A stretch of 58,000 nucleotides of DNA. Origin: an uncultured Burkholderiaceae bacterium (GTDB lineage: Bacteria; Pseudomonadota; Gammaproteobacteria; Burkholderiales; Burkholderiaceae_F). The stretch is taken from the NCBI GenBank assembly GCA_964554145.1, contig CAZKNV010000001.1, forward strand, positions 1 through 58,000, given 5' to 3'. Below the pieces are notes generated by a model. That model searched no databases. It was not told the DNA's origin and saw only the letters and a program-made list of their open reading frames with translations. The position numbers and the translations under genes were made by a program. Below are positions 1 through 58,000 of this stretch, piece by piece (position 1 is the stretch's first letter; each line of letters opens with the position of its first letter).

Positions 1-49
1 ACGCCTCACTTGGGTGTCAACATACCAACACCACTTTTTCTTCACGCAA

Positions 50-212
50 CTCGGGCCTTTGGGCTCGAACCAGAGCCTCCTGCTCCCGAAGCAGGGCAAG
101 TACTTAACCAATCACGACAATCTGCCGGACTTCAGGGGGGAATCGAGCGTCGGTGCCGATTCTTTGCGACGTTAATGCTAGAGCTTGCCGGGTGAAACAG
201 ACCCCCAAACGG
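50..212 (-). repeat. Copy 1 of a ~165-bp module: tRNA-Pro-like 3' fragment (anticodon arm with loop TTCGGGA = CGG, T-arm, 3' acceptor strand; no matching 5' acceptor/D-arm) plus ~115 bp conserved flank
   Basis: The reverse complement of 50-96 reads CCTGC-TTCGGGA-GCAGG, then TCTGG-TTCGAGC-CCAAA, then GGCCCGA. No complementary 5' acceptor strand lies upstream. The blocks GGGGAATCGAGCGTCGG (137-153) and GAAACAGACCCCCAAAC (194-210) are identical to 14151-14167 and 14208-14224 at the same spacing. Confidence 0.5.
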
Positions 213-432
213 ACCAAAGGGGGGCGACGGCTCCGAATTGCGACCGTGGAATCCACCAAAATGGTCTCTCTCTGACGCATTCAAATCATCAATCGATTTC
301 CGTCACGCCCATTTCCCCGATTCCACCAATTCCAAGCATTCCAGTCGAACGGTCAGTCCTTGGATGCCAGCACCTGACTGTGGACAATTCGCCGAGTTGA
401 CGCAATAATGTCAACAGGACGACACGCGAATC

Positions 433-1056
433 ATGACGCACGCACGCACCCTCGCACCCGACACGCCCGACGTGGACGCGCCCGATCTCGACTCGGCGCT
501 CGCCGCGCGTGTGCGCGAAGGTGACGGCGCCGCGTTCGAAGCCCTCTTCCGCGCCTACTTCGCCAGTCTCGCCAGTCTCGCCTTCGCCTACGTCAAGTCG
601 CGCGAGACAGCGGAGGAGCTGGTGCAGGACATCCTTCTGCGCGTCTGGCAGGAACGTTCAACCTGGGAAGTGCGCGGCAGCGTGCGCTCCTACCTGTACG
701 CCGCCGTGCGGCATCGCGCTATCAGCCACCTGCGCAAGGTTCGTGTTGCGACGCGTGTCGAGGAGGACGCCACCGCCGCCTCCATTCACGGCATCGGCTG
801 GGGCGGGGCATTCGGTTCTCAGGTTCCCGCGGCGGACGCGGAGCTCGAGGCCGCCGAGCTTCACGCGGCGATCGAACGAGCCATCGCGGAACTGCCTGAC
901 CGCTGCCGCGAGGCGTTCGCGCTCAGCCGCCAGCACGACCTCACCCACGCCGAGATTGCGGAAATCATGGGTACGGCGGTGAAGACCGTCGAGAACCAGG
1001 TCAACAAGGCGCGCACGCACCTGCGCCGCCGCCTCACGCCCTGGCTCAACGGCTGA
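433..1056 (+). CDS. ECF-type RNA polymerase sigma factor (sigma-70 family, group 4)
   Basis: 207-aa ORF with region 2 (EELVQDILLRVWQ) and a region 4 HTH (LTHAEIAEIMGTAVKTVENQVNKAR). It is followed by FecR-like and STN-TonB receptor genes. Confidence 0.9.
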   Translation: MTHARTLAPDTPDVDAPDLDSALAARVREGDGAAFEALFRAYFASLASLAFAYVKSRETAEELVQDILLRVWQERSTWEVRGSVRSYLYAAVRHRAISHLRKVRVATRVEEDATAASIHGIGWGGAFGSQVPAADAELEAAELHAAIERAIAELPDRCREAFALSRQHDLTHAEIAEIMGTAVKTVENQVNKARTHLRRRLTPWLNG

Positions 1057-1166
1057 TTTCCGCGAGTTAATTCGGCTTTTTTCGTGCCAATTCGGTGGAT
1101 TAGGATTCCCCGTAGGTAGTTCGGGCGGGGAATGCGTCATGTAGGGCGAACGCAAAGCGAGCCTGA

Positions 1167-2306
1167 TTGATGACGCCCCCTCTCGACGACCATTCTCCCG
1201 ATCTCTCCGACGACGTCCTCGACCGCTTCGTTGCCGATGAATCTCCGGCAATCGAGGCGGACGAGGTTCGCCGCTGGATCGCGGCCGACCCCTCTCCCCC
1301 AGCTCGACAACAGAAAATTGCGCGACTTCGCGTGCTCTGGGAGGCCAGCCGTCGTCCCGCGGACGCGCCATTCGAGTCCTGGGACGTAGACGCCGCGTGG
1401 CAGAAGGCAGCGGCGCGGATGGGGATTCCGTCGGGGCAGAAAGCCCCCGTGCGCATCCTCTCGCTCGGCGCAAAGCGCCGTGTCACCCGTCCCTGGATCT
1501 CGCGCGTTCCGGCTCCCGCGTTGCGCGCCGCGAGTATTCTTCTCATCGCCGGCAGCGCGGCCCTCGCGCTTTATGTCGCCTCCGGGCGTTTCAGTGCGAC
1601 AGGGGCGGCACGCACCGCGATGTCAGTTCCAGTCAGGGAATACGCCACATTGCGCGGCCAGCGCGCGACCATCCATCTCGTGGACGGCACTCGCGTCATC
1701 CTCGGCCCTGCCTCGAAGCTACGCGTTCCGGCGGATTACGGTCGCACCCCCGGGGACACGGTCCCCTTCACCTCCCTCAGCAGCGTCGGCCCCCGCACTG
1801 TCGCATTGGAGGGCGAGGGATACTTTGACGTAGCGCACGATGCCGCTCGATCCTTCGCGGTGCGAGTGGGATCACAGCTCGTGCGCGACATCGGCACGAA
1901 GTTTGTGGTGCGCGCCTACGACCTGAAGCGCTCGGTTGACGTTGCCGTCACCGAAGGCGTCGTGCTCGTTGCTGGTGCGCGCCTCGAGCAAGGCGACCTG
2001 GGTCGCCTCGACACTAATGGTACCGTGAGCGTGAAACGCGGCGTGGATCTCCGCCCGTATACCTCGTGGACCACCGGCCGCCTCGTCTTCGACGACACGC
2101 CGCTCAATGACGCGCTCCCCACGCTCGAGCGCTGGTACGATCTCGACATCACTGTCGTGGATCGCGCGCTGTACGCGCGGCGCCTCTTCGCGACGGTCTC
2201 CGAAGACGATCCTCCTTCCAATGTGCTCGATCTGATTGCGCTCTCGCTCGACGTGTCCGTCGAGCGAAATGGCAGACAAGTCACTCTCCACTCGAGGCGG
2301 AAATGA
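1167..2306 (+). CDS. FecR-family anti-sigma factor / transmembrane sensor
   Basis: 379 aa with a single TM (AASILLIAGSAALALYV), a FecR-type core (LEGEGYFDVAHDAARSFAVRV) and a C-terminal LPTLERWYDLDI segment. Its stop overlaps the downstream receptor start. Confidence 0.85.
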   Translation: MMTPPLDDHSPDLSDDVLDRFVADESPAIEADEVRRWIAADPSPPARQQKIARLRVLWEASRRPADAPFESWDVDAAWQKAAARMGIPSGQKAPVRILSLGAKRRVTRPWISRVPAPALRAASILLIAGSAALALYVASGRFSATGAARTAMSVPVREYATLRGQRATIHLVDGTRVILGPASKLRVPADYGRTPGDTVPFTSLSSVGPRTVALEGEGYFDVAHDAARSFAVRVGSQLVRDIGTKFVVRAYDLKRSVDVAVTEGVVLVAGARLEQGDLGRLDTNGTVSVKRGVDLRPYTSWTTGRLVFDDTPLNDALPTLERWYDLDITVVDRALYARRLFATVSEDDPPSNVLDLIALSLDVSVERNGRQVTLHSRRK

Positions 2307-5300
2307 TTTGCGTCAAGTCATTCACGTCGGCGTTCGTAGCCGGCCTTCTTGTCGTCTTCACAATCACTGCCGGCGCACAGGGGCAAGTCGCGGTGAACAG
2401 CGTCGAAGCCCGCGGTCCGCGCTTTTTCCTGGCGCAGGCCTCGCGCGATGCCAGCCCCGTGCCGCTCGACGTGGGACGTACGCCCGTGCTTGTGCGCCGT
2501 ATTGCTGTGGATCTCGACGGAGTACCGCTCAAGGAAGCGCTTGCCGAGATCTCGGCGCGCTCCGGTCTGACGCTCGTGTATGGTGATGGCGTGCTCCCGG
2601 CCGACAAGCGTGTTCATCTTCGAGCGGAGCAGATCACGGTCGTGGCCGCGCTCACGGATGTGCTGGCGGACATCGGTGTGGACGTTCTCTTCAATTCGCG
2701 GGGTGGGGCGACCCTCGTGCGTCGCACTGTATTGCAACGTGTACTCGCGGGAGTCATCACTGGGCGGATCACCGATGCTGTGACCAGCGAAGGGATTTCG
2801 GGCGTTCAGGTCTACGTTGAGGGCAGTCGGTCGCGCTCCAGCAGTGACGCGAGCGGCCGCTATCGCCTGTCAGACATCCCTTCGGGAACTCACACGCTCG
2901 CCGCGCGGCGCCTCGGATACGCGCCGACTACGAGCACAGTCACAGTGCCTCAAGGCGAAGACCTGACCGTCGACTTCAGCATGCGGCCAACCGCATCGTC
3001 GTTGTCAGAGGTGGTAGTGACTGCGACGGGCGAGCAGCGCCGTGTTGAGTTGGGACACGTGGTGGCTCGGATCAATGCTGACTCCGTCGTGAAAGCCGCG
3101 TCCGTCGGGAGCCTCAGCGAGCTGCTCAATGGCCGGGTAGCCGGACTCCAGGTAAACACGTTTCAGGGCACGGTGGGAGGGGAGATCAGCCTGCAGCTTC
3201 GGGGACCCAGCACGATCCAGTTGAGCACCGAGCCGATCATCATCGTGGATGGTATCCGTTTCACCGGCCGGGCTGCGGGCAGGGTCTTTCTCGGGTCCGT
3301 CAATAATGTGGAGCCCACGAGTCCCCTGAACGATTTGAATCCGAATGAAATCGAATCGATCGAGATCGCGAAGGGTCCGTCTGCGGCCACGCTGTATGGC
3401 ACCGATGCCGCGAACGGCGTGATAGTCATTACGACGAAGCGCGGCAGGCCTGGGCCGGCGCGCTGGAACGCATATATGAAGGGCGCAGTGTCCGACATTC
3501 CTAAAACAGACTATCCAGAGGCTTACTGGGGCTGGCAAACAAGTGGAGGCGTAACCTCCCCGTTTAGTTGTCTCCTCCAACGCGTGGCGACGGGCGGATG
3601 CACCCAGGACAGCGTCACTGTAATAGGGAATCCACTTAACGATCCGGATCTCACGATCTTCGCATCCAAGCCGCGCTGGGAATATGGTGCCAATGTATCG
3701 GGCGGCTCCCAGAACTTTCGGTACTTCTTTGGCGGCAATCTCGAGCAGGTGACCGGTCCGCTCCGGATGCCGCCAGCGATGGCCGATTCTATCTCGCTGG
3801 AACGTCAGGTTCTCACGGAGCAACTGGAGCCAAACGCATTCTCCAAGGTGAACCTCCATTCGAACGTGGCTGTCAGGTTCGGCGGGTCGACCGAGCTTCA
3901 GGTGAACGCGGGCTATACCCGCCGGGCGACACGTACGCTCAACTTGGCTAACCCGTATATGACCAGCATTACTTTCCCGGCACCAGGAGACCCATTCAGC
4001 AGAGGCAATGGGCCCGACCAGCGCTTCTCGAGCACGTCAACGGAGCAAGTCAGTCGCACGTTCGCGAGCATGACAGGCCGGTGGTCCACGTCGTGGCTGT
4101 CGGCGCGCGCCGTAGGCGGTGTCGACCTGGCCAACATCACGCGATCGAGTCTCGCCGGGCGAGGTGAAGCACCAGCGCTGTTCGACCGCGGCGCGGTCGG
4201 TGACGACCGCGGCCGCCAACTCGCCACCACCGGCGAACTGACGGCCACTGCGAGCTTCGCATCCGGCCGGCTCAGCTCCCGCACGTCGGTCGCGACGCAG
4301 TACGTGCGAACCGTTGATGACGTCCTCAGCAGCTCCGGCACGGATTTGCCTCCAGGCGCATCGACGATCGGCGCCGCGGCCAGCGTGCAGGTACGCCAGA
4401 GCTATCGGGAACAGGTAACCCTTGGAAGTTACCTGGAGCAGACTGTCGGCCTAAACGACCGACTGTTCCTGACCGGCGCAATGCGCGTGGACGGCGCGAG
4501 CACCTTCGGTCGCGACTACGACGCCGTGATCTACCCCAAAGTCGGCATTTCATGGCTGGCATCGGAAGAGCCGATACTGTCGCGCCTGCCGTTGCTGGAC
4601 GACCTCCGGCTCCGCTACGCCTTCGGCGCGTCGGGCCAACAGCCGCGGCCGGAGTGGGCTCGACCTGGATTCGCGCTGCAACAGGTGTTCTACCAGGGCG
4701 CTATAACCAATGTCTATACGATCAACACGCTCGGAAACCCGAACCTGCGACCGGAACAGGTCCGCGAGCATGAGTTCGGGTTTGATGCGAGCGCACTGGA
4801 CAATCGTGTGGAAGTGGGGCTCACTTGGTATCGCCGTAAAACGGTCGATCAGATTATCAGCGCCAATCTGCCACCTGGTCTCGGAACCATGGAGACGAAC
4901 CTCGGGCTTACGACCGGCCGGGGATTCGAGGCGCAGATCTCTGCCAGGCCACTCAATACCCGTGCAGTGAGCTGGAGCATCTCGTTTCTGCACAGCTTCC
5001 ACCGGACCACGCTGCAAGACTTGGGTGGTGCGGCCGCGCGCCGTGCCGTGTTTGGCGGGTGGGTGGAGGGATACCCGCTGGGCGCACGTTTCGTGAGGCC
5101 GCTGGTAGGCTACGAAGATACAAATGGTGACGGCATCATCAACCAGTTTGGAGGAGAGCTGCAGTTCGGAGACACAATGGTGTATGCCGGCGAAAGCAGG
5201 CCTCCACGTTCCCAGAGTCTTACGAACTCAGTCAATTTCTTTGACGCGCGCCTGCGATTCTCCGCACTATTGGAACGCCGCTCGGGCTTCACGCAACTCA

Positions 5301-5662
5301 ATTCGCTCTATGGGGGACAGTGTGCCAACTCCCGGTGTCGGGCGCTGGTAGATCGGACCACACCGCTCGCCGAACAGGCGGCGGCAGGAGCGCGCAACGT
5401 ACGAGGTGACTACGACTTCATCGAACCGGGAGATTTTACGCGTCTCCGCGAGGTAGGAATTGCGATCGATCTCCCTCCCCTCATGACACGCGCGCTGCAA
5501 CTCAGTTCGGGCACGCTTTCGCTGCAGGGACGCAACCTCGCTCTCTGGACTTCCTACAGCGGCGCGGACCCTGAGAGTTCTACCATCGGTTCCCTTGGTG
5601 CCTCCGCGCTCGGCATCCCGCAGGGCCGCACATGGGCGTTGCGGTTCGACATTGGCTTCTGA
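2303..5662 (+). CDS. SusC/RagA-like TonB-dependent outer-membrane receptor with N-terminal STN signalling domain and CarboxypepD_reg domain
   Basis: 1119 aa with a signal peptide, an STN-like segment (VDLDGVPLKEALAEISARSGLTLVY), CarboxypepD_reg (GRITDAVTSEGISGVQVYV), a plug (ATLYGTDAANGVIVITTKRG) and a C-terminal barrel ending in F. Confidence 0.9.
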   Translation: MICVKSFTSAFVAGLLVVFTITAGAQGQVAVNSVEARGPRFFLAQASRDASPVPLDVGRTPVLVRRIAVDLDGVPLKEALAEISARSGLTLVYGDGVLPADKRVHLRAEQITVVAALTDVLADIGVDVLFNSRGGATLVRRTVLQRVLAGVITGRITDAVTSEGISGVQVYVEGSRSRSSSDASGRYRLSDIPSGTHTLAARRLGYAPTTSTVTVPQGEDLTVDFSMRPTASSLSEVVVTATGEQRRVELGHVVARINADSVVKAASVGSLSELLNGRVAGLQVNTFQGTVGGEISLQLRGPSTIQLSTEPIIIVDGIRFTGRAAGRVFLGSVNNVEPTSPLNDLNPNEIESIEIAKGPSAATLYGTDAANGVIVITTKRGRPGPARWNAYMKGAVSDIPKTDYPEAYWGWQTSGGVTSPFSCLLQRVATGGCTQDSVTVIGNPLNDPDLTIFASKPRWEYGANVSGGSQNFRYFFGGNLEQVTGPLRMPPAMADSISLERQVLTEQLEPNAFSKVNLHSNVAVRFGGSTELQVNAGYTRRATRTLNLANPYMTSITFPAPGDPFSRGNGPDQRFSSTSTEQVSRTFASMTGRWSTSWLSARAVGGVDLANITRSSLAGRGEAPALFDRGAVGDDRGRQLATTGELTATASFASGRLSSRTSVATQYVRTVDDVLSSSGTDLPPGASTIGAAASVQVRQSYREQVTLGSYLEQTVGLNDRLFLTGAMRVDGASTFGRDYDAVIYPKVGISWLASEEPILSRLPLLDDLRLRYAFGASGQQPRPEWARPGFALQQVFYQGAITNVYTINTLGNPNLRPEQVREHEFGFDASALDNRVEVGLTWYRRKTVDQIISANLPPGLGTMETNLGLTTGRGFEAQISARPLNTRAVSWSISFLHSFHRTTLQDLGGAAARRAVFGGWVEGYPLGARFVRPLVGYEDTNGDGIINQFGGELQFGDTMVYAGESRPPRSQSLTNSVNFFDARLRFSALLERRSGFTQLNSLYGGQCANSRCRALVDRTTPLAEQAAAGARNVRGDYDFIEPGDFTRLREVGIAIDLPPLMTRALQLSSGTLSLQGRNLALWTSYSGADPESSTIGSLGASALGIPQGRTWALRFDIGF

Positions 5663-5683
5663 CATCCCGAAGGAGATAGGGCA

Positions 5684-6949
5684 ATGAGATCATTCGGCAT
5701 GAGATCGAGGATCGTGCGCCGGATCACGGCCGGAGCTTTACTGCTAGTCACGGCTGGGTGCGGTCTGCTCGATGTCTCCGACCCAACGGCCATCGAGAAC
5801 GCCGATGTCGCGAACGCAACCGGTGCTGACCTTCTCCGCCGCGATGCGATCAGGAGATTATACCGTGCTGTCGGCGAAGGGGTCTTTACGACCGGGATTC
5901 TGTCCGATGAGTTGGTTGGCTACGACCCTCGTTTGGACAAGCGCGATCGCGCCGCCACGTACGGCTACGGGGCCTACACGCAGTGGAAGGAGGTTCAGGG
6001 CGCGACGGCGCTCGCGATTCCGCAGATCCTAACGTATGGCGCTCAAGCCTCGAGGCGGGCATACGCGGGCGAGCTGTTCGCGGTGCACGGATATGCTACG
6101 CTCGGGCTGGCGGAGGGCTTCTGTCCCGGGTTTCCGATACACGAGATCGTCGACTTCAAACCGGTTTACGGGCCACCGCTCTCGACCGATGAGGCGTTGG
6201 AGCGTGCGCTGGCCGACTTCGATTCGGCAGGGGCATACGCTGCGGACAGTGCCCGAATTCTCAATCTCGCCCGAATTGGACGCGGGCGTGCGCTGCTGGG
6301 ACTCGGACGCTTTCCCGAGGCTGCGGAAACCGTGGGTGCAGTTCCGACGGCATACACATGGAACGCCGAGTTCGCATCAATACAGCAGAATTGGCTAGGG
6401 TTCCTCTGGCAACTCGGTCCGTTCATCCGAGTCGGCGATCGCGAGGGAGGGAACGGGCTGGATTTTGTCGCGGCTAACGACCCGCGTTTGAAGGTGCGCC
6501 TCATACGCACAACTTCTACCGCGTCTTATTACGCGGCGACCAAGTATCCGAATGCGGACGCGCCTATCGTCATCGCGAGCGGGCTAGAGGCGCGACTGAT
6601 TGAGGCTGAGGCGGCTCTTAACGCCAATGATCCGCAATGGTTGACAATCTTGAATGACCTCCGGGCCTCACAGATAAGTCCGGCGATGTCGCCGCTCGAC
6701 GACCCAGGCACCGAAGCGGCGCGCGTTGACCTCCTCTTCCGAGAGCGTGCGTTCTGGCTGTACGGCACCGCGCACCGGCTAGCTGATCTGCGGCGAATGA
6801 TCGCCCGCTATGGCCGCTCAAGTGAAAGCGTCTTTCCTACAGGTCCGTATTACCTTGGCGACGTGTACGGGTCGGCGACCAGCATGCCGTTTCCGGCGGC
6901 GTCTGAAACTCCATACAATCCCGCCGTCACCGGCTGCACGGATCAATAG
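5684..6949 (+). CDS. SusD/RagB-like outer-membrane lipoprotein
   Basis: 421 aa with a lipobox (LLLVTAGC). It lies immediately downstream of the SusC-like gene and is a paralogue of 51776-53185 (shared LLGLGRF.EAA...VP..F.YNAEF and LEARLIEAEAAL motifs). Confidence 0.8.
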   Translation: MRSFGMRSRIVRRITAGALLLVTAGCGLLDVSDPTAIENADVANATGADLLRRDAIRRLYRAVGEGVFTTGILSDELVGYDPRLDKRDRAATYGYGAYTQWKEVQGATALAIPQILTYGAQASRRAYAGELFAVHGYATLGLAEGFCPGFPIHEIVDFKPVYGPPLSTDEALERALADFDSAGAYAADSARILNLARIGRGRALLGLGRFPEAAETVGAVPTAYTWNAEFASIQQNWLGFLWQLGPFIRVGDREGGNGLDFVAANDPRLKVRLIRTTSTASYYAATKYPNADAPIVIASGLEARLIEAEAALNANDPQWLTILNDLRASQISPAMSPLDDPGTEAARVDLLFRERAFWLYGTAHRLADLRRMIARYGRSSESVFPTGPYYLGDVYGSATSMPFPAASETPYNPAVTGCTDQ

Positions 6950-7069
6950 CCGTGTCGCCTCGGCATAACGATCTCTCGCTCGGGACAGGCCCCTATCCTC
7001 GCCGCGTCCGGCCTGGCGACACCATCCGCAAAGACAGTAGTGGTACACTGCACCTTCTGCGTCATATAA

Positions 7070-7459
7070 ATGGAGTTTCAGTACACCTCGTCGGTCTGGG
7101 ACCCGCGCACGAGTACGGTGTCGTTGCGCTACCAGATGCTGAATACGTCGCAGGACACAATCGTGCTCCCGCTCAAGCTCCGCGTGGCCACCTTGACATC
7201 CGACCTGGGTGTTCCAAGCATCGTTCTGGGCGGGGGGCGAACGGCGCGCACAGGTTCCATTCTCGATGTCTCACACCTGCTTCCGTCGGGGAAGCTCCTT
7301 CCGCGCCAAACCACCCGGGAAGCCTCCCTGCAGGTAAAGTTGGACGAGGTAACCGACTTGGGTGTGGGGCGGCGAGATGCAGTTCATCTCGTACTGAAGG
7401 TATACAGCGGGATGCGAACTTCAGCTGCGGATTCTGCGTCTCGAATGTCAGCGAGCTGA
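7070..7459 (+). CDS. hypothetical protein (129 aa)
   Basis: ORF with GC3-rich codons lying between the SusD-like and S9 peptidase genes. No recognisable motif. Confidence 0.45.
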   Translation: MEFQYTSSVWDPRTSTVSLRYQMLNTSQDTIVLPLKLRVATLTSDLGVPSIVLGGGRTARTGSILDVSHLLPSGKLLPRQTTREASLQVKLDEVTDLGVGRRDAVHLVLKVYSGMRTSAADSASRMSAS

Positions 7460-7491
7460 CCCAGCGCACGCTAGTTATCAAGTAGAAGCGA

Positions 7492-9897
7492 ATGCTCGCG
7501 ACCATTCTTGCCGCCCTGGTTTTCCTGCAAACCGTTCAGCAGGGCGGGAGACCTGTGTCGTCGGCCAGGGACACCGTCGACTATGCGGCGGCGCTCGGAC
7601 GAACCGTCGAAAGCCATAGAGTCGTGGATCCCGCGCTCGCTCTCTCCCGGGATGGGCGATGGGTTGCGACGACCGTTGGCGAACGCGTGACGGTGGTGTC
7701 CAGTGATGGCAGGAAGTCGCATTCCGTCTTGCCCACCCTGCGTTGTACCGGAGTGAGCTGGTTGGACCTCGATCGGCGTCTGCTGATCACCTGTAAGAGC
7801 AGCGTCGGGCGGGGTTATACGTCGATCTACCTCTGGCGCCTCGGTTCCGGGATCGTGGACTCAGTGGACTCGGCAGACTGGCTCCATTCCTCGACTACGC
7901 CGCCCGTACCGATCCCTGGCACTGCGGAGTTCATTTACGCCACGCAGGAGAATTTGGTGCCTCCCACGCGCGCCGCCCAGAAAACGCAGACATTCGTGGT
8001 GGGGGGAATATCACTGCCTGACTCCGCGCGCTGTTTTGCGCTCGGAATGAATGCTTCTGCCGGCCTTTGCTCTGACACGGTCGACATCCTACGTTCACGC
8101 GAGCGGGCCGCACACATTACCCCGCCGGGCAATGCCACGGCCAGTCTGCGGCAAGCTGGAGCGGCGGCTGCGCCCGACCATCCCGTCACCCGTGTCGTGC
8201 TGTACGATTCCAGGACACGCACTAAGAGGACGGTGGCGCGAATCCGCGGAAACGGCCAGATACGAAGCCTGCGTCCCCTCCTTGACCGGCGCGAGTTTGT
8301 CGTAAGGTTCCGACCGTCTCGCAACGATGCAGCTACACGGGTCGCTGTGCTGTCACTGTCGCCGAAAGCCGAGTCCGACTCCAGTGGCCAGTTTCTCGAA
8401 GCGGATTCCAGTGGCAGGCTGACCTTGGGCCACGGCGCGCTGCGATCTGTGGACCTACTGAACGAACGTCGCGGACGTGAGATAAGCATTTCGCCGGACG
8501 GCGAAACCCTGGCGTGGGTCGCTGTCGATACGACTGCACACTACGCGACACAGCGCGCAAGCGACACTTTGTACATGGCTTCATCGTCGGACGGGAAGTC
8601 AGTCGCTATCGCCCTGGCGCTTCCATCGGCTTCATCGGACTCGAGCAAGATGCTCCAGTGGTACCAACGCGAGTCCCTGCGCTGGACTCCGAACGGCAAT
8701 CGGCTCGTTGTCGCCAATCGGGGGACTATTTGGTCGGTGGATCGTAGAAGCGGTAAGGCGCGGCCATTGGTTGGCGAGAGCAGATACCTGGCCTCAGCGC
8801 TCCCTTATATCTCGGATCGCGATGCGCTGGTGACTGCCGTGGATGTATGGACCGGGCGGAGTAGTGCTTGGTGGATCGATCTCGCCAACGGCCATTGGGA
8901 TCACCGCGCCGCGCTTCCTAATGAGGTGATGTGGGACGCGTATGCGGCAATGCAGGTATTCGGCGCGCGGGTGGGAAACGGACGGAATGTTGTCCTTGCT
9001 TACGTCGGCAGGTCGAATCGCACACTCCCGAACGCATTCGCAGTTCGCTTCAACTCACGGGGGGATCGCGAGAACCCCGTCCGCCAGCTCACCCACCGAG
9101 AAGTGCCGGTCAAGGTTCCGCGCACAAATGATACGTTAGTCACGTACCGGATCTCCCCGACCCAGTGGGGAGCCGGAGTACTCATGCGTCCGGCCGGTGC
9201 AACTGGACCGCTTCCTACCATCATCCAGGCATATCCAGACCGCCCTTCTGTCTTTCGTCGTTTGCACGCGCCCGGCCTGTTGCTCTGGGGTGATGCATTC
9301 GCAGCCATCGCACGCGGTTTCGCTGTGCTTCTAGTGGATGTGCCGCTCGAGCCGTATCCGTCGTACGGGCCCGACGGTCCCGCTGCCGGTATAGTGCGCG
9401 GCATGACGGCAGCCATTCAAGCGTTCGCGCGCACGGGGTGGATCGACACGACGCGACTCGGTGTCACTGGACAGAGCTACGGTGGGTACATGGTCAATCT
9501 GCTTATCACCAATACGGAGCTCTTTCGCGCGGCAGTCAGCCTGGCCGGTCCCTCCGATCTCGTCAGCGGGTCAGCAGGTGGTACGGAGTACGGACCGCGG
9601 TGGTTCGTCACGAGTCAGGGGCGAATGGGGAAAAGCTTGGCCGAAGCCCCCGAGCGCTACGTCCTGAATTCTCCAGTCCTGCATCTCGATCGGGTGAAGG
9701 CTCCTTTGCTGCTCGTTCATGGCGTCCGGGACATGACCGTACACATCAGCCAGAGTGAAGAGATGTTCCGCGGGCTCTCGATCAACCGCAAGCCGGTAGA
9801 GTTGGTGCGCTATCACGATGAGGGTCATACTGGCGACAGGTTCCTGCGCGCCGCTTGGTTGCGCGGTCTCGACTGGTTCGACCAATACCTGAAGTAG
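7492..9897 (+). CDS. S9 family serine peptidase (prolyl oligopeptidase/dipeptidyl-peptidase-like) with N-terminal beta-propeller region
   Basis: 801 aa with a signal-like N-terminus, the nucleophile elbow GQSYGGYM, and downstream HGVRDMTV and HDEGH triad positions. Confidence 0.85.
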   Translation: MLATILAALVFLQTVQQGGRPVSSARDTVDYAAALGRTVESHRVVDPALALSRDGRWVATTVGERVTVVSSDGRKSHSVLPTLRCTGVSWLDLDRRLLITCKSSVGRGYTSIYLWRLGSGIVDSVDSADWLHSSTTPPVPIPGTAEFIYATQENLVPPTRAAQKTQTFVVGGISLPDSARCFALGMNASAGLCSDTVDILRSRERAAHITPPGNATASLRQAGAAAAPDHPVTRVVLYDSRTRTKRTVARIRGNGQIRSLRPLLDRREFVVRFRPSRNDAATRVAVLSLSPKAESDSSGQFLEADSSGRLTLGHGALRSVDLLNERRGREISISPDGETLAWVAVDTTAHYATQRASDTLYMASSSDGKSVAIALALPSASSDSSKMLQWYQRESLRWTPNGNRLVVANRGTIWSVDRRSGKARPLVGESRYLASALPYISDRDALVTAVDVWTGRSSAWWIDLANGHWDHRAALPNEVMWDAYAAMQVFGARVGNGRNVVLAYVGRSNRTLPNAFAVRFNSRGDRENPVRQLTHREVPVKVPRTNDTLVTYRISPTQWGAGVLMRPAGATGPLPTIIQAYPDRPSVFRRLHAPGLLLWGDAFAAIARGFAVLLVDVPLEPYPSYGPDGPAAGIVRGMTAAIQAFARTGWIDTTRLGVTGQSYGGYMVNLLITNTELFRAAVSLAGPSDLVSGSAGGTEYGPRWFVTSQGRMGKSLAEAPERYVLNSPVLHLDRVKAPLLLVHGVRDMTVHISQSEEMFRGLSINRKPVELVRYHDEGHTGDRFLRAAWLRGLDWFDQYLK

Positions 9898-9931
9898 CCA
9901 CTGGAAGCAACGGGCCTTCCGTCGTTCCGCT

Positions 9932-10178
9932 TCACTGACGGCCACAGTCTCGCGCCCTTTGCCGGCCTCACGCGTGATTTTCGATGATCCCGCCGGTGCT
10001 ACGGCAGCGACGCCTCCATCCGCGGTGGGTGGCTCCACCGGCGACGTCAGCGCGCTCAATGCCGCCCAGCAGTCGATTCGCCGTTTCATGACTGCCGGTA
10101 CGTACAAGTGGACCGCGACCGCCACGGGAGGTTCACCGCCGTATGGGTCAGACCCTCACCACCATCGTAATCAAGTAA
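9932..10178 (+). pseudogene. Remnant of the C-terminal ~75 codons of a paralogue of the Big_2 lipoprotein at 53250-54365, with a frameshift
   Basis: VIFDDPAGATAATPPSAVGGSTGDVSALNAAQQSIRRFMTAGTYKWTATATGG aligns with YTFDNPAGATDAVPASSTGGASGNVTTLATNQSSRRRFLTAGTYRWTMTVTAG. After a +1 shift, GQTLTTIVIK* matches GQKLTGTIVVR*. Confidence 0.6.
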
Positions 10179-10247
10179 TACTGAAACGCGAGCGACCCGC
10201 GCCAGTAGTGGTATCGATATACGTCCGGCGTCTTATAAGATACGGAC

Positions 10248-10585
10248 GTGCGCCCATATCAAAGTGAGACGCAAACGTTGAACGCATCAACCGCAACCGG
10301 CGCTCGCGTCCAATCGACGAGCGAGCGCGATGAGCTACTCAATGCAGTCACGCGGCTGCGCGACGAGGTAGGCAAGCGCATCGTCGGCCAGGAACGGGTG
10401 GTCGAGGAAATCCTCCTCGCGCTCGTGGCCGGCGGGCACGCGCTTCTCGTCGGCGTCCCCGGTCGGGCGAAGACGCTGATGATCCGCTCGCTAGCCGAGG
10501 CGATGCAGCTGGATTTCCGGCGCATTCAATTCACTCCTGACCTGGTACCGTCGGACATTACCGGCACCGAGATCATGGAGGAGGG
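10248..10585 (+). pseudogene. MoxR-like AAA+ ATPase, N-terminal ~110 codons only (truncated)
   Basis: Contains RIVGQERVVEEILLALVAGGHALLVGVPGRAKTLMIRSLAEAMQLDFRRIQFTPDLVPSDITGTEIMEE (Walker A GVPGRAKT). The reading frame breaks off at ~10585. Confidence 0.8.
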
Positions 10586-11980
10586 TTGTACGGCGCGGAC
10601 GCCGTCGGCGGCGTGATCAACGTCGTGACTCGTCGCGGCGCTGACGCGGCGAATGCACGGGCGTGGGGCGGAAGCTTTTCCAGCGCCGGGGCCGCAGCCG
10701 CGGCGACAGGCGCGATCGGTCCGCTTCGCGTGAGCGGCGCGAGCGACTACGCCCGATCCAGCGGGCATCGGCCCGGCACCGACTTCGAGCTGGTACAGGG
10801 GCGCATTGGCGCCGAGGTGAAAGTTGGCGGAGGTCGCGTGTCGAGCGATCTCGGAATCGGCGCGCGCGACTTCGGAGCCGCCGATTTCTACGCGCCGTTT
10901 CCATCGCACGAGCGCACTCGCAGCAGCACGGCTACGGTGTGCTACGAGTCGCGCCCTCAAGCCCCGTGGAGTTTGGGCGTCACCGCCAGCACACGCCGGC
11001 ACTCCGATCTCTTCACACTCGTGCGCGACGACCCTGCCGTGTATCAGAACAGACACGTATCCTCGCAGAGCTCGGGCGAGCTGGTGGCGCGCTATACTCC
11101 GTCGGGCGCGTGGGGCGTAGCGTTCGGTGGCGAGGCGGCCGACCTTCGGCTGCGCAGCGTGCGCCTCGGCGATCGAGACGAGACCCGTAGCGCTGTCTTC
11201 TCCGAGGCCACGCTGGGAACGGCGCGCAGCGCGACGGTCAATGGCGGGGTGCGAGTGGATCGCTCATCGGCGTATGGCGACTTCGTGTCACCGTCGGCGG
11301 CCGCCTCGCTTCCGCTGTACTCCAGGGTGTGGATACGGGGATCGGTAAGCCGCAGCTACCGGACGCCGACGTGGACCGACCGGTTCTACGAAGATCCGGG
11401 CAATGTCGGCGATCCTGACCTCGAGCCTGAGCGCTTCGTAGCGACTGAGATCGGGCTTCGATTTTTTCCGGCCGGCCGCATGACGGTTGACATCGCCGGC
11501 TTCACACGCGACGCAAAGGACGTGATCGAATGGGCGAGGCCCGTCGGCGCCGACCCTGCGACTCCGTGGCGTACGATGAACTTCGCATCGGCGACGTATC
11601 ACGGAATCGAGGCTCAGGTGAGTGCGCCAGCGATCCTCGGAGCGGACTGGCGCATCCACGCGACAGGTTTGCGCTTCAAGCCCAAGGGCGCCGATGGATT
11701 CGTGGGCAAGTACGCGCTGCGTCCGGTCACGCGGACGGTCGGCCTGTCCGCGTCAGCGCCGCTCGCCGGGAGCGTGCGAGTGACCGTCGACGGCGTTCAC
11801 GTGACGCGCCAGAATGAGGGATCCCATCTGCTCGCCAACGCGCGCGTGGCTTATACCTGGCGTGCGGTATCGTTGACGGTGGACGTGCTCAATCTTGCAA
11901 ACGACGAGTATCTGGACGCGTCGGCGAAGGACGTGGCTGGAAGGGCGGCGTATGTCGGAGCGCGGTGGAGAATGAGGTAG
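10586..11980 (+). pseudogene. TonB-dependent receptor fragment (end of plug + beta-barrel), lacking signal peptide and most of the plug
   Basis: Starts at the plug-end motif LYGADAVGGVINVVTRRG. The barrel shows typical alternating strands and a C-terminal aromatic-rich end (YVGARWRM). It abuts the MoxR fragment. Confidence 0.8.
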
Positions 11981-12190
11981 ACGGGGAGCCTTCGGAGCTC
12001 TGTTAGCGGACTCTCATGTTTTCCAAGGAAGCAAGGGTATCTCCTGATCCAAGAGCAGGAGTGCTAATCCGTGGGGCCGTCCTGCGCACGCTACTCCGAG
12101 GGTATCGGATCCGGCAGGCATCAACCGCCACCAGTTGACAGTACTAAGCCCTAGCTTAGCTTTCAGCTTAGTCAATTACCTAGAGGTGTT

Positions 12191-12535
12191 ATGAACTGGT
12201 CGAGTTGGATAAGCCTCCATTGGAGCGCGCTCGTGCAAGGCTTCAAGATCGATGCACCGCGTGCACTCGCGCCACTTGCAAAGGCCGGGTTTCGCGCAAC
12301 AGCGTTGGCCTCGCCGGAAGGACAGGTGGCTGATTGGGCCCTTTCCATGACTGACGGAAGCCGGATTCATGTTCACGTTTACCGCGACGGTCGACGAGTG
12401 GTACATCGCGACAAGTATGATCCAGCTCGGGGCATCGGCGCCATGATTGCGCATTTGGCGGCTGATACACCGTTGGGCTTCTTAGCACTCGTCGGCGGAA
12501 CTGTATGGCTGGCGAGCTCAACCAGTGAAGGATGA
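12191..12535 (+). CDS. hypothetical protein (114 aa) with hydrophobic C-terminal tail
   Basis: ORF whose stop overlaps the downstream XRE gene start by 4 nt (ATGA). The C-terminus PLGFLALVGGTVWLA is hydrophobic. No family recognised. Confidence 0.45.
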   Translation: MNWSSWISLHWSALVQGFKIDAPRALAPLAKAGFRATALASPEGQVADWALSMTDGSRIHVHVYRDGRRVVHRDKYDPARGIGAMIAHLAADTPLGFLALVGGTVWLASSTSEG

Positions 12536-12807
12536 CGTCAGCACAGCTGCAAAAACTCAGAGAGAGATTAGGGCTCTCCCAAGTGCAGTTGGCGCAACTG
12601 CTGGGCGTGCATCCGCTTACAGTCTCTAAATGGGAACGTGGCGTACTTGCGCCAACTCCGCACCAGAGTGCTCTTCTCGATTCGTTTGCGAAAGCTCGGG
12701 GGGCACGAAAGACCATCGGTGACGAGGTAGGGGAACTCTTATTAACGGCGGGCGTCGTAGTTGCGCTTTATACCTTGCTCAATGCCGCCTTCGGCGATGA
12801 TAAATGA
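12532..12807 (+). CDS. XRE-family helix-turn-helix protein with C-terminal hydrophobic segment
   Basis: Typical Cro/C1 HTH (LRERLGLSQVQLAQLLGVHPLTVSKWERG) and a C-terminal TM-like segment (ELLLTAGVVVALYTLLNAAF). Confidence 0.75.
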   Translation: MTSAQLQKLRERLGLSQVQLAQLLGVHPLTVSKWERGVLAPTPHQSALLDSFAKARGARKTIGDEVGELLLTAGVVVALYTLLNAAFGDDK

Positions 12808-12836
12808 AGGCGAGCCCGGGCTAGTTACCGCAACCA

Positions 12837-13554
12837 ATGAGGAAGAAGCGACCGCCAACGCTGTGCGCTTACTGCGGCAAGAGAGAGGCGACTACTCTCG
12901 ATCATATACCTCCGCGATCTCTCTTTCCCAGGCCGCGTCCAAAGAACCTTCTGACCATTCCTGCGTGTGAGAAGTGTCACAAAGCGTTCAACAAAGACGA
13001 CGAGTATTTCAAGCTCATTCTCGCAATGAAGCGCGAAACCGGAAATCACCCCAAAAGGAAAGGGTTGCTAGAGGGATTGCATCGTGGGCTTCTCAGGCCA
13101 GAGGGCCGCGCCCTCGCTCACTCCGTCGTCCGAACGCTGAGAGAGGTCCAGCTCCGTACTCCCGGCGGTATCTTGCTCGGCAATGCGGCAGCATACCAGC
13201 CAGATTGGAATCGTTTAGAAGCTGTCGCGGCTCGAGTGGTCAGGGGCCTTTTTTGGAAAGAGTACGGGCATCCTGTTCCGTCGGATCATGAAGTTCGGGT
13301 GCAACCGATCCTTCAGTATACGGATGGGCTGGTCAACGAGGCGGCTGTTGTATTTGCGGGTCGAGAAAGGCGGGGAGATAGGGGAGGGTGTGTTCTCATA
13401 TGTGTTTACTAATACGGAAGACAACGGAGGAACGGTGTGGATTTTAGAATTCTTCCAGGATGTGAATTTTTTTGCAATCACCGTCGATCCAACAAACCCG
13501 GATTACCTTGCGGCGGTTGCGAAGCGAGCAGCTCCACGAGACAGAAACCATTAG
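12837..13554 (+). pseudogene. HNH-like Cys/His-motif protein, apparently frameshifted near 13360
   Basis: The N-terminus reads CAYCGKREATTLDHIPPRS...CEKCHKAFNKDDEYF (CxxC...DH...CxxCH). The frame ends at 13412, but the +1 frame (13288-13554) continues with GC3-consistent coding sequence (EKGGEIGEGVFSYVFTNTEDNGGTVWILEFF). Confidence 0.55.
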
Positions 13555-13618
13555 TGCTCGTTGTATCGGGCGCCCCCGCGCGAGACGGAGCCATCTGCCG
13601 AATCCTGAGTCCCTCCGG

Positions 13619-14041
13619 TTAGAGATTGAGAATTTTCCAGGCGGTAAGCGCGGTGAGCCCCAAGAGAAGAAAAGCGTTCCGCACCAAAGCTGCCCATTTC
13701 CCCCGCGAATTTAGCTCCTCAATCGCGTGCTGAATCTTCTCAACTTCGGCGGCGTGGAGCTTTATTGCCTCAGGGAGCTGTTGCGGGCCGAGCTTCACAT
13801 CCGGCCCGGTCATGTACACGCCAGCACCCTTCAACTGCGCCTCATGTAGAGACGTCAGGTCTTCGCCGATCGACACGTGGGCAACTGAGATTCGAGCGAC
13901 GTCCACTCTCATAGATAAGTGCCACAGACGACTCCCAACGGCGGCGAGCAAGAACAGCCATGAAAGCGGCAGAAGCAGACGGAAGACTTCTCGGCGACGC
14001 AGGTCCGGCCCGAAAACAAGAACAGCCTGGGCGCATTGCAT
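13619..14041 (-). CDS. hypothetical membrane protein (140 aa)
   Basis: ORF with hydrophobic segments at both ends (LLLPLSWLFLLAAVG; AFLLLGLTALTAW). It starts 22 nt from the tRNA-like fragment. Confidence 0.45.
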   Translation of the reverse strand: MQCAQAVLVFGPDLRRREVFRLLLPLSWLFLLAAVGSRLWHLSMRVDVARISVAHVSIGEDLTSLHEAQLKGAGVYMTGPDVKLGPQQLPEAIKLHAAEVEKIQHAIEELNSRGKWAALVRNAFLLLGLTALTAWKILNL

Positions 14042-14062
14042 CGCGTGAGGCTGTTCGTTCAG

Positions 14063-14226
14063 TCGGGGCGACTGGATTTGAACCAGTGACCTCCCGCTCC
14101 CAAAGCAGGCCGAGACACTTCACAACTCAGACAAATTGTCGGCTTATAGAGGGGAATCGAGCGTCGGAACCGGTTTTCCCAAACCACGATGTCGTGCTTT
14201 GCCGTGAGAAACAGACCCCCAAACTG
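14063..14226 (-). repeat. Copy 2 of the ~165-bp module: tRNA-Pro(UGG) 3' fragment (anticodon arm, T-arm, acceptor 3' strand) plus conserved flank
   Basis: The reverse complement of 14063-14110 is GCCTGC-TTTGGGA-GCGGG AGGTC ACTGG-TTCAAAT-CCAGT CGCCCCG A. The required 5' strand CGGGGCG is absent upstream. The flank is collinear with 97-212. Confidence 0.6.
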
Positions 14227-14663
14227 ACCCCGGGCAGATCGTTTTAGGCGAGCGCAAGAGATTCAGCCCACGTAATCAGGTGCGCGTATCGCTCTGGGGG
14301 CGCCCTTGAAAGTGCAGCGCCACGACCACTGCGGCCCATAGAGCTGTCGCGAGGATGAATCGCATAGCTGCTTACCGATCGTGGCCCGCTCCCGCGGTCA
14401 ACCAATACAAAATGGCGAGCGCGAGCCCACTCAAGATCGGAGCAGGCGCTTGAGACGTGTGCGGCCCTTCATCCCAATACGCGCACGATTGCGTTCGGCG
14501 ATCTATTCCTCGAAGAAGAGCGCGCGTATCGAGAGCGCCTGTTCGCGCGGACTGCGTTGACGCCACTGTCCCCATTGTTGGGCGAGGAGACGCTGCGGCT
14601 CGCGCGGCGGTGCGTTGCCCCCTGTACGAACGCAGACCACGACGCGAACGGCGCGCGCGCCCC

Positions 14664-14693
14664 TTGACTCGCGAGCACTTACTTCCTTATTGT
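14664..14693 (+). promoter_or_regulatory. candidate sigma-70-type promoter for the riboswitch/nrd operon
   Basis: TTGACT (14664-14669), 18-nt spacer, TATTGT (14688-14693), just upstream of the riboswitch. Confidence 0.3.
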
Positions 14694-14704
14694 AGCGATA
14701 AGTC

Positions 14705-14895
14705 ATAAGGTTCTCCGGGTTTTCACGATCCGGAGCGAAGAGGGAATCCGGTGCGTCGCGTCGCGACAAAGCCGGGGCTGCCCCCGCAACTGTAAACGGC
14801 GAGCCGTCTGTCGATCAGGGTCACTGATGGGGTAACCCATTGGGAAGGCCAGACAGATTAGGACGACGACCCGCGAGCCAGGAGACCTGCCTTTG
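14705..14895 (+). promoter_or_regulatory. Cobalamin (B12) riboswitch
   Basis: Contains the conserved core AGGGAATCCGGTG...AAGCCGGGGCTGCCCCCGCAACTGTAA, then GGTCACTG...GGGAAGGCC, and the B12 box GAGCCAGGAGACCTGCC (14874-14891). It lies upstream of nrdA. Confidence 0.9.
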
Positions 14896-15023
14896 ACCGA
14901 GAAAGCTGTCATCGGGCGGGGTGTCCTGGTGGGTCGCTGGCCAATCGTGCGACGGCATTCCGCCGTTCCGTTTGATGGCACGCATCCATCCACCCCGACC
15001 TTCACTTCCGACGGGGTCCGCGA

Positions 15024-17870
15024 ATGCGCCTCACACATGAGTTTCAGCCGGCCGAGGCACATGCCTCGGTCCTCACGGTTCTTCCGCCGGCGCGGCCGGC
15101 GTCCGCACCGGGTTACACCGTCATCCGCCGCAACGGCACGGTCACGGCGTTCGACGCTACGAAAATATCCGTGGCGCTCACGAAAGCGTTCCTCGCCGTG
15201 GAAGGGACGTCCTCCGGCGCATCGCAGCGCGTCCGTGATATCGTCCAAGAACTGACCGCGCAGATCGTTGCGGCGCTCACGCAACGCGCTATCGATGGCC
15301 GCACCTTCCACATAGAAGACATTCAGGACCAGGCTGAACTGGCTCTGATGCGCGCAGAGCACCACAAGGTGGCGCGCGCTTATGTCCTCTACCGGGAGGA
15401 GCGCGCCAAGGCACGACGGGCCTCGGCCTTGCCTGCCGCGACAGCAGAGCCCGCGTTGCACGCGATCGGTACCGACGGAACGGCCCGACCGCTCGATCTC
15501 GCACGCCTCACGCTGGTGGTCGAGGAGGCGTGTGCCGACCTCGACGGTGTCTCTGCGGCCACGGTGCTCGCCGAGACGCGACGCAACCTGTACGATGGCA
15601 TCGCGGCCGAGGAGTTGGCGGTCGCTCCGATTCTCGCCGCGCGCGCGCTGATCGACACCGAACCACACTACACGTTCGTCGCGGCTCGACTCCTGCTCGA
15701 CAAGCTCCGTCGCGAAGCACTCACGTTCGTCCAAGGCCGCTTCGTCGAAGCGAGCCATGCGGAGATGGACGGCTACGCCGACTACTTCCCCGACTTCGTG
15801 CGCCGCGGTGTCGCGCTCGAGCTCCTTGATCCCGAACTCGGACGCTTCGACCTCGGGGCGCTCGCAGCGGCCATCAAGCCAGAGCGTGATCTCGCGTTCC
15901 AGTTCCTGGGGCTGCAGACGCTCTACGACCGCTATCTCATTCACAGTGAGGGCCACCGATTCGAATTGCCGCAGGCCTTCTTTATGCGGGTCGCGATGGG
16001 GCTCGCCATCCGCGAGCTCGATCGCGAGGCCAGGACGATCGAGTTCTACGACGTGTTGTCGTCGTTCGCGTTCATGTGCTCGACCCCGACGCTGTTCAAC
16101 GCCGGTACGCTGCGTCCGCAGCTCTCGTCCTGCTTTCTCACCACGGTGCCGGACGATCTTGACGGAATCTTCAAGTCGGTCAAGGACAACGCGCTCCTCT
16201 CCAAGTACGCCGGCGGGCTCGGCAACGACTGGACCCGTGTACGCGGACTGGGCGCACGCATCAAGGGAACCAATGGAGCGTCGCAGGGCGTCGTGCCGTT
16301 TTTGAAAGTCGCGAACGACACGGCGATCGCTGTGAACCAGGGGGGAAAGCGCAAGGGTGCGGTCTGCGCCTATCTTGAGACCTGGCACGTCGACATCGAG
16401 CAGTTTCTCGAGCTGCGCAAGAACACGGGAGACGATCGCCGTCGCACGCACGACATGAACACAGCGAACTGGGTGCCGGACGTGTTCATGGAGCGTGTAG
16501 CCGAAGACCGAGCATGGACGCTGTTTTCTCCCGACGAGGTGCCGGATCTGCACGATCTGTACGGCCGAGCGTTCGCGGAGCGGTACGCTGCTTACGAGAC
16601 AAAGGCTGAGCGCGGCGAGATGAAAGTGTACCGCCAGGTGCGCGCGACCGACCTATGGCGGCGGATGCTCACGATGCTGTTCGAGACGGGACACCCGTGG
16701 ATCACGTTCAAGGATCCCTGCAACATTCGCTCACCGCAGCGTCACACCGGCGTGGTTCACTCGTCGAACCTGTGCACGGAGATCACGCTGAACACCTCGG
16801 ACCAGGAGGTCGCGGTGTGTAACCTCGGCTCCGTCAACCTAGCCGCGCACGTCGGCGACAATGGTCTCGACGTCGAGCGCGTAGCGCGGACAGTGCGCAC
16901 GGCGGTCCGCATGCTCGACAACGTCATCGACGTCAACTACTACACGATCCCCGAAGCACGTCGATCGAACCTGCGACATCGCCCCATCGGCCTCGGGATA
17001 ATGGGCTTTCAGGACGTCCTCCAGCAGCTGCGTCTCCCCCTCGCGTCGGAAGAAGCGGTGCGCTTTGCCGACGAGAGCATGGAGACCGTCAGCTACCACG
17101 CGATCGACGCTTCCGCCGATCTCGCGGCCGAGCGCGGCCGCTACCCATCGTTCGACGGCTCGTTGTGGAGCCGCGGCATCCTGCCCATCGATTCGATAGC
17201 TCTTCTCGCGGAGGAGCGTGGCGGGACACTCGAGTTGGACACGTCGACCCGGCTCGACTGGGACACGCTGCGGGAACGAGTGCGGACCGTCGGCATGCGT
17301 AATTCGAACGTGCTGGCGATCGCGCCGACCGCGACGATCGCGAATATCTGCGGAGTAAGCCAATCCATCGAGCCTGCGTACCGGAACCTGTACGTGAAGG
17401 CGAATATGTCGGGGGATTTCACTGTCATGAACCTGCACCTCGTCGCGGACTTGAAGGCGCGCGGATTGTGGGACAAGGTGATGGTGAGCGACCTGAAGTA
17501 CTTCGACGGGAGCTTGGGAGCGATCGGTCGGATCCCGGCAGATCTCAAGCTGCTGTACGTGACGGCGTTCGAAATCGACCCTGTGTGGCTCGTTGAGGCC
17601 GCAGCGCGGCGGCAGAAGTGGATCGACCAAGCGCAGTCGCTCAATCTGTATCTCGCCGAGCCGAACGGACGGAAGCTCGATGCGCTGTATCGGCTGGCGT
17701 GGCGGCGCGGGCTGAAGACGACGTACTACCTGCGTTCGCAGAGTGCGACGCACGTGGAAAAGAGCACCCTGAACGGCACGGACGGCAAGCTCAACGCCGT
17801 CGCGCCGGCGCTGGCGATGTCGGGTACCGCGTGCGACAGCGAGAACGGCCCTTGCGAGGTATGTCAGTGA
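15024..17870 (+). CDS. nrdA: Ribonucleoside-diphosphate reductase class Ia, alpha subunit
   Basis: 948 aa with an ATP-cone ([24 protein letters not shown]), active-site SNLCTEITL and C-terminal Cys pair (CEVCQ). The exact start is uncertain because a hairpin lies at 15050-15067. Confidence 0.95.
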
Positions 17871-19027
17871 CCGGGCCGCGCAGTGTGGCCGTTCCGGCCC
17901 TCGACTGGTCCAAGCCTTTCGAGCCGATCGTGGCATTCTCTACACCAGCGACGCCACCGCCCGCGCCAGCAGGGGACGGCACCGGCCTCGGCACGATCGA
18001 ACGCGGCGGCTCGCGTGTCAGCGTGGACGACAAGGCGATGATCAACTGCCGTGCGGACGTCAATCAGTTGCTGCCACTCAAGTACCGCTGGGCGTGGGAG
18101 AAGTATCTCGCTGCTTGCAACAACCATTGGATGCCGACCGAGGTCTCGATGCAGGCGGACATCGCGCTTTGGACTTCGCGCGATGGGCTGAGCGACGACG
18201 AGCGCCGCGCCGTGAAACGCAACCTCGGGTTCTTCGCTGCATCGGAGTCGCTCGTCGCGAACAATGTTGTGCTCGCCATCTACCGCCATCTCACCAACCC
18301 CGAATGCCGCCAATACCTGCTTCGTCAGGCATTCGAAGAGGCGGTGCATACACACACCTTCCAGTACATCGTCGAGAGCCTGGGGTTGGATGAGGGCGAG
18401 CTGTTCAACATGTACCGTGAGATCCCCTCCATCGCGGACAAAGCAGCATGGGCACTCTACTACACTCGCCATCTTGCCGATCCTGGATTTCGCACGGGCA
18501 CACAGGATGCCGACCAATCGTTTGTACGCGACCTCGTAGCGTTCTATGTGGTGTTCGAAGGAATGTGGTTCTACACTGGGTTCGCGCAGATCCTCGCGCT
18601 TGGCCGGCGCAACAGGATGGTGGGCATCGCTGAGCAGTACCAGTACATCCTGCGCGACGAGTCGCTGCACCTGAATTTCGGCATCGACGTCATCAACCAG
18701 ATCCGCCTGGAGAACCCGCACCTGTGGACACTGGCGTTCCAGCGCGAGGTGCGACGCATGCTGGAGGAAGCCTGTGCGCTTGAGGTTGCGCACGGCCGCG
18801 ACACGATGCCCCGCGGATTTCTCGGGTTAAACGCGGCACTGTGCGAGCAGTACATGCACTTCATCGCCAACCGTCGCTGCGCGCAACTCGGGCTCGACCC
18901 GGTGTTCGCCGATACCGCGAATCCCTTTCCCTGGATGTCTGAGGTGATGGACCACAAGAAGGAAAAGAACTTCTTTGAAACACGAGTGATCGAGTACCAG
19001 AACGGTGGAGCGCTGAGGTGGGAGTGA
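17861..19027 (+). CDS. nrdB: Ribonucleoside-diphosphate reductase beta subunit
   Basis: Di-iron ligand motifs [11 protein letters not shown] and RDESLHLNF. The ATG at 17861 overlaps the nrdA stop by 10 nt, so the longer ORF-track start at 17618 is inside nrdA. Confidence 0.9.
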
Positions 19028-19470
19028 CTGTTCAGGCTACCCATGTCGAGAGGATCGAGGCTAGCCAAATCACCGAAGCACGGCTGCTCGAGATGGTCTT
19101 CCCGGAACAAGCGAACCACTATGGAACGCTGTTCGGCGGCCAAGCCCTCGCGCTCATGGACAAGGCGGCGTTCATCGTGGCGTCGCGCTATGCGCGACGC
19201 AAGGTCGTGACCGCGAGCAGCGAGAAGGTCGACTTTCACGTTTCCGTTCGACAAGGCCAGCTCGTCGAGCTCATGGCGCGCATCGTTACAACCGGCCGCA
19301 CATCGATGATCGTAGAGGTTGATCTCTACGCCGAGGATCTCCTCACGGGCGAGCGCCAGATCGGTACCCACGGCCGTTTTGTGCTGGTCGCGCTCGACGC
19401 GGACGACAAGCCCACCGAAGTTCCCGCACTCGCGAGCGCTGCGCACTGCTCAGAACGCGGGAGCTCATGA
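19018..19470 (+). CDS. Acyl-CoA thioesterase (hotdog fold, YciA-like)
   Basis: Contains [33 protein letters not shown]...[12 protein letters not shown]. It overlaps the nrdB stop and the metE start. Confidence 0.8.
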
Positions 19471-21782
19471 TGTCCGTCTTGGCAACATGTCTTGGCCATC
19501 CTCGCATCGGCGTCACCCGCGAATTAAAGAAGGCGCTCGAGAGTTATTGGTCAAGGAACAGTTCGGTGGACGAGCTGCAAGCGGTCGCCGCCGAGTTACG
19601 GCGCCGCCACTGGTCGGCGATGAAGCGTGCGGGCATCGACCACATCCCGAGCAACGACTTCTCGCTCTACGACCACATGCTCGACATGGCCGTCGCCGTC
19701 GGGGCGGTGCCGGCTCGCTACCGTGCGATCGCCGATCCATCGGCGCGATACTTCGCGATGGCGAGAGGTCTCCAGGACCGCGAGATTGGCGTTGACGTTG
19801 CGGCGCTCGAGATGACGAAGTGGTTCGATACGAACTACCACTACATCGTCCCGGAGATCGAGCCCGGGCAGACGTTCATGCTCGATGCGACGAAGATCCT
19901 CGCCGAAATCGACGAAGCACGGTCGCTTGGCATCGAGACACGTCCGGTCGTTGTGGGTCCTGTGTCTTTTCTGTTGCTCTCGAAACCCGCGCGCGGGGCT
20001 ACCGAACCGGAAGCCCCCCTCGACATGCTCCATGCGCTCTTGCCGGTCTACGAGGAGCTCTTCCACGCGCTCGCGGTAAGGAACGTTGCCTGGCTTCAAC
20101 TCGACGAACCCTGCCTCGTCCTCGATCTCGACACGCGGGCGAATGACGCCTACCGCTATGCACTCGAGCGGTTGTCGGCATATCCAAAACGGCCCCGCGT
20201 TCTCGTTGCGACATATTTTGGCGAGCTCGGAGGCAATCTCGCGCTCGCGGCGCGCTCGAGGTGCGACGCGCTGCACGTGGATCTCGTGCGCGCTCCCGAG
20301 CAGCTCGATGCCGTGCTGGCCAGCGTCACTCCAGGTACCCTGCTCTCGTTGGGGGTTGTCGACGGCCGCAACATTTGGCGAACGGATCTTGATGCGGCGC
20401 ACGCGATGATTCAGCGTGCCGTCGCGATGCTCGGACCGGAACGCGTGCTTGTGGCGCCGTCGTGCTCTCTGTTGCACGTTCCCGTCGATCTCACGGCGGA
20501 ACGTCAGCTCGACGCCGAACTCAAGACGTGGCTCGCGTTCGCGGCACAAAAGCTCGACGAAGTGCGTGCCCTGGCTGATGCGGCGGAGACCGGCGCTCCG
20601 AGTGGGCCGCGTTTCATCGAGACACGTGGTGCGCTGGGCGCGCGTCGAGCCTCCGCTCGCACTCGCAATCTGGCGGTGCGATCGAGAGTTGCGGAGGTGA
20701 AGGACTCGATGCTCCGTCGAGCGGCGCCGTTCACCGAGCGTGCAGAGAAACAGCACGCGCGCTTTGGCCTGCCAGCGTTTCCGACGACGACCATCGGCTC
20801 CTTTCCCCAGACGGGCGATGTGCGCGCGGCACGCGCGACCTGGCGGAGCGGCCGGATGACCGATCGGGACTATGACGCGTTCCTGACGACCGAGACGCGC
20901 CGATGCATCGAGAAGCAGGAGGAACTCGGGCTCGATGTTCTCGTCCACGGCGAGTTTGAGCGGAGCGACATGGTCGAGTACTTCGGCGAGCTGCTCGACG
21001 GCTTCGCGCTTACCGACAATGGCTGGGTGCAAAGCTACGGCTCGCGCTGCGTGAAACCACCGGTGCTCTTCGGCGATGTCGCACGCCGTGACGCGATGAC
21101 GGTCCACTGGTCTCGATACGCACAGTCCCTGACCGACAAACCGATAAAGGGCATTCTCACGGGTCCCGTGACGATCCTGCAGTGGTCATTCGTGCGTGAC
21201 GACCAGCCGCGCGGCGACACGTGCATGCAGATCGCGCTCGCGCTGCGCGATGAGGTGACTGACTTGGAGACCGCCGGCATCGCGATGATTCAGGTCGACG
21301 AGCCAGCCATTCGGGAAGGGCTGCCTCTCCGCCGCCAGGACTGGAAGCCGTATTTGCGCTGGGCCGTCGATGCGTTCAGGCTCGCGACGAGCGGCGTTCG
21401 CGATGAGACGCAGATCCACACGCACATGTGTTACTCGGAGTTTGGCGACATCCTTCATGCGATCACCGAAATGGACGCCGATGTGCTATCCATTGAGACC
21501 TCGCGCTCAAAGATGGAATTGCTCCTCGACTTCGCACGCTTCCGCTACCCGAACAATGTGGGGCCTGGAGTCTACGACATCCATTCGCCGCGGGTCCCGA
21601 CGAGCGCCGAGATGCTTGACCTTCTCACGCGCGCGGCGGCTGTGCTGCCCCCTGCGCAGCTCTGGGTAAACCCCGACTGCGGCCTCAAAACACGCGGTTG
21701 GTCTGAAGTCGATGCCGCGCTCAGAGGCATGGTGGAGGCGGCACGCCAGGCTCGCGTCCGGCTTGTCAGCAAGACTCCGTGA
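19467..21782 (+). CDS. metE: Cobalamin-independent methionine synthase (5-methyltetrahydropteroyltriglutamate-homocysteine methyltransferase)
   Basis: 771 aa with the typical two-domain MetE sequence (LGHPRIG..RELK; THMCYSEF; NPDCGLKTR). Confidence 0.95.
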   Translation: MMSVLATCLGHPRIGVTRELKKALESYWSRNSSVDELQAVAAELRRRHWSAMKRAGIDHIPSNDFSLYDHMLDMAVAVGAVPARYRAIADPSARYFAMARGLQDREIGVDVAALEMTKWFDTNYHYIVPEIEPGQTFMLDATKILAEIDEARSLGIETRPVVVGPVSFLLLSKPARGATEPEAPLDMLHALLPVYEELFHALAVRNVAWLQLDEPCLVLDLDTRANDAYRYALERLSAYPKRPRVLVATYFGELGGNLALAARSRCDALHVDLVRAPEQLDAVLASVTPGTLLSLGVVDGRNIWRTDLDAAHAMIQRAVAMLGPERVLVAPSCSLLHVPVDLTAERQLDAELKTWLAFAAQKLDEVRALADAAETGAPSGPRFIETRGALGARRASARTRNLAVRSRVAEVKDSMLRRAAPFTERAEKQHARFGLPAFPTTTIGSFPQTGDVRAARATWRSGRMTDRDYDAFLTTETRRCIEKQEELGLDVLVHGEFERSDMVEYFGELLDGFALTDNGWVQSYGSRCVKPPVLFGDVARRDAMTVHWSRYAQSLTDKPIKGILTGPVTILQWSFVRDDQPRGDTCMQIALALRDEVTDLETAGIAMIQVDEPAIREGLPLRRQDWKPYLRWAVDAFRLATSGVRDETQIHTHMCYSEFGDILHAITEMDADVLSIETSRSKMELLLDFARFRYPNNVGPGVYDIHSPRVPTSAEMLDLLTRAAAVLPPAQLWVNPDCGLKTRGWSEVDAALRGMVEAARQARVRLVSKTP

Positions 21783-21997
21783 CGAGCTCGGGCGTCAACC
21801 CATCGCGATGTCCGCTCTGTGGCGGAGCAAACAACTGCGGGATGGTTGAAGATACGGGCACGTGCTGGTGTTTCAGGTCGTCCATCCCGCGGGAGGTGCT
21901 CGAGAAGGTACCTCCCGAGGCGCAGGGCGTCGCTTGCGTTTGCCGAGCATGCGAGTCCGGTCCGCACAATTCGGCAACATACGGGCAACTCGGCTGA
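21779..21997 (+). CDS. Cysteine-rich CWC family protein
   Basis: Contains CPLCGGANNCG...GTCWCF...ACVCRAC. Its start overlaps the metE stop by 4 nt. Confidence 0.7.
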   Translation: MTSSGVNPSRCPLCGGANNCGMVEDTGTCWCFRSSIPREVLEKVPPEAQGVACVCRACESGPHNSATYGQLG

Positions 21998-22399
21998 CAG
22001 CGTTGCAGCCTCGCGGCCCGCTAGCGGCGCGTCGTTTCCGCACGGCCTAGCGAGTCGTTGAAGCTGACGTGGCCGCTGAGGAAGCGGCGGCTACGCCGCC
22101 GCAACGGTTGAGATGGCCAGGCAGCTTAACTCTCGCGCTAGGTGGCTCCAACACTTTCTGAATGCGCTGATAGAACAGAAACCGGCTGTGCTGGTGCGGC
22201 TCGGACAAGAAGTACAAGAAATGCCATTTTGGTCGCGACGACAAACTCCCATTTCGATGTAGGATCAAAGGTGTCTTTGTCCGACTCGTTCAGATGGTCG
22301 CGTGCGAAGTCTCTGACGTGGTGCGCTGTTGAACGCACTCCTGCTCCGAGAGCAGACGCGAGCGCGGCTCGTTTCCAGGCGTCTTCCAGCGGACGCTCG

Positions 22400-25042
22400 C
22401 TAAGATCGAAGAACGCGCGCTATGCGCTCAAGGATGGCGTCGCGTGTAAAAGGCTTCTCGATAAACTCCGTTCCCTCCTCGAAAGTCTGCTGGCTCAGGA
22501 GAGAGTCTCGTGTGTAGCCGGAAAGGTAGATCACCTTGAGCGTGTCTCGTAAGTCGCAGCATTGTCGCGCAAGCTCGCGACCGCCCATTTTGGGCATCAC
22601 CAAGTCGGTGATGAGAAGATCCACTGCGGCCTTCTTGGCAGCGAACAGCTCCAGCGCCTCGGCTCCGTTCGCTGCAGTGATTACGCTATATCCCTCAGCC
22701 GATAGAATTCGTTGGAGTGCTTGCCTCACCGCCGGTTCATCTTCAACGACCAGAACTGTACCGCTGGCAGGTCTATCATCTCGGTACTCTTTAGGCACGA
22801 TCTTGTCGGCCGCGGTGGCGTCCGTGTAGGGCAGATAGATCAAGAATTCGGCACCCTTTCCCGGCACAGATCGGACTTTGATATAACCTCCGCTCTGCTT
22901 CACGATACCGTACGCAGTCGCGAGGCCCAGACCCGTGCCTTTCCCCACCTCCTTAGTCGTGAAGAACGGTTCGAAGATCCTGCGCTGGGTGTCGTCGTTC
23001 ATACCGACGCCAGTATCGCGAACTCGGAGAAGGACGTAGTCACCAGGCTTCATAGTGTATTCCTGATCGAGCCCGCGCGGCTCCGCCGCCACGACGCAGT
23101 TCTCGGTCACAAACGTCAAATCTCCGCCCTCCGGCATGGCATCTCTCGCATTGAGGGCGAGATTAAGAAGGACCTGCTCGATCTGACCGGGATCGGCCCG
23201 AACCGCCCATAGATCCGAGGCCGTTTCAATCCTGATATCGATCGTCGTCTCGAACAATCGCTTGAGCATGGGAAGAAGCTCCGCGAGCCGCTCGTTCAGG
23301 TTAATCGTAGATGGGCGCAGCACCTGCGTACGTCCGAACGCCAACAGTTGGCGCGTGAGAGATGTTGCACGATCCGTCGCCTTCTTGACTTCCGTGAGGT
23401 CAGCCCGGTGTTCGTCGGCGAGGGTTCGGTCGTCGAGAATGAAGTCGGTGCAACTTCCGATCACGGTCAGAAGATTGTTGAAATCGTGCGCCACTCCGCC
23501 CGCGAGCCGGCCGACCGCCTCCATTTTCTGCGCCTGTTGGAACTGCTTTTCAAGGTCCTTGCGCCCCGTGAGGTCGTAGACAAATCCCTCGAAGTACGGC
23601 GTCCCGCCCGCGGCGTCCGTCACCGAGCGCGCGTGGAGGTCCACCCAGATCGGCGAGCCGTCCTTGCGTTTCCATTGCACCTCGAGCCCGCCTCCATCGG
23701 CGAGAAGCTCGTATCGGGCGATGTGCGCTACACGATGTGTCTGGTCCCAGTACACTTCGTCGGCCAGGTTCCGGCCCACGAGCTGCTCCGGTCCGTCGTA
23801 ACCCAGGATGCGGGCGAGGGCCGGGTTCGCGAGCAGGATCTCCCCCTCAGGATCAGTCTGATACACTCCCACAGAGGCGTAGTGAACGATGTCCCGGTGC
23901 TGCTGCCGGGATCGCTGGAGGGCGGATTCCGCCGTCCCCCTTTCGGCGATCACCGCAGCGAGGATCAAGGTGGTGAGCGCGAGCAGACCGATGAAGGTCT
24001 GGAGCTGTGAGAGGTTGTTCACAGCCGTGGAGGTAGCGAAGGGACCGACGCCGCGCACGGTGTACCAGATGGCGAGCACGGAGACGACGAAGCTTGCGGT
24101 CGCTGCGCCACGGGGTCCGAACCGCAGGGCCGCCCAGATGGTCACCGGAAAGATGGCGTACACATAGCTGAACGGCGCCTGAAAGAGCACGACCGTAAAC
24201 GCGATGAGGAGACTGGCCAACACGCCCGCCTCGACGGCATCGCGCACGGAGAGGCGCAGCGGAGGTCCAGCCGCCCAGGTGAGAATGAGCGGTGTGACCA
24301 GCAGGATGCCGATGGCGTCGCCCGAGAACCACGCGAGCCAAATCGTCCCGTGCGGGATCCCGGCCGCGCCGCCCGAGAGCGTGAGGACAGCAACTCCGAC
24401 GGTTGCGCTCACGGGCGTGCTTACAATGGCTCCGAGCACCAGCGCGAAGACGTCTCGCAGGCGCTCGAGCGACACGCGGAATCCTGCGAAGGAGGTCAGC
24501 AGCCACGCGTCCAGGAGCGCCTCGAGAGTATTCCCAACGGCGATGCCCGCCGCCGCGAGCGGTGCAATGCCGCCCGTGAGGTTGACGGCGAACGCCCCGA
24601 AGAAGATTCCAGGCCAATAGCGCGTCCCCAGCAGCAGTAACGCCGCGAGGGCGACGCCAGACGGTGGCCACGCCGATGAGACTACCGGGTGGATGGCAGA
24701 CGCCGTGAAGCCGAGTCTTCCAGCAAGGACGTAGCTGGCCGCCAGCAGCGCAATACGGGCAACATAGGGGAGCCAGTTACTCGCGTTCCTGACGATCAAA
24801 TCGGAAGGCACGTAGGATCGATCATGTGGAGTGGAGCTTTCAGCGGTCGCTATCGCTGCATCTGTCACCGGGACGTCGTGCCTTCTTCGATCGGGAAATG
24901 TTCGAACGGATCGTTCAGCGAAGGAACGGGCGCGCCGGATATTGGTCTCCTGCGATGATTTGCATACTTGGTCATGAAGGAATGCGGGAGGAGAGAGTGC
25001 CTCGTACCTCCGCAAAGGACTGGTTCCGTCTAGCCGGCGCAA
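22400..25042 (-). CDS. Hybrid sensor histidine kinase (MASE1 membrane domain - PAS - HisKA - HATPase_c - receiver)
   Basis: Multi-TM MASE1-like N-terminal half, PAS, H-box GGVAHDFNNLL, N/G boxes (LNARDAM; DTGVGM; GKGTGLGL) and a C-terminal REC (VLVVEDEP...LLITDLVMP). The true start is probably downstream of 25042. Confidence 0.85.
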   Translation of the reverse strand: MRRLDGTSPLRRYEALSPPAFLHDQVCKSSQETNIRRARSFAERSVRTFPDRRRHDVPVTDAAIATAESSTPHDRSYVPSDLIVRNASNWLPYVARIALLAASYVLAGRLGFTASAIHPVVSSAWPPSGVALAALLLLGTRYWPGIFFGAFAVNLTGGIAPLAAAGIAVGNTLEALLDAWLLTSFAGFRVSLERLRDVFALVLGAIVSTPVSATVGVAVLTLSGGAAGIPHGTIWLAWFSGDAIGILLVTPLILTWAAGPPLRLSVRDAVEAGVLASLLIAFTVVLFQAPFSYVYAIFPVTIWAALRFGPRGAATASFVVSVLAIWYTVRGVGPFATSTAVNNLSQLQTFIGLLALTTLILAAVIAERGTAESALQRSRQQHRDIVHYASVGVYQTDPEGEILLANPALARILGYDGPEQLVGRNLADEVYWDQTHRVAHIARYELLADGGGLEVQWKRKDGSPIWVDLHARSVTDAAGGTPYFEGFVYDLTGRKDLEKQFQQAQKMEAVGRLAGGVAHDFNNLLTVIGSCTDFILDDRTLADEHRADLTEVKKATDRATSLTRQLLAFGRTQVLRPSTINLNERLAELLPMLKRLFETTIDIRIETASDLWAVRADPGQIEQVLLNLALNARDAMPEGGDLTFVTENCVVAAEPRGLDQEYTMKPGDYVLLRVRDTGVGMNDDTQRRIFEPFFTTKEVGKGTGLGLATAYGIVKQSGGYIKVRSVPGKGAEFLIYLPYTDATAADKIVPKEYRDDRPASGTVLVVEDEPAVRQALQRILSAEGYSVITAANGAEALELFAAKKAAVDLLITDLVMPKMGGRELARQCCDLRDTLKVIYLSGYTRDSLLSQQTFEEGTEFIEKPFTRDAILERIARVLRS

Positions 25043-25249
25043 CTACGTGGTCAGACCTCTCTTTGGATCGCCGAGACAATTGCGACTGCGGATGCGTGTC
25101 TGAACCGGGGTGCAAAGGTTACGCCGCTCGCGGGCAAGACTCGGATATGTCGTTTTCATATCACCGGAGTGTCGATTTCTCCGTTGAACCTTTGCCGGGA
25201 GGATTGGAAGGCTTTCGCGCGCCGTTGATTATCGAACGCGTCTGCGGCA

Positions 25250-25813
25250 CTAGGTTGGAACCTCGGATCTCAGGAAAGGAGTGCCGACTCCGGTTAACAG
25301 AATCTCAGCGAATCTGTTCGCCTCATCCTCCTCGACATCGCACCATGCCTTGAGCTCACATGCTCGTATGTCCCGCAGTCGAACGCGAATCAGGTGATTT
25401 CGATGCAATACAAAATGGGCGAGCTCGTGCGCCGCGAACCTTAATCTTTCGGATCGCGAGTGATTTTTGTTAATGCGGATCGCCCACGAACCGCTGAAGT
25501 GCATTAGCCAACCAGATGAGCCGAGGGGCACACAGCGAAGATATATTTCGAGTCGCTTGCAGATCAGCTTTATAACCGTCCAGGTAAGCGGATTGCAAAG
25601 TTCGGGAAACGACTTGACCAAGGCCAGAGCAATTCGGAGCAGCTGTTCGTCGCTTCGGCGCTTTGGGCGCGGACCCAACATGACTGGTTGCCCAGTCGAG
25701 ATGGCTCTAGCAACTGCCTTGCGTTGCCGAGACCTCTGCGGTGCCTCGCCTGTTGCAGGTGGTCGAGACCTTGTGCGCCTAGCCATTGTTCGACGTGCTT
25801 GCCATCGCGGCAT
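25250..25813 (-). CDS. ImmA/IrrE-family (DUF955-like) zinc metallopeptidase
   Basis: HExxH motif in [12 protein letters not shown], followed by [13 protein letters not shown]. It is AT-richer than its neighbours, and its ORF start overlaps the bioB stop. Confidence 0.7.
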
Positions 25814-26864
25814 AACCCACCGGCGCCATAGGATCGATCAGCCTTAGCTCTACAAGCGGATCGCCTTTCAGCTCAGTTCCATCAGGCGCCTCTAATACGA
25901 ATCCCGCATCGCGAATCATTTCCAGATCCGCTCGTGCGCTTTGCCCCGCTGTAGTTAGATAGTCCCCGATGAAAAGAGAGTTGGCTGGATAAAGGCCGAG
26001 TGGCTGCAGTGATCGCAGATGAACTTCGCGTCCTCCGGCGATGCGGATCTTCTGCGACGGCAGGATAAAGCGGAACAGGCAAAGGATTCGCAGGCACTTC
26101 GTCGGCGTGAGCTTGTTCAAGCCAGCCAGCGGAGTCCCTACTATAGGTACGAGAAAGTTTACAGGTACGCTCTCGACCTTCAGCTCACGTAAGGAGATGG
26201 CAAGATCGATGATGTCGTCATCCGCCTCCCCCATACCGATGATTCCGCCGGAACATGCCGACAGCCCCGCGGCGTGAACGTTTCGCAGCGTTGTCTCGCG
26301 ATCGGCGAATTTATGGGTTGTGCAGATCTGGGAGTGAAAAGTCTCCGATGTATTGAGATTGTGGTTGACTGTGTTCGCGCCAGCTTCCTTCAGTCGACGG
26401 GCTTGCTCAGCGCTTAGTAGCCCAAGACACGCGCAGACGCGAAGATCATAGTTACTCTTGACTTCGGCAATCACGTCGAGCACCCGGCTGAAGACCCGTT
26501 CACCCGGCGAACGCCCGGAGATTACCAGACAAAACGTCCCTGCCTTTAGCGCTGCAGCACGCGCAGCCGCGTCGAGTATTCGGTCGTGAGCGAGCAGCGG
26601 ATACTTTTCGATATCAGCCTCCGAGATCTTTGACTGCGAGCAGTAATGGCAGTCTTCCGAACAGAGCCCGCTCTGCGCATTCAGGAGAAAGTGTAAACGC
26701 ACCCGATTTCCCCAATAACGGCGTCGGATTCGATACGCAGCCGCGAGCTGGCCAAGCAGTTCTGAATCCGGTGCGGAAAGCACTATACGCGCATCGTCGC
26801 GCGAGATTAGCTCGCCAGCCAGCGATTCATGGGCAAGTCGATTCCAGCGAAGTAAGTCGTTCAC
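25779..26864 (-). CDS. bioB: Biotin synthase
   Basis: Radical-SAM [10 protein letters not shown] motif with BioB-typical length and sequence. Confidence 0.95.
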
Positions 26865-26867
26865 GAC

Positions 26868-27596
26868 TCAAACAGCCGACGTGGATGATTGTCCATGCGA
26901 GGGCTGGTCTCCGCTGCCGAGTGCAAGCATGCCGAGCCCCGACTTTTCCGCTTCTCGGATCAGAAGAGAGAGATCCCCAGGATTAGCTACCTGTGAAAAG
27001 CGAATTATGGGCACTCTGGGCACGAGTTGCTGCAAACGTTCTTGATTGCTCTGCCGCGATAGATCTTTCGTATCATCTGCCGCAGGAACTGAGTTCAACA
27101 CGATCCCTTTGATCTCGAGCTGCTGTTCCAACGCCGCCATCACCGTCAGCAATACATGGTTGATTACTCCCAGTCTGTCAGCGGCGACAATGATGATCTC
27201 GAGGTTCCATCGCGCGAATAGCTGCGCAAAGGACACGGTCTGAGTAATCGGAACGAGAAGACCGCCAGCTCCCTCGACAATGATTCCGTTGCGGTCACGC
27301 GAGAGACGCGCGAATGCAGCATCAAGTTGGCCGAGGTCGATCGTCGAACATTGTGCGCTCGCAGCCGCGAATGGAGAGAGCGGCTCGTCAAAACTGATAG
27401 GGCAGACGTCACTTAACGAACCCGAGAAACCCGAAGCTCGGTGCAGGAGCTTCGCATCCTCGTTTCCGCCCCCGGATTCGATCGGTTTCATCGCCGCGAT
27501 ATCGACGCCGTGCGCTTTGAGCCAACCAGTTAGTCCTGCTGAAACGACAGTCTTGCCGACTGAGGTATCCGTACCAGTTATCCCGAGCCGAATCAC
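26868..27596 (-). CDS. bioD: Dethiobiotin synthetase
   Basis: N-terminal GTDTSVGKT P-loop; 242 aa; sits in the bio operon. Confidence 0.9.
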   Translation of the reverse strand: MIRLGITGTDTSVGKTVVSAGLTGWLKAHGVDIAAMKPIESGGGNEDAKLLHRASGFSGSLSDVCPISFDEPLSPFAAASAQCSTIDLGQLDAAFARLSRDRNGIIVEGAGGLLVPITQTVSFAQLFARWNLEIIIVAADRLGVINHVLLTVMAALEQQLEIKGIVLNSVPAADDTKDLSRQSNQERLQQLVPRVPIIRFSQVANPGDLSLLIREAEKSGLGMLALGSGDQPSHGQSSTSAV

Positions 27597-28861
27597 ATCG
27601 TATCCAGAAAATGGCCGATCACTTCGTAGGCGTACGATAGGTCATCGGGAAGCGTACAGTACGGAGGTAGCAGGTACACTGTCCCACCGAGGGGGCGCAG
27701 CAGGACGTCACGGCTCAATGCGTAATCCGCGAGCGCAGCACCTCGCGGATCGAGATAACCGGAAGAATCAGCGAGGTCGAAGGCACCGAGAGTTCCCAGC
27801 ACGCGAGAATTGCGAACCTTCGGATGCGAGCTGAGGCGATTCAATCTCTCCCGATGAACGGCCTCGATCGTATCGCGCCGCTGCCTGCAGGTTTCATCCA
27901 GCAGATGCAGACTGGCACGCGCCGCCGCGCACGCGATTGGATTAGCCGTGTAGGAGTGCCCATGAAAAAACATTCGCGAGCGATCGTCGCTCACAAAGCG
28001 GTCAAAGATCTCTTCGCGAACCACAGTGACGCCTAGCGGGAGAAATCCGCCCGTGAGTCCTTTCGAAAGGCAAATGATATCGGGCTCAATCTCGCCTCGC
28101 TCGCAAGCGAAGAGAGGGCCAGTGCGTCCGAAACCCGTCAGCACTTCATCAGCGATAAAAAGCGCGCCTGATGCTCGGGTACGCTCGCGCATCTCTCGAA
28201 GGATCTGCCCATCCCAGACTCGCATCCCGCCGGCGCCAAGGAGCAGAGGCTCGACGATGATCGCTGCCAGCTCCTTTCCGCGATCAGCGATTAGTTGATC
28301 AAGCGCGAGGAGAACCTTCTTCCTCGAAGGATCAGGAAGCCGCACAACCTCGAACAACTGCTGTTCGAATGGGGCAGTGAAGAGCCCACGCCCGCTCACG
28401 CTCATCGCGCCGAACGTGTCCCCGTGATACGCATTCTCGAACGCCGCGATAAGGGGGCGCTTCTCACCAGCGTTGGACCAGTACTGAATCGCGATCTTGA
28501 GGGCGACTTCAACCGCCGTCGATCCATCGTCCGAGAAAAAACAGCGTGTTAACTTCCCCGGAAGTACCGCCGACAATTCACTGGCGAGTGCCGCGGCCGG
28601 TTCGTGCGTGAAGTCGGCGAACACCACCTGTTCCAGTGTCCACGCCTGTCGACAGATAGCCCGCACGATCTCGGGCTGAGCGTGTCCATGTAACGTTACC
28701 CACCATGACGAGATCCCATCGAAGATCGCCCGGTCGTGGCGATCATACAGAAAAGCACCTCTAGCGCGCGTGACCTCGAGCGGCTGACGTCCAGAGCCGT
28801 GCTGAGTGTAAGGATGCCAGACGTGCGCTCGGTCAAGCTCGACAACGACCGGGTCAGGCAA
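27593..28861 (-). CDS. bioA: Adenosylmethionine-8-amino-7-oxononanoate aminotransferase
   Basis: Class III aminotransferase with the PLP lysine in ICLSKGLTGG and the FIADEV motif. Confidence 0.95.
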   Translation of the reverse strand: MPDPVVVELDRAHVWHPYTQHGSGRQPLEVTRARGAFLYDRHDRAIFDGISSWWVTLHGHAQPEIVRAICRQAWTLEQVVFADFTHEPAAALASELSAVLPGKLTRCFFSDDGSTAVEVALKIAIQYWSNAGEKRPLIAAFENAYHGDTFGAMSVSGRGLFTAPFEQQLFEVVRLPDPSRKKVLLALDQLIADRGKELAAIIVEPLLLGAGGMRVWDGQILREMRERTRASGALFIADEVLTGFGRTGPLFACERGEIEPDIICLSKGLTGGFLPLGVTVVREEIFDRFVSDDRSRMFFHGHSYTANPIACAAARASLHLLDETCRQRRDTIEAVHRERLNRLSSHPKVRNSRVLGTLGAFDLADSSGYLDPRGAALADYALSRDVLLRPLGGTVYLLPPYCTLPDDLSYAYEVIGHFLDTM

Positions 28862-30116
28862 CGCGAGTATTGCGGAGTATCTGAGTCAGATGGTGTGCGA
28901 GCGCATCGACCTGCTCTTCGGTGTGCGCAGCGCTCGATGTTATCCGGAGCCGAGATGTCCCCGGCGGAACGCTCGGCGGCCGCACCACACCGACGATGAA
29001 CCCGCGACTCTGGAGCTCGGCACCGATTTGCACCGCGCGCGTGGAGGAGCCGACCACCACCGGAAGGATGTGCGGTGAAGAAGAGGTCTCAAAGCAATGG
29101 TCGGGTAGCAAACTGCCCAGTGCGGATCGGAGACGCTCGGCGTTCGCTCTAAGCTTCTCTCGGCGCCAGGGTTCCTCTTGGGCAATGCGAATCGCCTCAA
29201 TTGTCGCCGCGGCCATTGCAGGTGGCGACGCAGTCGTAAAGACGAATGAGCGCGCACGATTGATCAGAAACTGAACGAGCGTCTTCGAGCCAGCAATGAA
29301 AGCTCCTGCCGTTCCGAGCGCCTTCCCAAGCGTTCCCATCACGACGTCGATCTTACCCTCGACGCCAAAAAGCTCGACGCTCCCCGTGCCATGCTCACCC
29401 AGAACGCCCGTCCCGTGCGCATCGTCGACGTATGTCCACGCGCCGCTTTCATGGGCCACTTCGACGAGCTCATCGAGCGGGAAAAGATCACCATCCATTG
29501 AGAACACGGAATCGACCACGATCATTTTGCGGCGAAAACCTGTATCCATCGCCAGCATTCGTCTAAGAGTAGCGATATCGCGATGCGGGAAGATCCGAAC
29601 TTCCGCACGGGAGAGCCGGCAGCCGTCGATCAGTGAAGCGTGATTCAGCTTGTCGGTGTAAACCGCGTCTCCTTTTTTGACGAGCGCCGGAATCGCACCA
29701 AGATTCGCCGCGTATCCGCTGGTGAAGAGCAGTGCAGCCTCAGTGTGCTTGTACGACGCGATGCTCCGTTCCAGCTCTTCGTGAACAGCGTGGTTTCCGG
29801 AAATCGACCGCGCCGCCGCGGAGCCGATGCTATCCGAATGGAGTGCGTCTGTAGCGGCGACTGCGATGCGGCCGTCGCAGGCGAGGCCTAGGTAGTCATT
29901 GGAGGCAAAGTCGACATACGAGCTCGCACCGATGTGAATGAGCGCCCCTGAGCGCCGATCGACGCGACGCAACGATCGTCGCAGCCCCTGCGTCTCAAGC
30001 GCATCGAGATGCTCCTGAAGCTTGAGGTCAAGCGAAGAGAGAGGCCGCGCGGGGCCCGGAAACGCAGTGGCGGCCGGCGGTTCCGTCATCAACCGCCGGC
30101 GTCCGGTAATCGGCAT
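28854..30116 (-). CDS. bioF: 8-amino-7-oxononanoate synthase
   Basis: Alpha-oxoamine synthase with DSVFSMDGD and GTLGKALG (PLP Lys). First gene of the bio operon. Confidence 0.9.
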   Translation of the reverse strand: MPITGRRRLMTEPPAATAFPGPARPLSSLDLKLQEHLDALETQGLRRSLRRVDRRSGALIHIGASSYVDFASNDYLGLACDGRIAVAATDALHSDSIGSAAARSISGNHAVHEELERSIASYKHTEAALLFTSGYAANLGAIPALVKKGDAVYTDKLNHASLIDGCRLSRAEVRIFPHRDIATLRRMLAMDTGFRRKMIVVDSVFSMDGDLFPLDELVEVAHESGAWTYVDDAHGTGVLGEHGTGSVELFGVEGKIDVVMGTLGKALGTAGAFIAGSKTLVQFLINRARSFVFTTASPPAMAAATIEAIRIAQEEPWRREKLRANAERLRSALGSLLPDHCFETSSSPHILPVVVGSSTRAVQIGAELQSRGFIVGVVRPPSVPPGTSRLRITSSAAHTEEQVDALAHHLTQILRNTRVA

Positions 30117-30266
30117 ACTCTAATGACGCGCAACGCGCGCGTCTCCCCTACAGCGGACCGCTTAAAAACTGATGGTTAATCCTCTGGGGATTGCGCGTTC
30201 TTGTTCACAACGGCGAACTGCGGTGGTTCTGCTTGTAGCACAAGCTCTACGATTCGCAAAAAAGTA

Positions 30267-30608
30267 TCAGTCGTAAGGTCGATCCGGCCGTAACAAGCGC
30301 GCCCTTCGCAAATAGACGTGTCTGACCGCATTCACCGGTAACTTCGTTTCAACATGCAACAAAACACGGATGCAATGCGGAGGTGCGTCGCGAACGGGAA
30401 TCTCTACAGCGCGTAGGCACGGCACGGCGTCCCACTCCATGTCGCGTGCCGCGCGAGCCGGAAACTCACTGCGAATGTCGTGTGTGACTGTGAAAATCGC
30501 GCTCACAATCTGGGAAGAGGCGAGAGAGTTTCTCTTAGCCATCGCGACTAATAGTTCCGTCGTTGCGGATCTGACCTGATCTGACCTGATCTGCCTCATC
30601 TCGCTCAA
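30267..30608 (-). CDS. aroH: Chorismate mutase, AroH class
   Basis: 113 aa aligning to B. subtilis AroH (RSATT..., FPARAAR, CIRVLLHV, VRHVYL..A..LRPD). Confidence 0.85.
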   Translation of the reverse strand: MSEMRQIRSDQVRSATTELLVAMAKRNSLASSQIVSAIFTVTHDIRSEFPARAARDMEWDAVPCLRAVEIPVRDAPPHCIRVLLHVETKLPVNAVRHVYLRRARLLRPDRPYD

Positions 30609-30700
30609 TTGTAGTTGCTCCGCGAATTGCTAGAACGCGGGAATGCTCTGTGCTTTCCTCTGCGCCATGCTCAGGTGGTGGCTGCTCAGGCCATCGAACG

Positions 30701-31318
30701 TTAGAAGCCATTGCTGCTCATTGAGCTCTCATGGCCGCTCTTTCGTGTCACGACGCGAAATAGCGTTCGATTGTCGGGGATGTCGTCGATGTTCGCTAAT
30801 ATGATGGCCAGGCCATACCGGGCAGCAGCAGCGCGACCTGCAATGGCTGCCTGTGTCGAATTGTGCCCACTCGCGACTCGTCGAGCAGAGCCCGCTGTGT
30901 CGTAGCTCGGAACTGGTGTGAAGTTCGGGTGCTCGGAGAAGAACCGATTGCACTGCGCGATTGCCATAGGGTGACTCATAACGGTGCGAATTGACCTGAG
31001 CCTGACTCCGGGGAGTGCCAGCAGGCAATTGCGGATTGGAAAGAGGATTTCTCTCACGATTGTGAGGTCATCTGCCTCTGCTAGAGCTGCTTCGCTCTCC
31101 ACCACTATTCCAGCGATGGCGTTTCTTATGGGCAGGACGCCGAACTCCACGGCTCCGCTTCTGACCTCGCGAACGACGGTTCGGAAATCGTATCGCGGAC
31201 ACGACTCGGCCGATCCGTTCCAGATATGGGCGATCACCTCGTCACTGTACGCCCCGTAGTCGCCCTGGAAAGCGACACGTGTTGGAGTCGCTCTCATGCC
31301 GGTACGACCTCGGGCCAT
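30701..31318 (-). CDS. pheA: Prephenate dehydratase catalytic (PDT) domain only; no ACT domain
   Basis: Contains [15 protein letters not shown]...SHPMAIAQC...NRTLFRVV. The ORF stops ~20 codons after the N-TRF motif, where the ACT domain normally starts. Confidence 0.8.
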
Positions 31319-32190
31319 CGGTTCGCGCCAAGCACCCTCTCGTTTGTAACGCGAACACTTCCCAAAACGTCGCGCTCAGCCGCCAGAGCGTAGCGTCGGA
31401 TACTCTCCATCATACGCTCGAATGCCGGGATGGTGAGCGACTGAGGTCCGTCAGATTTTGCTGTCGACGGATCCGGGTGCACTTCGATGATGAGCCCATC
31501 CGCGCCCACCGCTACGGCGGCACAGGCCAGCGGTCCAATAATGTCCGCTCTTCCCGCGGCGTGACTCGGATCAACTATCACCGGAAGATGGGTCTCGGCC
31601 TTCAGCACTGGCACCGCGGAGAGATCGAGCGTGTTACGGGTAGCGGTCTCGAAAGTTCGAATGCCCCGCTCGCAGAGCACTACTCTGGAATTCCCCTGAG
31701 CCATGACGTATTCTGCTGCGAGCAGCAGGTCGTTGATGGTCGCCGAGAGGCCGCGCTTCAACAGAACGGGTTTCCCGCTTCTACCGACCTCTCCAAGTAA
31801 CGCGAAGTTCTGCATATTGCGCGCACCGATTTGGAGGACGTCGGAATAACGACTCACCAGATCTACCTGACGAGTATCCATTACTTCGGTAGCTACAGGC
31901 AGTCCCGTCTCGGCTCGAGCCTCAGCCAACATATCTAGTGCTTGCTCACCGAGTCCTTGGAACGCATACGGCGATGTCCGCGGTTTGAAAGCACCACCTC
32001 GGAGCATTGACGCTCCTGCGGCTTTCACAGCCCGGGCGGTATCGAGCAACATTGCTCTGCCTTCGACCGCGCAGGGGCCGGCGATCACAACGAGGCTGCG
32101 GCCACCGATGACGCAATCATCAGTCACGGGCACTTCAGTTGAATTCTTGATGATGTTTGCTTGGCGCGAAACAAGCTTGTAAGACTGCAT
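31294..32190 (-). CDS. aroF: 3-deoxy-7-phosphoheptulonate (DAHP) synthase, type I-beta, without N-terminal regulatory domain
   Basis: Contains [47 protein letters not shown]. Only ~30 residues precede the barrel. Confidence 0.9.
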
Positions 32191-32210
32191 CGAACGTCGG
32201 ATTAGAGGAA

Positions 32211-32240
32211 TAAAAAAGGCTCCCGGTGTTCGGGAGCCTT
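32211..32240 (-). terminator. Intrinsic terminator (attenuator) immediately upstream of aroF
   Basis: On the minus strand: AAGGCTCCCG-AACAC-CGGGAGCCTT followed by TTTTTTATT. It lies 20 nt upstream of the aroF ATG (32190). Confidence 0.7.
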
Positions 32241-32272
32241 AAGGATCATGCAGAACGAGCGTCAGCTTCTAC

Positions 32273-32359
32273 TTAATACGAACGCACGCGACCCGGCCCC
32301 CGAGGTTTGACCCCGTAAAACCAGGTAAAGTAGAAGTTGGTGGCGAGAATTCTTGGCAT
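32273..32359 (-). CDS. Aromatic-amino-acid leader peptide MPRILATNFYFTWFYGVKPRGPGRVRSY (28 aa)
   Basis: Hand translation of the minus strand gives six aromatic codons in seven positions (F Y F T W F Y), followed by antiterminator/terminator-capable sequence. Confidence 0.7.
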   Translation of the reverse strand: MPRILATNFYFTWFYGVKPRGPGRVRSY

Positions 32360-32570
32360 TGTATGCAAATTGTACAACAGGTAAGTAAACCGCGCAAGCG
32401 GTTGATGGTCGACGATTCTAGCGAGGGCCGGTCACAGTGTCTAAGACAATGAGGGGGGGTTACCCGTTTCCCCTTGTTGTAGGGGTACGAGCGACTTGAA
32501 ACGTCATATTGTTGAAGTCGCAATGGGAGACGTTGTGCGGCTTGCTTTCACTAATTACTATGATGTAGCA

Positions 32571-32669
32571 ATGAAACTCTCCAACTTTCACCACCGCACG
32601 CATCAGCACCACGGCCTCACGGGTCGCGGGCGTTTCTGCGCGTGCAAGTCAGACTACCATTTAGTATAG
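32571..32669 (+). CDS. His-rich leader peptide MKLSNFHHRTHQHHGLTGRGRFCACKSDYHLV (32 aa)
   Basis: Five His codons within codons 7-14. It lies upstream of a strong terminator and hisG. Confidence 0.6.
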   Translation: MKLSNFHHRTHQHHGLTGRGRFCACKSDYHLV

Positions 32670-32703
32670 ACCACTAGTCAGGCTACACTCACAGAACTTC
32701 CGC

Positions 32704-32737
32704 AGCCCGTCCCATTCCCGGACGGGCTTTTTGTTTT
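32704..32737 (+). terminator. Intrinsic terminator (attenuator) upstream of hisG
   Basis: AGCCCGTCC-CATTCCC-GGACGGGCT followed by TTTTGTTTT. It ends 16 nt before the hisG ATG. Confidence 0.75.
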
Positions 32738-32752
32738 CCTAACACTGGTCTC

Positions 32753-33616
32753 ATGCTCAGAATCGCACTACCAAATAAAGGACGACTCGCCGATGACGCA
32801 CGCGAGCTCTTCGGAGATGCCGGGCTTCCGGTTCGCACGCGAGGCGACCGCGCGCTATCGGCGTCACTTGGCGGAGAGTTCGAAGCGCTATTCGTTCGCG
32901 CGCAGGACATTCCTGAATTCGTTGCCGATGGCGTGGCGGATGCTGGCGTCACCGGTTGGGATCTCGTGTGCGAAGCAGCACGCCCCGTCGTGCGGCGACT
33001 CGACCTCGGCTTCGGCGAGTGCCGCCTCGTTGCCGCTGCGCGCGAGGACAGCGCCATCGCTTCACTCGATGACATCCCAGCGGGAACTCGGATAGCAACG
33101 TCGTTTCCGAATATCGCGCGCGATTTCTTTGAATCGCGGAGTCAGAAGGTCGTGCTCGTACCCATCTCAGGCGCTGCGGAGATCGCACCGCTCCTTGGCA
33201 TCGCCGAGATTATCGTCGACATCACGTCCACCGGGTCGACGCTCAAGGTGAACGGGCTTCGGGAAATTGGGACGCTGCTCACATCACGTGCGCAGCTCGT
33301 CACAAAGAGCGAACCTGGTTTCGACGCGTCCAAGGCTGACGCGATCGAATCGCTCATCATGGCGTTGGAGTCCGTCGTGCGCGCTCGCGGGACCAGGTAC
33401 CTCATGGCAAACGTTCCAAGAGGTTCGCTCGATGCGGTCAAGAAGGTCATCCCGGGCATCAATGGGCCAACTGTGATTGACATTCTAAACGGCGGTGATC
33501 GGGTCGCGGTTCACTCGGTCGTGGATGCCGTGACGGTTTACCGAACGATCACGGCTCTCAAAGCACTTGGCGCCAGCGGAATTCTCGTCACCCGCGTGGA
33601 GCGCCTGATGCCGTGA
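32753..33616 (+). CDS. hisG: ATP phosphoribosyltransferase (long form)
   Basis: 287 aa starting MLRIALPNKGRL, with a C-terminal regulatory domain present. Confidence 0.95.
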   Translation: MLRIALPNKGRLADDARELFGDAGLPVRTRGDRALSASLGGEFEALFVRAQDIPEFVADGVADAGVTGWDLVCEAARPVVRRLDLGFGECRLVAAAREDSAIASLDDIPAGTRIATSFPNIARDFFESRSQKVVLVPISGAAEIAPLLGIAEIIVDITSTGSTLKVNGLREIGTLLTSRAQLVTKSEPGFDASKADAIESLIMALESVVRARGTRYLMANVPRGSLDAVKKVIPGINGPTVIDILNGGDRVAVHSVVDAVTVYRTITALKALGASGILVTRVERLMP

Positions 33617-34926
33617 CTGGAATGACTCTCACAACGCCTTTCAAACACAAGGGTACCCTGAGTGAGTTATCGACCAACGATCGGAGATCGCTCCTTGAGA
33701 GAGCAAAGGAGAGCGACACACTCGTGCGCGAGCGAACTGCGACGATCGTGCGACGCGTGCAGGTTGACGGTAACCTCGCGCTCTTCGAGATGGCCCGCGA
33801 GTACGACGGAGTGACTCTTGAGGGTCTTGAGGTTCCTGCCGACGTCAGGTATCGAGCACTTGCGTCCCTGGATCGTCGAGTCCGCTCGGCACTGGAGCGC
33901 GCAGCGCGGAATATCGCTGCTGTTCACTCCGCGGGCCGGCCGCAGCCAGCCGAGATCGAAACTGAGCAAGGCGTTATCGTCGGAAGAAGGCCAGATGCGC
34001 TTCGACGCGTCGGCATCTACGCTCCCGGCGGTCGTGCGGCGTATGCGAGCAGCGTCTTGATGGCGGCCATTCCCGCGCGCGTAGCGGGAGTATCTGAGAT
34101 CATCCTCTGCTCTCCGCCAGGTAAGGATGGATACCCAGCACCCGTGGTTCTCGCCGCGTGTGAGATCGCCGGCGTCGATCGAGTGTTCGCTGTTGGAGGG
34201 GCCGGGGCGATTGCGGCTATGGCATACGGCAGCGGGAGCATTCCCCGCGTGGACAAAATTGTCGGCCCGGGCAACGCGTACGTCGCTGAGGCGAAACTCC
34301 TGGTGAGTAGAGTTGTAGGAATCGATTCACCGGCGGGACCGAGCGAGCTTTTGGTCATCTGCGATAATAGTTGCGATCCGGGCTCGATCGCTCGTGAGGT
34401 AATCGCGCAGGCTGAGCACGATGTCGACGTGTGTGTCGTCGTTATTGCTCTCGACGCAGAGACTGCATCCGCAGTCGCGAATGCCATTCAACGGATTGTA
34501 TCGAGCGCGCCACGCGCGGATGTAATTCGGTCAGCGCTCGAACAGAACGGCGCCATCCTCACCGCCACCTCGATTGTCGAAGCAGTCGACTTCGCGGCGG
34601 AGTACGCCCCCGAGCACTTGTTACTCGCCGTGAGCAATGCGGAACGCGTGCTACCCGAAATCCGTAACGCTGGCTGCGTGTTTGTCGGCGAGGAATCGTC
34701 GGTGGTTTTCGGCGACTACATCACCGGTGGAAATCACGTTCTTCCCACCGGTGGTCTGGCGCGAAGCTATTCCGGGCTGGGCCCGCTCGATTTCCTTCGC
34801 TGGACATCATATCAGAAGGTCAGCCGCGAAGCTGCTCAGTGTCTCGCCGACGACACTGCCATCCTCGCCAATGCTGAAGGGCTCTCCGATCATGCCGCTG
34901 CCGCGCTCGGCTGGAGTCCGAGATGA
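33613..34926 (+). CDS. hisD: Histidinol dehydrogenase
   Basis: 437 aa with the typical HisD sequence (QAEHD, GDYITGGNHVLPT). Its GTGA start overlaps hisG. Confidence 0.95.
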   Translation: MTGMTLTTPFKHKGTLSELSTNDRRSLLERAKESDTLVRERTATIVRRVQVDGNLALFEMAREYDGVTLEGLEVPADVRYRALASLDRRVRSALERAARNIAAVHSAGRPQPAEIETEQGVIVGRRPDALRRVGIYAPGGRAAYASSVLMAAIPARVAGVSEIILCSPPGKDGYPAPVVLAACEIAGVDRVFAVGGAGAIAAMAYGSGSIPRVDKIVGPGNAYVAEAKLLVSRVVGIDSPAGPSELLVICDNSCDPGSIAREVIAQAEHDVDVCVVVIALDAETASAVANAIQRIVSSAPRADVIRSALEQNGAILTATSIVEAVDFAAEYAPEHLLLAVSNAERVLPEIRNAGCVFVGEESSVVFGDYITGGNHVLPTGGLARSYSGLGPLDFLRWTSYQKVSREAAQCLADDTAILANAEGLSDHAAAALGWSPR

Positions 34927-35996
34927 CAAGTGTCAATTCGAGTTTCGCTTCCGACGTCGTGGCCTCACTCGCGCGTGGGAGCTATCGAGAGATAGCTCTC
35001 TACTCTACGCCACGCGAGCGGTGCGCAATGGACTTGAGCGACAATACGAATCTGTGGGGCGCCCCTCCGTCCGCATTGCGCGTGTTGACCGAGATCGCGC
35101 AGGAAGACGTGACCCAATACCCGGTTGCGTACGAGCCGACGCTCAGAAATAGGCTTGCCAGCTACGTAGGTGTGTCTCCGGAGATGGTTGTGGCTGGCTG
35201 CGGGTCGGACGACGTCCTCGATTCAGCGATTCGCGCCTTCGCCGAGCCCGGCGAGCGGCTATGTCTGCCCACTCCGTCATTCAGCATGATACCCATCTTC
35301 GCGCGGACAAACGGCCTCGTGCCGGTTGAGATCCAGCTCACCGGAGACTTCGATGCGGATGTGGAGATGATGCTCGCGACCCGTGCACGCATAACCTATC
35401 TATGCTCGCCCAACAATCCGACGGGCGGAGCGCTCTCGCGCGGTGCAGTCGAGCGAATTGTCGAGCAGGCTGCCGGACTCGTGATCATCGATCAGGCGTA
35501 CGTCGAGTTCGGTGGCGAGAGTTTCATTGACAGGGTATCGAGTCGTCGGCCTGTATTAGTTACGCGCACGATGTCCAAGGCGTTCGGCCTAGCCGGGCTT
35601 CGCATCGGCTACGGCATCGGCTCACCTGAGCTAGTCTGGGAGGTAATGAAGGCTCGAGGCCCTTACAAGGTGAGCACTCTCGCCGAACGAGCGGCGATCG
35701 CCACGCTCGAGAAGGATCAGTGCTGGGTAAGTGGCCGGGTTAAAGAGGTTGTTGCGAATCGCTCGCGCTTTCGGTACGAGCTCGCGATGCGCGGTATCGC
35801 GTCGTTCGAATCGTCAGCGAACTTCGTGCTAATCCCCGTTGAAAATTGCGGTGTCACGGCTAGCTACCTTGAGCACGCTGGGATCGGCGTGCGATCACTT
35901 CCCTCTCTTCCCGGAATTGGTGACGCAATTCGGGTCGCAATTGGACCGTGGGATTTTATGCAGGGCTGCCTCGACGTGCTCGGAGAAAAGTCGTGA
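34923..35996 (+). CDS. hisC: Histidinol-phosphate aminotransferase
   Basis: PLP lysine in TRTMSKAFGLAGLRIGY; 357 aa. Confidence 0.9.
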   Translation: MTSVNSSFASDVVASLARGSYREIALYSTPRERCAMDLSDNTNLWGAPPSALRVLTEIAQEDVTQYPVAYEPTLRNRLASYVGVSPEMVVAGCGSDDVLDSAIRAFAEPGERLCLPTPSFSMIPIFARTNGLVPVEIQLTGDFDADVEMMLATRARITYLCSPNNPTGGALSRGAVERIVEQAAGLVIIDQAYVEFGGESFIDRVSSRRPVLVTRTMSKAFGLAGLRIGYGIGSPELVWEVMKARGPYKVSTLAERAAIATLEKDQCWVSGRVKEVVANRSRFRYELAMRGIASFESSANFVLIPVENCGVTASYLEHAGIGVRSLPSLPGIGDAIRVAIGPWDFMQGCLDVLGEKS

Positions 35997-36601
35997 CGCG
36001 GATTGCAATCTTCGATTACGGTGCGGGCAATCTGCACTCCCTGATGAAGGCTATCTCTGTTAATGGGCGGCAGGTGTCGATCGTGGCTGACATTTGTGCT
36101 GCAATTAAGGCCGACATCTTGATTCTTCCAGGCGTGGGAGCCTTCGGGGTCGCGGCAAGCGCCATGCGCGGCGCACAATCAAATGTCCGATCTGCACTCG
36201 CGGACGGACAGCCGTGTCTGGGGATCTGCCTCGGGATGCAGATGCTATTCGAAGCAAGCGAGGAATCTCCCGGCCGAGGGATCGGTCTCATCTCCGGCAC
36301 AGTCGCGCGGCTTCGTACTGCTAAGGTCCCGCATATGGGCTGGAACGACATCGAGTGGGTTCCAACGCGAAACAGGGACCGCCAAACGCAGATCGACACT
36401 GCCTACTTCGCCAACGCATTCGTCTGTGAGCCGGAGGAGGAGTCCTCGGTGCTCGCCTGGACGAATCACGAGGACACCCGGTTCGCGTCAGTTATGCGAT
36501 GTGCGAACACGATTGGTGTCCAGTTTCACCCTGAAAAGAGCTCGGCCGCCGGATGTGCCTTCGTGAACGGAGTGATCGAGGATCTCATGCAATGCAGGTG
36601 A
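35993..36601 (+). CDS. hisH: Imidazole glycerol phosphate synthase, glutamine amidotransferase subunit
   Basis: Contains IAIFDYGAGNLHS, the catalytic Cys in LGICLGMQ, and QFHPEKS. The GTG at 35993 overlaps the hisC stop. Confidence 0.9.
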   Translation: MTRIAIFDYGAGNLHSLMKAISVNGRQVSIVADICAAIKADILILPGVGAFGVAASAMRGAQSNVRSALADGQPCLGICLGMQMLFEASEESPGRGIGLISGTVARLRTAKVPHMGWNDIEWVPTRNRDRQTQIDTAYFANAFVCEPEEESSVLAWTNHEDTRFASVMRCANTIGVQFHPEKSSAAGCAFVNGVIEDLMQCR

Positions 36602-37329
36602 TTCCCGCGATCGACTTGCGCGACGGCGCATGTGTACAGCTTGTGGGGGGATCGTACGCCGATGAGCGCATTCGCATTCCTGATCCGATCTCTGTCGCAG
36701 AAAAGTGGATGGCGCTTGGCTTCCGCCGCACTCACCTGGTGGATCTCGATGCTGCGACAGGCCGAGGATCGAATCGAGCAATAGTCACGCAGATCCTGGA
36801 GGCGTGTTCGGTGAACGGCCAGGCAGTGCCCGGAGTGAAGGTGCAGTGCGGGGGCGGCGTCCGGGATATCGACACCATCGGCGATCTGCTAGCAGCCGGT
36901 GCGTCCGAGGTTGTACTCGGCACAAGGGCAATCGAAGACCGCGCATGGCTTGAGAAAGCGGCCGCCCGCTATCCCGAAAGAATCATCGTTGCCTCGGATA
37001 CGAGAGGTCGCCAACTCGTGACGAGAGGTTGGTCTGAAACTCTCCCACGAGACGTAGTCGATTGCGTCGAAGGACTGAACGATCTGCCACTTGCAGCCAT
37101 TCTTGTGACCGCCGTGGACGGCGAGGGACGAATGGGCGGTCCCGACCTCGCACTCATGCGCGAGCTTGCTGCCGTTTCCCACCTGCCGCTACAGGCATCC
37201 GGGGGGGTGCGGAGCGCCCAGGATCTCCACCAACTCGCCAACGTTGGCCTCAGCGCGGCAATAATCGGAATGGCGCTTTACACCGGTGCCCTGAATGCCC
37301 AATCCATTATCGAGGAATTCGCTGAATGA
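36592..37329 (+). CDS. hisA: 1-(5-phosphoribosyl)-5-[(5-phosphoribosylamino)methylideneamino]imidazole-4-carboxamide isomerase
   Basis: Contains [12 protein letters not shown]...LVDLDAA...ASGGVRS. The start overlaps the hisH stop. Confidence 0.9.
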
Positions 37330-37862
37330 GCGTGATACGAAGAGAGACCACCGAGACGTCTATCCGCGTCGAGCTCCGGATCGGGAGCGGAGCCAGCAAG
37401 ATCGAGACGGGGAATGGTTTTCTCGATCACATGATCACCGCGTTCGCCCGCTACTCGGGCCTCGACGTCGACGTCTCTGCGCGCAGCGATCTCAATCACC
37501 ACTTGATCGAAGATGTAGCTCTCACGCTCGGGCGCACGTTCCGGGAGATCGTCCCGCCGGGCGCAGCGCGATACGGCACTCGGGTAGTTCCGATGGACGA
37601 CGCGCTCGTCCAGGTGTGTGTTGACATCGGTGGGCGACCTTATTACGAGGGGCCGCTGCCGAGCCGCCTCTACGACCACTGGATGCGGTCGTTCAGCAAC
37701 GAGGCCCGCGCGACGATCCATATCGTGGTTCTGCGCGGATCCGACCGGCACCACGTGATCGAGGCCGCTTTCAAGGCTCTCGGGCTCGCCATTTACGATG
37801 CGCTCGCGGAAACCGGCGAGGTCGTGAGCACGAAGGGCTCCGTTTCAGTGACGGTCGAATGA
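37326..37862 (+). CDS. hisB: Imidazoleglycerol-phosphate dehydratase (monofunctional)
   Basis: Contains RETTETSIRVEL...GFLDHM...NHHLIEDVALTLG...HHVIEA. Confidence 0.9.
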   Translation: MSVIRRETTETSIRVELRIGSGASKIETGNGFLDHMITAFARYSGLDVDVSARSDLNHHLIEDVALTLGRTFREIVPPGAARYGTRVVPMDDALVQVCVDIGGRPYYEGPLPSRLYDHWMRSFSNEARATIHIVVLRGSDRHHVIEAAFKALGLAIYDALAETGEVVSTKGSVSVTVE

Positions 37863-38623
37863 TGCTGACCAACAGGGTGATTGCATGCCTCGATGTAAAG
37901 GACGGTCGCGTCGTGAAGGGGACGGGTTTCGTCAACCTCCGTGATGCAGGTGATCCTGTCACCCTCGCCCAGCGCTACGAAGCGCAGGGTGCGGATGAGA
38001 TCGTGTATCTGGATATCGCGGCGTCGCACGAGGAGAGGAGCACGCTGCTCGATCTCGTCCGTCGCACGGCTGAGCGGTTGTTCATTCCGCTCACTGTCGG
38101 TGGAGGAATGCGATCGCTCGCGGATATCGCGAATGCGTTGCGTGCTGGCGCGGATAAGATTGCGATCAATTCAGCTTGCGTTCTGAGGCCGGAGCTGTTC
38201 ACCGAAGCTGCGGAGCGGTTCGGATCGCAATGTGTAGTGTCAAGTATCGATGCGCTGAGACGCGACGAGAGCTGGGAGGTTTACATGAATGGAGGTAGAC
38301 AACCAACTGGACTTGATGCGATCGAATGGGCAACGAGATGCACGCTTCTGGGTGCGGGAGAAATTCTGCTAACTAGCATTGATCGCGATGGCCGCCGTTC
38401 CGGATATGACATCGAGCTGATTTCGCAGGTTGCCCGTGTCGTCACAGTGCCGGTCATCGCGTCAGGCGGTGGCGCCTCGGCTGTCGATGTCGCCAATGCG
38501 ATCACGCGTGGAGGCGCCGACGCAGCGTTGGTGGCCGGCGTGCTGCACGATGGGACGACCGATATCGCGAGTATCAAGACAGCGTTGCGCGCGATGGGCA
38601 TTCCGGTGAGGATAGCCGCGTGA
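37859..38623 (+). CDS. hisF: Imidazole glycerol phosphate synthase, cyclase subunit
   Basis: Contains RVIACLDVKDGRVVKG...PLTVGGG...ASGG. Confidence 0.95.
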   Translation: MMLTNRVIACLDVKDGRVVKGTGFVNLRDAGDPVTLAQRYEAQGADEIVYLDIAASHEERSTLLDLVRRTAERLFIPLTVGGGMRSLADIANALRAGADKIAINSACVLRPELFTEAAERFGSQCVVSSIDALRRDESWEVYMNGGRQPTGLDAIEWATRCTLLGAGEILLTSIDRDGRRSGYDIELISQVARVVTVPVIASGGGASAVDVANAITRGGADAALVAGVLHDGTTDIASIKTALRAMGIPVRIAA

Positions 38624-39420
38624 GCAATCTCAGCATCTATATGGATGCAGTCGCCGAGGTGGCTGGCATCGCGGGCGACGTCGCGCAGCGATACTACGGA
38701 AATAGTCTGGGGAGCTTCCGCAAGAGCGACGGATCACCGGTAAGTATTGCCGACATAAGTGCCGAGCGTGCTGCACGCGATTGGATCGAGCTGCGCTTTC
38801 CGGAGGACGGTATCATAGGCGAAGAGCTGCCGCCGGTACGTGAACGCGCGAGACGGCGATGGATTCTCGATCCCATTGATGGGACCTACACGTTCCTGCA
38901 GGGCGTGCCGCTTTGGGGAACCCTCGTCGCTGTCGCTGAAGCGGAGCATGTTATCGCCGGAGCCGCGTTCTTCCCCGCGTTAGACGAGATTATTGTCGCG
39001 GCTCCAGGCGAAGGATGCTGGTGGAACGGCTCGCGTACGCGCGTGTCGAGCGTTTTGGAACTTGGCGAGGCACGGCTCGTAACAACCGATGCGCGCTTCA
39101 TGCGCGATCCGTCGCGACGCGAACGCTGGTTGCGTCTTCAGGACAGTGCCAGCTCCATGCGGACATGGGGAGACTGCTACGGCTATCTGCTCGTTGCGAC
39201 AGGGCGTGCGGATATAATGGTCGACGATGTCATTTCGGAGTGGGATTGTGCAGCGCTGATGCCGATCATTACTGAGGCTGGAGGCGCGTTCACTGACTGG
39301 CGGGGCCGAGCGACAGCCTTTGGCGGCGATGCGATCGCCACTAATGCGGGGGTCGCAGCCGTTGTGCGAGACATTCTCACTACGCCAGTGCCTGTCGGTT
39401 CAACCGGAAGCAATCCATGA
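38620..39420 (+). CDS. hisN: Inositol-monophosphatase-family histidinol-phosphate phosphatase
   Basis: IMPase motifs (WILDPIDGT, WDCAA) inside the his operon, where hisB lacks a phosphatase domain. Confidence 0.75.
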   Translation: MSNLSIYMDAVAEVAGIAGDVAQRYYGNSLGSFRKSDGSPVSIADISAERAARDWIELRFPEDGIIGEELPPVRERARRRWILDPIDGTYTFLQGVPLWGTLVAVAEAEHVIAGAAFFPALDEIIVAAPGEGCWWNGSRTRVSSVLELGEARLVTTDARFMRDPSRRERWLRLQDSASSMRTWGDCYGYLLVATGRADIMVDDVISEWDCAALMPIITEAGGAFTDWRGRATAFGGDAIATNAGVAAVVRDILTTPVPVGSTGSNP

Positions 39421-40085
39421 CCGCTCACTTGGACTTCGACGCCGTTCGTTTCGACGAGAAGAGTGGGACTGTGGTGGTTGTAACGCAGGACGCGGTAAGC
39501 GGAAGAGTCCTGATGGTCGGTAACGCAGATAGGGACGCGCTCGAGCGCACCATCAAGACTGGCGAGGTGCATTACCGATCACGCAGTCGGGGCCTGTGGC
39601 GCAAGGGTGCAACGAGCGGGAACGTGCAAAAAGTTCTTACACTCACGACCGATTGTGATGGTGACACGGTGCTTGCGCGGGTTCTGCCGGCGGGACCGGC
39701 ATGTCACACCGGAGCGCGATCATGCTTCCCTGATTCTTCTGGAGGGCCGAACATCTTTCCAGCCCTGTCGAGCGTTATCGAGGCTAGGCGAAGAGCGATC
39801 GAACAGGAGAAAACGGATAATGAAGCACGGCCAGAACTGCGCTCTCTCCCTCCGCAGCCACCGAGCTACACCCACGAGCTCCTCCTTGACCGCAATCTCC
39901 GCCTGAAAAAAATTGGCGAGGAAGCAGCGGAGTTCATTGCTGCTTGTGCTATCGGAGACGGAACTCGCGCCACCGAGGAGGCGGCTGATCTCATATATCA
40001 TATTGCCGTAGCTCTAGGGGCTGCTGGAAGCTCACTGGATGCGGTGGGAGCGGTCTTGTTCGAACGCTCGCGGAAACACGCTTGA
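39417..40085 (+). CDS. hisIE: Bifunctional phosphoribosyl-AMP cyclohydrolase / phosphoribosyl-ATP pyrophosphatase
   Basis: The N-terminal part is HisI (SRSRGLWRKGATSGN...CDGD...C); the C-terminal part is HisE (YTHELL...KIGEEAAE...EEAADLIYH). Confidence 0.9.
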   Translation: MTAHLDFDAVRFDEKSGTVVVVTQDAVSGRVLMVGNADRDALERTIKTGEVHYRSRSRGLWRKGATSGNVQKVLTLTTDCDGDTVLARVLPAGPACHTGARSCFPDSSGGPNIFPALSSVIEARRRAIEQEKTDNEARPELRSLPPQPPSYTHELLLDRNLRLKKIGEEAAEFIAACAIGDGTRATEEAADLIYHIAVALGAAGSSLDAVGAVLFERSRKHA

Positions 40086-40118
40086 TCCGAAACGTCTTCG
40101 GTCTCGTGCTCCACTTGC

Positions 40119-40152
40119 CCACCCGGGTACCGGGGTGCGCTTTATTGCTTTC
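40119..40152 (+). terminator. possible his-operon terminator
   Basis: Short GC hairpin (CCCGG-GTA-CCGGG) followed by the T-rich GCGCTTTATTGCTTTC. The stem is weak. Confidence 0.3.
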
Positions 40153-40246
40153 TGCACAACTGTCGATTGCGCGACAATTTGGGGGCGTCTCGGCAGTTTG
40201 CACACGGCTGCGTAGGGGATAGCGACTGCCCGAGCGTTTATCTCAT

Positions 40247-41038
40247 GTGAGTCCGATCCGCAAGTTCGCCCCCGGTTTGGCATTGTGCCTCTCGGCTGCA
40301 TCCGCACTCTCGCAAGTCAGCCAAGTAGAGGAACCACTCCGCTTCCCCATATCGGAGAATCAGCCGTTCTCGGGCGAGTTGGAGCACAGCTTCGACAGCG
40401 CGTTCAACAGGACGACAGCGCGGTTCTCAGCGTCGCTGCGATCTCGCAACATTTTCCTCGACTTCTTCTTAGGTGCTCCAGATGTCCACACTTTGGTGGC
40501 GTCCTATGACTTTCCAGGGCGGAGGCTTGTCGATCCGCCTGATTCGGTCCGCATTACACTTTATTCACACGAGTTGATACAAGCCGATCTGGACTACTCT
40601 CCACCTCGGAGGCGAAACCCGAATCTGGTGTTGGCTTTCGGCGACAGGGTCGCCTTCTATCCTCTTGGCATCGCCGAAAAAAGCGAAGATGTGGTGACGC
40701 CAGATCCTGCCTTCGCTGCCCACTGGCGTGAAGACCTGACAGCTGACGTCAGTTCACAAGGTGCAGGCCAGCTACGCCAGGTTCATATCGAACGTACCGC
40801 GACGGCGTGGATTCCAACGCGCGATTTCTTACGCCTCGTTTCCGTGGAGAACACGAGAGGCGAGGTGGCTGGCCTGGAGTTCCAACTTAGTGAGACAGTT
40901 ATGTTTGGCTTGCGAGAGCTTGCAGCGCAAATGAATCGTCAACCAGCGGTCCGCACCGGCTTTGTCGACGACGCCAACGACGGAACACGCAGCGTCCTCG
41001 ATCAGAGCTTTTCAAGGCTCGCACGGTACCATAAATAG
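40247..41038 (+). CDS. hypothetical secreted protein (263 aa)
   Basis: Signal-like N-terminus (FAPGLALCLSAASALSQ). No recognised domain. Confidence 0.5.
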   Translation: MSPIRKFAPGLALCLSAASALSQVSQVEEPLRFPISENQPFSGELEHSFDSAFNRTTARFSASLRSRNIFLDFFLGAPDVHTLVASYDFPGRRLVDPPDSVRITLYSHELIQADLDYSPPRRRNPNLVLAFGDRVAFYPLGIAEKSEDVVTPDPAFAAHWREDLTADVSSQGAGQLRQVHIERTATAWIPTRDFLRLVSVENTRGEVAGLEFQLSETVMFGLRELAAQMNRQPAVRTGFVDDANDGTRSVLDQSFSRLARYHK

Positions 41039-41128
41039 ACCATGCGCCCTGTTCTCTCTGCCCTTGCGTTCCTTCCGTCGCTCGCCGGCGCCGTCTTGCG
41101 GCCTTACAATAGTGCTACCGGAAAGCCA

Positions 41129-42571
41129 TCACTTCTCGTCCAACTTCGCCTTCGTCCAAATCACGATCGTCGCGCAATTCTTGATCGGCACCGCGAACTC
41201 CTGCGGGACGTAGCCCCCCGCGTAAGTCTCCACGGCGGCGACCTCATTCACGTTGAACGCTCGATCGAGATCCCCGGGCTCGTTGAGATCCCACCGCGCG
41301 TGGTCGACAAAGAGATTGATACAGCTCGCGGACTGCCCCGACACCGAGCGCGTCGGCACGAGGGTGCGACCGAATTCTGATTCGACGATCCGAAAGCCCG
41401 GGAAGAAGCGGATGATGTCCGTGACATTCATCGGCTGACGACGTTCGATCTCCTCTGCGTCAATGAAACGGCCCAATCCCATTCGGCGCCGATCCGTAAA
41501 TCCAACGCGCTGCAGACGCGCCGCGATCGGCGCCATCACATTCACTGGCTCGAGCGTCGGCGTTGCCTTCGTTAACATCAATGTCACGTGACGTGGCTGG
41601 CGCGCGGTGAGATCCACGATTGCCGACGCCGGCGCGAACCCGATCTTCCGCGCCATCACCTCACTCGTTCCCGACGGCAAATTCTGGATCGTGAACGTCC
41701 CGTCCTCGCCCGTAACAGTGTTCTGCGTTGTACCGGCCACAGCGACCTGCGCCCCCGCGACCCCAACGCGGTCAACGCCAACCACGCGGCCATCCACCAC
41801 CGCTCGCCGCAGGCGAACTGGGCGAACGGGCGCAGCGACTGCAGCGGGCAGCGCGCTATCCGTTGCGACCGCTATCGACGGCGGCACTGTCGGAAGCGCC
41901 GCCACGACGTCATTCGGTAATGTCAAATTGCGGAACACGACGTCGTCCATGCCGGGGCGGATCGGAATTTCCGGCGTCATCGCGCGCTCCTTGACGGCCA
42001 TGAGCGTGCCAGCCATGTCCAGTGGAAGTCCGCAAATCGCGTAGGTCCCATCGGCGCGGGTTGTCGCCTCGCGCAGCCGTGGCAGGCGCTTGACCCCCGA
42101 ATCCTTGGAGATGTGTATCGCATAATAAACGAATGACACCTTCACTCCCGCGATCGCAATATCCGTGTCGGGATCGGTTACGCGCCCCCGGATGATCGCG
42201 GAACCACCCGCCGTGTCGCGCGGTGCGCAGAGCACTCGACGCAGCGTTCCTGTCGATGGCACGGCTAACGCGACCAGCGCCACCCGTCCCGCGGGCAACT
42301 CGATCGGTGCCGATACGATCTCAAGCCCGATGGAATCCACCAGGGGATGCCGGAGCAGAAAACGACGCGTGCCAGGAGGGATGCTGTCGAACCGGAATTC
42401 ACCGGCCGCGTTCGACACCGTGCTGAGTCTCGTTCCCTCCACGAGAATCGTTGCGTTCCCGAGACCCTTGCCACGGATGCTGTCGATTACGACGCCGAGC
42501 GCGCCCGACGCTTTGCGATCTTGAGCTGTGAGCAACGCTGGAACCAGCGTTGCGAGAATTACTAATCTCAT
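41129..42571 (-). CDS. CarboxypepD_reg-repeat protein with C-terminal TonB-receptor plug-like domain but no beta-barrel
   Basis: Probable start MRLVILATLVPALLTAQ. Has repeated GVVIDS..G..L..A / GRVTD / GRVVG modules. The C-terminus (MNVTDIIRFFPGFRIV...VNEVAAVETYAG...ATIVIWTK) resembles a plug. Confidence 0.75.
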   Translation of the reverse strand: MRLVILATLVPALLTAQDRKASGALGVVIDSIRGKGLGNATILVEGTRLSTVSNAAGEFRFDSIPPGTRRFLLRHPLVDSIGLEIVSAPIELPAGRVALVALAVPSTGTLRRVLCAPRDTAGGSAIIRGRVTDPDTDIAIAGVKVSFVYYAIHISKDSGVKRLPRLREATTRADGTYAICGLPLDMAGTLMAVKERAMTPEIPIRPGMDDVVFRNLTLPNDVVAALPTVPPSIAVATDSALPAAVAAPVRPVRLRRAVVDGRVVGVDRVGVAGAQVAVAGTTQNTVTGEDGTFTIQNLPSGTSEVMARKIGFAPASAIVDLTARQPRHVTLMLTKATPTLEPVNVMAPIAARLQRVGFTDRRRMGLGRFIDAEEIERRQPMNVTDIIRFFPGFRIVESEFGRTLVPTRSVSGQSASCINLFVDHARWDLNEPGDLDRAFNVNEVAAVETYAGGYVPQEFAVPIKNCATIVIWTKAKLDEK

Positions 42572-42621
42572 CTTTCTATTATATAGACGTGCGAGCCATG
42601 GCCGCACCAGGGATCTTCGGT

Positions 42622-42866
42622 CTGGCGGAGCAAGTCCGGGAGACGTGGCGTTATGGGGATCGCGGACGCGTATGCGGCGAATGCTCGACAACGTCAGATT
42701 CGCTCATATACCGTAGGTATTGCCTGAACGGAACATTCTCCGAAAGGGGATCCCAGTTGTTTTCACGTCAGCTACCGCCCTGGTGATGCCTTGCCTCCCT
42801 TCCACCCGTCGACTTGAAGACGCGCGTGAGCCGACGGATGTTGATGCGCGCGAGCAAGCGCTCGAT
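42622..42866 (+). repeat. Copy L of the duplicated ECF-sigma upstream region plus first ~26 codons (diverged direct repeat of 46391-46640)
   Basis: Hand alignment shows shared blocks GAGCAAGTCCGGGAGA, CAGATTC.CTCATATACCGT, ACATTCTCCGAAAGG, CAGCTACCGCCC.GGTGATGCC and GAAGACGC.CGTGAGCCGA. Confidence 0.7.
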
Positions 42867-42875
42867 TGTGCGTGA
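42786..42875 (+). pseudogene. Truncated ECF sigma factor remnant (29 codons: MPCLPSTRRLEDAREPTDVDAREQALDCA*)
   Basis: Aligns with the N-terminus of the sigma factor at 46553 (MPRPAPTLRLEDAREPIDVDARERAWVV). Homology stops at ~42866. Confidence 0.6.
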
Positions 42876-43199
42876 ATGTGAATGATATGCCCTAAGACAT
42901 CGAGGCGGTCATGTGTGTGTGGTTGCTGATCAACTTCCATGTGCCCAGCCGCGCGATCGTGTCAAAATGGTCAACGATCTTTCGCGTTCGACAATCCGAT
43001 CTTTCACCTGCTCTCACTTCGGTGAGTTGAACACCTCCGTGAGCGCCCACGCCGGCGCGCGCTCACACACATATATACTTTAGGGTGGGTATCACCTATG
43101 TTAAGGAGCCGATGCCAAGGGCTGACATACCGGATCATCTAGTTCTTGCCGGATCATTGGATTCGCCATATTGTGGAAAAGGCGAGAATCCCTAGGCGA

Positions 43200-43208
43200 T
43201 GTTACAAT
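43200..43208 (+). promoter_or_regulatory. candidate extended -10 promoter element (TGtTACAAT) upstream of ORF-A
   Basis: TGTTACAAT lies 38 nt upstream of the ATG at 43246. No clear -35. Confidence 0.3.
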
Positions 43209-43245
43209 AGTTGGAGCGCGCCCAGCCTCAACTCCCATCCCGCGA

Positions 43246-44718
43246 ATGATCCATTTACCGTCGGACGCATTCGTCGTCGAAGGGGTATTTGGACGCCTCG
43301 CAATCTTCGACGTCGATCGCCAGGACAAGGAGACGCCCAAGAACCGCGTGGTTGTGGACGAGAACGTTTCGGTGCTCGGCAACACGCAACCGTTTTCGCT
43401 GAAGGGGCGGCTGCGTCCGTTTCTAGCGCAGCAACAGGGCGGGATCATCGAGCGTGCACTTGCTCCCACCGAACGTGCATTCGTGTGGTTCGCGCCGCCC
43501 GGACTGGACATCTCGACGCTCCTGTCGACCGACAAGAAGGGCGCGATCACGCCAGCCGTCGGCGCGCAACTCCATGCAGTGGGTGAAGCCTTAGCTCGCG
43601 AGATCGACTTCGGGGCACTCGAGCGGCTTGCGCGCGATGTGTTCGAAGTCAGCGAGGACGAGCATGCATCCGGCTTCGTGCGGCGCATCCCTGAGTGGGA
43701 AGAGCTTCACGGTCCGGAAGCGAGACCGGAACATGCGAGAGTCCTTCGACGGCTCGACCGCTTCACGTATCTCGAGTTCCACGATCTGGCGACCGCGCTC
43801 GGGGCAACCATTGTTCGGCTGTCGGCACGGGTGCAGTCGCTGCCGGAAAACATCGAGGACGCCGAGCACGAGCTGGACTACGCCATTCGTGAATATGGGC
43901 ATGACGAGTTCGTGGTAAGGCCAGCTTATCGAGCGGCGTCGCCGCTCGTCTCGGACGTGGCGCTGCTCGTAGGGGTGCCTGCGCTCTCCGACGCGAGTGA
44001 GAACCTTCCGACGCTCTGGTTCGATGGGGACACGCCATCCGTCAGCGTCGCGCTCGAGGCGCTGTGCGTGCCGCGTTTGCGTCTCGCCGACGACGCACAG
44101 AGTGTCATCGCGATGATCGACGACCCTGTGACGGCCCTGTGGGATCAATGGCCGACGAGATTCGGTCGGATTCTGGACGGTTGGCATCCGTCGAGTCGAG
44201 AAACCCTGAAGGCGGCGGTGGCCAGGTCGGGGGTCAAGAATCCGCATGCGATCTGCGGTGTCGCACGCGATGAGCTGCTCGCCTTCCTGGGCACGTCGCC
44301 GCACGTCATCGCGTCCACGCTGTACGCCTTACGGGACGATATCAAGCACGCGTTGAATTGGCGGCGGCATGCAGTCGATAACAGGGTGAATACCGCGGAG
44401 TACACGAAGGCGGTGCTGATGACGGTTGCGGCGGAAGTCGGTTCGGCGCCGGAATCGGCCGCCGCCGGACGGCTCGAGGAGGTCTCTCGCGGCCTCGCGT
44501 CGCTGGCGCAGCAGGTGGAGACAATCGTCAACAAGCGGATGGCCGAGCTTCGCGCACAGGGGTGCGGCGATGCGGCCGCGGAAGCGATCGAGCGACCATT
44601 ACGCGCATCGATCGCCGCGATGCGAGCGGCGACGCCCGCGAGACTGGCGCGCGAGCATGCGGAGGTCGAGTTGATGCTGGCAGCGCTGATCGGTGCCGAA
44701 TGGCGGAAGACCTCGTAA
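43246..44718 (+). CDS. ORF-A: uncharacterised protein (~490 aa), first gene of the two-gene module
   Basis: Long GC3-rich ORF. The track start at 43171 is a TTG that spans the promoter-like sequence, so ATG 43246 (MIHLPSDAFVVEG) is preferred. Differences from the paralogous fragment at 54.7-54.9 kb are mostly synonymous. No recognisable motifs. Confidence 0.65.
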   Translation: MIHLPSDAFVVEGVFGRLAIFDVDRQDKETPKNRVVVDENVSVLGNTQPFSLKGRLRPFLAQQQGGIIERALAPTERAFVWFAPPGLDISTLLSTDKKGAITPAVGAQLHAVGEALAREIDFGALERLARDVFEVSEDEHASGFVRRIPEWEELHGPEARPEHARVLRRLDRFTYLEFHDLATALGATIVRLSARVQSLPENIEDAEHELDYAIREYGHDEFVVRPAYRAASPLVSDVALLVGVPALSDASENLPTLWFDGDTPSVSVALEALCVPRLRLADDAQSVIAMIDDPVTALWDQWPTRFGRILDGWHPSSRETLKAAVARSGVKNPHAICGVARDELLAFLGTSPHVIASTLYALRDDIKHALNWRRHAVDNRVNTAEYTKAVLMTVAAEVGSAPESAAAGRLEEVSRGLASLAQQVETIVNKRMAELRAQGCGDAAAEAIERPLRASIAAMRAATPARLAREHAEVELMLAALIGAEWRKTS

Positions 44719-45530
44719 AGCTGCGTGGGACGGACATCACCGTGTTCCGGCGCATGCCGGGAGAATCCTGGCGCGTGGACCGGGATGGGGTGAGCGCCGT
44801 GACCGCCGGGCTCAAGTCGCTAAGCTACGACGAGGTTGAGCGACCGTGCCAGGTGGACGACGCACTCCGGAGCTATCTGCGCGACATCGAGCATTTCGCG
44901 CCGGGGCAGATACCGAGTGCGATGGGGGCGCTTGCCGAAGCGCTCGGTCGCGGACAGGCGCCGCTCCCTGGCGAGAGGCTGGAGGCGCTAGGAGAGCCAA
45001 GCTTCGACCGCTACGGGTACGGACGCGACGAGGAGCCCGACGTCTTGCGCGGCGAACGCGCATCCCTGCGCGAAATCGAGGTTCTCGTTCGCGAAGACCT
45101 GAAGCTGCATCCGAACACCGTGGCACTGCGGCCATTGGTGGGGACGACGGCCAATGCCGCAAAGGCGTGCTGGCACTACGGCATGTGGGGGATCTATCGC
45201 CGCGACACGACCTGGCGCACGAGCGAGCTCTTTGCCGTGTACGGACATGTGAAGGGCGGGTTCGGCGGCGAGGCGTGGCACGACGTTCGGAGTGAAGACC
45301 GCGATGCGTGGGACGGGTGGCGTCCGAGCTTGCGCGACTTTCAAACAGTACGGTGCGCGATGACGGGACGAGTGCTGTATGAGTGGGGAGATCGCACGGA
45401 CGTACTCGATCCACTGAGCGAAGACCTCTTCGTGGCGGGTCCGAGGAAGATCGAGGGGCCTGGGGAGTTGGATGAAGTCCTACTCGCCGAGGATCCCGTA
45501 GAGAGGCCGGCGCTCAGGGTGTGGAGGTAG
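44700..45530 (+). CDS. ORF-B: uncharacterised Trp-rich protein (276 aa), translationally coupled to ORF-A
   Basis: The ATG at 44700 (MAEDLVKLRG) lies 19 nt inside the end of ORF-A. The same 831-nt ORF is intact at 54993-55823. No recognisable motifs. Confidence 0.65.
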   Translation: MAEDLVKLRGTDITVFRRMPGESWRVDRDGVSAVTAGLKSLSYDEVERPCQVDDALRSYLRDIEHFAPGQIPSAMGALAEALGRGQAPLPGERLEALGEPSFDRYGYGRDEEPDVLRGERASLREIEVLVREDLKLHPNTVALRPLVGTTANAAKACWHYGMWGIYRRDTTWRTSELFAVYGHVKGGFGGEAWHDVRSEDRDAWDGWRPSLRDFQTVRCAMTGRVLYEWGDRTDVLDPLSEDLFVAGPRKIEGPGELDEVLLAEDPVERPALRVWR

Positions 45531-45656
45531 CTCGTAGCGGGAGCCGGAAGGTCAAGCCAGCAGGTCGTAGTTGACGCTTGCCGGCGATCAGGTCCTCGCC
45601 GAGTTTAACAATAGTAGCTATATTATCCCCATTATTTCATTGAAGGGGAGGCTCCT

Positions 45657-45884
45657 GTGGTGAGGCGGCAAACACTCAAGAAGATCGGCGGCTCGGTTGC
45701 GACGGTGCTCCCCAAGAGCATGCTCGAGCGCTTTCACCTGGATGCCGGCGATGACGTCTATGTCGTCGAAACGGACAAGGGGCTGCTCGTCACGCCCTTC
45801 GATCCCGACTTCGAGGACGCGATGAACGCCTATGAGCGCGGAGCCAAGAAGTTCCGTAACGCGCTGCGCGAGCTCGCCCGCTGA
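45657..45884 (+). CDS. AbrB/MazE/SpoVT-fold antitoxin (Phd-like partner of Doc)
   Basis: The motif RRQTLKKIGGSVATVLPKSMLERFHL is a swapped-hairpin AbrB motif. It is preceded by GGGGAGG and ends 3 nt before doc. Confidence 0.85.
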   Translation: MVRRQTLKKIGGSVATVLPKSMLERFHLDAGDDVYVVETDKGLLVTPFDPDFEDAMNAYERGAKKFRNALRELAR

Positions 45885-45887
45885 GCG

Positions 45888-46337
45888 ATGCCGGCCAAGC
45901 GCAGCGGGCCTCGCGGCCGAGCCAAGACCCGCAGGGTCCGCGAAGGCCCCGCAGAGCCGCGGTGGCTTACACGCGTGATGCTCGACGTGATTCACGAGTC
46001 GCAGCTGCGCGAACATGGCGGCTCAGCGGGCGTGCGCGACGAAGGCCTCATTGAATCCGCGCTGGCCCGTCCGCAGCACAAGTTCGCCTACTCCCAGTCG
46101 GACCTCGCGACCCTCGCCGCGGCATATGCATTCGGCCTCGCCAAGAACCACGGTTTCGTCGACGGCAACAAACGCTCGGCGTTCATGGCTGCGTACGTCT
46201 TTCTCGATATCAACGGCTTCGACATCGATGCGACCGAGCCGGAAGTGGTCGACGTCATGAAGCGCGTAGCGAGCAGCAGGATCACGGAGCCCGCGCTGGC
46301 GACTTGGCTCCGATCCCGTATTCGTCCGTTGCGCTAA
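45888..46337 (+). CDS. doc: Doc (death-on-curing) Fic-family toxin
   Basis: Contains EPRWLT...VIHESQLREHGG..GVRDEGLIESALARP and the Fic motif HGFVDGNKRSAF. Confidence 0.9.
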   Translation: MPAKRSGPRGRAKTRRVREGPAEPRWLTRVMLDVIHESQLREHGGSAGVRDEGLIESALARPQHKFAYSQSDLATLAAAYAFGLAKNHGFVDGNKRSAFMAAYVFLDINGFDIDATEPEVVDVMKRVASSRITEPALATWLRSRIRPLR

Positions 46338-46390
46338 GCGGGGGCCGCGTCGCGGGATAGCCGACGTGCTCAGTGGACGCGCGAAGCGCG

Positions 46391-46640
46391 CTGGCCGAGC
46401 AAGTCCGGGAGAGGTCAGGTTGTCGGGATCGCGCATGCATGCGCACCAAATGCTTGACAAAATCAGATTCACTCATATACCGTCGTTGCTGCCTCAACGG
46501 GACATTCTCCGAAAGGCGACCCCATTTGTTAACATCAGCTACCGCCCCGGTGATGCCACGCCCCGCTCCCACACTCCGACTCGAAGACGCACGTGAGCCG
46601 ATAGATGTCGACGCGCGGGAGCGAGCGTGGGTCGTCCGCC
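46391..46640 (+). repeat. Copy R of the duplicated ECF-sigma upstream region / 5' coding end
   Basis: See 42622-42866. Contains TTGACA-N16/17-TATACC-like promoter elements (46456-46484) and a GGGAC...CCCATTT segment. Confidence 0.7.
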
Positions 46641-47170
46641 TCCGCGGTGGGGACTATTCGGCTTTCGACGCCATGTTCTCCGCGTACGCAGATCCTCTCG
46701 CCGCGTACGTGTATGGGCTCCTCAATTCGCGTGAGGACGCGCAGGAGATCGTCCAGGATCTGTTCCTTTGGATTTGGGAGCATCGCGATCGCTGGCAGGT
46801 ATCGGGCCAGCTGCGTACCTATCTCTATCGGTCGGCACGGAACCGCGCGATCAGCAAGATCCGGCATCGTCGCGTAGAGAGCTTTTTTCAGCTACGCTCG
46901 GAGGCGCAATCGAAGGACGTGCCGATCATCCCGACGCATGTTCTGCCCGAAGCGCCCGACCGTTTGGACGCCGCTGAATTGTCGGCCTGCGTGAACCGGG
47001 CAGTGTCGGAGCTGCCGGAGAGAGCGAGGCAGGCTTTTCTTCTCACCCGCCAGCATCACATGTCGTACGCGGAGGCGGCCGAGGTGATGCACATCTCGCC
47101 AAACACTGTAGAAAATCACATGGCGCGGGCATTTGCGGGATTGCGCGCTGCCCTCGAGGATTGGAAATAG
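46553..47170 (+). CDS. ECF-type RNA polymerase sigma factor
   Basis: Start MPRPAPTL at ATG 46553. Has region 2 (AQEIVQDLFLWIWE) and region 4 (MSYAEAAEVMHISPNTVENHMARA). Confidence 0.9.
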   Translation: MPRPAPTLRLEDAREPIDVDARERAWVVRLRGGDYSAFDAMFSAYADPLAAYVYGLLNSREDAQEIVQDLFLWIWEHRDRWQVSGQLRTYLYRSARNRAISKIRHRRVESFFQLRSEAQSKDVPIIPTHVLPEAPDRLDAAELSACVNRAVSELPERARQAFLLTRQHHMSYAEAAEVMHISPNTVENHMARAFAGLRAALEDWK

Positions 47171-47211
47171 ACCGTTAATGCCGACTAGGGGTTCGCGGTA
47201 CCTCCCGCGTA

Positions 47212-48234
47212 ATGGCGTTCGACATGTTCGATGACGCCGCCCTGGCACGATACCTTTCCAGTGAATGCTCGCCCGAAGAACAGCTCGCGATCCGCCACTG
47301 GCTGGAGAGCGATCCGGCGAACGAGCGCGAGTTGAATCGCATCCGGGACGCATGGCAGCTGGCCATCGCGCGCACCGCTCCCGCGTTCGACATCGAGGGA
47401 ATGCGACACAACCTCGCTGTGAGGACCGGTGGAGTGCGCCGCGCGAGCCGTCCCTTCAAGAGCGACCACAGTACCTGGAGGACCCCGATCGCCGCCGCCG
47501 CTGCCCTCACCGCAGCCGCGGCGGTGTTCTTTCTTCTATCCGTCAAATCCGGTCCATCTGCGAATTCCGGATCTCCGGACTGGCGCGAAGTCGCGACGAC
47601 TCAAGCTCAGCGCGCAGATGTGTACCTGAGCGACGGGACCCACGTGTTGCTAGCGCCGGAAAGCCGCCTGCGTTTCGCGGCACCCCTTTCCGACACCGCG
47701 CGTGACGTGATGCTCGAGGGGCATGCGTTGTTCGAGGTGAAGCATGACAGTCTGCGTCCCTTCCGGGTACGTACGGCTAGCGGAGTGATAGAAGATCTCG
47801 GCACGCGTTTCGACGTTCGCCAGTATGCAGGCGATTCATTGCTCCGCGTCGTGGTTGCGGAAGGTCGCGTCGCGATGGGCGGCACACGGCTCGACAAACG
47901 CGTCGAGCTGGAGGCCGGTGATCTCGGCACGCTCGGCGTGTCCGGACGAATTGACGTAAGACGTGGCGTGGACGTCGCGCGCGAGATCGGCTGGTCGAGC
48001 GGACGCCTGGCATTCGAAGCCGTTCCGCTGCGCGATGCCATTCGCGAGCTGCGCCGGTACTACGCCATGGATTTCGTGCTCGCGGACAGTGCGGTGGGTG
48101 CGCGTCGTCTCACGGCGTCGTTCGCGGACGAGCCTCCCTCAGAAATCGCGGGCGTCATCGCCCTGTCCCTCGATCTCAAACACCAGATACGTGGGAAAAC
48201 CGTCACCTTTTCTCCGCAGGAGCAGCAGCGATAA
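47212..48234 (+). CDS. FecR-family anti-sigma factor
   Basis: 340 aa with a TM (AAAALTAAAAVFFLL), a FecR core (LEGHALFEVKHDSLRPFRVRT) and a C-terminal LRRYYAMDF segment. Confidence 0.85.
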   Translation: MAFDMFDDAALARYLSSECSPEEQLAIRHWLESDPANERELNRIRDAWQLAIARTAPAFDIEGMRHNLAVRTGGVRRASRPFKSDHSTWRTPIAAAAALTAAAAVFFLLSVKSGPSANSGSPDWREVATTQAQRADVYLSDGTHVLLAPESRLRFAAPLSDTARDVMLEGHALFEVKHDSLRPFRVRTASGVIEDLGTRFDVRQYAGDSLLRVVVAEGRVAMGGTRLDKRVELEAGDLGTLGVSGRIDVRRGVDVAREIGWSSGRLAFEAVPLRDAIRELRRYYAMDFVLADSAVGARRLTASFADEPPSEIAGVIALSLDLKHQIRGKTVTFSPQEQQR

Positions 48235-51200
48235 TGGAGAGGACACAGACCATGCGGCGTTCGCTATTGGCAGCTCTGGTTGCAGTTGCATCGGCGGGAA
48301 TTGCTAGCGGCGGCTGGGCGCAGGACCCGATTGGGCAGTCGACATTGACCGATCGCGGTCCGCGGTTTTTGATGGCCACCGCGCGGGAGACGGTGGAGCT
48401 GGATGTGTCGCGAACGCCGGTGCTTCGGCGGCGGGTCTCGATAGACATGCGGCAGGCGCCACTACGCACCGCGCTCGACGCGATCGCTCGCCAAGCGGGG
48501 CTCAACCTCACCTTCAGCCCGGACATTGTGAACATAGAAGCGCTCGTCACGCTTGAGGCGAAGAATCTCACGGTTGCGGCCGCGCTGACCGAAGTCCTCA
48601 TCGGCATGCGTCTAGATGTAGTGCTGTCCCCGAGTGGGCAACTGAGCCTGGTGCGTCAGCCAAGGCCGCAGGCCGTTGGTGTCGTGACGGGACGCGTCAC
48701 TGACTCGACGGCGAACGAAGGGATCGCGGGAGTGCGCGTGTCGGTGGATGGTACGCGCCTCGCGGCGACAACTGGCCTCAATGGGAATTATACGGTCCGC
48801 GGAGTCCTAGCCGGGAGCCGGACGATTACCGCGCGGAAGCTCGGTTACCGCACACACTCTCGGACGGTGCCGGTCGCGGACAACGGCACAGCAAACGTGG
48901 ACTTCGTGCTCGCGCACGCTCCCACCGTGTTGTCGGAGATCGTGGTGACGCCGACAGGTGATCGGCAACGCTTCGAAGTGGGGAATGCCATAGGCACGAT
49001 CAGAGCCGATTCAGTCGTGTCCATGATGCTGATTCGCAACATGAGCGATCTGCTGACGGCAAGAATGCCCGGGGTGGTTGTATCAAATACCACCGGCGCA
49101 GTTGGCGCACCATCGAAGGTCCGCGTTCGCGGCATCAACAGCATCAGTCTCAACAACGATCCCATCATTATCCTCGATGGCATGCGGTTGAATGCGACCG
49201 TCACCGTTGCCGCATCGCAGATGAACATTGGCGAAGGGGTAATTCCCGTCGCGCGCTCGGTCTCCAACAGGAACAGCCTGGGCAGTCCCACGCCGTCGCG
49301 GCTGGATGACATCGACCCGAATACCATTGAGTCAATCGACATCCTCCGAGGCCCGTCAGCAGCCAGCCTGTATGGAACGGAGGCGGCGAATGGCGTGATA
49401 GTCATCAAGACTAAGCAAGGCAAAGCAGCTAGCCGGCTGCGCTACAGCTTGCTGGCAGACCACGGATGGTCACGCCCAGCTGGTAGATTTGTCGAGCCAT
49501 GGATGAGTTGGGGTGCGTGGCCCAACGGCAACAGCGGCGATGGATGCTTTCTGTGGGTGGCCGCGTCGGGTGGGTGCAGGCTCGACAGTCTCAGCCACTT
49601 CAATCCCGCGAACGATCCGCAGATGACGACGGTCGGCGTGGGTACCGCCAAGAACGTCAGCGCCAGTTTGTCCGGGGGTACAGAGCATCTGAGCGAATAT
49701 GTCTCGTTGCGCTATTCAGACAATGTCGGGATGACCAAGATGTCGGCTGTGGAGCAGCGCCGCATCGCGCGGATGTGGTCATCACCGGTACCGTTCTGGA
49801 TGCGGCGGCCGAATACCTCAATGGATGTCAACGGCTCGTCGCGTACGAACTTTACCGTTGGTCCAAAGTTGAAGGTCGCACTCAGCGCGAATGGCGTGTA
49901 TCGAGACGTCTTGAGTGGGTCCTCAGGACTCTCACGCAGCACATTCTCGTTAGGGAACAACGTCGCTCTGGGGTCGTGGGACACACTGCGGTACCTGCCG
50001 TCGGAGCGTCAGCGAGGGAAACAATCGTCGTTGGCCAAGCGCGCATTCGTCTCGGCGAATGCCAACTACGTGCCTACACCCTGGCTATCGTTTCGCGGCA
50101 CGGTGGGCGGCGACTACACGCTCCGAACACACGAGTCTCTTGTACGTGCAACGGAATGCACCGTCGAGCTGGCGCCGTTGACGGGGTGTGTGAGTGGCCG
50201 AATCACCGATCGTGCCGAAACGTGGATGACGACCATGGATCTGGGGGCGCAGTTCACGTTCACACCCCGGCCCTGGCTGACTACCCGAACGGCCGTCGGT
50301 GAGCAATTCAACAGCACTAAATTCTATTCATTGCGCGCGGGCAACAACAACTTCAGCACCAACCTCGGGTTCGGCACGGAACTGCTCACGCCTACCCCAG
50401 TTCCCACGAGCGGTAGCCCCCAGGTTTTTGAGATAACCGAGAGCCGCGACGAAGCCGCGACGGCCGGTTGGTACCTCGAGCAGATGGCGGGCATCAGAGA
50501 GCGACTGTTCATTACGGCCGCACTACGCCAGGATGCCGCCAGCGCCTTCGGCGCAACTGTCAACAGAAACCTTCCGGTCTATCCCAAGTTCAGCCTTTCG
50601 TGGCTCGTCTCGAACGAGCCGTTTTTCCCCTTCCAGAATCTGATTTCTAGTTTGCGACTGCGCACAGCATACGGGCATTCCGGGAACCAGGCTTCACAGA
50701 CCGCAGTTCTCGCCAACTACATACAAGGGAGCGCCGTTATCAACGGAATTATCTCTCCAGCCATCGTTCAGAACAGCATTGGCAATCCGGACCTCAAGCC
50801 GGAGCGCTCGACGGAGTGGGAGGGTGGGTTTGACCTCTCTATGTTCAGCAACGAGCGGGTGCACGTCGAGGCGAGCCTGTATCGCAAGCTGAGCCGGGAC
50901 GCGATTGTATCGATCCCTCTTCCAGCGTCCTATGGGACGATGCCCCGGCTGGTTCAATGGTTCAGTCAGTCGCAGCTGCGGAATATCGGATCAGTCGAGA
51001 ACCGCGGAGTGGAAGTGTCGGTAGCGGCAAAGCTCCTCGATGCTCGTTCGTTTGGCTGGGACCTGCAAGTCAGCATGGCGCAGAACAAAAACAAGCTTGT
51101 CAGCAGCGGGATCACTGACGAATTCTTTCAAACCAGAGGATTTGTCGTAGGCTATCCGATCTTTGCAGGTTTTGGTAGAGCCGTCGCCTCATATGCGGAT

Positions 51201-51770
51201 GCCGACGGCGACGGCATTATCTCGCGGGATGAGATCGTCATGTCCGCCGGAAGTCCAGGCGTCCCACGTAGCCTAACCTACGTGGGTGCCCCCTATCCCC
51301 GCAGCGAAGTCACCTGGGACAACGGGTTCACATTCCTCTCCGGTGCATTCCGTCTTGGTGCTAAGATCGACCAGGTAAACGGGTTGACCCAACGAGCGGC
51401 GGAGAACGGCGGCCTCATCATTCAACGCTGCTCCTCTGACAAGACTTGCACGTTGGCACAGCAAGCCGCGGCGGTCGGGTGGAGCATGGGCAGCTTTGGA
51501 CCGGAGGGCGTCGAAGCAACAGTCATAAGGCTCTCGGAGTTGTCAGCCACATATCGGCTGCCGTTAGCAATCGCGAAGCGATACTTACGTGCGCAAGGAG
51601 CACAAGCGACGCTCGCCGGACGCAATCTCGGAGTGTGGTCGAACTACCTCTGGGGAGATCCGAACCTGGATTCGTTTGTATCTCCAACGATGACCGAGAC
51701 CGCTGTAGATGATGGATCCGCCATCGCGCAACCGCGGAGCTGGACGGTCCGCATCCAAGTGGAGTTCTGA
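48234..51770 (+). CDS. SusC/RagA-like TonB-dependent receptor with STN and CarboxypepD_reg domains
   Basis: 1178 aa with STN (IDMRQAPLRTALDAIARQAGLNLTF), GRVTDSTANEGIAGVRVSV, a plug (ASLYGTEAANGVIVIKTKQG) and a C-terminal F. Paralogue of 2303-5662. Confidence 0.9.
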   Translation: MERTQTMRRSLLAALVAVASAGIASGGWAQDPIGQSTLTDRGPRFLMATARETVELDVSRTPVLRRRVSIDMRQAPLRTALDAIARQAGLNLTFSPDIVNIEALVTLEAKNLTVAAALTEVLIGMRLDVVLSPSGQLSLVRQPRPQAVGVVTGRVTDSTANEGIAGVRVSVDGTRLAATTGLNGNYTVRGVLAGSRTITARKLGYRTHSRTVPVADNGTANVDFVLAHAPTVLSEIVVTPTGDRQRFEVGNAIGTIRADSVVSMMLIRNMSDLLTARMPGVVVSNTTGAVGAPSKVRVRGINSISLNNDPIIILDGMRLNATVTVAASQMNIGEGVIPVARSVSNRNSLGSPTPSRLDDIDPNTIESIDILRGPSAASLYGTEAANGVIVIKTKQGKAASRLRYSLLADHGWSRPAGRFVEPWMSWGAWPNGNSGDGCFLWVAASGGCRLDSLSHFNPANDPQMTTVGVGTAKNVSASLSGGTEHLSEYVSLRYSDNVGMTKMSAVEQRRIARMWSSPVPFWMRRPNTSMDVNGSSRTNFTVGPKLKVALSANGVYRDVLSGSSGLSRSTFSLGNNVALGSWDTLRYLPSERQRGKQSSLAKRAFVSANANYVPTPWLSFRGTVGGDYTLRTHESLVRATECTVELAPLTGCVSGRITDRAETWMTTMDLGAQFTFTPRPWLTTRTAVGEQFNSTKFYSLRAGNNNFSTNLGFGTELLTPTPVPTSGSPQVFEITESRDEAATAGWYLEQMAGIRERLFITAALRQDAASAFGATVNRNLPVYPKFSLSWLVSNEPFFPFQNLISSLRLRTAYGHSGNQASQTAVLANYIQGSAVINGIISPAIVQNSIGNPDLKPERSTEWEGGFDLSMFSNERVHVEASLYRKLSRDAIVSIPLPASYGTMPRLVQWFSQSQLRNIGSVENRGVEVSVAAKLLDARSFGWDLQVSMAQNKNKLVSSGITDEFFQTRGFVVGYPIFAGFGRAVASYADADGDGIISRDEIVMSAGSPGVPRSLTYVGAPYPRSEVTWDNGFTFLSGAFRLGAKIDQVNGLTQRAAENGGLIIQRCSSDKTCTLAQQAAAVGWSMGSFGPEGVEATVIRLSELSATYRLPLAIAKRYLRAQGAQATLAGRNLGVWSNYLWGDPNLDSFVSPTMTETAVDDGSAIAQPRSWTVRIQVEF

Positions 51771-51775
51771 CTAAG

Positions 51776-53185
51776 ATGAGAATCAGGAAGAAAAAGAAAC
51801 TGGGGGCGAGGTATTTTCGCTTCGCCGGATTGGGACTCGGTCTGCTGACGGCATGCAATCCTAGCACCATGGTGGACGTGGAGCCGCCAAATACAGTAGT
51901 GGATGAAAGCACGGTCACGACCGCCGTCGGCGCAATCCAGTTCTACAACGGAGCGCGCCAGACGTTCGCGTTCGCGCTCGGCGGACCCAGTAACCCCGGT
52001 GCTTATGTCCTGAACGTCGGGCTGACGACCGACGAGCTGATGACGATTCAAGCGCTTCCGCTCGGAGTTATCGGCGATACGCGAACCGGGAATGCTCGGC
52101 ATGTCGCTTTCGGCTTCAACTACGGCGATGCCTTCTCATTGTACAACGTGCCGCGGATAAAAGCACGCCAGGCGCGCGAGGCATTGCGACGGTATGCACC
52201 GAATGCTCCAACGGCGCTGCAGGGAGAACTGTACGCGCTGGAGGGCTTTGCCATCGTCTGGCTTGCGGAGCTTTTTTGCTCGGGCGTTCCGCTGAGCGAG
52301 GTGCCGCTGAACGGCGCTCCGGTGCCCACGCCGGGATTCTCCACGCAGCAGATGTTCGAGCGTGCGGCCACGCTCTTTGACACCGCCATGACGCTGGGCG
52401 CCGATAGCAGCAGAGCGGTAAACCTCGCGAAAATCGGCAAGGGACGAGCACTGCTTGGCCTGGGACGCTTTGCTGAAGCCGCTGCTGCGGTTCAGGGGGT
52501 TCCGTCCGACTTCATCTACAATGCCGAATTTGCCCTCGCGATTGGATTGTTTAATTGGGTCGGATTGGCCTACTTCTTCAATCAAGTTGTCGATGGCGAG
52601 GGGGGTAACGGCTTGGTCTGGTCCAGCGATCCGCGGACCGGCGTTATGACTACCCCTGCTACTTCGCCGCTGAGAGTCACAGCAAAGTACTCTCGGACGA
52701 AAGCCGGAACCTTGGACGCTTCAGCCGGGATTCCGGATAATCCTATCCGCGTGGCGGATGGGCTCGAGGCGCGCCTTATCGAGGCGGAAGCGGCACTCGC
52801 TGCCGGCGATCCGGGTTGGCTTACGATCCTGAATACGTTGCGCGGCACATGCATAGGTAGCTCGCCCTGCGCGCCAGTCCCAGGACTGACGGCGGCCTCG
52901 CTGCCGCCGCTGGCTGATCCGGGGAGCGCTGCTGCACGTCTCGATCTGCTCATGCAGGAGCGAGCAATGTGGCTCTTCGTGACCGGACACCGGCAGGGAG
53001 ACCTGCGACGGCTCGCGAGAATTTACAATCGCGATCCGGCCACGCTCTGGCCTACAGGGACATACGTAAATCCCCGAAGTAGCAGCAACGGCACCTCCTA
53101 TGGTTCCGATGTCGTCTGGCAGTTGGGTAAACCGGCGGAATCCGGCAATCCTCTCTGGAGCGGATGCGACAATGTGGAGCCGTGA
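51776..53185 (+). CDS. SusD/RagB-like outer-membrane lipoprotein
   Basis: 469 aa with a lipobox (GLGLLTAC). Paralogue of 5684-6949. Confidence 0.8.
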   Translation: MRIRKKKKLGARYFRFAGLGLGLLTACNPSTMVDVEPPNTVVDESTVTTAVGAIQFYNGARQTFAFALGGPSNPGAYVLNVGLTTDELMTIQALPLGVIGDTRTGNARHVAFGFNYGDAFSLYNVPRIKARQAREALRRYAPNAPTALQGELYALEGFAIVWLAELFCSGVPLSEVPLNGAPVPTPGFSTQQMFERAATLFDTAMTLGADSSRAVNLAKIGKGRALLGLGRFAEAAAAVQGVPSDFIYNAEFALAIGLFNWVGLAYFFNQVVDGEGGNGLVWSSDPRTGVMTTPATSPLRVTAKYSRTKAGTLDASAGIPDNPIRVADGLEARLIEAEAALAAGDPGWLTILNTLRGTCIGSSPCAPVPGLTAASLPPLADPGSAAARLDLLMQERAMWLFVTGHRQGDLRRLARIYNRDPATLWPTGTYVNPRSSSNGTSYGSDVVWQLGKPAESGNPLWSGCDNVEP

Positions 53186-53249
53186 CCTACCGCTACTTCT
53201 AACGCAATCCCTGAGATCCGATCAGCTCAACTGCCATGAGGATGCGAGT

Positions 53250-54365
53250 ATGCACGCTACTATGAGAACCTATGGCGCGGTCGCTGCACTGGCCGTCCTC
53301 GTAACTGGTTGCGTTGGCGACCCGGGTGCACTGACAGGAACAACACTGCCGGACCAAACGATCGGTGCGGTCGTCGCTTCACCTCCGGTGGCAATTCTCG
53401 CGGTTGGGGGAACGCAGCAGCTGAGCATCACCGCGCTATCGCTCACGGGAACACCGATAACGAGCTTCGACAGCGTTCGCTACTTCCTGCAGGCGCCTGG
53501 CGACTCGCTGAAGGTCCGTCTTGACGCCATCTCTGGTGTGCTGACGGGCAGAGCTCCATCCAGCTCGGATATCCGTATCAATGTGATCGCGTGGCAGAAC
53601 CGTGCACTCAAAGGCGATCAAATTCTCGCCCAGGTTACCGCTACCTCAATCTCTGGGGCAACGCTCTCCATTCAACCGGTGGCACCCGACAGCGCCAGGC
53701 TCGCGAGCGGCACGCCAAAGACAATCCGGCCAGTTATTCGCGATCCAGGAACCGGTGTGAGCATCTCGAATCCGGTCATGCGCTACACTGTAAGGGCGTC
53801 GGACGTGGACAAGATGCGAGTTTATGACCCTACAATTTCTGTTGGAAGTACCCTGGCAAGGGTCTCGAAGGATTTCTCCTCCTTGGGAACGAATCAGATC
53901 ATGCCCCTCCTCGGCGAGGGATCGGCGTGGGTATTCGCCACTGTGAACGCATACGGGACCCTGTTGCGAGATAGCGTGTTCTACACGTTCAGCTATCCCT
54001 ACACTGCTACTGTTGCCAGCACCAATACTGACATTTCCGGCGAAAACACGCTCGTTATGACTAGTACTGCTTCGGGGCAGACGTTCATTCTTGCTCCGGG
54101 CGCGACGGTGACCTTTCAGAACTCGGCGGCGACAGCGAGCGCGATCACGATGGTGTACACGTTCGACAATCCCGCCGGAGCAACTGATGCGGTCCCGGCG
54201 TCATCGACGGGGGGAGCTTCAGGAAATGTTACCACACTTGCCACGAACCAAAGCTCGCGGCGGCGATTCCTGACGGCCGGCACCTATCGGTGGACGATGA
54301 CTGTCACTGCCGGCAAGTCGCCGTGGAACGGTCAGAAGCTAACGGGAACGATCGTCGTCAGATAG
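53250..54365 (+). CDS. Lipoprotein with Big_2-like Ig repeats and a cupredoxin-like (ligand-less) C-terminal module
   Basis: The start MHATMRTYGAVAALAVLVTGC has a lipobox. Contains the Big_2 hallmark AVGGTQQLSITA and a C-terminal AGTYRWTMTV...GTIVV. Confidence 0.7.
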   Translation: MHATMRTYGAVAALAVLVTGCVGDPGALTGTTLPDQTIGAVVASPPVAILAVGGTQQLSITALSLTGTPITSFDSVRYFLQAPGDSLKVRLDAISGVLTGRAPSSSDIRINVIAWQNRALKGDQILAQVTATSISGATLSIQPVAPDSARLASGTPKTIRPVIRDPGTGVSISNPVMRYTVRASDVDKMRVYDPTISVGSTLARVSKDFSSLGTNQIMPLLGEGSAWVFATVNAYGTLLRDSVFYTFSYPYTATVASTNTDISGENTLVMTSTASGQTFILAPGATVTFQNSAATASAITMVYTFDNPAGATDAVPASSTGGASGNVTTLATNQSSRRRFLTAGTYRWTMTVTAGKSPWNGQKLTGTIVVR

Positions 54366-54550
54366 AAGCGGATGCTCACAAGCATTGTTGACCTGGCTCG
54401 CAACCATTTGTAGGGCGGGGACGTTCGGTGTCGCCAGGGCACCGTCGACTCTGCGGCGCTCGGACGAACTGCCCTGAGCCTCCTCAAGCGATCATCGGAT
54501 CCGGGAATACGAATGTCGCGTTTCACAATGCTGCTTCAGGCTTGGATGGG

Positions 54551-54967
54551 ACCTTCCGACGCTATGGTTCGGCGGGGACACGCCATCCGTCAGCGTCGCG
54601 CCCGATGAGCTGCTCGCCTTCCTGGGCACGTCACCGCACGTCACCGCACGTCACCGCACGTCACCGTACGTCACCGCACGTCACCGCGTCCACGCTGCAT
54701 GCCTTACGGGAAGATATCAAGCACCCATTAAATTGGCGGCGGCATGCAGTTGATAACAGGGTGAATACTGCGGAGTACACGAAGGCGGTGCTCATGACGG
54801 TTGCGGCAGAAGTCGGTTCGGCCCCGGAATCGGCGGCAGCCGGACGGCTCGAGGGGGTCTCTCGCGGCCTCGCGTCGTTAGCGCAGCAGGTGGAGACAAT
54901 CGTCAACAAGCGGATGGCCGCGCTTCGCCCGCGAGACTGGCGCGCGAGCATGCGGAGGTCGAGTTGA
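54551..54967 (+). pseudogene. ORF-A' : decayed C-terminal fragment of a second ORF-A copy
   Basis: Homologous to 44003-44718 but with a ~214-bp deletion (44053-44266), a 10-bp repeat expansion, and an 82-bp frameshifting deletion (44554-44635). It lacks the N-terminal ~250 codons. Confidence 0.7.
54627..54686 (+). repeat. Tandem 10-bp repeat, 6 units (CACGTCACCG; fifth unit TACGTCACCG)
   Basis: Read directly from the sequence. The homologous site in copy 1 (44283-44302) has only two imperfect units (CACGTCGCCG CACGTCATCG). Confidence 0.9.
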
Positions 54968-54992
54968 TGCTGGCAGCGCTGATCGGTGCCGA

Positions 54993-55823
54993 ATGGCGGA
55001 AGACCTCGTAAAGCTGCGTGGGACGGACATCACCGTGTTCCGGCGCATGCCGGGAGAATCCTGGCGCGTGGACCGGGATGGGGTGAGCGCCGTGACCGCC
55101 GGGCTCAAGTCGCTAAGCTACGACGAGGTTGAGCGACCGTGCCAGGTGGACGACGCACTCCGGAGCTATCTGCGCGACATCGAGCATTTCGCGCCGGGGC
55201 AGATACCGAGTGCGATGGGGGCGCTTGCCGAAGCGCTCGGTCGCGGACAGGCGCCGCTCCCTGGCGAGAGGCTGGAGGCGCTAGGAGAGCCAAGCTTCGA
55301 CCGCTACGGGTACGGACGCGACGAGGAGCCCGACGTCTTGCGCGGCGAACGCGCATCCCTGCGCGAAATCGAGGTTCTCGTTCGCGAAGACCTGAAGCTG
55401 CATCCGAACACCGTGGCACTGCGGCCATTGGTGGGGACGACGGCCAATGCCGCAAAGGCGTGCTGGCACTACGGCATGTGGGGGATCTATCGCCGCGACA
55501 CGACCTGGCGCACGAGCGAGCTCTTTGCCGTGTACGGACATGTGAAGGGCGGGTTCGGCGGCGAGGCGTGGCACGACGTTCGGAGTGAAGACCGCGATGC
55601 GTGGGACGGGTGGCGTCCGAGCTTGCGCGACTTTCAAACAGTACGGTGCGCGATGACGGGACGAGTGCTGTATGAGTGGGGAGATCGCACGGACGTACTC
55701 GATCCACTGAGCGAAGACCTCTTCGTGGCGGGTCCGAGGAAGATCGAGGGGCCTGGGGAGTTGGATGAAGTCCTACTCGCCGACGATCCCGTAGAGAGGC
55801 CGGCGCTCAGAGTGTGGAGGTAG
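54993..55823 (+). CDS. ORF-B copy 2 (276 aa), intact
   Basis: The translation is identical to 44700-45530 except for one residue (E->D near the C-terminus). The overlapping-frame ORFs are also letter-identical. Confidence 0.65.
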   Translation: MAEDLVKLRGTDITVFRRMPGESWRVDRDGVSAVTAGLKSLSYDEVERPCQVDDALRSYLRDIEHFAPGQIPSAMGALAEALGRGQAPLPGERLEALGEPSFDRYGYGRDEEPDVLRGERASLREIEVLVREDLKLHPNTVALRPLVGTTANAAKACWHYGMWGIYRRDTTWRTSELFAVYGHVKGGFGGEAWHDVRSEDRDAWDGWRPSLRDFQTVRCAMTGRVLYEWGDRTDVLDPLSEDLFVAGPRKIEGPGELDEVLLADDPVERPALRVWR

Positions 55824-55933
55824 TCGCCGCGGGAGCCGGAAGGTCAAGCCAGCAGGTCGTAGTTGACGCTTGTCGGCGATCATGTCCTCACCGAGTTTAA
55901 CAATAGTAGCTATATTATCCCCATTATTTCATT

Positions 55934-56125
55934 TTCGTCGACGGCAGCAAACGCTCGGCGTTCATGGCTACGTACGTCTTTCTCGACATCAATGGCTTCG
56001 ACATAGATGCGACCGAGCCGGAAGTGGTCGACGTCATGAAGTGCGTAGCGAGCAACAGGATCATGGAGGCGGCGCTGGCGACTTGGCTCCGAAGTTCTCT
56101 AACCGGCCTTGCAGAAACCTCCTAA
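55934..56125 (+). pseudogene. doc C-terminal remnant (antitoxin and 5' half of doc deleted)
   Basis: FVDGSKRSAFMATYVFLDINGFDIDATEPEVVDVMK aligns to Doc residues from the Fic motif onward. The upstream TA promoter region (TTTAACAATAGTAGCTATATTATCCCCATTATTTCATT) is joined directly to it. Confidence 0.7.
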
Positions 56126-58000
56126 CGAGATTCGCTCGCATTCGGGGGCGATGCGTCGGGCAGCAGTACAAAGCGCGCGCGATTCTCCATCTTCAGGTAC
56201 CGGCGGGCCGACGACTGGATCTGTTCGGCGGTGAGCGAGCGCACCATGGCGTCATACGGCTCGAGAAAACCGGCCAGCTCCTCGCCAGCCTGATCGCGCG
56301 CCGCGATGTTGCCGAGCCAGTAGCTGTTCTGCTTGAGCTCGACCTCGCGGCCGCGAATAATCTGCTCCCTCACGCGCTCGACGTCCGCCTTCGTGGGGCC
56401 GACTGCCTTCAGTGTGTCGATCAGCGCGAACACTGCCTGCGTAAGGGGCTCGACGTTCTCGGGCGATGAGCCGAAGCGAACCTCGATGCGGTATTCTTCG
56501 CGCGGCGCGCTCGAGCAGGTGCCACCGACGCCAGGGCTGTACGTGCCGCCCAGCTTCTCGCGGAGCGTCTCCACGAGCCGCAGCTGGAATGCGTCGACCA
56601 GCGCGCGCATTGCAAAGCGCGTCTGGGGAGTGTAGTTGCATGCGCCCGTGAACGCGATCACGGTGTTGGCTTTTGCCTCGGAGCCCTTGCGTACGGTCTT
56701 CTCGATGACACCCTTCGGTGCCCCCGTCCCGGTGTCATGGACGGAATCAGTGCGTGGGAGAAATGGAAGCGACGCGAGATACCGCTCGACGAGGGGCTTG
56801 AGCGCAACGGTATCGACGTTGCCGACGAAGACAAAGGTGAAGTCGCCGGCATCGGCAAACCGGTCGCGGAAGAAGGCGATGGATTTTTCGGGTACCGTCT
56901 CCGCGAATACCGCCGGGGTCATCGGGCGAGCGCGGAAGTCGCCTTGCGACATCGTTACCTGAATAGTGTCAGCGAAGACCGCTTCCGGAGACACGCCACG
57001 GCTGGTGAGCATGGATGCGGCGCTCGCGCGAAACGCGGCGAACGCCGAGGTGTCCAGCCGCGCTCCGGTGAACTGGAGATGCACGAGCTGGAGCATCGTT
57101 TCGAGATCCTTGGGAGCCGCCGAACCGTTGAGCTGTTCGGCACGATCACCGATCGATGCGGCGACTCGCACCGCCTTTCCCGCCAGCTTTTTTCCCAGGT
57201 CCACGCGGCTGAACTGTCCGATGCCGCTGAGACCTACGATCTGCGATGCGAGCGCCGCGGAGACGTACTCAGGGTCGGAGGCGAGAGAGGTGCCACCCGG
57301 ACTGTAGGCGGTGAAGAGAATCTCGTCGGCCTTGAAGTCGGTGGGCTTGACGAGGACGCGGGCGCCGTTGGACAACGTCCATTCGGTGACGCCGACGCCC
57401 GGGATTCCGCGCGAGCGCGTGATGCTGCCCGCGGCGGGGAGCGCGGCGATGAGCTTTTCGCGGGAAATGTTTTCGGTATATGCGACGACTGGCGCTGAGC
57501 CTGCGCGCGCGAGCGCCGTGATCACGCCGGCCTCGGTCGCGGGAGGAGCACCATCGCGGGCGGGGCCCTGCACGATCACGATGCGATTGTCAGCGGTGAT
57601 CGATTTCGCCGCCAGCGCATTGACTTCCTGGACGGTGACGCTGGGGAGATGATGTCGCGCGATGGCGTATTCGTAGGCGATGCCCGGGATGGGCTCGTCC
57701 TCGAGGAAGTTCCTGATGAACTCCGCGGCGAGCGCTCGGGACGGCGTCTTGTCGCGCTCCGCGTAGGCCCGTTCGTAGCCGCGCAGCATGTTGGCGCGGG
57801 CGCGATCGAGCTCCGATTGCAGAAAACCGAACTGTTCGACGCGACGGGCTTCGACGAGCAAGGTCTCGAGCGCGCGCTCGGCGCCGCCCTCCTTCACGCG
57901 CGCACTGAGCGAGAACGGCAAGAGGTCGCGCGCGAAAAGGCCGCTCTTGCCGGCGGCGGCGGCGAGAAAGGGCGCATCGGGCTTCTGCGCGACCTCGCCG
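56122..58000 (-). CDS. M16 (insulinase/pitrilysin) family peptidase, C-terminal part; continues beyond the window
   Basis: The ~600-aa ORF has the typical M16 middle and C-terminal inactive-domain sequence (FGFLQSELDRA...; LREKLGGTYS). The reading frame is still open at position 58000. Confidence 0.75.
   Translation of the reverse strand, partial: GEVAQKPDAPFLAAAAGKSGLFARDLLPFSLSARVKEGGAERALETLLVEARRVEQFGFLQSELDRARANMLRGYERAYAERDKTPSRALAAEFIRNFLEDEPIPGIAYEYAIARHHLPSVTVQEVNALAAKSITADNRIVIVQGPARDGAPPATEAGVITALARAGSAPVVAYTENISREKLIAALPAAGSITRSRGIPGVGVTEWTLSNGARVLVKPTDFKADEILFTAYSPGGTSLASDPEYVSAALASQIVGLSGIGQFSRVDLGKKLAGKAVRVAASIGDRAEQLNGSAAPKDLETMLQLVHLQFTGARLDTSAFAAFRASAASMLTSRGVSPEAVFADTIQVTMSQGDFRARPMTPAVFAETVPEKSIAFFRDRFADAGDFTFVFVGNVDTVALKPLVERYLASLPFLPRTDSVHDTGTGAPKGVIEKTVRKGSEAKANTVIAFTGACNYTPQTRFAMRALVDAFQLRLVETLREKLGGTYSPGVGGTCSSAPREEYRIEVRFGSSPENVEPLTQAVFALIDTLKAVGPTKADVERVREQIIRGREVELKQNSYWLGNIAARDQAGEELAGFLEPYDAMVRSLTAEQIQSSARRYLKMENRARFVLLPDASPPNASESR

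Follow-up and report, generated by a model that had tools for sequence, protein, structure and literature searches.

The window, as we call the whole 58-kb stretch of DNA that was analyzed, has a G+C content of 61% and carries on its minus strand the gene aroF for a class I-beta DAHP synthase (31294..32190; PF00793 at 4e-83). It is followed on the same strand by pheA (30701..31318; PF00800 at 1.2e-48) for a prephenate dehydratase that consists of the catalytic domain only, by a gene for an AroH-type chorismate mutase (CM_1, PF07736; 30267..30711 or, in the narrower assignment, 30267..30608) and by biotin genes. An aroF-pheA-aroH set was part of the original prediction, and the Pfam and NCBIfam matches support these gene identities, but frame analysis revealed that in the window a tandem duplication of 10 nt (30593..30574) interrupts aroH; in close relatives CM_1 is intact with a length of 151 aa. 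The prephenate dehydratase likely starts at the ATG at 31297, which overlaps the stop codon of aroF (ATGA). The DAHP synthase of the window is closest to Gemmatimonadota enzymes and matches the profile NF006421 over positions 67-335 of 338. As this match begins at position 67, we conclude that the enzyme is devoid of the N-terminal ferredoxin-like regulatory domain (PF18152), which is present in the DAHP synthases of most relatives and absent from that of the window and a few others. Similarly, the prephenate dehydratase covers positions 5-188 of 283 in its NCBIfam profile and has no ACT domain. Because both enzymes are without their usual allosteric domains, it is possible that most of the feedback control is carried by attenuation.

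The 562-nt intergenic region in front of aroF is shared with a divergent his operon (hisG at 32753), which is transcribed in the opposite direction and has a His-rich leader and a terminator of its own in the same region, a neighborhood that we count in favor of attenuation at aroF. On the aroF side we found an ORF of 28 codons plus TAA (MPRILATNFYFTWFYGVKPRGPGRVRSY; 32273..32359, minus strand), with an ATG at 32359 that is invariant in close relatives and a stop codon at 32275-32273, 83 nt ahead of the aroF ATG. Codons 9-15 of this leader, the proposed stall site (TTC TAC TTT ACC TGG TTT TAC, F Y F T W F Y; 32315..32335, minus strand), comprise six Phe, Tyr or Trp codons in seven positions, exactly as had been read from the sequence before. 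Aromatic residues account for about 6% of the codons in the genes of the window, and of 5000 shuffles of the intergenic region that preserved the dinucleotides, one attained a density of six in seven. Other small ORFs contain at most three aromatic codons in seven (714 ATG ORFs of 10-60 aa including the leader, 58-kb window, both strands). The use of rare codons in the leader is unremarkable: two of three Phe codons are TTT, and the Tyr codons of the cluster are both TAC. A comparison of the leader peptide with the NCBIfam profiles yielded no family at E<=1, and the same holds for the his leader peptide and two related leaders. A short 5' leader ORF enriched in codons for the product amino acids of the downstream DAHP synthase, prephenate dehydratase and chorismate mutase is a characteristic of attenuators, and this fit between the leader and the pathway of the genes behind it is also counted in favor of the reading.

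Between the leader ORF and aroF, the first structural gene, lies an intrinsic terminator, which is a further characteristic of attenuators and is kept in relatives. It has a 10-bp stem, a 5-nt loop and a T6 tract (32212..32240, minus strand; -18.5 kcal/mol), with the hairpin AAGGCTCCCG-AACAC-CGGGAGCCTT at 32240..32216, the T run at 32217..32212 and a gap of 21 nt to the ATG of the DAHP synthase at 32190. Thus, the perfect terminator that had been claimed ahead of this gene was confirmed. A search for terminator-like hairpins with strict settings identified four in 58 kb. Two of them share the intergenic region of the leader, and each stands just upstream of a biosynthetic operon.

To follow the leader in close relatives, ten contigs were fetched whose DAHP synthases are 81-94% identical to that of the window, and all ten contain a homologous leader. 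As two of these contigs (L165 and L166) are identical over the region, the alignment comprises nine distinct relatives plus the window, with 79% identity. Non-conservation of the leader had been named beforehand as an observation that would speak against its regulatory role, and it was not seen, since the leader is kept in all nine relatives. The core N-F-[Y/F]-F-[T/I]-W-[F/Y]-[Y/F/W] is preserved, and six of seven aromatic codons are retained in 7/9 relatives. A total of 21 aromatic codons is changed in the nine relatives in comparison to the window, and these changes are synonymous in 10 cases, lead to another aromatic residue in 8 cases and to a non-aromatic residue in 3 cases. The peptide flanking the cluster is poorly conserved on both sides, and three relatives even continue in a different frame after the cluster, which leaves an identity of only 0-2 of 13 residues at the C-terminus. 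Such a pattern is what one would predict for aromatic codons that are decoded within a peptide without a function of its own. The same alignment was used to analyze the terminator, whose stem is paired in 90% of the cells, compared with 41-68% if the partner strand is slid, and one pair is changed on both sides.

The leader is preceded by a proximal promoter with a -35 box TTGCGC (32392..32397, minus strand) and a -10 box TACAAT (32369..32374, minus strand), the latter located 17 nt past the -35 box and 9 nt ahead of the leader ATG. Within the -35 region CTTGC is invariant in the 10 aligned close sequences and the spacer varies. TACA[A/G]T is kept in 9/10 sequences, with TAGGAT in the remaining relative (L169), and in 8/9 close relatives the -10 box likewise stands 9 nt ahead of the ATG, the exception again being L169 with 8 nt. 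A TTGCGC or TTGACA box with a 17-nt spacer is also found in distant Gemmatimonadota leaders. Furthermore, an analysis of 38 leaders from several phyla revealed that the promoter score is maximal at 6-9 nt between -10 box and ATG, and that the best promoter within 60 nt sits 6-11 nt from the ATG in 23/38 leaders. It is from this geometry that the position of the transcription start, probably 0-3 nt before the leader ATG (a 5' UTR of about 1-3 nt for the -10 box of the window), and the probable translation of the leader from a near-leaderless mRNA are predicted. According to the definition used for Deinococcus deserti, leaderless transcripts have a 5' UTR shorter than 6 nt (PMC4007540), a class to which the leader mRNA would belong with the start predicted here. 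The TACAAT sequence 9 nt before the ATG and the missing Shine-Dalgarno sequence, both pointed out in the original prediction, are present as described, and the near-leaderless translation proposed there gains support from the near-invariant promoter boxes, the kept spacing and the 6-9 nt peak in the wider set. A Shine-Dalgarno sequence is absent not only at the leader ATG but also at the starts of aroF and hisG; its absence at the leader counts against attenuation. A second promoter-like site, TAGACA-17-TAGAAT (32443..32415), has the top score of the window, lies 55 nt upstream and would give a 49-nt 5' UTR, and its existence is likewise listed against this reading. As it is not conserved in relatives, we rejected it as leader promoter in favor of the proximal one.

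Folding of the leader RNA, which had been suggested as a check, produced the expected alternative structures. In the minimum-energy fold, the terminator is preceded by a single long hairpin with imperfect pairing. In this fold region 1, the 5' strand of a predicted anti-antiterminator (ACCUGGUUUUACGGGGU; 32310..32326, minus strand), overlaps the W-F-Y codons and pairs with region 2 (ACCUCGGGGGCCGGGU; 32291..32306, minus strand). The local 1:2 hairpin amounts to -19 kcal/mol and is extended across the stop codon by a helix between the F-Y-F codon segment CUUCUACUU (32336..32328, minus strand) and AAGUAGAAG (32266..32274, minus strand), which overlaps the leader stop codon and serves as partner of the F-Y-F codons in the closed leader hairpin. 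Region 2 has a second potential partner, the 5' arm of the terminator, with which it can pair via its core UCGGGGGCC (32303..32295, minus strand), the antiterminator strand. For mutagenesis, the letters of the core at 32303..32295 are given as CGGGGGCC, and the designed disruptive variant is CGCCCGCC. Past the leader stop there is an additional element, AGCTGACGCT (32258..32267, minus strand), with invariant alignment columns, and the motif also occurs in two distant leaders (L004 and L011). It probably participates in both alternative structures.

If the full-length leader was folded at equilibrium with the ribosome masked, the terminator was always retained, which counts against attenuation. 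Therefore, the switch must be kinetic, as in classical systems, and for the same reason we modeled the decision point with transcripts cut before the 3' arm of the terminator and a masked ribosome footprint, which is a crude stand-in for co-transcriptional folding. With the footprint on F11, W13 or Y15, UCGGGGGCC is predicted to form 9 bp with GGCUCCCGA in the 5' arm of the terminator. Together with GGGUC/GAUCC and an inner helix, this core makes up an antiterminator of -30 to -33 kcal/mol, and 8/10 nt of the 5' arm are sequestered. With the footprint on the stop codon, the 1:2 hairpin re-forms and the 5' arm stays nearly unpaired (3 weak pairs). The pairing UCGGGGGCC:GGCUCCCGA had already been drawn by hand and was confirmed as the core of the -30 to -33 kcal/mol structure, whereas the pairing GGTTT:AAACC drawn at the same time is not used, as the predicted anti-antiterminator is the longer hairpin ACCUGGUUUUACGGGGU/ACCUCGGGGGCCGGGU. 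According to these predictions, the antiterminator joins a segment behind the regulatory codons to the terminator 5' arm and excludes the terminator, and the regulatory codons are part of the 1:2 pairing, which means that stalling of the ribosome would free region 2; both properties are typical of attenuators. The best duplex between the segment behind the cluster and the terminator 5' arm is also stronger than in shuffled sequences (z = -3.2 for the window). The leader stop lies about 20 nt beyond region 2, which is listed against attenuation. With the stop at this position, termination in plenty would have to rely on re-forming of the 1:2 hairpin behind the ribosome.

The helices involved are well preserved in the close-relative alignment. 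Pairing of the anti-antiterminator is possible in 87% of the cells, compared with 37-44% for slid partners, with four pairs changed on both sides. In the region 1 helix, C-G is replaced by U-A at alignment columns 79/115, which is a compensatory change. The covariation score of the anti-antiterminator is 0.190, compared with 0.164 +/- 0.010 in shuffles, and 1/500 shuffles reached 0.190. The CUUCUACUU:AAGUAGAAG helix is paired in 91% and the core helix of the antiterminator in 92% of the cells. The antiterminator core is invariant among the close relatives and shows no two-sided covariation there, which is uninformative either way and was listed against attenuation.

The comparative search for leaders was extended to distant genomes, and leaders turned up in distant as well as in close relatives. 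Of 12 Gemmatimonadota loci in the genome collection, 11 have an F/Y/W cluster in a short ORF that is located 150-200 nt upstream of the DAHP synthase start and is followed by a G+C-rich hairpin with a T run; MTTHATSYLAYFTSFWGYSPGSR, MTRATAYRYYYYFATRLTGRGWSATR and MTNFWFSATYYYGFFGYNRWGPRSRVR are examples of these leaders. With an automatic detector, which requires at least 4 aromatic residues in 8 and a terminator within 170 nt, 38 loci (39 with the window) were identified among 160 DAHP synthase loci from genomes and metagenomes, and 4 more were found by hand. Further matches belong to Acidobacteriota/Terriglobia, Geomonas, Geoanaerobacter, a Phycisphaerales genome and a Candidatus Aquilonibacter genome. 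The detector responded in 35/131 cases upstream of the DAHP synthase gene, in 0/131 cases on the reverse complement of the upstream region, in 0/130 cases downstream and in 5/117 cases far upstream. These controls also bear on the assumption that the ORF is a chance feature and that the hairpin, as a terminator with constitutive or leaky activity, merely shields aroF from transcription further upstream. Together with the shuffle statistics and the conservation in close and distant relatives they argue against such a coincidence, which is very unlikely on the comparative analysis and whose probability we consider to verge on the negligible.

A column-wise covariation analysis over 16 distant Gemmatimonadota leaders was abandoned, as their MAFFT alignment has an identity of 43% and is too poor. 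Therefore, we used alignment-free tests in addition to the close-relative alignment. For 39 loci the best duplex of the segment behind the cluster with the terminator 5' arm was compared to shuffled segments, and the real duplex beats the shuffles with a mean z of -1.85 (p<=0.05 in 18/39 loci). After row and column normalization, the arm of the own locus pairs 3.9 kcal/mol better than the arms of other loci (permutation p<1e-4), and it is ranked first in 12/39 and among the top three in 21/39 cases. In the predicted stalled-ribosome fold, the 5' arm pairs in 16/16 Gemmatimonadota leaders with a segment at about nt 48-93, right past the cluster. Within this phylum, region 2 co-varies with the terminator, as exemplified by CCGGGAGCC:GGCUCCCGG, CACGGGACGUG:AGCGACCCGUG and CGAGAGGGG:CCCCUCUCG.

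This co-variation is of importance for the question whether the upstream ORF might act on translation or via its nascent peptide instead of tRNA-dependent stalling at an intrinsic terminator. Variants of such a mechanism are a TnaC-like arrest that senses the free amino acid, Rho-dependent polarity and re-initiation coupling to aroF. An influence of leader genes on re-initiation has been suggested in general terms (PMC4833913), and it would fit that aroF has no Shine-Dalgarno sequence and begins 21 nt past the terminator. However, the leader stop is located 83 nt away from the aroF ATG, a specific arrest peptide is at odds with a peptide that is unconserved outside the cluster and even frame-shifted, and a strong intrinsic terminator is present together with a covarying antiterminator. 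Taking these points together, we regard an action on translation or via the peptide as highly unlikely and favor tRNA-dependent attenuation at the terminator.

A control of the terminator by a factor or ligand in trans, for instance by an RNA-binding protein, by uncharged tRNA in the manner of a T-box or by a small molecule in the manner of a riboswitch, would leave the ORF untranslated. The leader without Shine-Dalgarno sequence is compatible with this idea, and so is the well-structured leader RNA with its invariant AGCTGACGCT, the role of which is unexplained. On the other hand, neither the leader region nor 16 relatives gave an Rfam match above threshold: a scan of the whole window at gathering thresholds returned only a cobalamin riboswitch, located elsewhere, and the scan of 16 related loci no leader family. 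Two candidates from a permissive scan of 32100-32800, RF01859 Phe_leader (29 bits versus a threshold of 55, E = 0.011) and Thr_leader (19.5 bits), were rejected, as both were aligned over terminator hairpins only. Moreover, the distant leaders encode non-identical F/Y/W peptides at the same position before the DAHP synthase gene, so the in-frame cluster after the ATG is conserved across phyla while the nucleotides differ. Since a codon cluster should be conserved in this way only under translation, a control in trans is disfavored, and we attach a very small likelihood to it.

Taken together, every computational test that was run supports the claim of a mixed Phe/Tyr/Trp attenuator before the genes for DAHP synthase, prephenate dehydratase and chorismate mutase. 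On the basis of the sequence analysis and the predicted folds, we consider it very likely that the locus encodes a ribosome-mediated leader-peptide transcription attenuator, which jointly senses the three aromatic aminoacyl-tRNAs. From the elements described above we infer the following course of events. Transcription would begin 1-3 nt before the leader ATG from the TTGCGC-17-TACAAT promoter, and the ribosome would load onto the near-leaderless mRNA. As long as aromatic amino acids are plentiful, the ribosome should pass codons 9-15 and reach the stop codon, with region 1 pairing again with region 2 behind it. Under these conditions the terminator at 32240..32212 would form and transcription would end about 21 nt before aroF. 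If Phe-, Tyr- or Trp-tRNA is scarce, the ribosome would stall on codons 9-15 and cover region 1, which would leave region 2 (UCGGGGGCC) free to pair with the 5' arm GGCUCCCGA once this has been made. The resulting antiterminator, with a predicted -30 to -33 kcal/mol, would allow the RNA polymerase to read into aroF-pheA(-aroH).

Gemmatimonadota abound in soil, and their gene regulation has hardly been studied. For this phylum the locus represents a concrete and testable regulatory element, and it predicts leaderless translation of regulatory peptides. It also suggests that, at the committed step of the shikimate pathway, the tRNA pools of all three aromatic amino acids are monitored by one sensor. 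As the design recurs before DAHP synthase genes in several phyla and has no Rfam or NCBIfam model, it is missed by annotation pipelines at present. It is conceivable that the element belongs to a large undescribed family of near-leaderless Phe/Tyr/Trp attenuators before class I-beta DAHP synthase genes and that in this lineage the attenuator has become the main control of the entry into the shikimate pathway, a broader claim whose chances we estimate as somewhat short of even. Such a family may span Gemmatimonadota, Acidobacteriota, Geobacter relatives, Planctomycetota and Eremiobacterota, and it may be undescribed as far as our literature search reached. This search, with an incomplete coverage that left many subscription papers outside, found no paper on an aromatic leader peptide in Gemmatimonadota, Acidobacteriota or Geobacter relatives. 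The understanding of attenuation is unchanged by these findings. A mild interest lies in a widespread, unmodeled near-leaderless design and in the lost allosteric domains of both enzymes, and neither the spread of the design nor the loss of the domains would be much of a surprise for a specialist.

The original prediction had also assumed that a mixed aromatic leader of this kind was undescribed outside the proteobacterial pheA and trp cases. This was wrong, as the aroR-aroF system of Corynebacterium glutamicum and a proposed uORF of Acholeplasma came before (PMC11802643; PMC4046766; PMC8632094). In C. glutamicum, aroR was predicted (PMC4046766) and is described as a leader that has a Phe-Tyr-Phe motif and precedes the aroF operon (PMC11802643, citing Neshat et al., 2014). 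According to the same description, read-through from aroR to aroF increases under Phe limitation with ribosomes stalled at the codons, and a response to Tyr was not observed (PMC11802643). Both systems have in common a short mixed-aromatic leader before an operon that begins with a DAHP synthase gene. In contrast to the window, aroR belongs to Actinomycetota and, by that description, has a shorter motif without Trp. In Acholeplasma, the uORFC-13-1 motif has been proposed upstream of aroF beside an intrinsic terminator (PMC8632094). This candidate uORF also combines Phe codons, a terminator and a downstream aroF, but it stems from Mollicutes, has a ribosome-binding site and at least one Phe codon, and no mixed F/Y/W cluster was described for it (PMC8632094). 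A parallel for the start of the mRNA is found in D. deserti, where 14 putative leader peptides were reported and the transcripts for attenuation leader peptides begin with the start codon or 1 nt ahead of it (PMC4007540). The leaderless leaders of D. deserti are based on mapped transcription starts (PMC4007540), whereas the start in the window is a predicted one.

The mechanism itself is of the classical type known from trpL and pheL of E. coli, and the locus extends textbook attenuation to new lineages. As in pheL-pheA of E. coli, a gene for prephenate dehydratase would be controlled by a leader peptide together with alternative hairpins and an intrinsic terminator, but the runs in pheL consist of Phe alone, its start has a Shine-Dalgarno sequence, and no DAHP synthase gene comes after it. 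The four-region logic of E. coli trpL (Yanofsky model) is found again in the 1:2 anti-antiterminator, the 2:3 antiterminator and the 3:4 terminator. The stop codon of trpL is located between regions 1 and 2, whereas that of the window follows about 20 nt after region 2, and, in comparison to trpL, the sensor of the window reads three amino acids and is probably encoded on a leaderless mRNA.

The element shortly after the stop codon of the aromatic leader ORF, AGCTGACGCT (32258..32267, minus strand), is unchanged in 10/10 close relatives (81-94% DAHP synthase identity to the window) and is also present in the distant leaders of the DAHP synthase loci L004 and L011. Both alternative folds predicted for the aroF leader RNA would involve this sequence, which might additionally act in pausing or as a site for binding.

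While the unit of leader and aroF is conserved, its neighbours differ between the window (region 25779..30116, minus strand) and the related loci L161-L166. In close relatives aroB is located upstream on the opposite strand and aroA-aroK downstream of aroH, whereas in the window the leader-aroF unit is preceded by a his operon and followed downstream by bioF-bioA-bioD-bioB, with no convincing terminator found at the boundary between aroH and the bio genes. In L161, which at 94% identity is the closest relative, aroF is followed by neither pheA nor aroH.

The AroH-type chorismate mutase gene of the window (30711..30267, minus strand) is interrupted by a 10-nt tandem duplication of CAGATCAGGT (30574..30593, minus strand), which shifts the frame, so that the conserved N-terminal IRGATTIERDEADQVRS and the remainder of the protein lie in different frames. 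Deletion of one CAGATCAGGT copy restores the protein from the start ATG at 30711, and the CM_1 proteins of close relatives are intact with 151 aa. The duplication is either a genuine inactivating mutation or an assembly error. The DAHP synthase (31294..32190, minus strand) does not contain the ferredoxin-like regulatory domain PF18152, which is carried by most Gemmatimonadota relatives, and the prephenate dehydratase (30701..31318, minus strand) has no ACT domain; therefore, both enzymes lack the usual allosteric feedback modules. A fusion of prephenate dehydratase and CM_1 is found instead in the relative L011.

The divergent his operon may have an attenuator of its own (candidate region 32559..32740, plus strand). 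It contains a leader ORF (32571..32669, plus strand) for the product MKLSNFHHRTHQHHGLTGRGRFCACKSDYHLV with five His within eight codons, a -10-like TATGAT on the same strand ending 6 nt upstream of the leader ATG, and a terminator with a 9-bp stem and a T run (32704..32728, plus strand) 24 nt upstream of the hisG ATG (32753). In stalled-ribosome folds an ACGGGU downstream of the His codons pairs with the 5' arm of this terminator, but the pairing persists in the ribosome-at-stop fold and the folding model thus does not separate the two ribosome states for the his leader. Elsewhere in the window a cobalamin riboswitch aptamer is located at 14691..14908 on the plus strand (Rfam RF00174, 111.8 bits).

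Aromatic-rich leader ORFs with terminators were also found upstream of I-beta DAHP synthases in Geomonas/Geoanaerobacter, Terriglobia/Acidobacteriota, Candidatus Aquilonibacter and Phycisphaerales (loci L005, L027, L036, L039, L051, L062, L068 and L073 as well as about 25 metagenome loci), and Rfam gave zero matches among the leaders of these loci. Based on peptide and terminator several subfamilies are recognizable, for example MTRF[TS]..F.RYWF paired with a GCCGCGAT terminator.
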